Below are positions 1-64,000 of a stretch of DNA of 64,000 nucleotides, one piece after another. The notes under the pieces were generated by a model that saw only the letters and a list, made by a program, of their open reading frames with translations, made no database searches and had not been told where the DNA came from. This DNA comes from Yuukianura sp. NJ FZ-2021 (lineage: Eukaryota). The DNA is taken from assembly GCA_046563655.1 (NCBI GenBank), contig CM102289.1:806001-870000 (forward strand). Reading direction: 5' to 3'. Within the stretch, counting starts at the first letter, position 1. The number at the start of each line of letters is the position of its first letter. Position numbers and translations under genes: made by a program.

Positions 1-816
1 TAAACTAATTGAAATGAACAAGTATCCTCTAGCGTCTCAAACACAAACTGCTCTGGTCTTCAGCTTCCGTGATGGACCGTCATGGTCACTCATCCTCAGA
101 GAGTATATTGCTCAAGCATCAACTGCCGAACTCAAGACGCTGCTAGAATCGCTGAAGAAAATCAATGAGCTTTGGGTTGTTCCGGAATTCAAAGAGGCTT
201 GGCTCAAAGTTTCCGAAAAATTTCCAAACTTCAGGCACATTTGTCCCATTCCGCTCGGGAACTGAACAAAACCGAACATTCTCAGCAAAGCTAAGTTGTA
301 TCAGCGCAAGATTGATGAAATCAGGTTCAGCAACTTGTCTAAAACAAGACTATTAGCTTCACATAAGCTACTTTAAGATAAGTATAGATTAGGATTAAGA
401 TTCAAAGGGTTATGCTAGGTTACAACAGCAAAGATTTCTTTTGCTAACCTAACAAAAGGCGTTGAAATTGGAGTTGCAATTTGCAACACGATACATAACA
501 TAGTTTTACCCAAGGTTACTATAGCAACATCTTCTTTAAAGACCAACCTTGGTTTTACCCGAGAAAGTTGCAGCAAAAGAGATGGCATCGCGGCAAAAAC
601 TTGAATCGAATGCAAGTCTATCTCCGGGTTTCGTAAAACTATTTTTCCGTTCCTCATTCATAAATAAGCAAGGAAATACGCTAAAGAGTCACCTGGTTAA
701 TGATTCGTCCGCGATGCCACTCAATTTTAATTATGTCCACGCTACTAGATCAATTTTAGTTATCTTTCTGGTGGTTTTTAGTCACACTCGAGTCTAAAAT
801 TTTAGTATGTCCCTTG

Positions 817-885
817 TTAGTCTTCTGGAGACGAATGTTTTCGACATGCTGAAGAAGACTATTAATACGGCTTTGTCTGTCTGTC
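817..885 (+). mobile_element. 5' terminus of a Helentron/HINE (DINE-like) element, same family as 22835-25355
   Basis: TTAGTCTTCTGGAGACGAATGTTTTCGACATGCTGAAGAAGACTATTAATACGGCTTTGTCTGTCTGTC is a near-identical reverse complement of ~25289-25357: subTIR, partial inverted repeat, then (GTCT)n. No matching 3' end was found. Confidence 0.8.
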
Positions 886-2904
886 ACATTTTAGGATTGG
901 TTATTGGTTGCACTTAAACATCCCCGAATTTTTTAAAGTCCAACCCCGCTTTGAAACATGGTTTTGAACTGCTTGAAAAACGCAAACGTTCGAAAATTCT
1001 AAATGGCGCATCATACTGACCCTGGGAGGTGTGGCAGGAACTTATTTCCGCTCTCTTTTCTCGCCGTTTCCTTTTTTTGTATTTAGTCGACATTGGAGGA
1101 TCCGAAAGTAAAAGTTCACAAAGTTGTATTATGTACACCAAATATAAATATTAGCAGTGGAGCCCAAGAGATCCGCTCTCAAGTAGCGAATGCGGCAGTC
1201 AAATTGGGTGAATGTCACTCCTTGGTCACCAGTCATCAACTAAAGCGAAGTCCCATAATTGATCAACCGTGATCGGCTTTTCGTGCTGGTGAAAGCAAAG
1301 ATTAGAAACAATATGGCTACATACAATTCATGCACACAAAATGCGAGGCATGCCGGCACTCAAATTTATGAACAAAGCTGTAGCGCGTGAGCTACATTGA
1401 GAATGAAAAACACAAGTTCTCGTCCACTCTTTTGAAGCTTTTGACGTTGTCATCCCCTTCTGATTTTAAACTAATTCTGAACAAAAACTAAAAAAAGTAG
1501 AATGGCATTACTCATTGTCATTGGCATCTTATTTTCTTAGTAGGTGTAGGAAATACAATTTGTATTTCCGACTGTCAAGGCACCTTGACTTTTCTCGAAG
1601 TGATTTAGGCTCAAGATTACCTTCGAAGATGTCATGGATTCTTTGATTGAATCCGAGTAATTGTTTAATGAGTTTTCTGGTCTTGTTTTAATGGTCTTCT
1701 GTTTTGTTTCTAAGTGCGTATTTATCAATTATGGGGAAAATTAGAGAAGTGTGGAGTAAGTACTTTTGTCGAAAAGAACTACCTGACTCGTATGCGCTTA
1801 TTAGCAATTATGTATTAGTACTTAACTTGGTATATGTCTTTGTTTCTTACAAAATCGTTTGCTTTTGTGCTTGATTCTGGGCTTCTAAGTCGATGACTTA
1901 TTGAATTGTGTTCCTATTCTCATTTTTCATGGTACGTTCTCATTTGTTCATGTGATTGTTTTTTGGTTTTTCCTCTGGAATCCGCAAATTCCGCTTTTTG
2001 TTGAGGCCCACGCAAATTTTGCAAAAACGGTTGTAGCACACTGGAATTGCAATTGATGTAGCCAAAGTAGTGAAAGTGGTAATCACTCAGTAGTGGTTAT
2101 AATTGGCGGTAAGCAAGTTTTAACATCTGTTACAGCGGTAGAGAAGGTCCTTTCTTAAGATTATGGAAGTTCTACTGATAAACTCTTTTAGGGAGAATAT
2201 TTTTCGTCTTGTACAAAACGTTTTTTTAAGTCACGAATGAAGCGAAAAATGAACAACGGATCAACGTTTTTTGAAATTAAGCTTTACAAAAACTGCTTTT
2301 GCAACGACCAGTGGTTGTGGTCAGCTGAAGAGTGCTTGAGAGTTAAAGGACAAATGCTTGTGCAAAGTGTTATGCCTTAAACTAAGAGAGTGTGCCACCT
2401 TGACTCATGCGCAGTCTTTAGAAAATGTCATTGTCAACAAGGTAAAAGTGACCAAAGAGTCAACGATCTCCATTTCAAATTCGATTTTTACTTTACTTGA
2501 ACTTTAACTGAAACATACATTCAAAATCAAGCAAAAATTCCATCACACTTTCAAAATTTTCAAAGCAACTTACTGCGCACACAACAGAGATGGTCCACGT
2601 GACTCAGTGAGATTCCAGAAAAATGACGCATGGAATTTTCAGTGGAAGTATCCAAAACTTTTGGTAGAAGAACCAGAATTGGCTTGTTTAATTCCAAATT
2701 GAACTGAAAAATATCAAATATTTCTTAAAGTAAGTTAGGTTTTTAAGTTATTACGTAAATTTTAGCAATTGCTTGGTTCACTCCAACTGAAAGCAGACTT
2801 CTTTGCCAATCTTTTTGTTTCTGATTCAAAGTTCTAAATGAAAATTGTATTCACAAGTGACACGAGTCGCATGTGCAGAAACCCAAACTTGGAAAATAGA
2901 AATT

Positions 2905-3247
2905 TCATTTATTTGCTTGTTTGAAACAAAAACTTTAAAAAAGCACCGTGATCTTACGGCACACGTATGGATCCCTGCTGCGTGTCCAACCACAGACGAC
3001 GCTCGCAGTGTCCGGACAGGGGATGGCTTATACAGGGCAGCGGGGTACTTGCAAACCCCGGTGCACCTGTACGGCCCCTTCCAGTCCCTTAAATGAGGCT
3101 AATAAGGCGCCCCCGGACTCAAGCCGGGCTCCGGAGAAGGAGGATACCCATTACCCCAGCCGCGTTAGGCTCAACTAACCCCCCTAGCCCCCACCAGAAC
3201 GCAAGCGCTCCAGTGACTGACTGAGGGCTCCCCTCCGTAGGCCTTTC
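2905..3247 (-). ncRNA. Candidate structured ncRNA, terminal exon copy B1
   Basis: GC-rich island in AT-rich DNA. On the minus strand it starts after TTTCTTCTCAG| (3247), folds into several G-U-containing hairpins, and ends with a hairpin, a U-run and AATAAA (2913-2908). No reading frame is conserved with copy B2. Confidence 0.55.
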
Positions 3248-3969
3248 CTGAGAAGAAAGATCAATTTAAAAAACCAAAAAAACACGCATCACTTTACCTT
3301 TTTTTTTTTTGAAAAAGACTCTTTTTGATAAAAAAAAACATCAAATGAAAAGAGCATCCAACCGCTTTCCAAAATTGAAATCCTTCATTTAAAAAAAAAC
3401 ACTTTCACCTAAATTTTAACTTTTCGATCATCATGAAATCTCATTTTTTTGAAGTTTCACTTAAGTATGATCAAACTTTTTAACCTTAAGCTAAAAATTC
3501 ACAGTGAGAACCAAGTTTAGACTTTTTTATTTGCCGCTTTTTTTAATATGAAAATATTTGGATGATAGGAGTGTATTGGAAATAAGATTGTGACCTGTCT
3601 TCGGAGGTTGTGAATGTATTGGTGACCTGGGTCCAATCTCCACACAATTTTGTCCCTCTCTCTGGGTTCTGATCCTATTTGAGTCGTTTGTCAGCGGATG
3701 AAGTTCATTCCGTGTTAAATCACACCCTCCCCACCCTCCAAGTCCCCTGTAAGTCCTCACGGGGCTCTCAAAGGAATCAATCTTTTCACCAACACCTAAC
3801 TAGCCCACAGTCAGGCTCACTTTCTCACCTTTCTCTTTTCGGCTCTCAACCAAGCTCAAACTTCTTGTTTCAACCTAAATTTGTTGGTATTTGGTCAATA
3901 CCAATTAAACTTTCCCGTCTTACCTAACTTTTTAAGCTAAATTCAAGAAAAACTTAATAAAAAACTTAC

Positions 3970-4178
3970 CTTGCGATTTCTGGTTTTTCCAAAAGTTGAA
4001 ACGGGCTTGCGAATGCGTCCGACGGGCCACTGATGGGTGCTTCTCACCGTTGGAATGGGTCAAAAGTTGACCTCGGGGTGACCCCTCTTCAAAAGTTCTC
4101 TATCATTGAAAAAACCTTAAAAAAACCTTCGAAAATCAAAACAAGTCGTCCGAATCAAGTTTTGAAAAGCGGGAAAAC
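3970..4178 (-). ncRNA. Candidate upstream non-coding exon A of the structured RNA locus
   Basis: Ends AGAAATCGCAAG|GTAAGT, a strong donor at 3969. Homologous to 4729-4932 (GAGGTCAACTTYTGACCCA...TGAGAAG). The 5' boundary is approximate. Confidence 0.45.
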
Positions 4179-4728
4179 CAAAAATCGGATTTTCTCACTA
4201 TGACTTTCACTTTTCTTTGTTTTCTTTGCACGCCTCACTGACCATTAATTTGAGCCGGCTAAATTGTAAGACTAAATTGTAGACTTTGTTTTTGAATTTT
4301 TAAAAAACTTTTTTAACTTTTTGAAATTGCTGTTTGCCCAAAAAATACGGAGATTTTTGAAATTTCCCTGGAGGTCTGTGTCTCTCATTTCAGTTTTGTT
4401 CTGACATCTTGCTCTTCTCTTACTCTCGGAATGAATTAAATTCAAAATTGGTGGAAAAACTTTGTTTTGTGTATAAATTTCGTTTGTGTAGAGGAAAAGA
4501 GTGAAAGTACACGCAGTGACGTGGTTTACGGAACGCAAGGGAGAACACACGAGCTATCATGCACTGGACTATGGACTTTCTCCCAAAAACTAACCTAACC
4601 TTCCCGTCGCACCTAACTTTTAAAGGTAAATTTAAGAAAAAGTTAATAGGCCTAACCTTGTCTAACTTCCTCTGAAACCTAACCGCTCACAAGCTTATCC
4701 TACAAGAAATAGACAAACATTTTCTTAC

Positions 4729-4932
4729 CTGCCGATTTCTAGTTTTACGAGTTATGTAGAGGGCTTGTCGCAGAGTCCGGCGGCTTAGGTTCGGTGGTGG
4801 GGCCTTCTCAGCGTAGGACTGGGTCAGAAGTTGACCTCGAATGACCTCTCTTCAAAAGCTCTCTTTGAAACAGAAAAACCTTGGGAACTTCTTGCAAGCA
4901 GCTTTTGAAGAGAAGTGACGAGAGGGAAAATC
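4729..4932 (-). ncRNA. Paralogous upstream non-coding exon A'
   Basis: Ends AGAAATCGGCAG|GTAAG, donor at 4728. Contains a 16-bp stem CUUCUCUUCAAAAGCU/AGCUUUUGAAGAGAGG. The downstream intron piece (4595-4650) is homologous to 3908-3960. Confidence 0.45.
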
Positions 4933-5459
4933 TTTTACAGAAAAGCATGATACCTGCTGTGGCTGGAGGTCATTCCCTTCAAACCCAGCAAAAGTATCAT
5001 GTGAATTTAAAAAGTTTATTTAAAAATTTATCATAGGTAATTAAAAAGTGGACTGAAGCCCAGTATCATTTCCATTTTACTTCTTCAGATGAGATTGGGA
5101 AGCAACTGGAAATGCAAAGGGTCCATGCCAATACATCGAAAAATGAAAGAAAAGTTTTCCAAAGTGAGTTTCAAAATTTCTGTTCAAAATTTGAAAAAGG
5201 GGTATGAATTTTGAAGTTTGAGAACAATGTATTCGTTGGCGATTCAAAAGTGTGACCATGGTTACAGTCCGGTTGATTTACGCGTAGAAGCATCCGATTC
5301 GGATATTAATGTCGAATGACGGATGACGAATTGGTTCAAGTTTCAACTACACATTCATGTAAAACCTCAACAATGTACATTTTTTTTTAAACTTACAAGC
5401 TAACGTTTGATCGCCGCTCTCGCCTTGGAGTCAAGAGCGGGAAAATAGAAATTTCATTT

Positions 5460-5798
5460 AATTTATTTGTTTGAAACAAAAACTTAAAAAAAAACGCACC
5501 ATCGTGACCTTCCAGCACACATGGATCCCTGCTGCGTGTCCAACCACAGACGACGCTCGCAGGGTCCGGACAGGGGATGGCTTATACAGGGCAGTGGGTA
5601 TTCGCAAACGCAGAAACGCCCATCCTGCCCTTTCCAGTCCCTTAAATCAGGCTAATAAGGCGCCCCCGGACTCAAGCCGGGCCCCGGAGAAAAAGGATAC
5701 ACATTGCCCCAGCGGCGTTAGGTTCAACTTATCCCACAGCCCTCACCAGAACTCATGCGCCCCAGTGACTGAGTGCGGGTTCCCCTCCGGAGACCTTC
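5460..5798 (-). ncRNA. Candidate structured ncRNA, terminal exon copy B2
   Basis: Starts after TTTTCTCAG| (5798) and has the same architecture as B1 with pairing-preserving changes. Ends with a U-run and AATAAA (5467-5462). Homology to the B1 intron ends at ~6185. Confidence 0.55.
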
Positions 5799-6493
5799 CT
5801 GAGAAAATAAAATCAATTAAACAACAAAACAGACATTTCATTTTCACATACTCAACATTCTACAGCGACTTCCAAATCGGAAACTTACGATTCTGGTGAA
5901 GCCAATGACCTTGTAGATTTCAAAAGGAGGTACGAGCTGCCGCAAACTAAAAAAATCAAAACATTATTTATGAAACAGAACATCAAATGAAAAGAGTTTC
6001 CAAAATTGAAATCCTTCATTTAAAAAAAACACTTTCACCTAAATTTTAACTTTTCGATCATCATGAAATCTTATTTTTTTTAAAGTTTCATTTAAGTACG
6101 CTCAAACTCTTTCATTTTAAGCTAAAAAATCACACTGAAAACAAAGTCGGACTTTTATTTCCGCTTTTTTTAAATGTGAAAATAATTGGTGCTTATCTCC
6201 TGACTGCGTTTTAGTGAAATTAAAAACCGAAATTTGGCAAGTAAAGAGTGGATGATGCATCATAGTCGTATTGTTTGAGTGCATCGAAGGGTGAGTATGT
6301 TGTTGAAATTTGGAAATTTGTTTGGAAAAAGCGTTGTTTTTATAACTCCGGAGAACCCTGGTGCTGAACTAAATAAAACTGCTTCACGTTACGAATCGTT
6401 TTGTCCAACACCATTACAACATTAATCTTCTTGAACTTTTTTTTTGACTTTCCTGATGTCGACAGAAGTCGGGTCAAATATCGGGTGGCTATC

Positions 6494-7072
6494 ATATGTA
6501 TATATATATATATATATATGTTTATTGGGGGGAGCAGTCACCTATATTTAGGTGACTGACTCACGCTGAGCATTCACTTATACGGAATATTTCAACATCA
6601 ACCCCTTTAGAAACAGCGTTATTTTTTGTCCTTTGCGACCAAACACTCATTATGGTAATCCAATTGCTATCATTATACGGAGGTCGTCCGTATTCTGATA
6701 AACAAATCAGATTGAATGAGTATTTTTTGTCTATGGACTGGTTCAAGGAGTAGTAATTTGTAACCACCACAGACTGCGAAGCTCTTACCTGCTGCTCGAA
6801 AGGATTACAGACCTCTGACTCAAGGCCAGCTTGGTACTGTAACACAGCAGGCAGTTCTTGCAGAAGCGGTCGCCCCAACACACACTCCTTTATCTTGGGG
6901 TGTCCACAGAGCAGCCCCAGGAAAGGAGAGAAGTCCAGCACTTGTCTCCCTGCTTCGGGACAGGGAGAACCCACGGCCTCGACTTCTTTTTTCCTTCCCC
7001 AGGGGCTGGTTGCGAACTCACGTCGGCCAGTGGAAAAGCATTGACGGCTTAACCACTGAGCCAACTCGCCCC
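6494..7072 (-). mobile_element. tRNA-derived SINE (~580 bp) with (TA)n tail
   Basis: Minus-strand head GGGGCGAGTTGGCTCAGTGGTTAAG (A box) ... GAGTTCGCAACC (B box). The 3' end has a stem-loop AGTCACCTA/TAGGTGACT, AATAAA and an (AT)n tail. A perfect 13-bp TSD TCGGGTGGCTATC lies at 6481-6493 and 7073-7085. Confidence 0.9.
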
Positions 7073-8728
7073 TCGGGTGGCTATCGCTACCACACTGACG
7101 GCTCCGGTTTGGTCACAGCCTTTGATTTCACACAGGAATTAATGTTGGTGCGTATTTGCTTTATTTCAGCATATACTTCACACTCTTCCTCGGTAATTGG
7201 AGCGTTGGAAACTCTGACACCTTCCACTTGTGTTAACCCTTGGACACTTCGAAAAAACGCAGATAAAGCTGAAAAAGCACACCCAGATGGAATACTGAAA
7301 TAAGTTTAAATGAACATTTACGGAGTTTAGCATGGTTTCTCCATAAATTCCATACTATTGTGTTCGGTTCGGTTATACTTTACTATTCCACAGTTTCTTA
7401 TGAGTCTCTTACGTTATGACGTTTTTCACAATAAAAGCTTACCTTGATATCTTAGATCGTGTATTTTAAGTTGTTCAGCGCTAATGTATCAGAGTCCTCG
7501 CGCAGTGTCGTTTCTTTCGAAGTACTCTCCTATGGTGTCGTACCGTATGTAGGGCCAATACGTTCTTTGTCTGGTGAACTCTAGCAGGGCGACATGGCCA
7601 TAAACATGCAAGAAGCCGCTTATTCTGTCGCTATAGTACATCGTGTGGAAGACTGAAATTTTGTTTGACATGGGCAGGTCTTTTAGCAGTGTATTGGAGT
7701 ATTGGAAACCCCTGGGCGTAAAGTAAACCGCAGCTCCCCGACGAAGTGGTTGTGGTTTGATGGTACAATCATTGTGTTGATGTACACCTCAAGATCACCC
7801 AACTTTACGCCATAACCCACAGCCGCCATTGTACTCTGCAAATACTTCAACAAGTTCTATAATAATCTTATCTCCTGATCTTTGCGAAATGCGAAATAGT
7901 ACTAAGCAAGAAATAGGCCCATACTTGCATACAAAGGCAATTCCCATGAAAAAATTGGTGAATATTTCGCGAATTTTTGAAATATTTTATAAATAAATTG
8001 TTCAGAATAATGAATAACTAAACGAAAGCCTCATATTGGGTAAGTTTCTGCATTCGCTTTTGAATAAGTCACTTGCGGTGTAAAAGGTTTGAGGAAAATA
8101 CACTTAAGAGTGCGTAAGGAAACGTTACAGGGGGTACGTTCAACCATTCCATACTTCTCTTTTAGATACTCTCACTCGTATGTATAATGTGCATAGGATA
8201 ATATGCGATAAGTGCATAATGTTGCCAAGATGGTTTTAGTGCGTTAAATTTATGCACGTAAAATGTAAAGCTATTATAGCTATCCATTACGTCGTTCCTT
8301 CCTACTTCCTTTGAAAGTGACCTTCAGAAAGTATCAGTCAAAAGCATATTTTGAGAAAACGCGAATAAGAAATTTCCCCTTTCACCTCTATGTAAGATCA
8401 CAATTTCCAATTTCCCTTCTTCAAAAAGGGAAATTAGCAATTTCGTGAGTACGCGGAATTTTTTGAAACCTAAAAAAGACGAGTTTCCACTATCCACTAT
8501 TCCAGTTCTGCTTTTGGTCTAACTGTATGAAGTCTTCACTGTATCCTGTTTTGATAGGTTGAATGCAAAAAGACAAGCGAATAAATTACACGCACAATTT
8601 TATTTCACAAAACGCGAATGACATGGTTCACTTTGGATGAAATTAATTTAATTGTCGTCTGAATAATGTCAACCCTACTACTGTTCTGGCGTGCTTAGGT
8701 TTAAACGTATTTACATTAGATTAATTCA

Positions 8729-9029
8729 TCATCTCTTTCTTACAACATTGTAGCCTTCAGGCGCTGGTTTTGTTGTTCCAATTCGACGACTCTTAGCATC
8801 CAGTAATGCATCAGCCAGCTCATCCCGTAGTCTGGCATTTTCCGCCGCTAACGCTCTATTCTTTAATACGAGACTATATAGCTAAACTATATTAGTTTTG
8901 CATCATTGTAGTAATTCGACATCGACTGCTATTTCATTTTAAAATTAAAGTTTACCGGATGACGACCGCCTCGTCCAATTCATTGTGATCCTCCTGATTC
9001 CTGTTGTTTCTGGAACTAGAGCTGGCCAT
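8729..9029 (-). CDS. Possible small two-exon orphan protein (72 aa, coiled-coil-like)
   Basis: Exons 9029-8956 and 8873-8729 joined over an 82-nt GT-AG intron give MASSSSRNNRNQEDHNELDEAVVIRLVLKNRALAAENARLRDELADALLDAKSRRIGTTKPAPEGYNVVRKR*. TTTCAG lies just upstream of the ATG and AATAAA is at ~8604-8599. No recognisable homology. Confidence 0.35.
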
Positions 9030-9221
9030 TTCTGAAACAATCAACATGTTATTTCAGTTTATCTTTTGAAGCAAAGTACATCGTGACACTGTCCACACCT
9101 TTAATTTGATTCGGTTTCGTTTAGGACATGAGGGAGAGCCCGGTAGTTGCAAAGATCGTGAAATCATGCCACACGACCAATCAACTGTGTGAAACTTGGC
9201 TTCTGAATTAATCTACTAACT

Positions 9222-9580
9222 AAAACCGCGTCTGAAGCCTCCTTTCCCTGCTGACATTGGGGTATTCGGTTGTCCAACAACAGTGACCAACGTTGAAACC
9301 GTCGCTATGGCCCGTGCAATTTGTCGGCGCGGTGGAACATGGTTTCTGTCCTTTGGCAGGCCCCGTAACTCGGGAACGAAGTTCTTCAATATCTCTGGGC
9401 ATGTAAAATACCCATGCACCGTTGAAGAAGAGATGTCAATTCCACTAAAGTAAGTTAAACTAATTACATAATACCAATTACCGCTTTCGTCTGCTTTGAA
9501 TTTGCGCTAATTTTGTTAATATGATGTATTTTTAGGGAGTTGATTGAGCGCCATTGTGGTGGAGTGACTGGCGGATTGGA
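9222..9580 (+). pseudogene. NDUFV1: Inverted partial copy of NDUFV1 (3' part of exon 5, intron, start of exon 6)
   Basis: Aligns to the reverse complement of 19041-19403. Encodes [41 protein letters not shown]...EEEMSIPLK and retains the intron at 9450-9535. No start codon and no flanking exons. Confidence 0.93.
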
Positions 9581-9599
9581 TTATTTCGCCTTCTCCGGA

Positions 9600-10270
9600 A
9601 ATACTAAGTAGTTGATTTCTTCCACGTTGTCGCAGTGTTCGAAAAGTATTGGGGTGTTTTTAGAAATCGAATTCTCTAAACGGCGTTTCCACTTCAATTT
9701 ATTATCTTTGTACACCCACAATGATGTACCTTTGTACATCTTGTGCAATGTATTTTTGCCATGAGTTGCTTATCTCCAGGTGAAACTGGAGTTCACTTTT
9801 CTTTGGTTTTTGTACCAACGCCTTTGCGTTGGGATTTATGCAAGGGAAGAGGAACTTGGCTTCAGTTTCCTTTGCCTCCAGTGTGTTTGGTGTAATAGAG
9901 AGCATCTCACAAAGCGCTTCCACTACAAGCAATTTTCATCAGCAATTTTTTACTAACCTCTTCATCAATTTCTACGCAACTGTCGGGCGGTGACCTTGAC
10001 AATGAGGTCAGAATTTTTTGAAACCTTATTTTAGGTATATTTAGGCTAGCATTAGTAGCAGCGTTAGACTTACGGTACAAAGGTAGTATATCTTCGTCCA
10101 GCAGGATTAGATGGTTGGCTATACGGATTTTTTCAAATGTTATCGAGTGATCTGTTGACAAAGGAGAACTAGGGTTTGTCCTTGACCTGTGCTGCCGTAA
10201 GTGCCTTCTCCAGAATTTTCTTGGTTGTGTCAGCTTCCTTAGTGTGGGGAGTGTGACTAGCCCAGTCACA
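9600..10270 (-). pseudogene. Degenerate coding-like segment of unknown family
   Basis: Two overlapping minus-strand ORFs (9907-10269 and 9702-9932) read as protein-like sequence across an apparent frameshift near 9920. Family not recognised. Confidence 0.3.
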
Positions 10271-11050
10271 CGGAGGATAGCAAAGTCTGGTTGTTTACCT
10301 CTAGTGAGCTAGGAGGTAGCCATTGTGCTGTGGACAACACTGCCAACCTTACTTTTGCTTCCTTGGTGCTGCTTTTTTGGATGTGCCCGGCTGTGGTTTC
10401 GGGGGTATATGAAATACTAAGGAGCTAAAATTAATCGAATACTAAAGCTAATTTTGCGTCTCCTTCATTTCCTTCTGCTCGGAAGACTAGAAATGGAGAA
10501 GTGGAAAAGTGGTTGGTGGGTCCGGTGGCACACTGAGGTCAATCAAACGATTGACCTTTCAATATCTCTGAAGACTAGGATTCTGGACAGATTCCGACGG
10601 AGGTTGGATTTGAAATGAGGAAGTAGGGAAACCCTAAGCATCGCAGATAAGGCATGATACTAACTGTGATGAATTGTTTAAAGTAGCTGATCAGATCGTC
10701 ATTGAAATTTTTCGAAGAAGTGACCCACTACGTAAGCATTTGTTGATTGACAACTACTCAGCTTCAGAAATGTCTTGTCTCGTTCTATCGTTGTCTCTCC
10801 AACTCGGGTGGTTCCTTCCATTTCTTTGCTCAGTTGTGCGTTGGCTATCTGAATGTTAGTATTTGTTGTTCCCTCTTTTGTTCAAAATAAATTTGCGTCT
10901 CTGGGCCTTGGGGCAAGAGAGGCTGGAAATTTATTTTGAGGCAAATTCAAACCCAAAATACACTAAGAACGGAAGTCATGCTTAGGCCAAGGTATGATCG
11001 ACCATTTTGTCGTACGTAATTTAAGGTTCTAAGCGGAAAAACGTACGGAA

Positions 11051-11096
11051 GGACAAAGTCGTATCAATATTCTTCGTAGACAAGCGTCTCTCGAAA
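11051..11096 (-). mobile_element. Degenerate Helentron/HINE 5'-end remnant
   Basis: GGACAAAGTCGTATCAATATTCTTCGTAGACAAGCGTCTC matches 25297-25346 (GACAAAGTCGTATCAATAGTCTTC...CGTAGACATGCGTCTC) with an internal deletion. Confidence 0.65.
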
Positions 11097-12409
11097 AATA
11101 AAATGGTTCAATATCCTTAGACTTTTAGATTTAGCTTCTATTCATTATTTAAATTTTGCTCAAAACGAAACCGATAATTTAAATCAAATAATTTATAGTA
11201 AACTTTAATAAATTAGCTTGACACGTAGTGACTAAAACAATTCAATTCCTGTATCTAATTAATCCTATTACACATTAGTCCTCATAGCACTATCAATATT
11301 GTCTGGGAATTTTAGAGAATTTTTTTTTTGTAGAAATTGCTAAAAAAAAGTCTATTAGGTTAACAATATAATATATCCTTAGAAAATAAATTCGACTAAA
11401 AGTATGTTTTAAGACGATTATACTGATCAGATCCAAATTTTATTTTATTCTATCTGAATTTTGATTGTCATGAGAGTATTGGAGATTTTGAATTAGGTAT
11501 TCGAAATTCGTACTTTACGTATTTACGTACTTTATCCGTACGAATGTTTGAACCTGAATGAAACATAATCCTTTGATTGGTTCCATTTGCCAAATGCAAA
11601 AGCTTATTTGAGCTTACCACTAGGGAGCTCATTTTCATGAACTGTCACGCGGCAAAAACCATAGCAAACTTTCCCTCACTTTCACTCAACTATCGATTCG
11701 AATTCGACACCAATTCACATACATTGAGCTCCAACCAGTCCGATGCTAATCAATCATAGTTATTTCAGTTTTTTTTAAAATGACTATGACTAAATTAATT
11801 AACATTTTGTCAAAATGATGTTTACTTGTTTTTTTTTGGCACTAAATTGCTTCACGACACACCAGATGCATAATACATAACATTACGTAAAAAGTTACTA
11901 TGTCGAACGCCGTTGAACTTGAATTCCATGATGTTTAATGTTAAGTTTTTCTTTTTTTTACAATCGAGTTTGGTAGAAATGCGACGTCCTTCCATTCGTA
12001 TTTGAGCTACAGTTGAAAATTGAATTTTTGAAATGCAATGTGTCAATGTTTGGCACGCAAACTTTTCCACCTCTGCTGTTCCAGCGCACGAGGAAAAAAA
12101 AACGAACAGAGAAATTTTCGAAACATCCGAAAAGGAGGGACGAAATTTTTAGCGCCAAAATTCAAAATTCGAAATGGCCAAATCGACATTTGCTCTTTCA
12201 AGAAAAAAAGTTAGGGGAAACCTTTGAATTTTGTTCCATGGACAAAAATCACGTTAGTTTGAAAGCTAAAATTTGTTTTTGATTTGTTTCTCGTTTGAAG
12301 TAGTATCCACCCTCTCTCTTCATATTTATAAAGGTCATATTTAAAATACTGTAGTCTTTAGTATAGGAAGTTTGAAGTTTTGCGCCAAGAAGTTAGTGTA
12401 TGCAAAACC

Positions 12410-12643
12410 AGTTCGTTTTATAACCACATCCCTCTGACTTAAGGGTGGTTTTGAGGAGGTTTTGCAACCCAGCGACTAAGGTAAAACTCCTGTGCTTCCG
12501 GATTTCGGTCTTTCACAATTCAGGAAGACGCTGGAGTGAAAGCTACTCGAAAAAGTTCCACAAATTTTCACCAAGAGAAAGCTAGACCCTGGTCGCTGAA
12601 TTTGCATCCGGTTCTTACTGCTCCAAAAGCAACAGGGGTGAGT
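12410..12643 (+). promoter_or_regulatory. Putative promoter and 5' UTR exon of the MIP gene
   Basis: TATA-like TTTATAA at ~12417, a relatively GC-richer stretch, then donor GG|GTGAGT at 12638. The first coding exon is preceded by an acceptor TTTCAG (15135), which requires an upstream exon. The pairing is inferred. Confidence 0.35.
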
Positions 12644-14787
12644 ACAACATTGTGGTTCAAAGTTACACTTTTAAAAAGAAACTGAAGAAAATATCAAAAT
12701 CCAAAAAATTCATGACAAAAGTTTGGTCTTAAATTTGGAAAGCAATGTCTCCAAAAAATTGCAAGCGTCATTATTTTATTTTACAACGGAAATAACGAAA
12801 ACGTTTACTTTATTGAGTTTTCTAAAAAGTTGATGAACATTTGTACTCTTTTTGTGTTTTCAGAAATGTCCTTTGTATTTCTAAAATTCAATAGTTTTTT
12901 AAATGGACGAATGAAGACGGAGGAAATACATAGGTTTTTCTAAAGTCCTTAACCTAGAATTTAACAAATTAATGATATTTTTCCAAGATTTTTTTCTCGT
13001 AAAGGTCGCAAAGCATACATAACTTAACATTTTTAGTTGATTCGATTTTGGAATTGGTTTGTGAATGTCCTCGTCCAGTAATTACGTCAGAGTATGGTTA
13101 ATTAACAAGAAATTCCTGGAAAGGGGCGTGGCTAAGACAGAAAAGTTCTCTACAACAATTGAATCGATACTGGAAATCGCTAATGATACCTACCCCAGCA
13201 TCATTTCTTCTAATAGGCACATTTCGAAAACGAAAATAATTTACCTAGAGTCAATATTTCACATCGTTTTCGAAACCCATTTTCCAATATAGTCCAAGTA
13301 CACTCCCACTTTTCCATGAGAATGTTTACTCAAAATTATTTCGTTTCACCTTTACTCCCACAAAGCTTTTGGTTTTCAAATTCTAAAAAGCTAGTAAAAG
13401 CCCCAACAAAAGCATTTCATTTTAGTTGGCATTTATTTTATGTTGGATTCCATTTTTATGTAAATTTTTTTAAAAATGTTCTAACAGCACCATTTCCAAA
13501 ACAAACTTTAGATAACAATGAAACTCCGTCGTTTACTCCATTACTGATGTTCATTTATTTTGCTTTTCAAAAACTAGTTGTCAAATTTTCCAATTTTCAA
13601 CTCCTGTTTGAAAATTTTACGTCGATGTAACTGGTCGTGGCTATAGGAGTTAATGGGCTTGTTTTTTGTTACGACAAATTGCAAATTTTCGGATGAATTT
13701 TGATAAAGGGCTGGAAAATAAAAAACTGAAAAAAAAATTGAATTCTGTCTCACAAATTCGGGCTTTCTAGAATAGGAATTTCGCTTTTCTATAAGAAAAA
13801 TTTCGTTTTTCTAAAGGGAATTTTGGTTTTCTTGAAGCCTAGGGGGTGAATTTCGCGCCGCAAATTGCAAATTTTGAGGGAAATTCAAAAACGCTCGAGT
13901 GGATTTCGGATTTTAATTTAATCCCTTAGAGCGAATAAGATTTTCAGAACTAAATCAAACTTTCTGGGAAATCCGCCAACATATGAAAGTGAATTCAGCC
14001 AATTGGAAGGAAAGTGAGAAGGTTTTAGCACGCATGAGAAATTAATTTGGATGTAAATCCTGTTGACTTCTTTCCCACATCTTCATTCATCGCATTTCCC
14101 CCCGCGGCAACCAATATTGTTTGGACATCTTTTTAAAAAAGGCGGGAGATTATGACTTTTAGTTATTGACTCAACAGGAACCTCCGAAATTGCAATCTCT
14201 TCAAATTTTTATGAATTCCTGGAAAGAAGGCTTTGCTCTAGGAAAAGAAAAATTTCTTTCGAAAAAAGCATTTTCTTAGAAAATCATCGCCCGAGGCACT
14301 ATCAATTTCACATTGAAAAATACAAGGCGCAAAGTGGGAGAAAGTGTTTGGTTAAAGTGAAAACTGATTTTTTGGTTTGTCGCGCTTTTTTTCCGCCAAA
14401 ATTCAAACTCGTTATCTTAAAAAACGTGAAAGTTAAAGAGCTCTTGAGTTTTGTCTTGGAGGCAAAAACGAACCTGTTTGGATTTTCACTTCGTTTTTTT
14501 GTGATATGGAAAGATCCAAATCTCTTCCAAAGAAAAATCCCATTTTTCCGGATTTTGAAAAGGTGTTGAAGCCTCTAGACTTCTTTTTTATAAAAAAAAA
14601 AGAAGCTTTTTCGAATCTTATAATGGGAAGAGGTGAATGCCAATAGAAAGTAGTCGGAGCGTTAAGAATTTTGGTGGACGAGGATTATGCTTTTTTGAAA
14701 ATTGAAAAAGTGAAGATCCTGAAAAAAAAAACGTTCATGCTTAAAGTCCATTTCAAGTTATTTGTGTGACAGACAAAGCATGCGTCA

Positions 14788-14891
14788 TAGATTTATTTCT
14801 TTATGTTTATTTATTGTTTTTCTTTATAGATTTATTTATTAGTATAGATTTATTGTTTCTTTTATAGATTTATTTATTAGTATAGATTTAC
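14788..14891. repeat. Short AT-rich degenerate minisatellite
   Basis: Repeated TAGATTTATT / TATAGATTTATTTATTAGTATAGATTTA units. Confidence 0.7.
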
Positions 14892-15144
14892 CAATTATAT
14901 TTTAATAAAAAATTTTTCTTCAAAAATGTGCTTTCCAAAAAAATTTTGTTCAATGCAAGCTATTTTAAAAATGGTAAAGCAATAATTCCGAGTCGTGTTC
15001 AAAAAATAATTGCTCTGTGGGTTGATAATTGTTTGAAAATTTGAATATTTCTCCACGTGTTGTATCGATTTTAAGCTGGTCTTCGCAGGTTGGACACTAG
15101 ACAAAATTTCGTTTTTCAAAATTTTGAAATTTCAGAATTTGAAA

Positions 15145-17050
15145 ATGATTTCGACTGTCCATTGGCTGGTTCTGTTCTACTGCTCAAGTACGATTCTGCT
15201 GTCAATGACTTCAGCGGCTTCCCTTGATGGAAAATCTGCTTCCAATTTCATGAACTTTGACCCAGATGAAGTTGACCAAGGAAGCAAAAGAGCATGGAAG
15301 GACGTCTCTGGCTCATGGGGCAAAAGAGGCTGGAATGACCTCGAGGTATGACTTTAAAAAAAAAATTCGAAAAAGAAATTTTCTGAAATTTTTTCGTTTC
15401 TTTCTAAAATGAGACTTAGAAGTAGAAAGCTTAGGTTGTAGCCCTGCCACAGGCTTCTCTTTATGATTAAATTGCACAAAAATTTCCACCGCCCTTGCGA
15501 GTGTTTTTGAAGTCCACAAACTGATTTTAATTTGATTTTTAAAAGGTGATTGATTCAGAGTAGGAAAGTTTCAAAAATAGAAGAAAAAGTTTTCCCCTCT
15601 TTTTTCAAAAATCAAGGCATCCATTCTCTAGCTCACTTCAAAAGAATTCCACTTCTATATTTTTGAACCAAGTTTTTCAATTTTCAAAAACTCCCGCGCT
15701 TTTCTATAGAAATTTTTTTTACTCTTCGCCTCCGTCCATCATTCACCACTTTGTACAAAATTCATAACTTTTGAACAAAAATCCAGGAGATTTTAAGACA
15801 GTTTTTTTTGGAATTAAAGAACGATTTGCTTAAGCAAATTCTGAAATTCAAAAAAATTCCTTTTTTTGAAACGTGTCGATTCATAATTTTTAGAATTCGT
15901 GGGGAAAGCGAGCGTGGGAACGTTTAAATGGAGCGTGGGGAAAGCGCCTGACGCTGAATCCAGAAGAGTCATTGGAAACTGATTTTGTGAACGAAATTAG
16001 CAAGAGGCCTGAATGGAGTAAGTTCAAAGGTAAGAACAGAGTAGGCCATTAGTTAGGTTTGTAGGTTAACCTTACCTCTCCATCTCCCACTTAGCATTAC
16101 GTGTGACAAATTTTCAACTTTGACGCCAAAAAAAGAGAAAGCGGAGGAAGAAAAGCGATATGCAACAGTTGTCATTTCCAACTTACGCCACGTCACTTTT
16201 CATTTTTTCTTAAGGAAAATTTTCTCTTTTTCAAAAGTTCTTAGAACTCAAAAATCAAAAACAAAGTCCCAACCTGTGTCATTGTTAAAACTTGAAAAGT
16301 TTTCTCCAGTTTCGTTTGTTCTCATGTCTTGCTGTGTGACTGTAACACACGAAAGCTTTCCGCTCTTCCTTTTTTAAAAATTTATGAAAAGGCGGGAAAT
16401 CAGTGCTGCTCATTCACAACTTTCTCATGATTTAAATCACTCTCCGTTTTTATCGAAGTTTCTTTCAAAAACAACTCTTTTTTTAATGCTTCGCTTCAAA
16501 CCAAAAACCGTCGTTGTTCCTCAATTCCGGAATTCAGAAATTTTCCAAACTTAAAAAGATGAGGAGCAAACCACCTTCTACTTGTAAAAACATCAGAATG
16601 TTTTTTTTAAAATAATTTTTTTCATTTTGGGAAATAATCAATAAAAAGTAAGTTTTAGCAACCTTACCAATTTTTTCCAAAACGAAAAATGAACATTTCG
16701 CATTACTTTTGTTGCGCATGCAATATATTTCACACACATTCTTATATGAATAGGACGTACGGAATTAATTAACGAATTGAAATTAATTAGACCTGGAATG
16801 TGCTGAGTAATTAACAAACCGGAAAAAGAGAAACAACGTCAGTTGTGTTTTATTAATGTCTTTTTTGCATTGTTTCTTAGGTTCTTGGGGAAAGCGAGTA
16901 GTTCCGGAGGGAGACAGAGCTGGCTGGGCTAATCTTAAGGGTCTCTGGGGCAAACGACGACCATGGGAAGTAGAAGGCGGGGGACTTGGAAAAATGGACT
17001 CCAAGGGACCCCTTGAGACCCTGCACTCCCTTAAAATCACTTCAGAGTGA
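15145..17050 (+). CDS. Mip: Myoinhibitory peptide / allatostatin-B (W-X6-Wamide) prepropeptide, 168 aa
   Basis: Exons 15145-15345, 15894-16029 and 16881-17050 have GT-AG boundaries and stay in frame. A hydrophobic signal peptide is followed by GKR-terminated peptides AWKDVSGSW, GWNDLENSW, AWERLNGAW, PEWSKFKGSW and (VVPEGDR)AGWANLKGLW. Confidence 0.95.
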
Positions 17051-18040
17051 AGGGATTCACCCGATTCCTGGAAGAATCCGACAATAGATGGCCATACTCT
17101 AGTAATACCCGGAATGTTTAGTCTAGGAATGACAATGTTACGTCGTTCTACTTTTCATGCTTGTCAACAACCCACTATTTCAAATTGAAACAACTCCCGC
17201 TCTGTCATGTCACCAACTCCCATCGACTTTTTTGTCTCAACGACTCCAAACTAATTACTTAACTCGAGCTAATGAATTTCCAAGGGAATTGGTTTTTATA
17301 GCTCTACAAACTCAATTCTAAGCTTCTAAAAGTAGAAATAATTTAGCTATGAGGCATTTCATGGAATGCAGTTACGTTAACCTAACCAACCGAACGTATG
17401 ACGTCGAAGGAATTTGAGGTTAGGATGATTTAAGAGCAAGGAATCACGGAATGGAAAGAGCGGGAAAACTAAAAAGTGAAAGTGAATGGAAAATGGAATG
17501 ACGGAGGTTATATTTTAAATCCAGGCAGTTAATTGAATTAAACTTTTAGATTAAGGTAGTTCCCACGAAATTAATCCTCACCTTTACTCTGAATTACTTA
17601 TTTAGTTAATTGCATTAAAACCTTAATCGGATTTGTTTCAACACACCTTTTCTTGAACTGTTCTTTGGACGAAATACCGTAAAAGCTCAAAAACGGTCTC
17701 GAATATGAAAAATTTCTTTTCTAAAAAGAGAGTCTTTTTTCAGTCAAAACTAAAGTGATTTTGACTAAAATTTTTTTTTTATTCTAGGTTTTTCTAGCCC
17801 GTTTTGAATTTTTTAACTGGAAGCATTACTCGTGCGTGATCAATCAACTAGGAAATCGATTCCAGTTAACACAATGTCAAAGTCATCAATAATTTACGGA
17901 ATATTGACAAAAACTGGACATGGACACGGTCATTTTCTCAAGTGCTAACAAACCTAATTTCCAGATCAAGGTATTTTAGGAAATGAAAAAATCTTTGTGG
18001 TTACCAAATGTCAGCTGACTTTTGATTCCAAAATCAATTA

Positions 18041-18090
18041 CAGCAGAACCTCTCATTTCACAACACATTGTGTAATGAGAGGTTCTCCTG
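18041..18090. mobile_element. 50-bp foldback mini-MITE, Tc1/mariner (pogo/Tigger)-like
   Basis: TA|CAGCAGAACCTCTCATTTCACAA-caca-TTGTGTAATGAGAGGTTCTCCTG|TA: 23-bp imperfect TIRs beginning CAG, flanked by TA. Confidence 0.7.
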
Positions 18091-18244
18091 TACGGACGAC
18101 CAGCTGTTTTTTTTATCTTGCGCTAGATTTATTCAAGTTGACGCTTGGCGGGAACATATTTGAAAGCTAAGTCCAAAATTTTGGATCTAATGCTTGACTT
18201 CTTCGATTTCATTAAACTAAACAGTTTACTGGAGTTACTGAAGC

Positions 18245-20448
<2,204 letters not shown>

Positions 20449-21082
20449 GATTCGTTTCCTAATCTGAGACGGAGAACGACGTCAATTCGTTAACGAAGGT
20501 ACGCCTACTCTCTCTGCGAAGAAATCTAAATTGAATTAAGAATTACTACTGAAATTGAAATTTTTCTGAACCTCGAATTATATTTTGAGTGAGTGTAGAA
20601 TGGTTTGTGACGGGCTTACCTAAAAAGCGGAGAGCAGATTCCGCGGATTGTTTCCGAGGAATAGTCGACCCAACTTATACCGCGTTTAACTGCTTTCGTG
20701 CTCATAACTTAACTGTTAAAAATAATTAATTTAAACTCAAGTTGGAAAATGAATTTAACCTGCGAGAAATTCAGTCTCTCCCGAAAATTGGCCTTCAATT
20801 CCAAAGATCCTCATCAAATCATTGCGAATACGACGTATGACGTTGAGAAATGCCCCAATGTTACTAATTATCGATTAAGTCGGTAGAATTACGTTTTTCA
20901 ATGTAAACTAACAAAGACAAATATCTGAAATTGCACCCGACGCCAATAGCAGAAATATTAGGATTAGGCTGCTATTGATCTCATAATCCGCTAATTCCGT
21001 GGATTAGTAGCACAATTGTTGTTGTTGAAAAGGTTGACGTACGGTTTGGGTTATAGAATTGCATATAAAATTATAAAATTAT

Positions 21083-22834
21083 AAAATTGCAAACCGAAAT
21101 TATGCATGTGAAAGCCCATCTGAAGTGTCCCAAGCTCAATTTTTCACCAAAAAATTATTTTTTTCATTTATAACTCACCAAATAGTCATTCGGGACTATC
21201 TGAGGAGTCAAAATTGCAAACCGAGATTATGCTTGTGAAAGCCCATCTGAAGTGTTCCAAGCTCAATTTTTCACCAAAAAATTATTTTTTTCATTAAATA
21301 CTCCTCAAAAAGTCATTCTGGGCTATCTGAGATGTCAAAATTGCAAACCGAGATTATGCTTGTGAAAGCCCATCTGAAGTGTTCCAAGCTCAATTTTTCA
21401 CCAAAAAATTATTTTTTTCATTAAATACTCCTCAAAAAGTCATTCTGGGCTATCTGAGATGTCAAAATTGCAAACCGAGATTATGCTTGTGAAAGCCCAT
21501 CTGAAGTGTTCCAAGCTCAATTTTTCTCCGAAAAATCCATTTTTTTCATTTATAACTCACCAAAAAGTCATTCTGGGCTATCTGAGGAGTCAAAATTGCA
21601 AACCGAGATTATGCTTGTGAAAGCCCATCTGAAGTGTTCCAAGCTCAATTTTTCACCAAAAAATATTTTTGTTCAATTAATACTCCTCAAAAAGTCATTC
21701 TGGGCTATCTGAGATGTCAAAATTGCAAACCGAGATTATGCTTCTGAAAGCCCATCTGAAGTGTTCCAAGCTCAATTTTTCACCAAAAAATTATTTTTTT
21801 CATTAAATACTCCTCAAAAAGTCATTCTGGGCTATCTGAGATGTCAAAATTGCAAACCGAGATTATGCTTGTGAAAGCCCATCTGAAGTGTTCCAAGCTC
21901 AATTTTTCTCCGAAAAATCCATTTTTTTCATTTATAACTCACCAAAAAGTCATTCTGGGCTATCTGAGGAGTCAAAATTGCAAACCGAGATTATGCTTGT
22001 GAAAGCCCATCTGAAGTGTTCCAAGCTCAATTTTTCACCAAAAAATTATTTTTTTCATTAAATACTCCTCAAAAAGTCATTCTGGGCTATCTGAGATGTC
22101 AAAATTGCAAACCGAGATTATGCTTGTGAAAGCCCATCTGACGTGTTCCAAGCTCAATTTTTCACCAAAAAATTATTTTTTTCATTAAATACTCCTCAAA
22201 AAGTCATTCTGGGCTATCTGAGATGTCAAAATTGCAAACCGAGATTATGCTTCTGAAAGCCCATCTGAAGTGTTCCAAGCTCAATTTTTCACCAAAAAAT
22301 ATTTTTGTTCATTAAATACTCCTCAAAAAGTCATTCTGGGCTATCTGAGATGTCAAAATTGCAAACCGAGATTATGCTTCTGAAAGCCCATCTGACGTGT
22401 TCCAAGCTCAATTTTTCACCAAAAAATTATTTTTTTCATTAAATACTCCTCAAAAAGTCATTCTGGGCTATCTGAGATGTCAAAATTGCAAACCGAGATT
22501 ATGCTTGTGAAAGCCCATCTGACGTGTTCCAAGCTCAATTTTTCACCAAAAAATTATTTTTTTCATTAAATACTCCTCAAAAAGTCATTCTGGGCTATCT
22601 GAGATGTCAAAATTGCAAACCGAGATTATGCTTGTGAAAGCCCATCTGAAGTGTTCCAAGCTCAATTTTTCTCCGAAAAATCCATTTTTTTCATTTATAA
22701 CTCAAAAAGTCATTCTGGGCTATCTGAGGAGTCAAAATTGCAAACCGAGATTATGCTTCAGAAAGCCCATCTGAAGTGTTCCAAGCTCAATTTTTTCACC
22801 AAAAAATATTTTTGTTCAATTAATACTCCTCAAA
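21083..22834. repeat. 127-bp satellite DNA, proximal block (~14 monomers)
   Basis: Tandem monomer AAAATTGCAAACCGAGATTATGCTTGTGAAAGCCCATCTGAAGTGTTCCAAGCTCAATTTTTCACCAAAAAATTATTTTTTTCATTAAATACTCCTCAAAAAGTCATTCTGGGCTATCTGAGATGTC. The first monomer is the most divergent. Confidence 0.99.
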
Positions 22835-22987
22835 CAAGGTAGGGCAATGCTCAAGGGTTGAGCATTGGTCTTCTGGAGGCAGTTGACACTTGATACGACA
22901 TTCCAAATGACGACGAAGATGAAAGTACAAATCGCACTTAAAATTTATTTCAAAAATGCACGAAATCTATAATTGAGACTAGGCAAC

Positions 22988-24431
22988 TTAAGCTAGATCT
23001 GAGGCTTCTTTTAGTTTGCGTGGTGGTACAACTCTAGGACAAAGTGCGACGACATTCCGCTGAATTTGAAGCTGACTCTCTAAGCCAGGATTGATGGAAG
23101 ACAATTCTCGTTGCGAATCCGTGATCCAGGAATTAGAAAGTGATACCCCATGTTGTGAATACAAAGCTGATTGACATAAAACTTTAGCAGCGTCAACTAC
23201 TTTTTGTGGCCGTATATTTCCTGACGTGTAGTTCTTCTCCACGTGCATCTGACGGGCAAGCCGGAGATGCAGGACTGAATCGTCTGAAGGGAGGCGGGGC
23301 AGAGTTTGAACAATATTTGTAACGGAAACTGGAACATTCACAATTCTTCCCTTCGTCTTCAATTGACCTGAAAATATTGTTATTAGCAAAACTAATCAAA
23401 TTCTGAGCTTATTTCTGAACAATCGAACTGTACCTTGTGGTCCCTGGACAGCCCAAATCGCTTGAAAGACATGGTAGGGCGACACTAATCTGGCTTCCAA
23501 CCGTGTCAAAGACGCTACTTCAGATGGTACGGCCGGAAACTGGAGTCCATTGGTTAAGCACAGTCGAGAGCTATGACCAGATTTCACAGCAGCGTGGCAA
23601 GTAATACAAAATTGTCCTACAAGTTGGTTTGACGTGAAGATTGTGCTTGAGAAAGTTGTCATCAGACTTAGTACAATCGGATCTTCGTAGTTGCTTAATA
23701 GATTTTTTAAACCAGAGTCCACCACAGGAAATACATTCGTGTGATGGGCCTTCTCTGCATTTGTTTTCGAAGACCTCGACGACACAATCCCAGGACTCAT
23801 CATGAATTTGACGCAGTTGACGATGAGCTGCAGTATCTCGTTCTCGTTCCAGTTGTCTGTAGTCGTCATTTTCACGTAGTTGACGATGAGCTGCAGCATC
23901 CCGTTCTTGTTCCATTTCTCTGTAGTCGTCATTTTCACGTAGTTGACGATGAGCTGCAGCATCCCGTTCTTGTTCCATTTCTCTGTAGTCGTCATTTTCA
24001 CGTAGTTGACGATGAGCTGCAGCATCCCGTTCTTGTTCCATTTCCCTGTAGTCGTCATTTTCACGTAGTTGACGATGAGCTGCAGCATCCCGTTCTTGTT
24101 CCATTTCCCTGTAGTCGTCATTTTCACGTAGTTGACGATGAGCTGCAGCATCCCGTTCTTGTTCCATTTCTCTGTAGTCGTCATTTTCACGTAGTTGACG
24201 ATGAGCTGCAGCATCCCGTTCTTGTTCCATTTCTCTGTAGTCGTCATTTTCGCGTAGTTGACGATGAGCTGCAGCATCCCGTACTTGCTCTCCACGGCGG
24301 ATCCCTTCATCTAGCCGGGCAACTCCGTGAGAAATGATGTTTCTGCCTTGTTCTTCTTGTCTGCTAGATTCGACTGCCCTTATGAACTGCATTCGTCGTC
24401 TCGCTCTGGCTCGTCGGTGTGGATTTGACAT
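22988..24431 (-). pseudogene. Truncated Helentron RepHel N-terminus (charged repeats, Cys-rich motif, DUF6570-like domain)
   Basis: Reads ...CREGPSHECISCGGLWF..., frameshift at ~23630, CITCHAAVKSG...NGLQFPAVPSEVASLTRLEARLVSP..., intron 23433-23368, then GQLKTKGRIVNVP...LPR...IRPQKVVDAAKVLCQSALY. This pattern precedes the Rep domain in Helitron-like proteins. Rep and helicase motifs are absent. Confidence 0.78.
23812..24283 (-). repeat. Coding 63-bp tandem repeat (~7.5 copies of RDAAAHRQLRENDDYREMEQE)
   Basis: TGACGATGAG recurs at 23881, 23944 and onward, giving period 63. Copies are nearly identical. Confidence 0.97.
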
Positions 24432-25272
24432 AATTCTATCTGAAATAAAGAAATATCACGTAATTGGGTATTCCTTGATAGTGACACATAAAATTAGAAA
24501 CCACATTCTTACCCGACGAAAATGTATAAACTTGAATCTAAGATTGAGGTTATGTACTACTTAAATTATAACTGAGAATGGTGAATTAAACTGTAAACTA
24601 GACACTTGAGTGATACAGGTAAAAAACTATTGTCAGTTGATCATAATTGAGTAAAGTCATTATATGTTTAAGATGAGATCGTGTCAAAATTGCAAAAGTT
24701 CGTTTTGTAAATTACACTATGTAGCCAAAAATGTTTCAATACAATAGACAACTATTAAACAACCCCCACATAATGTATTGTCAAAGTTGCCATGGCAATA
24801 TACTATTATCACTTCTGCACTGAATTGATGTTGTTAATTTGTTGTGCACCAAATGCACAAAAATGAACGCTAGAGTGAGGGGTCGAATATGGCTTGTAAA
24901 AATCGAAATTATAAAAATTTCTAGTAACTGCAGCTTTGACCCCTGTAATGCACTATTCACATATTAAACACTTAAGCCAAATTTTCTACCCTCTGAGTTA
25001 AGTCTTAATTTAACAACGTAATTAAACATATTGCCAGAAAATGACCGGATCAAAACTTCGTTGTTTAAAGCTATATTTTGAGTGTAATCGTAACCAAAAT
25101 GTTTCCGGGAAACGACTGCACTTAGGGTGCATAAAGTGGCCGCCCATTTCCACGTTGTTAATATAACACTTTGAGTGCAATGTAGACTTAATGAAAACAC
25201 TTGAGGCATACATAACCCCCCGGACAAAATGGAGCTTATGTTTTAGCGCAAAAGATACTAAAAAAGCGAACG

Positions 25273-25300
25273 GACAGACAGACAGACAGACAGACAGACA
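25273..25300. repeat. (GACA)7 microsatellite in the Helentron 5' end
   Basis: Read directly. GTCY-type microsatellites near the 5' subTIR are characteristic of DINE-1/HINE elements. Confidence 0.95.
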
Positions 25301-25355
25301 AAGTCGTATCAATAGTCTTCTTCAGCATGTCGTAGACATGCGTCTCCAGAAGACT

Positions 25356-28300
25356 AAAAGTCATTCTGGGCTATCTGAGATGTCAAAATTGCAAACCGAG
25401 ATTATGCTTCTGAAAGCCCATCTGACGTGTTCCAAGCTCAATTTTTCACCAAAAAATTATTTTTTTCATTAAATACTCCTCAAAAAGTCATTCTGGGCTA
25501 TCTGAGATGTCAAAATTGCAAACCGAGATTATGCTTGTGAAAGCCCATCTGAAGTGTTCCAAGCTCAATTTTTCACCAAAAAATTATTTTTTTCATTAAA
25601 TACTCCTCAAAAAGTCATTCTGGGCTATCTGAGATGTCAAAATTGCAAACCGAGATTATGCTTGTGAAAGCCCATCTGACGTGTTCCAAGCTCAATTTTT
25701 CACCAAAAAATTATTTTTTTCATTAAATACTCCTCAAAAAGTCATTCTGGGCTATCTGAGATGTCAAAATTGCAAACCGAGATTATGCTTGTGAAAGCCC
25801 ATCTGAAGTGTTCCAAGCTCAATTTTTCACCAAAAAATATTTTTTTCATTAAATACTCCTCAAAAAGTCATTCTGGGCTATCTGAGATGTCAAAATTGCA
25901 AACCGAGATTATGCTTGTGAAAGCCCATCTGAAGTGTTCCAAGCTCAATTTTTCACCAAAAAATATTTTTGTTCATTAAATACTCCTCAAAAAGTCATTC
26001 TGGGCTATCTGAGATGTCAAAATTGCAAACCGAGATTATGCTTCTGAAAGCCCATCTGACGTGTTCCAAGCTCAATTTTTCACCAAAAAATTATTTTTTT
26101 CATTAAATACTCCTCAAAAAGTCATTCTGGGCTATCTGAGATGTCAAAATTGCAAACCGAGATTATGCTTGTGAAAGCCCATCTGAAGTGTTCCAAGCTC
26201 AATTTTTCACCAAAAAATTATTTTTTTCATTAAATACTCCTCAAAAAGTCATTCTGGGCTATCTGAGATGTCAAAATTGCAAACCGAGATTATGCTTGTG
26301 AAAGCCCATCTGAAGTGTTCCAAGCTCAATTTTTCACCAAAAAATTATTTTTTTCATTAAATACTCCTCAAAAAGTCATTCTGGGCTATCTGAGATGTCA
26401 AAATTGCAAACCGAGATTATGCTTGTGAAAGCCCATCTGAAGTGTTCCAAGCTCAATTTTTCACCAAAAAATTATTTTTTTCATTAAATACTCCTCAAAA
26501 AGTCATTCTGGGCTATCTGAGATGTCAAAATTGCAAACCGAGATTATGCTTGTGAAAGCCCATCTGAAGTGTTCCAAGCTCAATTTTTCACCAAAAAAAT
26601 ATTTTTTTCATTAAATACTCCTCAAAAAGTCATTCTGGGCTATCTGAGATGTCAAAATTGCAAACCGAGATTATGCTTGTGAAAGCCCATCTGACGTGTT
26701 CCAAGCTCAATTTTTCACCAAAAAATTATTTTTTTCATTAAATACTCCTCAAAAAGTCATTCTGGGCTATCTGAGATGTCAAAATTGCAAACCGAGATTA
26801 TGCTTGTGAAAGCCCATCTGAAGTGTTCCAAGCTCAATTTTTCACCAAAAAATCATTTCTTTTATTAAAAACTCCTCAAAAAGTCATTCTGGGCTATCTG
26901 AGATGTCAAAATTGCAAACCGAGATTATGCTTGTGAAAGCCCATCTGAAGTGTTCCAAGCTCAATTTTTCACCAAAAAATTATTTTTTTCATTAAATACT
27001 CCTCAAAAAGTCATTCTGGGCTATCTGAGATGTCAAAATTGCAAACCGAGATTATGCTTCTGAAAGCCCATCTAACGTGTTCCAAGCTCAATTTTTCACC
27101 AAAAAATTATTTTTTTCATTAAATACTCCTCAAAAAGTCATTCTGGGCTATCTGAGATGTCAAAATTGCAAACCGAGATTATGCTTGTGAAAGCCCATCT
27201 GAAGTGTTCCAAGCTCAATTTTTCACCAAAAAATTATTTTTTTCATTAAATACTCCTCAAAAAGTCATTCTGGGCTATCTGAGATGTCAAAATTGCAAAC
27301 CGAGATTATGCTTGTGAAAGCCCATCTGAAGTGTTCCAAGCTCAATTTTTCACCAAAAAATTATTTTTTTCATTAAATACTCCTCAAAAAGTCATTCTGG
27401 GCTATCTGAGATGTCAAAATTGCAAACCGAGATTATGCTTCTGAAAGCCCATCTGAAGTGTTCCAAGCTCAATTTTTCACCAAAAAATATTTTTTTTCAT
27501 TAAATACTCCTCAAAAAGTCATTCTGGGCTATCTGAGATGTCAAAATTGCAAACCGAGATTATGCTTGTGAAAGCCCATCTGAAGTGTTCCAAGCTCAAT
27601 TTTTCACCAAAAAATTATTTTTTTCATTAAATACTCCTCAAAAAGTCATTCTGGGCTATCTGAGATGTCAAAATTGCAAACCGAGATTATGCTTCTGAAA
27701 GCCCATCTGAAGTGTTCCAAGCTCAATTTTTCACCAAAAAATATTTTTTTTCATTAAATACTCCTCAAAAAGTCATTCTGGGCTATCTGAGATGTCAAAA
27801 TTGCAAACCGAGATTATGCTTGTGAAAGCCCATCTGAAGTGTTCCAAGCTCAATTTTTCACCAAAAAATTATTTTTTTCATTAAATACTCCTCAAAAAGT
27901 CATTCTGGGCTATCTGAGATGTCAAAATTGCAAACCGAGATTATGCTTGTGAAAGCCCATCTGAAGTGTTCCAAGCTCAATTTTTCACCAAAAAATTATT
28001 TTTTTCATTAAATACTCCTCAAAAAGTCATTCTGGGCTATCTGAGATGTCAAAATTGCAAACCGAGATTATGCTTGTGAAAGCCCATCTGAAGTGTTCCA
28101 AGCTCAATTTTTCACCAAAAAATATTTTTTTCATTAAATACTCCTCAAAAAGTCATTCTGGGCTATCTGAGATGTCAAAATTGCAAACCGAGATTATGCT
28201 TGTGAAAGCCCATCTGAAGTGTTCCAAGCTCAATTTTTCACCAAAAAATTATTTTTTTCATTAAATACTCCTCAAAAAGTCATTCTGGGCTATCTGAGAT

Positions 28301-31300
28301 GTCAAAATTGCAAACCGAGATTATGCTTCTGAAAGCCCATCTGAAGTGTTCCAAGCTCAATTTTTCACCAAAAAATTATTTTTTTCATTAAATACTCCTC
28401 AAAAAGTCATTCTGGGCTATCTGAGATGTCAAAATTGCAAACCGAGATTATGCTTGTGAAAGCCCATCTGAAGTGTTCCAAGCTCAATTTTTCACCAAAA
28501 AATTATTTTTTTCATTAAATACTCCTCAAAAAGTCATTCTGGGCTATCTGAGATGTCAAAATTGCAAACCGAGATTATGCTTGTGAAAGCCCATCTGAAG
28601 TGTTCCAAGCTCAATTTTTCACCAAAAAATTATTTTTTTCATTAAATACTCCTCAAAAAGTCATTCTGGGCTATCTGAGATGTCAAAATTGCAAACCGAG
28701 ATTATGCTTCTGAAAGCCCATCTGAAGTGTTCCAAGCTCAATTTTTCACCAAAAAAATATTTTTTTCATTAAATACTCCTCAAAAAGTCATTCTGGGCTA
28801 TCTGAGATGTCAAAATTGCAAACCGAGATTATGCTTGTGAAAGCCCATCTGAAGTGTTCCAAGCTCAATTTTTCACCAAAAAATATTTTTTTCATTAAAT
28901 ACTCCTCAAAAAGTCATTCTGGGCTATCTGAGATGTCAAAATTGCAAACCGAGATTATGCTTGTGAAAGCCCATCTGAAGTGTTCCAAGCTCAATTTTTC
29001 ACCAAAAAATATTTTTTTCATTAAATACTCCTCAAAAAGTCATTCTGGGCTATCTGAGATGTCAAAATTGCAAACCGAGATTATGCTTGTGAAAGCCCAT
29101 CTGAAGTGTTCCAAGCTCAATTTTTCACCAAAAAATATTTTTTTCATTAAATACTCCTCAAAAAGTCATTCTGGGCTATCTGAGATGTCAAAATTGCAAA
29201 CCGAGATTATGCTTGTGAAAGCCCATCTGAAGTGTTCCAAGCTCAATTTTTCACCAAAAAATTATTTTTTTCATTAAATACTCCTCAAAAAGTCATTCTG
29301 GGCTATCTGAGATGTCAAAATTGCAAACCGAGATTATGCTTGTGAAAGCCCATCTGAAGTGTTCCAAGCTCAATTTTTCACCAAAAAATTATTTTTTTCA
29401 TTAAATACTCCTCAAAAAGTCATTCTGGGCTATCTGAGATGTCAAAATTGCAAACCGAGATTATGCTTGTGAAAGCCCATCTGAAGTGTTCCAAGCTCAA
29501 TTTTTCACCAAAAAATATTTTTTTCATTAAATACTCCTCAAAAAGTCATTCTGGGCTATCTGAGATGTCAAAATTGCAAACCGAGATTATGCTTGTGAAA
29601 GCCCATCTGAAGTGTTCCAAGCTCAATTTTTCACCAAAAAATTATTTTTTTCATTAAATACTCCTCAAAAAGTCATTCTGGGCTATCTGAGATGTCAAAA
29701 TTGCAAACCGAGATTATGCTTCTGAAAGCCCATCTGAAGTGTTCCAAGCTCAATTTTTCACCAAAAAATATTTTTTTTCATTAAATACTCCTCAAAAAGT
29801 CATTCTGGGCTATCTGAGATGTCAAAATTGCAAACCGAGATTATGCTTGTGAAAGCCCATCTGAAGTGTTCCAAGCTCAATTTTTCACCAAAAAATTATT
29901 TTTTTCATTAAATACTCCTCAAAAAGTCATTCTGGGCTATCTGAGATGTCAAAATTGCAAACCGAGATTATGCTTGTGAAAGCCCATCTGAAGTGTTCCA
30001 AGCTCAATTTTTCACCAAAAAATTATTTTTTTCATTAAATACTCCTCAAAAAGTCATTCTGGGCTATCTGAGATGTCAAAATTGCAAACCGAGATTATGC
30101 TTCTGAAAGCCCATCTGACGTGTTCCAAGCTCAATTTTTCACCAAAAAATTATTTTTTTCATTAAATACTCCTCAAAAAGTCATTCTGGGCTATCTGAGA
30201 TGTCAAAATTGCAAACCGAGATTATGCTTGTGAAAGCCCATCTGAAGTGTTCCAAGCTCAATTTTTCACCAAAAAATTATTTTTTTCATTAAATACTCCT
30301 CAAAAAGTCATTCTGGGCTATCTGAGATGTCAAAATTGCAAACCGAGATTATGCTTGTGAAAGCCCATCTGAAGTGTTCCAAGCTCAATTTTTCTCCGAA
30401 AAATCCATTTTTTTCATTTATAACTCCTCAAAAAGTCATTCTGGGCTATCTGAGATGTCAAAATTGCAAACCGAGATTATGCTTCTGAAAGCCCATCTGA
30501 AGTGTTCCAAGCTCAATTTTTCACCAAAAAAATATTTTTTTCATTAAATACTCCTCAAAAAGTCATTCTGGGCTATCTGAGATGTCAAAATTGCAAACCG
30601 AGATTATGCTTGTGAAAGCCCATCTGAAGTGTTCCAAGCTCAATTTTTCACCAAAAAATTATTTTTTTCATTAAATACTCCTCAAAAAGTCATTCTGGGC
30701 TATCTGAGATGTCAAAATTGCAAACCGAGATTATGCTTCTGAAAGCCCATCTGAAGTGTTCCAAGCTCAATTTTTCACCAAAAAATTATTTTTTTCATTA
30801 AATACTCCTCAAAAAGTCATTCTGGGCTATCTGAGATGTCAAAATTGCAAACCGAGATTATGCTTGTGAAAGCCCATCTGAAGTGTTCCAAGCTCAATTT
30901 TTCACCAAAAAATTATTTTTTTCATTAAATACTCCTCAAAAAGTCATTCTGGGCTATCTGAGATGTCAAAATTGCAAACCGAGATTATGCTTCTGAAAGC
31001 CCATCTGAAGTGTTCCAAGCTCAATTTTTCACCAAAAAATATTTTTTTTCATTAAATACTCCTCAAAAAGTCATTCTGGGCTATCTGAGATGTCAAAATT
31101 GCAAACCGAGATTATGCTTGTGAAAGCCCATCTGAAGTGTTCCAAGCTCAATTTTTCACCAAAAAATTATTTTTTTCATTAAATACTCCTCAAAAAGTCA
31201 TTCTGGGCTATCTGAGATGTCAAAATTGCAAACCGAGATTATGCTTCTGAAAGCCCATCTGACGTGTTCCAAGCTCAATTTTTCACCAAAAAATTATTTT

Positions 31301-34300
31301 TTTCATTAAATACTCCTCAAAAAGTCATTCTGGGCTATCTGAGATGTCAAAATTGCAAACCGAGATTATGCTTGTGAAAGCCCATCTGACGTGTTCCAAG
31401 CTCAATTTTTCACCAAAAAATTATTTTTTTCATTAAATACTCCTCAAAAAGTCATTCTGGGCTATCTGAGATGTCAAAATTGCAAACCGAGATTATGCTT
31501 GTGAAAGCCCATCTGAAGTGTTCCAAGCTCAATTTTTCACCAAAAAATTATTTTTTTCATTAAATACTCCTCAAAAAGTCATTCTGGGCTATCTGAGATG
31601 TCAAAATTGCAAACCGAGATTATGCTTGTGAAAGCCCATCTGAAGTGTTCCAAGCTCAATTTTTCACCAAAAATTATTTTTTTCATTAAATACTCCTCAA
31701 AAAGTCATTCTGGGCTATCTGAGATGTCAAAATTGCAAACCGAGATTATGCTTGTGAAAGCCCATCTGACGTGTTCCAAGCTCAATTTTTCACCAAAAAA
31801 TTATTTTTTTCATTAAATACTCCTCAAAAAGTCATTCTGGGCTATCTGAGATGTCAAAATTGCAAACCGAGATTATGCTTCTGAAAGCCCATCTGAAGTG
31901 TTCCAAGCTCAATTTTTCACCAAAAAATATTTTTTTTCATTAAATACTCCTCAAAAAGTCATTCTGGGCTATCTGAGATGTCAAAATTGCAAACCGAGAT
32001 TATGCTTGTGAAAGCCCATCTGAAGTGTTCCAAGCTCAATTTTTCACCAAAAAATTATTTTTTTCATTAAATACTCCTCAAAAAGTCATTCTGGGCTATC
32101 TGAGATGTCAAAATTGCAAACCGAGATTATGCTTGTGAAAGCCCATCTGAAGTGTTCCAAGCTCAATTTTTCACCAAAAAATTATTTTTTTCATTAAATA
32201 CTCCTCAAAAAGTCATTCTGGGCTATCTGAGATGTCAAAATTGCAAACCGAGATTATGCTTGTGAAAGCCCATCTGAAGTGTTCCAAGCTCAATTTTTCA
32301 CCAAAAAATTATTTTTTTCATTAAATACTCCTCAAAAAGTCATTCTGGGCTATCTGAGATGTCAAAATTGCAAACCGAGATTATGCTTGTGAAAGCCCAT
32401 CTGAAGTGTTCCAAGCTCAATTTTTCACCAAAAAATATTTTTTTCATTAAATACTCCTCAAAAAGTCATTCTGGGCTATCTGAGATGTCAAAATTGCAAA
32501 CCGAGATTATGCTTGTGAAAGCCCATCTGAAGTGTTCCAAGCTCAATTTTTCACCAAAAAATTATTTTTTTCATTAAATACTCCTCAAAAAGTCATTCTG
32601 GGCTATCTGAGATGTCAAAATTGCAAACCGAGATTATGCTTCTGAAAGCCCATCTGACGTGTTCCAAGCTCAATTTTTCACCAAAAAATTATTTTTTTCA
32701 TTAAATACTCCTCAAAAAGTCATTCTGGGCTATCTGAGATGTCAAAATTGCAAACCGAGATTATGCTTGTGAAAGCCCATCTGACGTGTTCCAAGCTCAA
32801 TTTTTCACCAAAAAAATATTTTTTTCATTAAATACTCCTCAAAAAGTCATTCTGGGCTATCTGAGATGTCAAAATTGCAAACCGAGATTATGCTTCTGAA
32901 AGCCCATCTGACGTGTTCCAAGCTCAATTTTTCACCAAAAAATTATTTTTTTCATTAAATACTCCTCAAAAAGTCATTCTGGGCTATCTGAGATGTCAAA
33001 ATTGCAAACCGAGATTATGCTTGTGAAAGCCCATCTGAAGTGTTCCAAGCTCAATTTTTCACCAAAAAATATTTTTTTCATTAAATACTCCTCAAAAAGT
33101 CATTCTGGGCTATCTGAGATGTCAAAATTGCAAACCGAGATTATGCTTCTGAAAGCCCATCTGACGTGTTCCAAGCTCAATTTTTCACCAAAAAATTATT
33201 TTTTTCATTAAATACTCCTCAAAAAGTCATTCTGGGCTATCTGAGATGTCAAAATTGCAAACCGAGATTATGCTTGTGAAAGCCCATCTGAAGTGTTCCA
33301 AGCTCAATTTTTCACCAAAAAATATTTTTTTCATTAAATACTCATCAAAAAGTCATTCTGGGCTATCTGAGATGTCAAAATTGCAAACCGAGATTATGCT
33401 TCTGAAAGCCCATCTGAAGTGTTCCAAGCTCAATTTTTCACCAAAAAATTATTTTTTTCATTAAATACTCCTCAAAAAGTCATTCTGGGCTATCTGAGAT
33501 GTCAAAATTGCAAACCGAGATTATGCTTGTGAAAGCCCATCTGACGTGTTCCAAGCTCAATTTTTCACCAAAAAATTATTTTTTTCATTAAATACTCCTC
33601 AAAAAGTCATTCTGGGCTATCTGAGATGTCAAAATTGCAAACCGAGATTATGCTTGTGAAAGCCCATCTGAAGTGTTCCAAGCTCAATTTTTCACCAAAA
33701 AATTATTTTTTTCATTAAATACTCCTCAAAAAGTCATTCTGGGCTATCTGAGATGTCAAAATTGCAAACCGAGATTATGCTTGTGAAAGCCCATCTGAAG
33801 TGTTCCAAGCTCAATTTTTCACCAAAAAATTATTTTTTTCATTAAATACTCCTCAAAAAGTCATTCTGGGCTATCTGAGATGTCAAAATTGCAAACCGAG
33901 ATTATGCTTGTGAAAGCCCATCTGAAGTGTTCCAAGCTCAATTTTTCACCAAAAAATTATTTTTTTCATTAAATACTCCTCAAAAAGTCATTCTGGGCTA
34001 TCTGAGATGTCAAAATTGCAAACCGAGATTATGCTTGTGAAAGCCCATCTGAAGTGTTCCAAGCTCAATTTTTCACCAAAAAATATTTTTTTCATTAAAT
34101 ACTCCTCAAAAAGTCATTCTGGGCTATCTGAGATGTCAAAATTGCAAACCGAGATTATGCTTGTGAAAGCCCATCTGAAGTGTTCCAAGCTCAATTTTTC
34201 ACCAAAAAATTATTTTTTTCATTAAATACTCCTCAAAAAGTCATTCTGGGCTATCTGAGATGTCAAAATTGCAAACCGAGATTATGCTTGTGAAAGCCCA

Positions 34301-37300
34301 TCTGAAGTGTTCCAAGCTCAATTTTTCACCAAAAAAATATTTTTTTCATTAAATACTCCTCAAAAAGTCATTCTGGGCTATCTGAGATGTCAAAATTGCA
34401 AACCGAGATTATGCTTGTGAAAGCCCATCTGACGTGTTCCAAGCTCAATTTTTCACCAAAAAATTATTTTTTTCATTAAATACTCCTCAAAAAGTCATTC
34501 TGGGCTATCTGAGATGTCAAAATTGCAAACCGAGATTATGCTTGTGAAAGCCCATCTGAAGTGTTCCAAGCTCAATTTTTCACCTAAAAAATATTTTTTT
34601 CATTAAATACTCCTCAAAAAGTCATTCTGGGCTATCTGAGATGTCAAAATTGCAAACCGAGATTATGCTTCTGAAAGCCCATCTGAAGTGTTCCAAGCTC
34701 AATTTTTCACCAAAAAATTATTTTTTTCATTAAATACTCCTCAAAAAGTCATTCTGGGCTATCTGAGATGTCAAAATTGCAAACCGAGATTATGCTTCTG
34801 AAAGCCCATCTGAAGTGTTCCAAGCTCAATTTTTCACCAAAAAATTATTTTTTTCATTAAATACTCCTCAAAAAGTCATTCTGGGCTATCTGAGATGTCA
34901 AAATTGCAAACCGAGATTATGCTTGTGAAAGCCCATCTGAAGTGTTCCAAGCTCAATTTTTCACCAAAAAATTATTTTTTTCATTAAATACTCCTCAAAA
35001 AGTCATTCTGGGCTATCTGAGATGTCAAAATTGCAAACCGAGATTATGCTTGTGAAAGCCCATCTGAAGTGTTCCAAGCTCAATTTTTCACCAAAAAATT
35101 ATTTTTTTCATTAAATACTCCTCAAAAAGTCATTCTGGGCTATCTGAGATGTCAAAATTGCAAACCGAGATTATGCTTCTGAAAGCCCATCTGAAGTGTT
35201 CCAAGCTCAATTTTTCACCAAAAAAATATTTTTTTCATTAAATACTCCTCAAAAAGTCATTCTGGGCTATCTGAGATGTCAAAATTGCAAACCGAGATTA
35301 TGCTTGTGAAAGCCCATCTGAAGTGTTCCAAGCTCAATTTTTCACCAAAAAATTATTTTTTTCATTAAATACTCCTCAAAAAGTCATTCTGGGCTATCTG
35401 AGATGTCAAAATTGCAAACCGAGATTATGCTTGTGAAAGCCCATCTGAAGTGTTCCAAGCTCAATTTTTCACCGAAAAATCATTTTTTTCATTAAATACT
35501 CCTCAAAAAGTCATTCTGGGCTATCTGAGATGTCAAAATTGCAAACCGAGATTATGCTTGTGAAAGCCCATCTGAAGTGTTCCAAGCTCAATTTTTCACC
35601 AAAAAATTATTTTTTTCATTAAATACTCCTCAAAAAGTCATTCTGGGCTATCTGAGATGTCAAAATTGCAAACCGAGATTATGCTTCTGAAAGCCCATCT
35701 GACGTGTTCCAAGCTCAATTTTTCACCAAAAATTATTTTTTTCATTAAATACTCCTCAAAAAGTCATTCTGGGCTATCTGAGATGTCAAAATTGCAAACC
35801 GAGATTATGCTTGTGAAAGCCCATCTGAAGTGTTCCAAGCTCAATTTTTCACCAAAAAATTATTTTTTTCATTAAATACTCCTCAAAAAGTCATTCTGGG
35901 CTATCTGAGATGTCAAAATTGCAAACCGAGATTATGCTTGTGAAAGCCCATCTGAAGTGTTCCAAGCTCAATTTTTCACCAAAAAATTATTTTTTTCATT
36001 AAATACTCCTCAAAAAGTCATTCTGGGCTATCTGAGATGTCAAAATTGCAAACCGAGATTATGCTTGTGAAAGCCCATCTGAAGTGTTCCAAGCTCAATT
36101 TTTCACCAAAAAATATTTTTTTTCATTAAATACTCCTCAAAAAGTCATTCTGGGCTATCTGAGATGTCAAAATTGCAAACCGAGATTATGCTTCTGAAAG
36201 CCCATCTGACGTGTTCCAAGCTCAATTTTTCACCAAAAAATTATTTTTTTCATTAAATACTCCTCAAAAAGTCATTCTGGGCTATCTGAGATGTCAAAAT
36301 TGCAAACCGAGATTATGCTTGTGAAAGCCCATCTGACGTGTTCCAAGCTCAATTTTTCACCAAAAAATTATTTTTTTCATTAAATACTCCTCAAAAAGTC
36401 ATTCTGGGCTATCTGAGATGTCAAAATTGCAAACCGAGATTATGCTTGTGAAAGCCCATCTGAAGTGTTCCAAGCTCAATTTTTCACCAAAAAATTATTT
36501 TTTTCATTAAATACTCCTCAAAAAGTCATTCTGGGCTATCTGAGATGTCAAAATTGCAAACCGAGATTATGCTTGTGAAAGCCCATCTGAAGTGTTCCAA
36601 GCTCAATTTTTCACCAAAAAATATTTTTTTCATTAAATACTCCTCAAAAAGTCATTCTGGGCTATCTGAGATGTCAAAATTGCAAACCGAGATTATGCTT
36701 CTGAAAGCCCATCTGAAGTGTTCCAAGCTCAATTTTTCACCAAAAAATTATTTTTTTCATTAAATACTCCTCAAAAAGTCATTCTGGGCTATCTGAGATG
36801 TCAAAATTGCAAACCGAGATTATGCTTGTGAAAGCCCATCTGAAGTGTTCCAAGCTCAATTTTTCACCAAAAAATATTTTTTTCATTAAATACTCCTCAA
36901 AAAGTCATTCTGGGCTATCTGAGATGTCAAAATTGCAAACCGAGATTATGCTTCTGAAAGCCCATCTGAAGTGTTCCAAGCTCAATTTTTCACCAAAAAA
37001 TTATTTTTTTCATTAAATACTCCTCAAAAAGTCATTCTGGGCTATCTGAGATGTCAAAATTGCAAACCGAGATTATGCTTGTGAAAGCCCATCTGAAGTG
37101 TTCCAAGCTCAATTTTTCACCAAAAAATTATTTTTTTCATTAAATACTCCTCAAAAAGTCATTCTGGGCTATCTGAGATGTCAAAATTGCAAACCGAGAT
37201 TATGCTTGTGAAAGCCCATCTGAAGTGTTCCAAGCTCAATTTTTCACCAAAAAATTATTTTTTTCATTAAATACTCCTCAAAAAGTCATTCTGGGCTATC

Positions 37301-40300
37301 TGAGATGTCAAAATTGCAAACCGAGATTATGCTTCTGAAAGCCCATCTGAAGTGTTCCAAGCTCAATTTTTCACCAAAAAATTATTTTTTTCATTAAATA
37401 CTCCTCAAAAAGTCATTCTGGGCTATCTGAGATGTCAAAATTGCAAACCGAGATTATGCTTGTGAAAGCCCATCTGAAGTGTTCCAAGCTCAATTTTTCA
37501 CCAAAAAATTATTTTTTTCATTAAATACTCCTCAAAAAGTCATTCTGGGCTATCTGAGATGTCAAAATTGCAAACCGAGATTATGCTTCTGAAAGCCCAT
37601 CTGAAGTGTTCCAAGCTCAATTTTTCACCAAAAAATTATTTTTTTCATTAAATACTCCTCAAAAAGTCATTCTGGGCTATCTGAGATGTCAAAATTGCAA
37701 ACCGAGATTATGCTTGTGAAAGCCCATCTGAAGTGTTCCAAGCTCAATTTTTCACCAAAAAATTATTTTTTTCATTAAATACTCCTCAAAAAGTCATTCT
37801 GGGCTATCTGAGATGTCAAAATTGCAAACCGAGATTATGCTTGTGAAAGCCCATCTGAAGTGTTCCAAGCTCAATTTTTCACCAAAAAATTATTTTTTTC
37901 ATTAAATACTCCTCAAAAAGTCATTCTGGGCTATCTGAGATGTCAAAATTGCAAACCGAGATTATGCTTCTGAAAGCCCATCTGACGTGTTCCAAGCTCA
38001 ATTTTTCACCAAAAAATTATTTTTTTCATTAAATACTCCTCAAAAAGTCATTCTGGGCTATCTGAGATGTCAAAATTGCAAACCGAGATTATGCTTGTGA
38101 AAGCCCATCTGAAGTGTTCCAAGCTCAATTTTTCACCAAAAAATTATTTTTTTCATTAAATACTCCTCAAAAAGTCATTCTGGGCTATCTGAGATGTCAA
38201 AATTGCAAACCGAGATTATGCTTGTGAAAGCCCATCTGAAGTGTTCCAAGCTCAATTTTTCACCAAAAAATTATTTTTTTCATTAAATACTCCTCAAAAA
38301 GTCATTCTGGGCTATCTGAGATGTCAAAATTGCAAACCGAGATTATGCTTCTGAAAGCCCATCTGAAGTGTTCCAAGCTCAATTTTTCACCAAAAAATTA
38401 TTTTTTTCATTAAATACTCCTCAAAAAGTCATTCTGGGCTATCTGAGATGTCAAAATTGCAAACCGAGATTATGCTTCTGAAAGCCCATCTGAAGTGTTC
38501 CAAGCTCAATTTTTCACCAAAAAATTATTTTTTTCATTAAATACTCCTCAAAAAGTCATTCTGGGCTATCTGAGATGTCAAAATTGCAAACCGAGATTAT
38601 GCTTGTGAAAGCCCATCTGAAGTGTTCCAAGCTCAATTTTTCACCAAAAAATTATTTTTTTCATTAAATACTCCTCAAAAAGTCATTCTGGGCTATCTGA
38701 GATGTCAAAATTGCAAACCGAGATTATGCTTGTGAAAGCCCATCTGAAGTGTTCCAAGCTCAATTTTTCACCAAAAAAATATTTTTTTCATTAAATACTC
38801 CTCAAAAAGTCATTCTGGGCTATCTGAGATGTCAAAATTGCAAACCGAGATTATGCTTGTGAAAGCCCATCTGAAGTGTTCCAAGCTCAATTTTTCACCA
38901 AAAAATATTTTTTTCATTAAATACTCCTCAAAAAGTCATTCTGGGCTATCTGAGATGTCAAAATTGCAAACCGAGATTATGCTTGTGAAAGCCCATCTGA
39001 AGTGTTCCAAGCTCAATTTTTCACCAAAAAATTATTTTTTTCATTAAATACTCCTCAAAAAGTCATTCTGGGCTATCTGAGATGTCAAAATTGCAAACCG
39101 AGATTATGCTTGTGAAAGCCCATCTGAAGTGTTCCAAGCTCAATTTTTCACCAAAAAATTATTTTTTTCATTAAATACTCCTCAAAAAGTCATTCTGGGC
39201 TATCTGAGATGTCAAAATTGCAAACCGAGATTATGCTTGTGAAAGCCCATCTGAAGTGTTCCAAGCTCAATTTTTCACCAAAAAATTATTTTTTTCATTA
39301 AATACTCCTCAAAAAGTCATTCTGGGCTATCTGAGATGTCAAAATTGCAAACCGAGATTATGCTTGTGAAAGCCCATCTGAAGTGTTCCAAGCTCAATTT
39401 TTCACCAAAAAATTATTTTTTTCATTAAATACTCCTCAAAAAGTCATTCTGGGCTATCTGAGATGTCAAAATTGCAAACCGAGATTATGCTTCTGAAAGC
39501 CCATCTGAAGTGTTCCAAGCTCAATTTTTCACCAAAAAATTATTTTTTTCATTAAATACTCCTCAAAAAGTCATTCTGGGCTATCTGAGATGTCAAAATT
39601 GCAAACCGAGATTATGCTTGTGAAAGCCCATCTGAAGTGTTCCAAGCTCAATTTTTCACCAAAAAATTATTTTTTTCATTAAATACTCCTCAAAAAGTCA
39701 TTCTGGGCTATCTGAGATGTCAAAATTGCAAACCGAGATTATGCTTGTGAAAGCCCATCTGAAGTGTTCCAAGCTCAATTTTTCACCAAAAAATTATTTT
39801 TTTCATTAAATACTCCTCAAAAAGTCATTCTGGGCTATCTGAGATGTCAAAATTGCAAACCGAGATTATGCTTCTGAAAGCCCATCTGAAGTGTTCCAAG
39901 CTCAATTTTTCACCAAAAAATTATTTTTTTCATTAAATACTCCTCAAAAAGTCATTCTGGGCTATCTGAGATGTCAAAATTGCAAACCGAGATTATGCTT
40001 GTGAAAGCCCATCTGACGTGTTCCAAGCTCAATTTTTCACCAAAAAATTATTTTTTTCATTAAATACTCCTCAAAAAGTCATTCTGGGCTATCTGAGATG
40101 TCAAAATTGCAAACCGAGATTATGCTTGTGAAAGCCCATCTGAAGTGTTCCAAGCTCAATTTTTCACCAAAAAATTATTTTTTTCATTAAATACTCCTCA
40201 AAAAGTCATTCTGGGCTATCTGAGATGTCAAAATTGCAAACCGAGATTATGCTTGTGAAAGCCCATCTGAAGTGTTCCAAGCTCAATTTTTCACCAAAAA

Positions 40301-43300
40301 ATTATTTTTTTCATTAAATACTCCTCAAAAAGTCATTCTGGGCTATCTGAGATGTCAAAATTGCAAACCGAGATTATGCTTGTGAAAGCCCATCTGACGT
40401 GTTCCAAGCTCAATTTTTCACCAAAAAATTATTTTTTTCATTAAATACTCCTCAAAAAGTCATTCTGGGCTATCTGAGATGTCAAAATTGCAAACCGAGA
40501 TTATGCTTGTGAAAGCCCATCTGAAGTGTTCCAAGCTCAATTTTTCACCAAAAAATTATTTTTTTCATTAAATACTCCTCAAAAAGTCATTCTGGGCTAT
40601 CTGAGATGTCAAAATTGCAAACCGAGATTATGCTTGTGAAAGCCCATCTGAAGTGTTCCAAGCTCAATTTTTCACCAAAAAATTATTTTTTTCATTAAAT
40701 ACTCCTCAAAAAGTCATTCTGGGCTATCTGAGATGTCAAAATTGCAAACCGAGATTATGCTTGTGAAAGCCCATCTGAAGTGTTCCAAGCTCAATTTTTC
40801 ACCAAAAAATTATTTTTTTCATTAAATACTCCTCAAAAAGTCATTCTGGGCTATCTGAGATGTCAAAATTGCAAACCGAGATTATGCTTGTGAAAGCCCA
40901 TCTGAAGTGTTCCAAGCTCAATTTTTCACCAAAAAATTATTTTTTTCATTAAATACTCCTCAAAAAGTCATTCTGGGCTATCTGAGATGTCAAAATTGCA
41001 AACCGAGATTATGCTTGTGAAAGCCCATCTGAAGTGTTCCAAGCTCAATTTTTCACCAAAAAATTATTTTTTTCATTAAATACTCCTCAAAAAGTCATTC
41101 TGGGCTATCTGAGATGTCAAAATTGCAAACCGAGATTATGCTTGTGAAAGCCCATCTGAAGTGTTCCAAGCTCAATTTTTCACCAAAAAATTATTTTTTT
41201 CATTAAATACTCCTCAAAAAGTCATTCTGGGCTATCTGAGATGTCAAAATTGCAAACCGAGATTATGCTTCTGAAAGCCCATCTGAAGTGTTCCAAGCTC
41301 AATTTTTCACCAAAAAATTATTTTTTTCATTAAATACTCCTCAAAAAGTCATTCTGGGCTATCTGAGATGTCAAAATTGCAAACCGAGATTAGGCTTCTG
41401 AAAGCCCATCTGAAGTGTTCCAAGCTCAATTTTTCACCAAAAAAATATTTTTTTCATTAAATACTCACCAAAAAGTCATTCTGGGCTATCTGAGATGTCA
41501 AAATTGCAAACCGAGATTATGCTTGTGAAAGCCCATCTGAAGTGTTCCAAGCTCAATTTTTCACCAAAAAATATTTTTGTTCATTAAATACTCCTCAAAA
41601 AGTCATTCTGGGCTATCTGAGATGTCAAAATTGCAAACCGAGATTATGCTTGTGAAAGCCCATCTGACGTGTTCCAAGCTCAATTTTTCACCAAAAAATT
41701 ATTTTTTTCATTAAATACTCCTCAAAAAGTCATTCTGGGCTATCTGAGATGTCAAAATTGCAAACCGAGATTATGCTTGTGAAAGCCCATCTGAAGTGTT
41801 CCAAGCTCAATTTTTCACCAAAAAATTATTTTTTTCATTAAATACTCCTCAAAAAGTCATTCTGGGCTATCTGAGATGTCAAAATTGCAAACCGAGATTA
41901 TGCTTCTGAAAGCCCATCTGAAGTGTTCCAAGCTCAATTTTTCACCAAAAAATTATTTTTTTCATTAAATACTCCTCAAAAAGTCATTCTGGGCTATCTG
42001 AGATGTCAAAATTGCAAACCGAGATTATGCTTGTGAAAGCCCATCTGAAGTGTTCCAAGCTCAATTTTTCACCAAAAAATTATTTTTTTCATTAAATACT
42101 CCTCAAAAAGTCATTCTGGGCTATCTGAGATGTCAAAATTGCAAACCGAGATTATGCTTGTGAAAGCCCATCTGAAGTGTTCCAAGCTCAATTTTTCACC
42201 AAAAAATTATTTTTTTCATTAAATACTCCTCAAAAAGTCATTCTGGGCTATCTGAGATGTCAAAATTGCAAACCGAGATTATGCTTGTGAAAGCCCATCT
42301 GACGTGTTCCAAGCTCAATTTTTCACCAAAAAATTATTTTTTTCATTAAATACTCCTCAAAAAGTCATTCTGGGCTATCTGAGATGTCAAAATTGCAAAC
42401 CGAGATTATGCTTGTGAAAGCCCATCTGAAGTGTTCCAAGCTCAATTTTTCACCAAAAAATTATTTTTTTCATTAAATACTCCTCAAAAAGTCATTCTGG
42501 GCTATCTGAGATGTCAAAATTGCAAACCGAGATTATGCTTCTGAAAGCCCATCTGACGTGTTCCAAGCTCAATTTTTCACCAAAAAATTATTTTTTTCAT
42601 TAAATACTCCTCAAAAAGTCATTCTGGGCTATCTGAGATGTCAAAATTGCAAACCGAGATTATGCTTCTGAAAGCCCATCTGAAGTGTTCCAAGCTCAAT
42701 TTTTCACCAAAAAATTATTTTTTTCATTAAATACTCCTCAAAAAGTCATTCTGGGCTATCTGAGATGTCAAAATTGCAAACCGAGATTATGCTTGTGAAA
42801 GCCCATCTGAAGTGTTCCAAGCTCAATTTTTCACCAAAAAATTATTTTTTTCATTAAATACTCCTCAAAAAGTCATTCTGGGCTATCTGAGATGTCAAAA
42901 TTGCAAACCGAGATTATGCTTGTGAAAGCCCATCTGAAGTGTTCCAAGCTCAATTTTTCACCAAAAAATTATTTTTTTCATTAAATACTCCTCAAAAAGT
43001 CATTCTGGGCTATCTGAGATGTCAAAATTGCAAACCGAGATTATGCTTGTGAAAGCCCATCTGAAGTGTTCCAAGCTCAATTTTTCACCAAAAAATTATT
43101 TTTTTCATTAAATACTCCTCAAAAAGTCATTCTGGGCTATCTGAGATGTCAAAATTGCAAACCGAGATTATGCTTGTGAAAGCCCATCTGAAGTGTTCCA
43201 AGCTCAATTTTTCACCAAAAAATTATTTTTTTCATTAAATACTCCTCAAAAAGTCATTCTGGGCTATCTGAGATGTCAAAATTGCAAACCGAGATTATGC

Positions 43301-46300
43301 TTGTGAAAGCCCATCTGAAGTGTTCCAAGCTCAATTTTTCACCAAAAAATTATTTTTTTCATTAAATACTCCTCAAAAAGTCATTCTGGGCTATCTGAGA
43401 TGTCAAAATTGCAAACCGAGATTATGCTTCTGAAAGCCCATCTGAAGTGTTCCAAGCTCAATTTTTCACCAAAAAATTATTTTTTTCATTAAATACTCCT
43501 CAAAAAGTCATTCTGGGCTATCTGAGATGTCAAAATTGCAAACCGAGATTATGCTTGTGAAAGCCCATCTGAAGTGTTCCAAGCTCAATTTTTCACCAAA
43601 AAATTATTTTTTTCATTAAATACTCCTCAAAAAGTCATTCTGGGCTATCTGAGATGTCAAAATTGCAAACCGAGATTATGCTTGTGAAAGCCCATCTGAA
43701 GTGTTCCAAGCTCAATTTTTCACCAAAAAATATTTTTTTCATTAAATACTCCTCAAAAAGTCATTCTGGGCTATCTGAGATGTCAAAATTGCAAACCGAG
43801 ATTATGCTTGTGAAAGCCCATCTGAAGTGTTCCAAGCTCAATTTTTCACCAAAAAATTATTTTTTTCATTAAATACTCCTCAAAAAGTCATTCTGGGCTA
43901 TCTGAGATGTCAAAATTGCAAACCGAGATTATGCTTGTGAAAGCCCATCTGAAGTGTTCCAAGCTCAATTTTTCACCAAAAAATTATTTTTTTCATTAAA
44001 TACTCCTCAAAAAGTCATTCTGGGCTATCTGAGATGTCAAAATTGCAAACCGAGATTATGCTTGTGAAAGCCCATCTGAAGTGTTCCAAGCTCAATTTTT
44101 CACCAAAAAATTATTTTTTTCATTAAATACTCCTCAAAAAGTCATTCTGGGCTATCTGAGATGTCAAAATTGCAAACCGAGATTATGCTTGTGAAAGCCC
44201 ATCTGAAGTGTTCCAAGCTCAATTTTTCACCAAAAAATTATTTTTTTCATTAAATACTCCTCAAAAAGTCATTCTGGGCTATCTGAGATGTCAAAATTGC
44301 AAACCGAGATTATGCTTGTGAAAGCCCATCTGAAGTGTTCCAAGCTCAATTTTTCACCAAAAAATTATTTTTTTCATTAAATACTCCTCAAAAAGTCATT
44401 CTGGGCTATCTGAGATGTCAAAATTGCAAACCGAGATTATGCTTGTGAAAGCCCATCTGAAGTGTTCCAAGCTCAATTTTTCTCCGAAAAATCCATTTTT
44501 TTCATTAAATACTCCTCAAAAAGTCATTCTGGGCTATCTGAGATGTCAAAATTGCAAACCGAGATTATGCTTGTGAAAGCCCATCTGAAGTGTTCCAAGC
44601 TCAATTTTTCACCAAAAAATTATTTTTTTCATTAAATACTCCTCAAAAAGTCATTCTGGGCTATCTGAGATGTCAAAATTGCAAACCGAGATTATGCTTG
44701 TGAAAGCCCATCTGAAGTGTTCCAAGCTCAATTTTTCACCAAAAAATTATTTTTTTCATTAAATACTCCTCAAAAAGTCATTCTGGGCTATCTGAGATGT
44801 CAAAATTGCAAACCGAGATTATGCTTGTGAAAGCCCATCTGAAGTGTTCCAAGCTCAATTTTTCACCAAAAAATTATTTTTTTCATTAAATACTCCTCAA
44901 AAAGTCATTCTGGGCTATCTGAGATGTCAAAATTGCAAACCGAGATTATGCTTCTGAAAGCCCATCTGACGTGTTCCAAGCTCAATTTTTCACCAAAAAA
45001 TTATTTTTTTCATTAAATACTCCTCAAAAAGTCATTCTGGGCTATCTGAGATGTCAAAATTGCAAACCGAGATTATGCTTGTGAAAGCCCATCTGAAGTG
45101 TTCCAAGCTCAATTTTTCACCAAAAAATTATTTTTTTCATTAAATACTCCTCAAAAAGTCATTCTGGGCTATCTGAGATGTCAAAATTGCAAACCGAGAT
45201 TATGCTTGTGAAAGCCCATCTGAAGTGTTCCAAGCTCAATTTTTCACCAAAAAATTATTTTTTTCATTAAATACTCCTCAAAAAGTCATTCTGGGCTATC
45301 TGAGATGTCAAAATTGCAAACCGAGATTATGCTTGTGAAAGCCCATCTGAAGTGTTCCAAGCTCAATTTTTCACCAAAAAATCCATTTTTTTCATTAAAT
45401 ACTCCTCAAAAAGTCATTCTGGGCTATCTGAGATGTCAAAATTGCAAACCGAGATTATGCTTGTGAAAGCCCATCTGAAGTGTTCCAAGCTCAATTTTTC
45501 ACCAAAAAATTATTTTTTTCATTAAATACTCCTCAAAAAGTCATTCTGGGCTATCTGAGATGTCAAAATTGCAAACCGAGATTATGCTTGTGAAAGCCCA
45601 TCTGACGTGTTCCAAGCTCAATTTTTCACCAAAAAATTATTTTTTTCATTAAATACTCCTCAAAAAGTCATTCTGGGCTATCTGAGATGTCAAAATTGCA
45701 AACCGAGATTATGCTTGTGAAAGCCCATCTGAAGTGTTCCAAGCTCAATTTTTCACCAAAAAATTATTTTTTTCATTAAATACTCCTCAAAAAGTCATTC
45801 TGGGCTATCTGAGATGTCAAAATTGCAAACCGAGATTATGCTTCTGAAAGCCCATCTGAAGTGTTCCAAGCTCAATTTTTCACCAAAAAATTATTTTTTT
45901 CATTAAATACTCCTCAAAAAGTCATTCTGGGCTATCTGAGATGTCAAAATTGCAAACCGAGATTATGCTTGTGAAAGCCCATCTGAAGTGTTCCAAGCTC
46001 AATTTTTCACCAAAAAATTATTTTTTTCATTAAATACTCCTCAAAAAGTCATTCTGGGCTATCTGAGATGTCAAAATTGCAAACCGAGATTATGCTTGTG
46101 AAAGCCCATCTGAAGTGTTCCAAGCTCAATTTTTCACCAAAAAATTATTTTTTTCATTAAATACTCCTCAAAAAGTCATTCTGGGCTATCTGAGATGTCA
46201 AAATTGCAAACCGAGATTATGCTTGTGAAAGCCCATCTGAAGTGTTCCAAGCTCAATTTTTCACCAAAAAATTATTTTTTTCATTAAATACTCCTCAAAA

Positions 46301-49300
46301 AGTCATTCTGGGCTATCTGAGATGTCAAAATTGCAAACCGAGATTATGCTTGTGAAAGCCCATCTGAAGTGTTCCAAGCTCAATTTTTCACCAAAAAATT
46401 ATTTTTTTCATTAAATACTCCTCAAAAAGTCATTCTGGGCTATCTGAGATGTCAAAATTGCAAACCGAGATTATGCTTCTGAAAGCCCATCTGACGTGTT
46501 CCAAGCTCAATTTTTCACCAAAAAATTATTTTTTTCATTAAATACTCCTCAAAAAGTCATTCTGGGCTATCTGAGATGTCAAAATTGCAAACCGAGATTA
46601 TGCTTCTGAAAGCCCATCTGACGTGTTCCAAGCTCAATTTTTCACCAAAAAATTATTTTTTTCATTAAATACTCCTCAAAAAGTCATTCTGGGCTATCTG
46701 AGATGTCAAAATTGCAAACCGAGATTATGCTTGTGAAAGCCCATCTGAAGTGTTCCAAGCTCAATTTTTCACCAAAAAATCCATTTTTTTCATTAAATAC
46801 TCCTCAAAAAGTCATTCTGGGCTATCTGAGATGTCAAAATTGCAAACCGAGATTATGCTTGTGAAAGCCCATCTGAAGTGTTCCAAGCTCAATTTTTCAC
46901 CAAAAAATTATTTTTTTCATTAAATACTCCTCAAAAAGTCATTCTGGGCTATCTGAGATGTCAAAATTGCAAACCGAGATTATGCTTCTGAAAGCCCATC
47001 TGAAGTGTTCCAAGCTCAATTTTTCACCAAAAAATTATTTTTTTCATTAAATACTCCTCAAAAAGTCATTCTGGGCTATCTGAGATGTCAAAATTGCAAA
47101 CCGAGATTATGCTTGTGAAAGCCCATCTGAAGTGTTCCAAGCTCAATTTTTCACCAAAAAATTATTTTTTTCATTAAATACTCCTCAAAAAGTCATTCTG
47201 GGCTATCTGAGATGTCAAAATTGCAAACCGAGATTATGCTTGTGAAAGCCCATCTGAAGTGTTCCAAGCTCAATTTTTCACCAAAAAATTATTTTTTTCA
47301 TTAAATACTCCTCAAAAAGTCATTCTGGGCTATCTGAGATGTCAAAATTGCAAACCGAGATTATGCTTGTGAAAGCCCATCTGAAGTGTTCCAAGCTCAA
47401 TTTTTCACCAAAAAATTATTTTTTTCATTAAATACTCCTCAAAAAGTCATTCTGGGCTATCTGAGATGTCAAAATTGCAAACCGAGATTATGCTTGTGAA
47501 AGCCCATCTGAAGTGTTCCAAGCTCAATTTTTCACCAAAAAATTATTTTTTTCATTAAATACTCCTCAAAAAGTCATTCTGGGCTATCTGAGATGTCAAA
47601 ATTGCAAACCGAGATTATGCTTGTGAAAGCCCATCTGAAGTGTTCCAAGCTCAATTTTTCACCAAAAAATTATTTTTTTCATTAAATACTCCTCAAAAAG
47701 TCATTCTGGGCTATCTGAGATGTCAAAATTGCAAACCGAGATTATGCTTGTGAAAGCCCATCTGAAGTGTTCCAAGCTCAATTTTTCACCAAAAAATTAT
47801 TTTTTTCATTAAATACTCCTCAAAAAGTCATTCTGGGCTATCTGAGATGTCAAAATTGCAAACCGAGATTATGCTTGTGAAAGCCCATCTGAAGTGTTCC
47901 AAGCTCAATTTTTCACCAAAAAATTATTTTTTTCATTAAATACTCCTCAAAAAGTCATTCTGGGCTATCTGAGATGTCAAAATTGCAAACCGAGATTATG
48001 CTTGTGAAAGCCCATCTGAAGTGTTCCAAGCTCAATTTTTCACCAAAAAATTATTTTTTTCATTAAATACTCCTCAAAAAGTCATTCTGGGCTATCTGAG
48101 ATGTCAAAATTGCAAACCGAGATTATGCTTGTGAAAGCCCATCTGAAGTGTTCCAAGCTCAATTTTTCACCAAAAAATTATTTTTTTCATTAAATACTCC
48201 TCAAAAAGTCATTCTGGGCTATCTGAGATGTCAAAATTGCAAACCGAGATTATGCTTGTGAAAGCCCATCTGAAGTGTTCCAAGCTCAATTTTTCACCAA
48301 AAAATTATTTTTTTCATTAAATACTCCTCAAAAAGTCATTCTGGGCTATCTGAGATGTCAAAATTGCAAACCGAGATTATGCTTGTGAAAGCCCATCTGA
48401 AGTGTTCCAAGCTCAATTTTTCACCAAAAAATTATTTTTTTCATTAAATACTCCTCAAAAAGTCATTCTGGGCTATCTGAGATGTCAAAATTGCAAACCG
48501 AGATTATGCTTGTGAAAGCCCATCTGAAGTGTTCCAAGCTCAATTTTTCACCAAAAAATTATTTTTTTCATTAAATACTCCTCAAAAAGTCATTCTGGGC
48601 TATCTGAGATGTCAAAATTGCAAACCGAGATTATGCTTGTGAAAGCCCATCTGAAGTGTTCCAAGCTCAATTTTTCACCAAAAAATTATTTTTTTCATTA
48701 AATACTCCTCAAAAAGTCATTCTGGGCTATCTGAGATGTCAAAATTGCAAACCGAGATTATGCTTGTGAAAGCCCATCTGAAGTGTTCCAAGCTCAATTT
48801 TTCACCAAAAAATTATTTTTTTCATTAAATACTCCTCAAAAAGTCATTCTGGGCTATCTGAGATGTCAAAATTGCAAACCGAGATTATGCTTGTGAAAGC
48901 CCATCTGACGTGTTCCAAGCTCAATTTTTCACCAAAAAATTATTTTTTTCATTAAATACTCCTCAAAAAGTCATTCTGGGCTATCTGAGATGTCAAAATT
49001 GCAAACCGAGATTATGCTTGTGAAAGCCCATCTGAAGTGTTCCAAGCTCAATTTTTCACCAAAAAATATTTTTTTCATTAAATACTCCTCAAAAAGTCAT
49101 TCTGGGCTATCTGAGATGTCAAAATTGCAAACCGAGATTATGCTTGTGAAAGCCCATCTGAAGTGTTCCAAGCTCAATTTTTCACCAAAAAATATTTTTT
49201 TCATTAAATACTCCTCAAAAAGTCATTCTGGGCTATCTGAGATGTCAAAATTGCAAACCGAGATTATGCTTGTGAAAGCCCATCTGAAGTGTTCCAAGCT

Positions 49301-52300
49301 CAATTTTTCACCAAAAAATTATTTTTTTCATTAAATACTCCTCAAAAAGTCATTCTGGGCTATCTGAGATGTCAAAATTGCAAACCGAGATTATGCTTGT
49401 GAAAGCCCATCTGAAGTGTTCCAAGCTCAATTTTTCACCAAAAAATTATTTTTTTCATTAAATACTCCTCAAAAAGTCATTCTGGGCTATCTGAGATGTC
49501 AAAATTGCAAACCGAGATTATGCTTGTGAAAGCCCATCTGAAGTGTTCCAAGCTCAATTTTTCACCAAAAAATTATTTTTTTCATTAAATACTCCTCAAA
49601 AAGTCATTCTGGGCTATCTGAGATGTCAAAATTGCAAACCGAGATTATGCTTGTGAAAGCCCATCTGAAGTGTTCCAAGCTCAATTTTTCACCAAAAAAT
49701 ATTTTTTTCATTAAATACTCCTCAAAAAGTCATTCTGGGCTATCTGAGATGTCAAAATTGCAAACCGAGATTATGCTTGTGAAAGCCCATCTGAAGTGTT
49801 CCAAGCTCAATTTTTCACCAAAAAATTATTTTTTTCATTAAATACTCCTCAAAAAGTCATTCTGGGCTATCTGAGATGTCAAAATTGCAAACCGAGATTA
49901 TGCTTCTGAAAGCCCATCTGACGTGTTCCAAGCTCAATTTTTCACCAAAAAATTATTTTTTTCATTAAATACTCCTCAAAAAGTCATTCTGGGCTATCTG
50001 AGATGTCAAAATTGCAAACCGAGATTATGCTTGTGAAAGCCCATCTGAAGTGTTCCAAGCTCAATTTTTCACCAAAAAATTATTTTTTTCATTAAATACT
50101 CCTCAAAAAGTCATTCTGGGCTATCTGAGATGTCAAAATTGCAAACCGAGATTATGCTTGTGAAAGCCCATCTGAAGTGTTCCAAGCTCAATTTTTCACC
50201 AAAAAATTATTTTTTTCATTAAATACTCCTCAAAAAGTCATTCTGGGCTATCTGAGATGTCAAAATTGCAAACCGAGATTATGCTTGTGAAAGCCCATCT
50301 GAAGTGTTCCAAGCTCAATTTTTCACCAAAAAATTATTTTTTTCATTAAATACTCCTCAAAAAGTCATTCTGGGCTATCTGAGATGTCAAAATTGCAAAC
50401 CGAGATTATGCTTGTGAAAGCCCATCTGAAGTGTTCCAAGCTCAATTTTTCACCAAAAAATTATTTTTTTCATTAAATACTCCTCAAAAAGTCATTCTGG
50501 GCTATCTGAGATGTCAAAATTGCAAACCGAGATTATGCTTGTGAAAGCCCATCTGAAGTGTTCCAAGCTCAATTTTTCACCAAAAAATTATTTTTTTCAT
50601 TAAATACTCCTCAAAAAGTCATTCTGGGCTATCTGAGATGTCAAAATTGCAAACCGAGAATATGCTTGTGAAAGCCCATCTGAAGTGTTCCAAGCTCAAT
50701 TTTTCTCCAAAAAATCCATTTTTTTCATTTATAACTCCTCAAAAAGTCATTCTGGGCTATCTGAGATGTCAAAATTGCAAACCGAGATTATGCTTGTGAA
50801 AGCCCATCTGACGTGTTCCAAGCTCAATTTTTCACCAAAAAATTATTTTTTTCATTAAATACTCCTCAAAAAGTCATTCTGGGCTATCTGAGATGTCAAA
50901 ATTGCAAACCGAGATTATGCTTGTGAAAGCCCATCTGAAGTGTTCCAAGCTCAATTTTTCACCAAAAAATTATTTTTTTCATTAAATACTCCTCAAAAAG
51001 TCATTCTGGGCTATCTGAGATGTCAAAATTGCAAACCGAGATTATGCTTGTGAAAGCCCATCTGAAGTGTTCCAAGCTCAATTTTTCACCAAAAAATTAT
51101 TTTTTTCATTAAATACTCCTCAAAAAGTCATTCTGGGCTATCTGAGATGTCAAAATTGCAAACCGAGATTATGCTTGTGAAAGCCCATCTGAAGTGTTCC
51201 AAGCTCAATTTTTCACCAAAAAATTATTTTTTTCATTAAATACTCCTCAAAAAGTCATTCTGGGCTATCTGAGATGTCAAAATTGCAAACCGAGATTATG
51301 CTTGTGAAAGCCCATCTGAAGTGTTCCAAGCTCAATTTTTCACCAAAAAAATATTTTTTTCATTAAATACTCCTCAAAAAGTCATTCTGGGCTATCTGAG
51401 ATGTCAAAATTGCAAACCGAGATTATGCTTGTGAAAGCCCATCTGACGTGTTCCAAGCTCAATTTTTCACCAAAAAATTATTTTTTTCATTAAATACTCC
51501 TCAAAAAGTCATTCTGGGCTATCTGAGATGTCAAAATTGCAAACCGAGATTATGCTTGTGAAAGCCCATCTGAAGTGTTCCAAGCTCAATTTTTCACCAA
51601 AAAATTATTTTTTTCATTAAATACTCCTCAAAAAGTCATTCTGGGCTATCTGAGATGTCAAAATTGCAAACCGAGATTATGCTTGTGAAAGCCCATCTGA
51701 AGTGTTCCAAGCTCAATTTTTCACCAAAAAATTATTTTTTTCATTAAATACTCCTCAAAAAGTCATTCTGGGCTATCTGAGATGTCAAAATTGCAAACCG
51801 AGATTATGCTTGTGAAAGCCCATCTGAAGTGTTCCAAGCTCAATTTTTCACCAAAAAAATATTTTTTTCATTAAATACTCCTCAAAAAGTCATTCTGGGC
51901 TATCTGAGATGTCAAAATTGCAAACCGAGATTATGCTTGTGAAAGCCCATCTGACGTGTTCCAAGCTCAATTTTTCACCAAAAAATTATTTTTTTCATTA
52001 AATACTCCTCAAAAAGTCATTCTGGGCTATCTGAGATGTCAAAATTGCAAACCGAGATTATGCTTCTGAAAGCCCATCTGAAGTGTTCCAAGCTCAATTT
52101 TTCACCAAAAAATTATTTTTTTCATTAAATACTCCTCAAAAAGTCATTCTGGGCTATCTGAGATGTCAAAATTGCAAACCGAGATTATGCTTGTGAAAGC
52201 CCATCTGAAGTGTTCCAAGCTCAATTTTTCACCAAAAAATTATTTTTTTCATTAAATACTCCTCAAAAAGTCATTCTGGGCTATCTGAGATGTCAAAATT

Positions 52301-55300
52301 GCAAACCGAGATTATGCTTGTGAAAGCCCATCTGAAGTGTTCCAAGCTCAATTTTTCACCAAAAAATTATTTTTTTCATTAAATACTCCTCAAAAAGTCA
52401 TTCTGGGCTATCTGAGATGTCAAAATTGCAAACCGAGATTATGCTTGTGAAAGCCCATCTGAAGTGTTCCAAGCTCAATTTTTCACCAAAAAATTATTTT
52501 TTTCATTAAATACTCCTCAAAAAGTCATTCTGGGCTATCTGAGATGTCAAAATTGCAAACCGAGATTATGCTTCTGAAAGCCCATCTGAAGTGTTCCAAG
52601 CTCAATTTTTCACCAAAAAATTATTTTTTTCATTAAATACTCCTCAAAAAGTCATTCTGGGCTATCTGAGATGTCAAAATTGCAAACCGAGATTATGCTT
52701 GTGAAAGCCCATCTGAAGTGTTCCAAGCTCAATTTTTCACCAAAAATCCATTTTTTTCATTAAATACTCCTCAAAAAGTCATTCTGGGCTATCTGAGATG
52801 TCAAAATTGCAAACCGAGATTATGCTTGTGAAAGCCCATCTGAAGTGTTCCAAGCTCAATTTTTCACCAAAAAATTATTTTTTTCATTAAATACTCCTCA
52901 AAAAGTCATTCTGGGCTATCTGAGATGTCAAAATTGCAAACCGAGATTATGCTTGTGAAAGCCCATCTGAAGTGTTCCAAGCTCAATTTTTCACCAAAAA
53001 ATTATTTTTTTCATTAAATACTCCTCAAAAAGTCATTCTGGGCTATCTGAGATGTCAAAATTGCAAACCGAGATTATGCTTGTGAAAGCCCATCTGAAGT
53101 GTTCCAAGCTCAATTTTTCACCAAAAAATTATTTTTTTCATTAAATACTCCTCAAAAAGTCATTCTGGGCTATCTGAGATGTCAAAATTGCAAACCGAGA
53201 TTATGCTTGTGAAAGCCCATCTGAAGTGTTCCAAGCTCAATTTTTCACCAAAAAATTATTTTTTTCATTAAATACTCCTCAAAAAGTCATTCTGGGCTAT
53301 CTGAGATGTCAAAATTGCAAACCGAGATTATGCTTGTGAAAGCCCATCTGAAGTGTTCCAAGCTCAATTTTTCACCAAAAAATTATTTTTTTCATTAAAT
53401 ACTCCTCAAAAAGTCATTCTGGGCTATCTGAGATGTCAAAATTGCAAACCGAGATTATGCTTCTGAAAGCCCATCTAACGTGTTCCAAGCTCAATTTTTC
53501 ACCAAAAAATTATTTTTTTCATTAAATACTCCTCAAAAAGTCATTCTGGGCTATCTGAGATGTCAAAATTGCAAACCGAGATTATGCTTGTGAAAGCCCA
53601 TCTGAAGTGTTCCAAGCTCAATTTTTCACCAAAAAATTATTTTTTTCATTAAATACTCCTCAAAAAGTCATTCTGGGCTATCTGAGATGTCAAAATTGCA
53701 AACCGAGATTATGCTTGTGAAAGCCCATCTGAAGTGTTCCAAGCTCAATTTTTCACCAAAAAATTATTTTTTTCATTAAATACTCCTCAAAAAGTCATTC
53801 TGGGCTATCTGAGATGTCAAAATTGCAAACCGAGATTATGCTTGTGAAAGCCCATCTGAAGTGTTCCAAGCTCAATTTTTCACCAAAAAATTATTTTTTT
53901 CATTAAATACTCCTCAAAAAGTCATTCTGGGCTATCTGAGATGTCAAAATTGCAAACCGAGATTATGCTTGTGAAAGCCCATCTGAAGTGTTCCAAGCTC
54001 AATTTTTCACCGAAAAATCCATTTTTTTCATTTATAACTCACCAAAAAGTCATTCTGGGCTATCTGAGATGTCAAAATTGCAAACCGAGATTATGCTTGT
54101 GAAAGCCCATCTGAAGTGTTCCAAGCTCAATTTTTCACCAAAAAATTATTTTTTTCATTAAATACTCCTCAAAAAGTCATTCTGGGCTATCTGAGATGTC
54201 AAAATTGCAAACCGAGATTATGCTTGTGAAAGCCCATCTGAAGTGTTCCAAGCTCAATTTTTCACCAAAAAATTATTTTTTTCATTAAATACTCCTCAAA
54301 AAGTCATTCTGGGCTATCTGAGATGTCAAAATTGCAAACCGAGATTATGCTTGTGAAAGCCCATCTGAAGTGTTCCAAGCTCAATTTTTCACCAAAAAAT
54401 TATTTTTTTCATTAAATACTCCTCAAAAAGTCATTCTGGGCTATCTGAGATGTCAAAATTGCAAACCGAGATTATGCTTGTGAAAGCCCATCTGAAGTGT
54501 TCCAAGCTCAATTTTTCACCAAAAAATTATTTTTTTCATTAAATACTCATCAAAAAGTCATTCTGGGCTATCTGAGATGTCAAAATTGCAAACCGAGATT
54601 ATGCTTGTGAAAGCCCATCTGAAGTGTTCCAAGCTCAATTTTTCACCAAAAAATATTTTTGTTCATTAAATACTCCTCAAAAAGTCATTCTGGGCTATCT
54701 GAGATGTCAAAATTGCAAACCGAGATTATGCTTGTGAAAGCCCATCTGAAGTGTTCCAAGCTCAATTTTTCACCAAAAAATTATTTTTTTCATTAAATAC
54801 TCCTCAAAAAGTCATTCTGGGCTATCTGAGATGTCAAAATTGCAAACCGAGATTATGCTTGTGAAAGCCCATCTGAAGTGTTCCAAGCTCAATTTTTCAC
54901 CAAAAAATTATTTTTTTCATTAAATACTCCTCAAAAAGTCATTCTGGGCTATCTGAGATGTCAAAATTGCAAACCGAGATTATGCTTGTGAAAGCCCATC
55001 TGAAGTGTTCCAAGCTCAATTTTTCACCAAAAAATTATTTTTTTCATTAAATACTCCTCAAAAAGTCATTCTGGGCTATCTGAGATGTCAAAATTGCAAA
55101 CCGAGATTATGCTTGTGAAAGCCCATCTGAAGTGTTCCAAGCTCAATTTTTCACCAAAAAATTATTTTTTTCATTAAATACTCCTCAAAAAGTCATTCTG
55201 GGCTATCTGAGATGTCAAAATTGCAAACCGAGATTATGCTTGTGAAAGCCCATCTGAAGTGTTCCAAGCTCAATTTTTCACCAAAAAATTATTTTTTTCA

Positions 55301-58300
55301 TTAAATACTCCTCAAAAAGTCATTCTGGGCTATCTGAGATGTCAAAATTGCAAACCGAGATTATGCTTGTGAAAGCCCATCTGAAGTGTTCCAAGCTCAA
55401 TTTTTCACCAAAAAAATATTTTTTTCATTAAATACTCCTCAAAAAGTCATTCTGGGCTATCTGAGATGTCAAAATTGCAAACCGAGATTATGCTTGTGAA
55501 AGCCCATCTGACGTGTTCCAAGCTCAATTTTTCACCAAAAAATTATTTTTTTCATTAAATACTCCTCAAAAAGTCATTCTGGGCTATCTGAGATGTCAAA
55601 ATTGCAAACCGAGATTATGCTTGTGAAAGCCCATCTGAAGTGTTCCAAGCTCAATTTTTCACCAAAAAATTATTTTTTTCATTAAATACTCCTCAAAAAG
55701 TCATTCTGGGCTATCTGAGATGTCAAAATTGCAAACCGAGATTATGCTTGTGAAAGCCCATCTGAAGTGTTCCAAGCTCAATTTTTCACCAAAAAATTAT
55801 TTTTTTCATTAAATACTCCTCAAAAAGTCATTCTGGGCTATCTGAGATGTCAAAATTGCAAACCGAGATTATGCTTGTGAAAGCCCATCTGAAGTGTTCC
55901 AAGCTCAATTTTTCACCAAAAAATATTTTTTTCATTAAATACTCCTCAAAAAGTCATTCTGGGCTATCTGAGATGTCAAAATTGCAAACCGAGATTATGC
56001 TTGTGAAAGCCCATCTGAAGTGTTCCAAGCTCAATTTTTCACCAAAAAATTATTTTTTTCATTAAATACTCCTCAAAAAGTCATTCTGGGCTATCTGAGA
56101 TGTCAAAATTGCAAACCGAGATTATGCTTGTGAAAGCCCATCTGAAGTGTTCCAAGCTCAATTTTTCTCCGAAAAATCCATTTTTTTCATTTATAACTCA
56201 CCAAAAAGTCATTCTGGGCTATCTGAGATGTCAAAATTGCAAACCGAGATTATGCTTGTGAAAGCCCATCTGAAGTGTTCCAAGCTCAATTTTTCACCAA
56301 AAAATATTTTTGTTCATTAAATACTCCTCAAAAAGTCATTCTGGGCTATCTGAGATGTCAAAATTGCAAACCGAGATTATGCTTGTGAAAGCCCATCTGA
56401 AGTGTTCCAAGCTCAATTTTTCACCAAAAAATTATTTTTTTCATTAAATACTCCTCAAAAAGTCATTCTGGGCTATCTGAGATGTCAAAATTGCAAACCG
56501 AGATTATGCTTGTGAAAGCCCATCTGAAGTGTTCCAAGCTCAATTTTTCACCAAAAAATTATTTTTTTCATTAAATACTCCTCAAAAAGTCATTCTGGGC
56601 TATCTGAGATGTCAAAATTGCAAACCGAGATTATGCTTCTGAAAGCCCATCTGAAGTGTTCCAAGCTCAATTTTTCACCAAAAAAATATTTTTTTCATTA
56701 AATACTCCTCAAAAAGTCATTCTGGGCTATCTGAGATGTCAAAATTGCAAACCGAGATTATGCTTGTGAAAGCCCATCTGAAGTGTTCCAAGCTCAATTT
56801 TTCACCAAAAAATTATTTTTTTCATTAAATACTCCTCAAAAAGTCATTCTGGGCTATCTGAGATGTCAAAATTGCAAACCGAGATTATGCTTGTGAAAGC
56901 CCATCTGAAGTGTTCCAAGCTCAATTTTTCACCAAAAAATTATTTTTTTCATTAAATACTCCTCAAAAAGTCATTCTGGGCTATCTGAGATGTCAAAATT
57001 GCAAACCGAGATTATGCTTGTGAAAGCCCATCTGAAGTGTTCCAAGCTCAATTTTTCACCAAAAAATTATTTTTTTCATTAAATACTCCTCAAAAAGTCA
57101 TTCTGGGCTATCTGAGATGTCAAAATTGCAAACCGAGATTATGCTTGTGAAAGCCCATCTGAAGTGTTCCAAGCTCAATTTTTCACCAAAAAATTATTTT
57201 TTTCATTAAATACTCCTCAAAAAGTCATTCTGGGCTATCTGAGATGTCAAAATTGCAAACCGAGATTATGCTTGTGAAAGCCCATCTGAAGTGTTCCAAG
57301 CTCAATTTTTCACCAAAAAATTATTTTTTTCATTAAATACTCCTCAAAAAGTCATTCTGGGCTATCTGAGATGTCAAAATTGCAAACCGAGATTATGCTT
57401 CTGAAAGCCCATCTGAAGTGTTCCAAGCTCAATTTTTCACCAAAAAATTATTTTTTTCATTAAATACTCCTCAAAAAGTCATTCTGGGCTATCTGAGATG
57501 TCAAAATTGCAAACCGAGATTATGCTTGTGAAAGCCCATCTGAAGTGTTCCAAGCTCAATTTTTCACCAAAAAATTATTTTTTTCATTAAATACTCCTCA
57601 AAAAGTCATTCTGGGCTATCTGAGATGTCAAAATTGCAAACCGAGATTATGCTTGTGAAAGCCCATCTGAAGTGTTCCAAGCTCAATTTTTCACCAAAAA
57701 ATATTTTTGTTCATTAAATACTCCTCAAAAAGTCATTCTGGGCTATCTGAGATGTCAAAATTGCAAACCGAGATTATGCTTCTGAAAGCCCATCTGAAGT
57801 GTTCCAAGCTCAATTTTTCACCAAAAAAATATTTTTTTCATTAAATACTCCTCAAAAAGTCATTCTGGGCTATCTGAGATGTCAAAATTGCAAACCGAGA
57901 TTATGCTTGTGAAAGCCCATCTGACGTGTTCCAAGCTCAATTTTTCACCAAAAAATTATTTTTTTCATTAAATACTCCTCAAAAAGTCATTCTGGGCTAT
58001 CTGAGATGTCAAAATTGCAAACCGAGATTATGCTTGTGAAAGCCCATCTGAAGTGTTCCAAGCTCAATTTTTCACCAAAAAATTATTTTTTTCATTAAAT
58101 ACTCCTCAAAAAGTCATTCTGGGCTATCTGAGATGTCAAAATTGCAAACCGAGATTATGCTTGTGAAAGCCCATCTGAAGTGTTCCAAGCTCAATTTTTC
58201 ACCAAAAAATTATTTTTGTTCATTAAATACTCCTTAAAAAGTCATTCTGGGCTATCTGAGATGGCAAAATTGCAAACCGAGATTATGCTTCTGAAAGCCC

Positions 58301-61300
58301 ATCTGAAGTGTTCCAAGCTCAATTTTTCTCCGAAAAATCCATTTTTTTCATTTATAACTCACCAAAAAGTCATTCTGGGCTATCTGAGATGTCAAAATTG
58401 CAAACCGAGATTATGCTTGTGAAAGCCCATCTGACGTGTTCCAAGCTCAATTTTTCACCAAAAAATTATTTTTTTCATTAAATACTCCTCAAAAAGTCAT
58501 TCTGGGCTATCTGAGATGTCAAAATTGCAAACCGAGATTATGCTTGTGAAAGCCCATCTGAAGTGTTCCAAGCTCAATTTTTCACCAAAAAATTATTTTT
58601 TTCATTAAATACTCCTCAAAAAGTCATTCTGGGCTATCTGAGATGTCAAAATTGCAAACCGAGATTATGCTTGTGAAAGCCCATCTGAAGTGTTCCAAGC
58701 TCAATTTTTCACCAAAAAATATTTTTTTCATTAAATACTCCTCAAAAAGTCATTCTGGGCTATCTGAGATGTCAAAATTGCAAACCGAGATTATGCTTGT
58801 GAAAGCCCATCTGAAGTGTTCCAAGCTCAATTTTTCACCAAAAAATTATTTTTTTCATTAAATACTCCTCAAAAAGTCATTCTGGGCTATCTGAGATGTC
58901 AAAATTGCAAACCGAGATTATGCTTGTGAAAGCCCATCTGAAGTGTTCCAAGCTCAATTTTTCACCAAAAAAATATTTTTTTCATTAAATACTCCTCAAA
59001 AAGTCATTCTGGGCTATCTGAGATGTCAAAATTGCAAACCGAGATTATGCTTGTGAAAGCCCATCTGAAGTGTTCCAAGCTCAATTTTTCACCAAAAAAT
59101 TATTTTTTTCATTAAATACTCCTCAAAAAGTCATTCTGGGCTATCTGAGATGTCAAAATTGCAAACCGAGATTATGCTTCTGAAAGCCCATCTGAAGTGT
59201 TCCAAGCTCAATTTTTCACCAAAAAATTATTTTTTTCATTAAATACTCCTCAAAAAGTCATTCTGGGCTATCTGAGATGTCAAAATTGCAAACCGAGATT
59301 ATGCTTGTGAAAGCCCATCTGACGTGTTCCAAGCTCAATTTTTCACCAAAAAATTATTTTTTTCATTAAATACTCCTCAAAAAGTCATTCTGGGCTATCT
59401 GAGATGTCAAAATTGCAAACCGAGATTATGCTTGTGAAAGCCCATCTGAAGTGTTCCAAGCTCAATTTTTCACCAAAAAATTATTTTTTTCATTAAATAC
59501 TCCTCAAAAAGTCATTCTGGGCTATCTGAGATGTCAAAATTGCAAACCGAGATTATGCTTGTGAAAGCCCATCTGAAGTGTTCCAAGCTCAATTTTTCAC
59601 CAAAAAAATATTTTTGTTCATTAAATACTCCTCAAAAAGTCATTCTGGGCTATCTGAGATGTCAAAATTGCAAACCGAGATTATGCTTGTGAAAGCCCAT
59701 CTGAAGTGTTCCAAGCTCAATTTTTCACCAAAAAAATATTTTTTTCATTAAATACTCCTCAAAAAGTCATTCTGGGCTATCTGAGATGTCAAAATTGCAA
59801 ACCGAGATTATGCTTGTGAAAGCCCATCTGAAGTGTTCCAAGCTCAATTTTTCACCAAAAAATTATTTTTTTCATTAAATACTCCTCAAAAAGTCATTCT
59901 GGGCTATCTGAGATGTCAAAATTGCAAACCGAGATTATGCTTGTGAAAGCCCATCTGAAGTGTTCCAAGCTCAATTTTTCACCGAAAAATCCATTTTTTT
60001 CATTTATAACTCACCAAAAAGTCATTCTGGGCTATCTGAGATGTCAAAATTGCAAACCGAGATTATGCTTGTGAAAGCCCATCTGAAGTGTTCCAAGCTC
60101 AATTTTTCACCAAAAAATATTTTTGTTCATTAAATACTCCTCAAAAAGTCATTCTGGGCTATCTGAGATGTCAAAATTGCAAACCGAGATTATGCTTCTG
60201 AAAGCCCATCTGAAGTGTTCCAAGCTCAATTTTTCACCAAAAAATTATTTTTTTCATTAAATACTCCTCAAAAAGTCATTCTGGGCTATCTGAGATGTCA
60301 AAATTGCAAACCGAGATTATGCTTGTGAAAGCCCATCTGAAGTGTTCCAAGCTCAATTTTTCTCCGAAAAATCCATTTTTTTCATTAAATACTCACCAAA
60401 AAGTCATTCTGGGCTATCTGAGATGTCAAAATTGCAAACCGAGATTATGCTTGTGAAAGCCCATCTGAAGTGTTCCAAGCTCAATTTTTCACCAAAAAAT
60501 ATTTTTGTTCATTAAATACTCCTCAAAAAGTCATTCTGGGCTATCTGAGATGTCAAAATTGCAAACCGAGATTATGCTTGTGAAAGCCCATCTGAAGTGT
60601 TCCAAGCTCAATTTTTCACCAAAAAATTATTTTTTTCATTAAATACTCCTCAAAAAGTCATTCTGGGCTATCTGAGATGTCAAAATTGCAAACCGAGATT
60701 ATGCTTGTGAAAGCCCATCTGAAGTGTTCCAAGCTCAATTTTTCACCAAAAAATTATTTTTTTCATTAAATACTCCTCAAAAAGTCATTCTGGGCTATCT
60801 GAGATGTCAAAATTGCAAACCGAGATTATGCTTGTGAAAGCCCATCTGAAGTGTTCCAAGCTCAATTTTTCACCAAAAAATTATTTTTTTCATTAAATAC
60901 TCCTCAAAAAGTCATTCTGGGCTATCTGAGATGTCAAAATTGCAAACCGAGATTATGCTTGTGAAAGCCCATCTGAAGTGTTCCAAGCTCAATTTTTCAC
61001 CAAAAAATTATTTTTGTTCATTAAATACTCCTCAAAAAGTCATTCTGGGCTATCTGAGATGTCAAAATTGCAAACCGAGATTATGCTTGTGAAAGCCCAT
61101 CTGAAGTGTTCCAAGCTCAATTTTTCACCAAAAAATTATTTTTTTCATTAAATACTCCTCAAAAAGTCATTCTGGGCTATCTGAGATGTCAAAATTGCAA
61201 ACCGAGATTATGCTTGTGAAAGCCCATCTGAAGTGTTCCAAGCTCAATTTTTCACCAAAAAATTATTTTTTTCATTAAATACTCCTCAAAAAGTCATTCT

Positions 61301-64000
61301 GGGCTATCTGAGATGTCAAAATTGCAAACCGAGATTATGCTTGTGAAAGCCCATCTGAAGTGTTCCAAGCTCAATTTTTCACCAAAAAATTATTTTTTTC
61401 ATTAAATACTCCTCAAAAAGTCATTCTGGGCTATCTGAGATGTCAAAATTGCAAACCGAGATTATGCTTGTGAAAGCCCATCTGAAGTGTTCCAAGCTCA
61501 ATTTTTCACCAAAAAATATTATTGTTCAATTAATACTCCTCAAAAAGTCATTCTGGGCTATCTGAGATGTCAAAATTGCAAACCGAGATTATGCTTGTGA
61601 AAGCCCATCTGAAGTGTTCCAAGCTCAATTTTTCACCAAAAAATTATTTTTTTCATTAAATACTCCTCAAAAAGTCATTCTGGGCTATCTGAGATGTCAA
61701 AATTGCAAACCGAGATTATGCTTGTGAAAGCCCATCTGAAGTGTTCCAAGCTCAATTTTTCACCAAAAAATTATTTTTTTCATTAAATACTCCTCAAAAA
61801 GTCATTCTGGGCTATCTGAGATGTCAAAATTGCAAACCGAGATTATGCTTGTGAAAGCCCATCTGAAGTGTTCCAAGCTCAATTTTTCACCAAAAAATAT
61901 TTTTTTCATTAAATACTCCTCAAAAAGTCATTCTGGGCTATCTGAGATGTCAAAATTGCAAACCGAGATTATGCTTGTGAAAGCCCATCTGAAGTGTTCC
62001 AAGCTCAATTTTTCACCAAAAAATTATTTTTTTCATTAAATACTCCTCAAAAAGTCATTCTGGGCTATCTGAGATGTCAAAATTGCAAACCGAGATTATG
62101 CTTGTGAAAGCCCATCTGAAGTGTTCCAAGCTCAATTTTTCACCAAAAAATTATTTTTTTCATTAAATACTCCTCAAAAAGTCATTCTGGGCTATCTGAG
62201 ATGTCAAAATTGCAAACCGAGATTATGCTTGTGAAAGCCCATCTGAAGTGTTCCAAGCTCAATTTTTCACCAAAAAATTATTTTTTTCATTAAATACTCC
62301 TCAAAAAGTCATTCTGGGCTATCTGAGATGTCAAAATTGCAAACCGAGATTATGCTTGTGAAAGCCCATCTGAAGTGTTCCAAGCTCAATTTTTCACCAA
62401 AAAATTATTTTTTTCATTAAATACTCCTCAAAAAGTCATTCTGGGCTATCTGAGATGTCAAAATTGCAAACCGAGATTATGCTTGTGAAAGCCCATCTGA
62501 AGTGTTCCAAGCTCAATTTTTCACCAAAAAAAATATTTTTTTCATTAAATACTCCTCAAAAAGTCATTCTGGGCTATCTGAGATGTCAAAATTGCAAACC
62601 GAGATTATGCTTGTGAAAGCCCATCTGAAGTGTTCCAAGCTCAATTTTTCACCAAAAAAATATTTTTTTCATTAAATACTCCTCAAAAAGTCATTCTGGG
62701 CTATCTGAGATGTCAAAATTGCAAACCGAGATTATGCTTGTGAAAGCCCATCTGAAGTGTTCCAAGCTCAATTTTTCACCAAAAAATTATTTTTTTCATT
62801 AAATACTCCTCAAAAAGTCATTCTGGGCTATCTGAGATGTCAAAATTGCAAACCGAGATTATGCTTGTGAAAGCCCATCTGAAGTGTTCCAAGCTCAATT
62901 TTTCACCAAAAAATTATTTTTTTCATTAAATACTCCTCAAAAAGTCATTCTGGGCTATCTGAGATGTCAAAATTGCAAACCGAGATTATGCTTGTGAAAG
63001 CCCATCTGAAGTGTTCCAAGCTCAATTTTTCACCAAAAAATTATTTTTTTCATTAAATACTCCTCAAAAAGTCATTCTGGGCTATCTGAGATGTCAAAAT
63101 TGCAAACCGAGATTATGCTTGTGAAAGCCCATCTGAAGTGTTCCAAGCTCAATTTTTCACCAAAAAATTATTTTTTTCATTAAATACTCCTCAAAAAGTC
63201 ATTCTGGGCTATCTGAGATGTCAAAATTGCAAACCGAGATTATGCTTGTGAAAGCCCATCTGAAGTGTTCCAAGCTCAATTTTTCACCAAAAAATATTTT
63301 TTTCATTAAATACTCCTCAAAAAGTCATTCTGGGCTATCTGAGATGTCAAAATTGCAAACCGAGATTATGCTTGTGAAAGCCCATCTGAAGTGTTCCAAG
63401 CTCAATTTTTCACCAAAAAATTATTTTTTTCATTAAATACTCCTCAAAAAGTCATTCTGGGCTATCTGAGATGTCAAAATTGCAAACCGAGATTATGCTT
63501 GTGAAAGCCCATCTGAAGTGTTCCAAGCTCAATTTTTCACCAAAAAATATTTTTTTCATTAAATACTCCTCAAAAAGTCATTCTGGGCTATCTGAGATGT
63601 CAAAATTGCAAACCGAGATTATGCTTGTGAAAGCCCATCTGAAGTGTTCCAAGCTCAATTTTTCACCAAAAAATTATTTTTTTCATTAAATACTCCTCAA
63701 AAAGTCATTCTGGGCTATCTGAGATGTCAAAATTGCAAACCGAGATTATGCTTGTGAAAGCCCATCTGAAGTGTTCCAAGCTCAATTTTTCACCAAAAAA
63801 TCATTTTTTTCATTATAACTCCTCAAAATGTCATTCTGGGCTATCTGAGATGTCAAAATTGCAAACCGAGATTATGCTTGTGAAAGCCCATCTGAAGTGT
63901 TCCAAGCTCAATTTTTCACCAAAAAATATTTTTTTCATTAAATACTCCTCAAAAAGTCATTCTGGGCTATCTGAGATGTCAAAATTGCAAACCGAGATTA
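25356..64000. repeat. 127-bp satellite DNA, main array (~300 monomers, runs off the window)
   Basis: Uninterrupted head-to-tail monomers in one orientation. Variation is limited to a few sites (CTTG/CTGA, TGAA/CGTG, and A/T-run lengths giving 126-128 bp units). Confidence 0.99.

What the first reader, a model, noticed from the sequence alone, without database searches (positions are those of the whole stretch)
2905..5798. Duplicated, apparently spliced, highly structured ncRNA locus of unknown family (minus strand)
Seen: two GC-rich ~310-340-nt copies (B1 3247-2905, B2 5798-5460), each beginning at a polypyrimidine-CAG acceptor and ending in hairpin, U-run and AATAAA. Two homologous exons end in strong GTAAG donors (3970, 4729). 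No reading frame survives in both copies. Differences preserve pairing: (i) CCCU..AGUC..CACUGGAGCG-CUUG-CGUUCUGGUG..GGCU.AGGG becomes CCCGCA..CACUGGGGCG-CAUG-AGUUCUGGUG..UGUGGG; (ii) the closing helix CGGAGGGGAG/CUCCUUCUCCG becomes CCGGAGGGGAA/UUUUUCUCCGG; (iii) the 5' arm pairing with CUGCCCUGU is rewritten (UACAGGUGCACCGGGGU vs AGGGCAGGAUGGG) yet still pairs. Frequent G-U pairs point to the minus strand. I found no convincing RNase P/MRP CR-V, SRP, 7SK, hammerhead or HDV motif. Inference: a Pol II, spliced, structured lncRNA family under selection on fold, or an unrecognised structured mobile RNA.
Basis: partly seen in the sequence, partly recalled or inferred. Interest (0 to 1): 0.8.

Follow-up and report, generated by a model that had tools for sequence, protein, structure and literature searches.

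The report
Duplicated GC-rich non-coding segment, unclassified
Two diverged copies of a GC-rich, non-coding stretch of about 310 bases sit 2.5 kb apart in an animal genome; they match no known RNA family, and the claimed selection on their fold did not stand up to controls.

Summary
The two GC-rich copies are real: B1 2943-3247 and B2 5495-5798, minus strand, 86.6% identical. They lie inside a larger duplicated segment (2891-3561 and 5440-6189). The two "exon" copies with GTAAG donors are also real.

The copies are not coding. They match no Rfam family, even at E<=10, and only two copies of each part occur in the 64-kb window.

"Highly structured" and "differences preserve pairing" are mostly unsupported:
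- Whole-molecule fold z-scores are -1.7 and -0.7.
- Substitutions break predicted pairs as often as randomly placed ones (P=0.69 and 0.10).
- Helices with two-sided changes are no commoner than after column shuffling (16 against 17.4).
- The GC-rich core is no better conserved than its AT-rich flanks.

One element holds up. A 48-nt G-U-rich hairpin near the 5' end is stable only on the minus strand in both copies (z -3.3 and -2.4). It survives seven substitutions (P about 0.03).

Splicing could not be tested because no RNA run was listed.

Best guess, at low confidence: a young, lineage-specific minus-strand non-coding transcription unit. Rivals are an independent small Pol III-type RNA gene, a neutral relic, or (a few percent) an unrecognised telomerase RNA.

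The parts
2943..3247 (-). B1: GC-rich core, copy 1 (about 305 nt)
   Evidence: GC 0.605. nhmmer E 1.9e-116.
5495..5798 (-). B2: GC-rich core, copy 2. It carries an internal T5 run and a 6-nt insertion near its 3' end.
   Evidence: GC 0.58. nhmmer E 1.1e-113.
3180..3227 (-). H1 hairpin of B1: 20 pairs including several G-U, CUUG loop
   Evidence: MFE -25.8 kcal/mol, z -3.34, 1 of 200 shuffles as stable. Plus strand -8.7, z +0.16.
5733..5779 (-). H1 hairpin of B2
   Evidence: MFE -23.3 kcal/mol, z -2.39. Plus strand -12.4, z -0.61. Stability kept despite 7 substitutions and 1 deletion, P 0.04/0.025.
3248..3266 (-). Pyrimidine tract plus CAG directly upstream of B1 (candidate 3' splice site). A TATA-like TTTAAATTGAT motif lies just upstream of it.
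   Evidence: Sequence. Resembles the NDUFV1 acceptors.
5799..5818 (-). Pyrimidine tract plus CAG directly upstream of B2. A TTTAATTGAT motif lies just upstream of it.
   Evidence: Sequence.
2891..2942 (-). T6 run (2937-2942) and AT-rich tail with AATAAA (2908-2913). Homology with copy 2 stops at 2891.
   Evidence: Tail has 43 identical columns, 3 substitutions, 1 gap.
5440..5494 (-). T9 run (5486-5494) and AT-rich tail with AATAAA (5462-5467). Homology with copy 1 stops at 5440.
3322..3561 (-). AT-rich upstream part of duplicated segment, copy 1. It contains a nearly invariant patch of about 85 nt.
   Evidence: 83.5% over 242 nt against 5964-6189. Alignment.
5964..6189 (-). AT-rich upstream part of duplicated segment, copy 2
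3970..4099 (-). A1: candidate exon, AG|AGAAC acceptor and CAAG|GTAAGT donor
   Evidence: Sequence. Homology to A2.
4729..4862 (-). A2: candidate exon, AAAG|AGAGC acceptor and GCAG|GTAAGA donor
   Evidence: Sequence..

Best explanation
The locus is a young, lineage-specific, non-coding transcription unit read from the minus strand, in a repeat-rich part of an animal (probably arthropod) genome. A segment of about 670-750 bp was duplicated 2.5 kb away. It holds an AT-rich upstream part, a GC-rich body of about 305 nt, a T-run and a poly(A) signal. A candidate exon of about 130 nt lying between the two copies was duplicated separately.

Inferred, not shown: RNA polymerase II transcribes the region; the A exons splice through their GTAAG donors to the CAG acceptor in front of B1; and B1 is the terminal exon, ending about 17 nt after AATAAA. 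B2 is either a second terminal exon or an internal exon.

The only RNA structure that the sequence supports is a 48-nt G-U-rich hairpin near the 5' end of each B copy. It could be a protein-binding or processing element. The rest of the 'fold' is what any sequence of 58-60% GC gives. I found no sign that the whole molecule is held by selection.
For: - Duplication and its limits.
- Only two copies of B and of A in the 64 kb.
- Not coding. No Pfam family in any of the ORFs of 45 aa or more that lie within 2891-6189, part of a scan of 115 ORFs over 1-12.5 kb. Substitutions fall 17/17/13 over the three codon phases, p=0.71. The 145-aa plus-strand frame of B2 has 0 relatives among 1.84 billion representatives. 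The frames of A1 and A2 disagree at the donor.
- No Rfam family.
- Splice-site fit. The real NDUFV1 introns in this window use GTAAG(T/A) donors and T-rich (T/C)AG acceptors. The A donors and B acceptors have the same form in both copies.
- The GC content jumps exactly at CAG|G.
- AATAAA lies 24-26 nt after the core. Homology between the copies ends 17-22 nt after it.
- The H1 hairpin is stable on the minus strand only, in both copies, and is kept across 7 substitutions.
Against: - No transcript evidence of any kind. The run search listed no RNA run, and the laid runs were DNA contigs.
- GTAAG is common here; I count five on the minus strand of 2891-6189. Pyrimidine tracts, T-runs and AATAAA are cheap in AT-rich DNA.
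- The core is no better conserved (86.6%) than its tail (93.5%) or the far upstream part (83.5%). The near-invariant blocks inside B (1 difference in nt 119-169, 1 in nt 208-281) have a counterpart in the AT-rich upstream patch. Gene conversion explains them as well as selection does.
- B2 has lost the 3' hairpin.
- No orthologue from another species could be obtained, so conservation beyond this species complex is unknown.
Confidence: 0.4

Rival explanations
1. Each B copy is an independent small-RNA gene of about 305 nt. A 7SK/MRP/telomerase-RNA-style external promoter (Pol III type 3 or snRNA-type) drives it. The RNA starts at the G after CAG and stops at the T-run. Its 5' and 3' ends pair, and the CAG 'acceptor' and the A 'exons' are coincidences.
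For: - A TATA-like motif TTTAA(A)TTGAT sits at about -26 to -16 and is kept in both copies, while the rest of the 56 aligned upstream columns is only 62.5% identical.
- A T6 or T9 run lies directly at the end of the GC-rich body.
- B1 has no internal run of four or more T (sequence).
- B1 has a terminator-like hairpin plus T-run.
- RNAalifold pairs the 5' end with the 3' end, including one A-U to C-G double change.
- The size fits the class.
Against: - No match to 7SK, RNase MRP, RNase P, SRP or any other Rfam model at E<=10.
- B2 carries an internal T5 run (CCUUUUUCUCC), which would stop Pol III after about 110 nt. B2 also lacks the 3' hairpin.
- The region where a proximal sequence element should lie (about -40 to -65) is not homologous between the copies (indels).
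- TATA-like words and T-runs are common in this AT-rich DNA.
- Helices with double changes are no more frequent than after shuffling.
Confidence: 0.2
2. B is neutral DNA: a relic of a captured or transposed GC-rich sequence (for instance a decayed tRNA-related SINE-like piece or another repeat). It was carried along by a recent segmental duplication in a repeat-rich region. Any hairpins are by-products of composition.
For: - Core divergence equals flank divergence.
- Global fold z-scores are unremarkable.
- The pairing and covariation tests are null.
- The neighbourhood is full of repeats: a tRNA-like SINE head by eye at about 6900-7100, a Helitron-type ORF, a 38-kb satellite and a duplicated NDUFV1 fragment.
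- Contigs of the DNA runs show several diverged versions and a form joining 3517 to 6164. This fits copy-number variation.
- By eye, nt 83-143 of B1 has a D-arm-like and a T-arm-like hairpin with box-A and box-B-like words. The consensus I compared with is recalled, not from a call.
Against: - Only two copies in the window.
- Summed contig depth over B is not raised above its flanks, though this is a weak measure.
- ARAGORN and the Rfam tRNA models find nothing.
- The H1 hairpin is strand-specific, has z -3.3 and -2.4 in both copies, and keeps its stability across 7 substitutions.
- The GC-rich block is bounded exactly by a consensus acceptor in both copies.
Confidence: 0.3
3. B is an unrecognised telomerase RNA of a TTAGG-telomere arthropod. 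H1 is the template-boundary hairpin. The single-stranded UUGAACCUAACGC that follows in B2 holds an 8-nt template (AACCUAAC, giving GTTAGGTT). The purine/pyrimidine helix CGGAGGGGA/UCUCCG encloses the core.
For: - AACCTAAC is present in B2, 8-9 nt after H1. The chance of an 8-mer TTAGG template in a shuffled B2 is 0.005.
- Arthropods lead the named NDUFV1 matches, and TTAGG-type 8-mers outnumber TTAGGC and TTAGGG types 19:4:1 in the first 26 kb. Together these suggest a TTAGG organism.
- Known insect telomerase RNAs are short, escape homology search, have a P1.1 hairpin before the template, and occur as paralogue pairs (PMC11892584, abstract and passages; PMC13023368, first part of the text).
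Against: - B1 has AGCCUAAC, so the 'template' differs between the copies. It also lies in one of the more variable stretches (4 differences in nt 69-87).
- The best-kept blocks lie elsewhere.
- I could find no pseudoknot by eye between the template and the closing helix.
- Such 8-mers are locally common (19 overlapping hits in 26 kb), so the realistic chance is a few percent.
- The telomere repeat of the organism is not known to me.
- B2 is the worse-folding copy and has an internal T5 run.
Confidence: 0.03
4. B is a protein-coding exon or a UTR of a coding gene.
For: The plus strand of B2 is open for 145 codons, stop to stop.
Against: - That frame has no Met, is closed in B1 by 1-nt and 2-nt indels, and has no Pfam family.
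- It has 0 relatives in 1.84 billion proteins.
- Substitutions show no codon periodicity.
- I saw no plus-strand splice sites at its ends.
Confidence: 0.02

Closest known systems
Lineage-specific spliced long non-coding RNAs of animals
   Same: No coding potential. Consensus donor and acceptor sites, a poly(A) signal and low copy number. No detectable conservation outside close relatives.
   Different: The terminal exon is unusually GC-rich (58-60% against 38%). It carries a strongly strand-specific hairpin. Transcription itself is not shown.
Type-3 / snRNA-type small RNA genes (7SK, RNase MRP, U6; insect telomerase RNAs as described in PMC11892584 and PMC13023368)
   Same: About 300 nt, GC-rich body in AT-rich DNA, TATA-like word at about -25, T-run at the end, possible pairing between the 5' and 3' ends, and a paralogue pair.
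   Different: No covariance-model match to any of them. No shared upstream proximal element. An internal T5 run in B2. No pseudoknot found. The template word is not kept in both copies.
tRNA-derived SINEs
   Same: By eye, box-A and box-B-like words and a T-arm-like 5-bp/7-nt-loop hairpin (CCCGG-CUUGAGU-CCGGG) in the middle of B, with a T-run at the end.
   Different: The tRNA-like part is internal, not at the 5' end, and lacks an anticodon arm. ARAGORN and Rfam tRNA models are negative. Only two copies were seen.

Membership tests
Any Rfam 15 family (RNase P/MRP, 7SK, SRP, 5S, tRNA, vertebrate telomerase RNA, hammerhead, HDV-like and other ribozymes) | Covariance-model score at or above the family's gathering score | tested here: not met
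   0 matches at gathering score in 64 kb. At E<=10 on B1 and B2 alone, only chance-level rows appear: CPEB3 ribozyme 12.8 bits against a gathering score of 35; OrzO-P, Vax2os1, mir-3718 and WT1-AS, all far below gathering.
Structured RNA under selection on its fold | Substitutions between homologues preserve base pairs more often than chance (covariation) | tested here: not met
   Threading one copy on the other's MFE structure breaks 17 pairs against a null of 16.3 (P 0.69), and 13 against 16.6 (P 0.10). Runs of 4 bp or more with a double change number 16 against 17.4+-4.5 after column shuffling. Only two sequences were available, so power is low.
Structured RNA under selection on its fold | Folding energy well below that of shuffled sequence | tested here: inconclusive
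   Whole B: z -1.68 and -0.70. Local H1 hairpin: z -3.34 and -2.39 on the minus strand, +0.16 and -0.61 on the plus strand. Other sub-domains range from -0.4 to -2.6.
Spliced, polyadenylated Pol II lncRNA | Consensus splice sites and poly(A) signal in the DNA | tested here: met
   The A donors AG|GTAAG and the B acceptors Y-tract-CAG|G match the form of the NDUFV1 introns in the same window. AATAAA lies at 2908-2913 and 5462-5467.
Spliced, polyadenylated Pol II lncRNA | Junction-spanning and poly(A)-containing reads | not testable with these tools
   No RNA run was listed for this stretch. The four runs laid were DNA contigs.
Pol III type-3 small RNA gene | TATA box near -25/-30, plus a proximal sequence element near -55 | tested here: inconclusive
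   TTTAA(A)TTGAT at about -26 to -16 is kept in both copies. The region from -40 to -65 is not alignable between the copies. No snRNA promoter of this species was available for comparison.
Pol III type-3 small RNA gene | T-run terminator at the 3' end and none inside | tested here: inconclusive
   B1 meets it: T6 at the end and no internal T4. B2 does not: it has an internal T5 about 105 nt from the start.
Telomerase RNA (arthropod type) | Template complementary to more than one telomere repeat, kept in functional paralogues | tested here: inconclusive
   B2 has AACCUAAC (8 nt for TTAGG). B1 has AGCCUAAC. The species' telomere repeat is unknown.
Telomerase RNA (arthropod type) | Boundary hairpin just 5' of the template, and a pseudoknot 3' of it | tested here: inconclusive
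   The H1 hairpin ends 8-9 nt before the word. I saw no pseudoknot by eye, and no pseudoknot predictor was run.
Protein-coding exon | Shared open frame, codon periodicity of substitutions, protein relatives | tested here: not met
   17/17/13, p=0.71; 0 hits.
Transposable element / SINE | Many dispersed copies, and a match to a repeat consensus | tested here: inconclusive
   Two copies in 64 kb. Contig depth over B is not raised, but this is a poor measure. No whole genome was held and no repeat library was available. ARAGORN found 0 genes.

The most novel reading that the evidence does not exclude
B1 and B2 are genes of a so far undescribed family of about 300-nt structured small RNAs in a poorly sampled arthropod lineage. 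The boldest version is its missing telomerase RNA: H1 acts as the template-boundary hairpin and AACCUAAC in B2 is the TTAGG template. No telomerase RNA of a non-insect arthropod turned up in the papers I read.
Probability: 0.07. Interest if true: 0.8.

Novelty: new member of a known kind. Interest (0 to 1): 0.3.

Why it matters
If the locus is only a young duplicated lncRNA-like unit or a relic, it matters little beyond annotation.

It would matter if B proves to be a defined small RNA. Arthropods outside a few insect orders still lack several hard-to-find RNAs. One is telomerase RNA, which the papers read here describe as evolving too fast for homology search. A low-copy, GC-rich, Rfam-negative RNA with a strand-specific hairpin in front of a telomere-like word is the kind of candidate such searches start from.

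There is also a methodological lesson. In sequence of 58-60% GC with many G-U options, apparent 'compensatory' changes between two paralogues arise at the chance rate.

Tried and rejected
- RNA evidence: the run search listed 5 runs and none is on record as RNA ('no RNA holder listed'). Laying X1, X2, X4 and X5 gave only fragmented DNA contigs. So expression, strand, ends and junctions stay untested.
- Whole genome: none is held for this window. Genome-wide copy number could not be counted.
- Homologues elsewhere:
  - A 20-mer from the best-kept block found 3 metagenome contigs. They share only those 20 bases and have 66-71% GC, so they are chance matches.
  - A 26-mer found nothing in the prokaryote genome collection.
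  - Three look-ups of earlier findings by place and by sequence found nothing. One word look-up found nothing. A second returned only unrelated phage and bacterial items.
  - Three 15-17-mers of B, as DNA and as RNA letters, occur in no held paper.
- HDV-like ribozyme at the 5' end: one CPEB3 row at 12.8 bits in B1 only, none in B2. Rejected.
- RNase P/MRP: I tried by eye to place CR-I, CR-V and P4, and found no consistent fit. The motifs were recalled, not taken from a call.
- 5S-like words near the 5' end (GCCUACGG, GGUUAGU): noticed from memory only. The Rfam 5S model gave nothing. Rejected.
- tRNA-like module in nt 83-143: ARAGORN negative and Rfam tRNA negative. Kept only as a weak hint for the relic rival.
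- Loose ends of contigs at 2891, 2896 and 2930, blasted against the first 26 kb. One resembles the B2-side flank (86% over 21 nt). The others match nothing, so they come from places or haplotypes not in the window. No conclusion drawn.
- A-exon coding test: A1 and A2 share a frame over part of their length (RGQLLT...EK...RRT) but leave the donor in different phases. Rejected as coding.
Full report
WHAT IS THERE

The window is animal DNA with 34-44% GC. It holds a real NDUFV1 gene at about 18.5-20.2 kb on the minus strand, with introns of about 80-120 nt, GTAAG(T/A) donors and T-rich (T/C)AG acceptors. The best named relatives of one NDUFV1 exon are arthropods: an isopod at 94%, then spiders, a horseshoe crab and insects at 93%. 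Hemichordates and cnidarians follow within 1-2%, so 'arthropod' is probable rather than shown. The right-hand 38 kb is a 127-bp satellite. No whole genome is held for the window.

THE OBSERVATION

On the minus strand two GC-rich blocks stand out: B1 3247->2943 and B2 5798->5495, with GC 0.605 and 0.58 against 0.38-0.39 around them. They align with 266 identical columns, 41 substitutions and 10 gap columns, or 86.6%.

Segment 2891-3561 matches 5440-6189, at 84.8% over 402 nt and 83.5% over 242 nt. A second pair, 3908-4118 and 4597-4882, holds the two 'exons' plus about 50 nt beyond their donors, at 79.8% and 86.5%. nhmmer with profiles of both pairs finds no further copy in the 64 kb.

Both B copies begin right after a pyrimidine tract and CAG. 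Both are followed by a T-run (T6, T9) and by AATAAA 24-26 nt later. Homology between the copies stops 17-22 nt after AATAAA. The A segments end in CAAG|GTAAGT (3970) and GCAG|GTAAGA (4729), and they also have AG acceptors at 4100/4099 and 4863/4862. The described anatomy is therefore real.

One correction: the hairpin before the U-run exists in B1 only.

NOT CODING, NOT A KNOWN RNA

None of the 115 stop-to-stop frames of 45 aa or more in 1-12.5 kb that lie inside 2891-6189 has a Pfam family. The 145-codon open frame on the plus strand of B2 has no Met, is broken in B1, and has no relative among 1.84 billion representative proteins. Substitutions between the copies fall 17/17/13 over the three phases, p=0.71. 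A1 and A2 share a frame for part of their length but reach the donor in different phases.

Rfam gives nothing at gathering score in the whole window. At E<=10 it gives only chance-level rows, even when each B copy is searched alone with the laxest filters. ARAGORN finds no tRNA-like gene.

IS IT 'HIGHLY STRUCTURED' AND UNDER SELECTION ON ITS FOLD?

Mostly not, as far as two sequences can tell.
- The whole-molecule energies are low (-137 and -125 kcal/mol). Against dinucleotide shuffles they give only z -1.68 and -0.70, and the plus strand of B1 gives z -1.58.
- I threaded each copy on the MFE structure of the other and compared with the same substitutions placed at random on the same nucleotides. 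Broken pairs were 17 against a null of 16.3 (P 0.69), and 13 against 16.6 (P 0.10).
- I counted all stacked runs of 4 or more pairs that are canonical in both copies and contain a two-sided change. There are 16, against 17.4+-4.5 after shuffling alignment columns. For runs of 5 or more it is 7 against 7.5.

The core is also no better conserved than its surroundings: 86.6% against 93.5% in the AT-rich tail and 83.5% further upstream. Divergence is patchy:
- 1 difference in nt 119-169;
- 1 difference in nt 208-281;
- 15 differences in nt 170-207;
- 21 differences in nt 1-118.

The AT-rich upstream part has an equally clean patch of about 85 nt. Gene conversion between the copies therefore explains the patches as well as selection does.

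WHAT DOES HOLD UP

The 5' hairpin H1 (3180-3227 and 5733-5779) folds at -25.8 and -23.3 kcal/mol, with z -3.34 and -2.39. Only 1 and 6 of 200 shuffles fold as well. Its reverse complement folds at -8.7 and -12.4 kcal/mol, with z +0.16 and -0.61. The helix depends on G-U pairs, so it exists only in minus-strand RNA.

The two copies differ here by 7 substitutions and one deleted bulge, yet both keep the stem. Random placement of the same changes does as well in only 4% and 2.5% of trials. The hypervariable hairpin (nt 163-222) gives 7% and 3%. These are nominal values from tests chosen after looking at the data, so I read them as a hint of an RNA-level constraint on H1 and no more.

TRANSCRIPTION AND SPLICING

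These could not be tested. The run search listed five runs and none is RNA. Laid on 2600-6400, the runs gave short DNA contigs. Many were at 80-99% likeness; in X1, 93 were laid, split 33/21/23/16 by likeness class. There were also joined forms 3517>6164 and 3443>6076, which fit a haplotype or paralogue with one unit instead of two (inference). The second organism label (X4) is 99% identical where it is clean, so it is no outgroup. Summed depth over B is not above that of its flanks, which is weak evidence against a high-copy repeat.

Scans of metagenome and prokaryote collections, earlier findings and the paper library gave no homologue.

HOW IT MOST LIKELY WORKS

My best reading (0.4) is a young, lineage-specific non-coding unit transcribed from the minus strand. 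The A donors and B acceptors have exactly the form of this genome's proven introns, in both copies. The GC content steps up exactly at CAG|G. AATAAA and the end of homology sit where a cleavage site would be. H1 would be a local protein-binding or processing hairpin in the RNA. All steps after 'the signals are present' are inferred.

Rivals:
- An independent small RNA gene of about 305 nt with an external promoter and T-run terminator (0.2). For it: a TATA-like word kept at about -26 to -16, T6/T9 runs, a B1 terminator hairpin, and possible 5'/3' pairing. Against it: the internal T5 run and lost 3' hairpin of B2, the missing shared upstream element, and the Rfam blanks.
- A neutral relic in a repeat-rich, duplication-prone region (0.3). 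This fits every null test but not H1 or the exact acceptor boundary.
- A telomerase RNA (0.03). B2 carries AACCUAAC, an 8-nt TTAGG template, 8-9 nt after H1. The chance of this is 0.005 by shuffling, but such words are locally common, with 19 overlapping hits in 26 kb. B1 has AGCCUAAC, the stretch is among the variable ones, and I found no pseudoknot. The insect telomerase RNAs I read about are short, carry a boundary hairpin before the template, evade homology search and can come as paralogue pairs (PMC11892584, abstract and passages; PMC13023368, first part; PMC12921731, sections 2.4, 2.6 and 2.7, for nematodes). That is why I keep this reading alive at a few percent.
- A coding exon (0.02).

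VERDICT

The feature is real but modest. The central claim, a fold maintained by compensatory change, is not supported by the controls, except for one strand-specific hairpin. The locus belongs to no described RNA family that I could test, and no repeat library was at hand.

Interest is 0.3. It would rise sharply if RNA data showed a discrete, abundant RNA of about 300 nt.

Noticed in passing
window 25356-64000 (also 21083-22834): A 127-bp satellite: 304 copies at 98% match fill the right 38 kb of the window. A shorter array of the same unit (13.8 copies) lies at 21083-22834.
   Followed up: no
window 22988-24455, minus strand: Long frames carrying DUF6570, a domain I recall as typical of Helitron-type helicase proteins. 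They are interrupted by a 63-bp tandem repeat (7.6 copies, 23807-24287) that stays open in several frames.
   Followed up: no
window 9128-9580 (+) versus 19041-19811 (-): An inverted partial duplicate of the NDUFV1 gene, about 90% identical. It includes intron sequence, so it is a DNA-level duplication and not a retrocopy.
   Followed up: partly
window about 6900-7100, minus strand: A GC-rich stretch that by eye looks like the tRNA-related head of a SINE (GGCTCAGTGGTTAAGCC ... GAGTTCGCAACC, box-A and box-B-like; consensus recalled). ARAGORN calls no tRNA there.
   Followed up: no
window 4590-4690: A cluster of degenerate TTAGG-type telomere-like words on the minus strand (GGTTAGGTTAG, GTTAGGT, GGTTAGGCC, GGTTAGGTT) in the sequence after the A2 donor. 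TTAGG-type 8-mers outnumber TTAGGC and TTAGGG types 19:4:1 in the first 26 kb.
   Followed up: partly
window 2-262, plus strand: A weak match to the C-terminal region of Rough deal / KNTC1 (Rod_C, E 3.9e-4, below the curated cut-off). A plus-strand gene may end shortly before B1.
   Followed up: no
window 5860-5900, minus strand: Only in copy 2: an extra insert upstream of B2 (about 46 nt in the alignment), ending in AATC|GTAAGT 87 nt before the B2 acceptor. This would make an intron of the size usual in this genome. B2 also has a possible donor, ATG|GTGCGT, created by its 6-nt insertion at 5495-5500.
   Followed up: no
window 3380-3470 and 6010-6100, minus strand: An AT-rich patch of about 85 nt upstream of each B copy is nearly invariant between the copies (2-3 differences), while its surroundings differ by about 16%. 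It could be a regulatory element, part of a transcript, or a gene-conversion tract.
   Followed up: no
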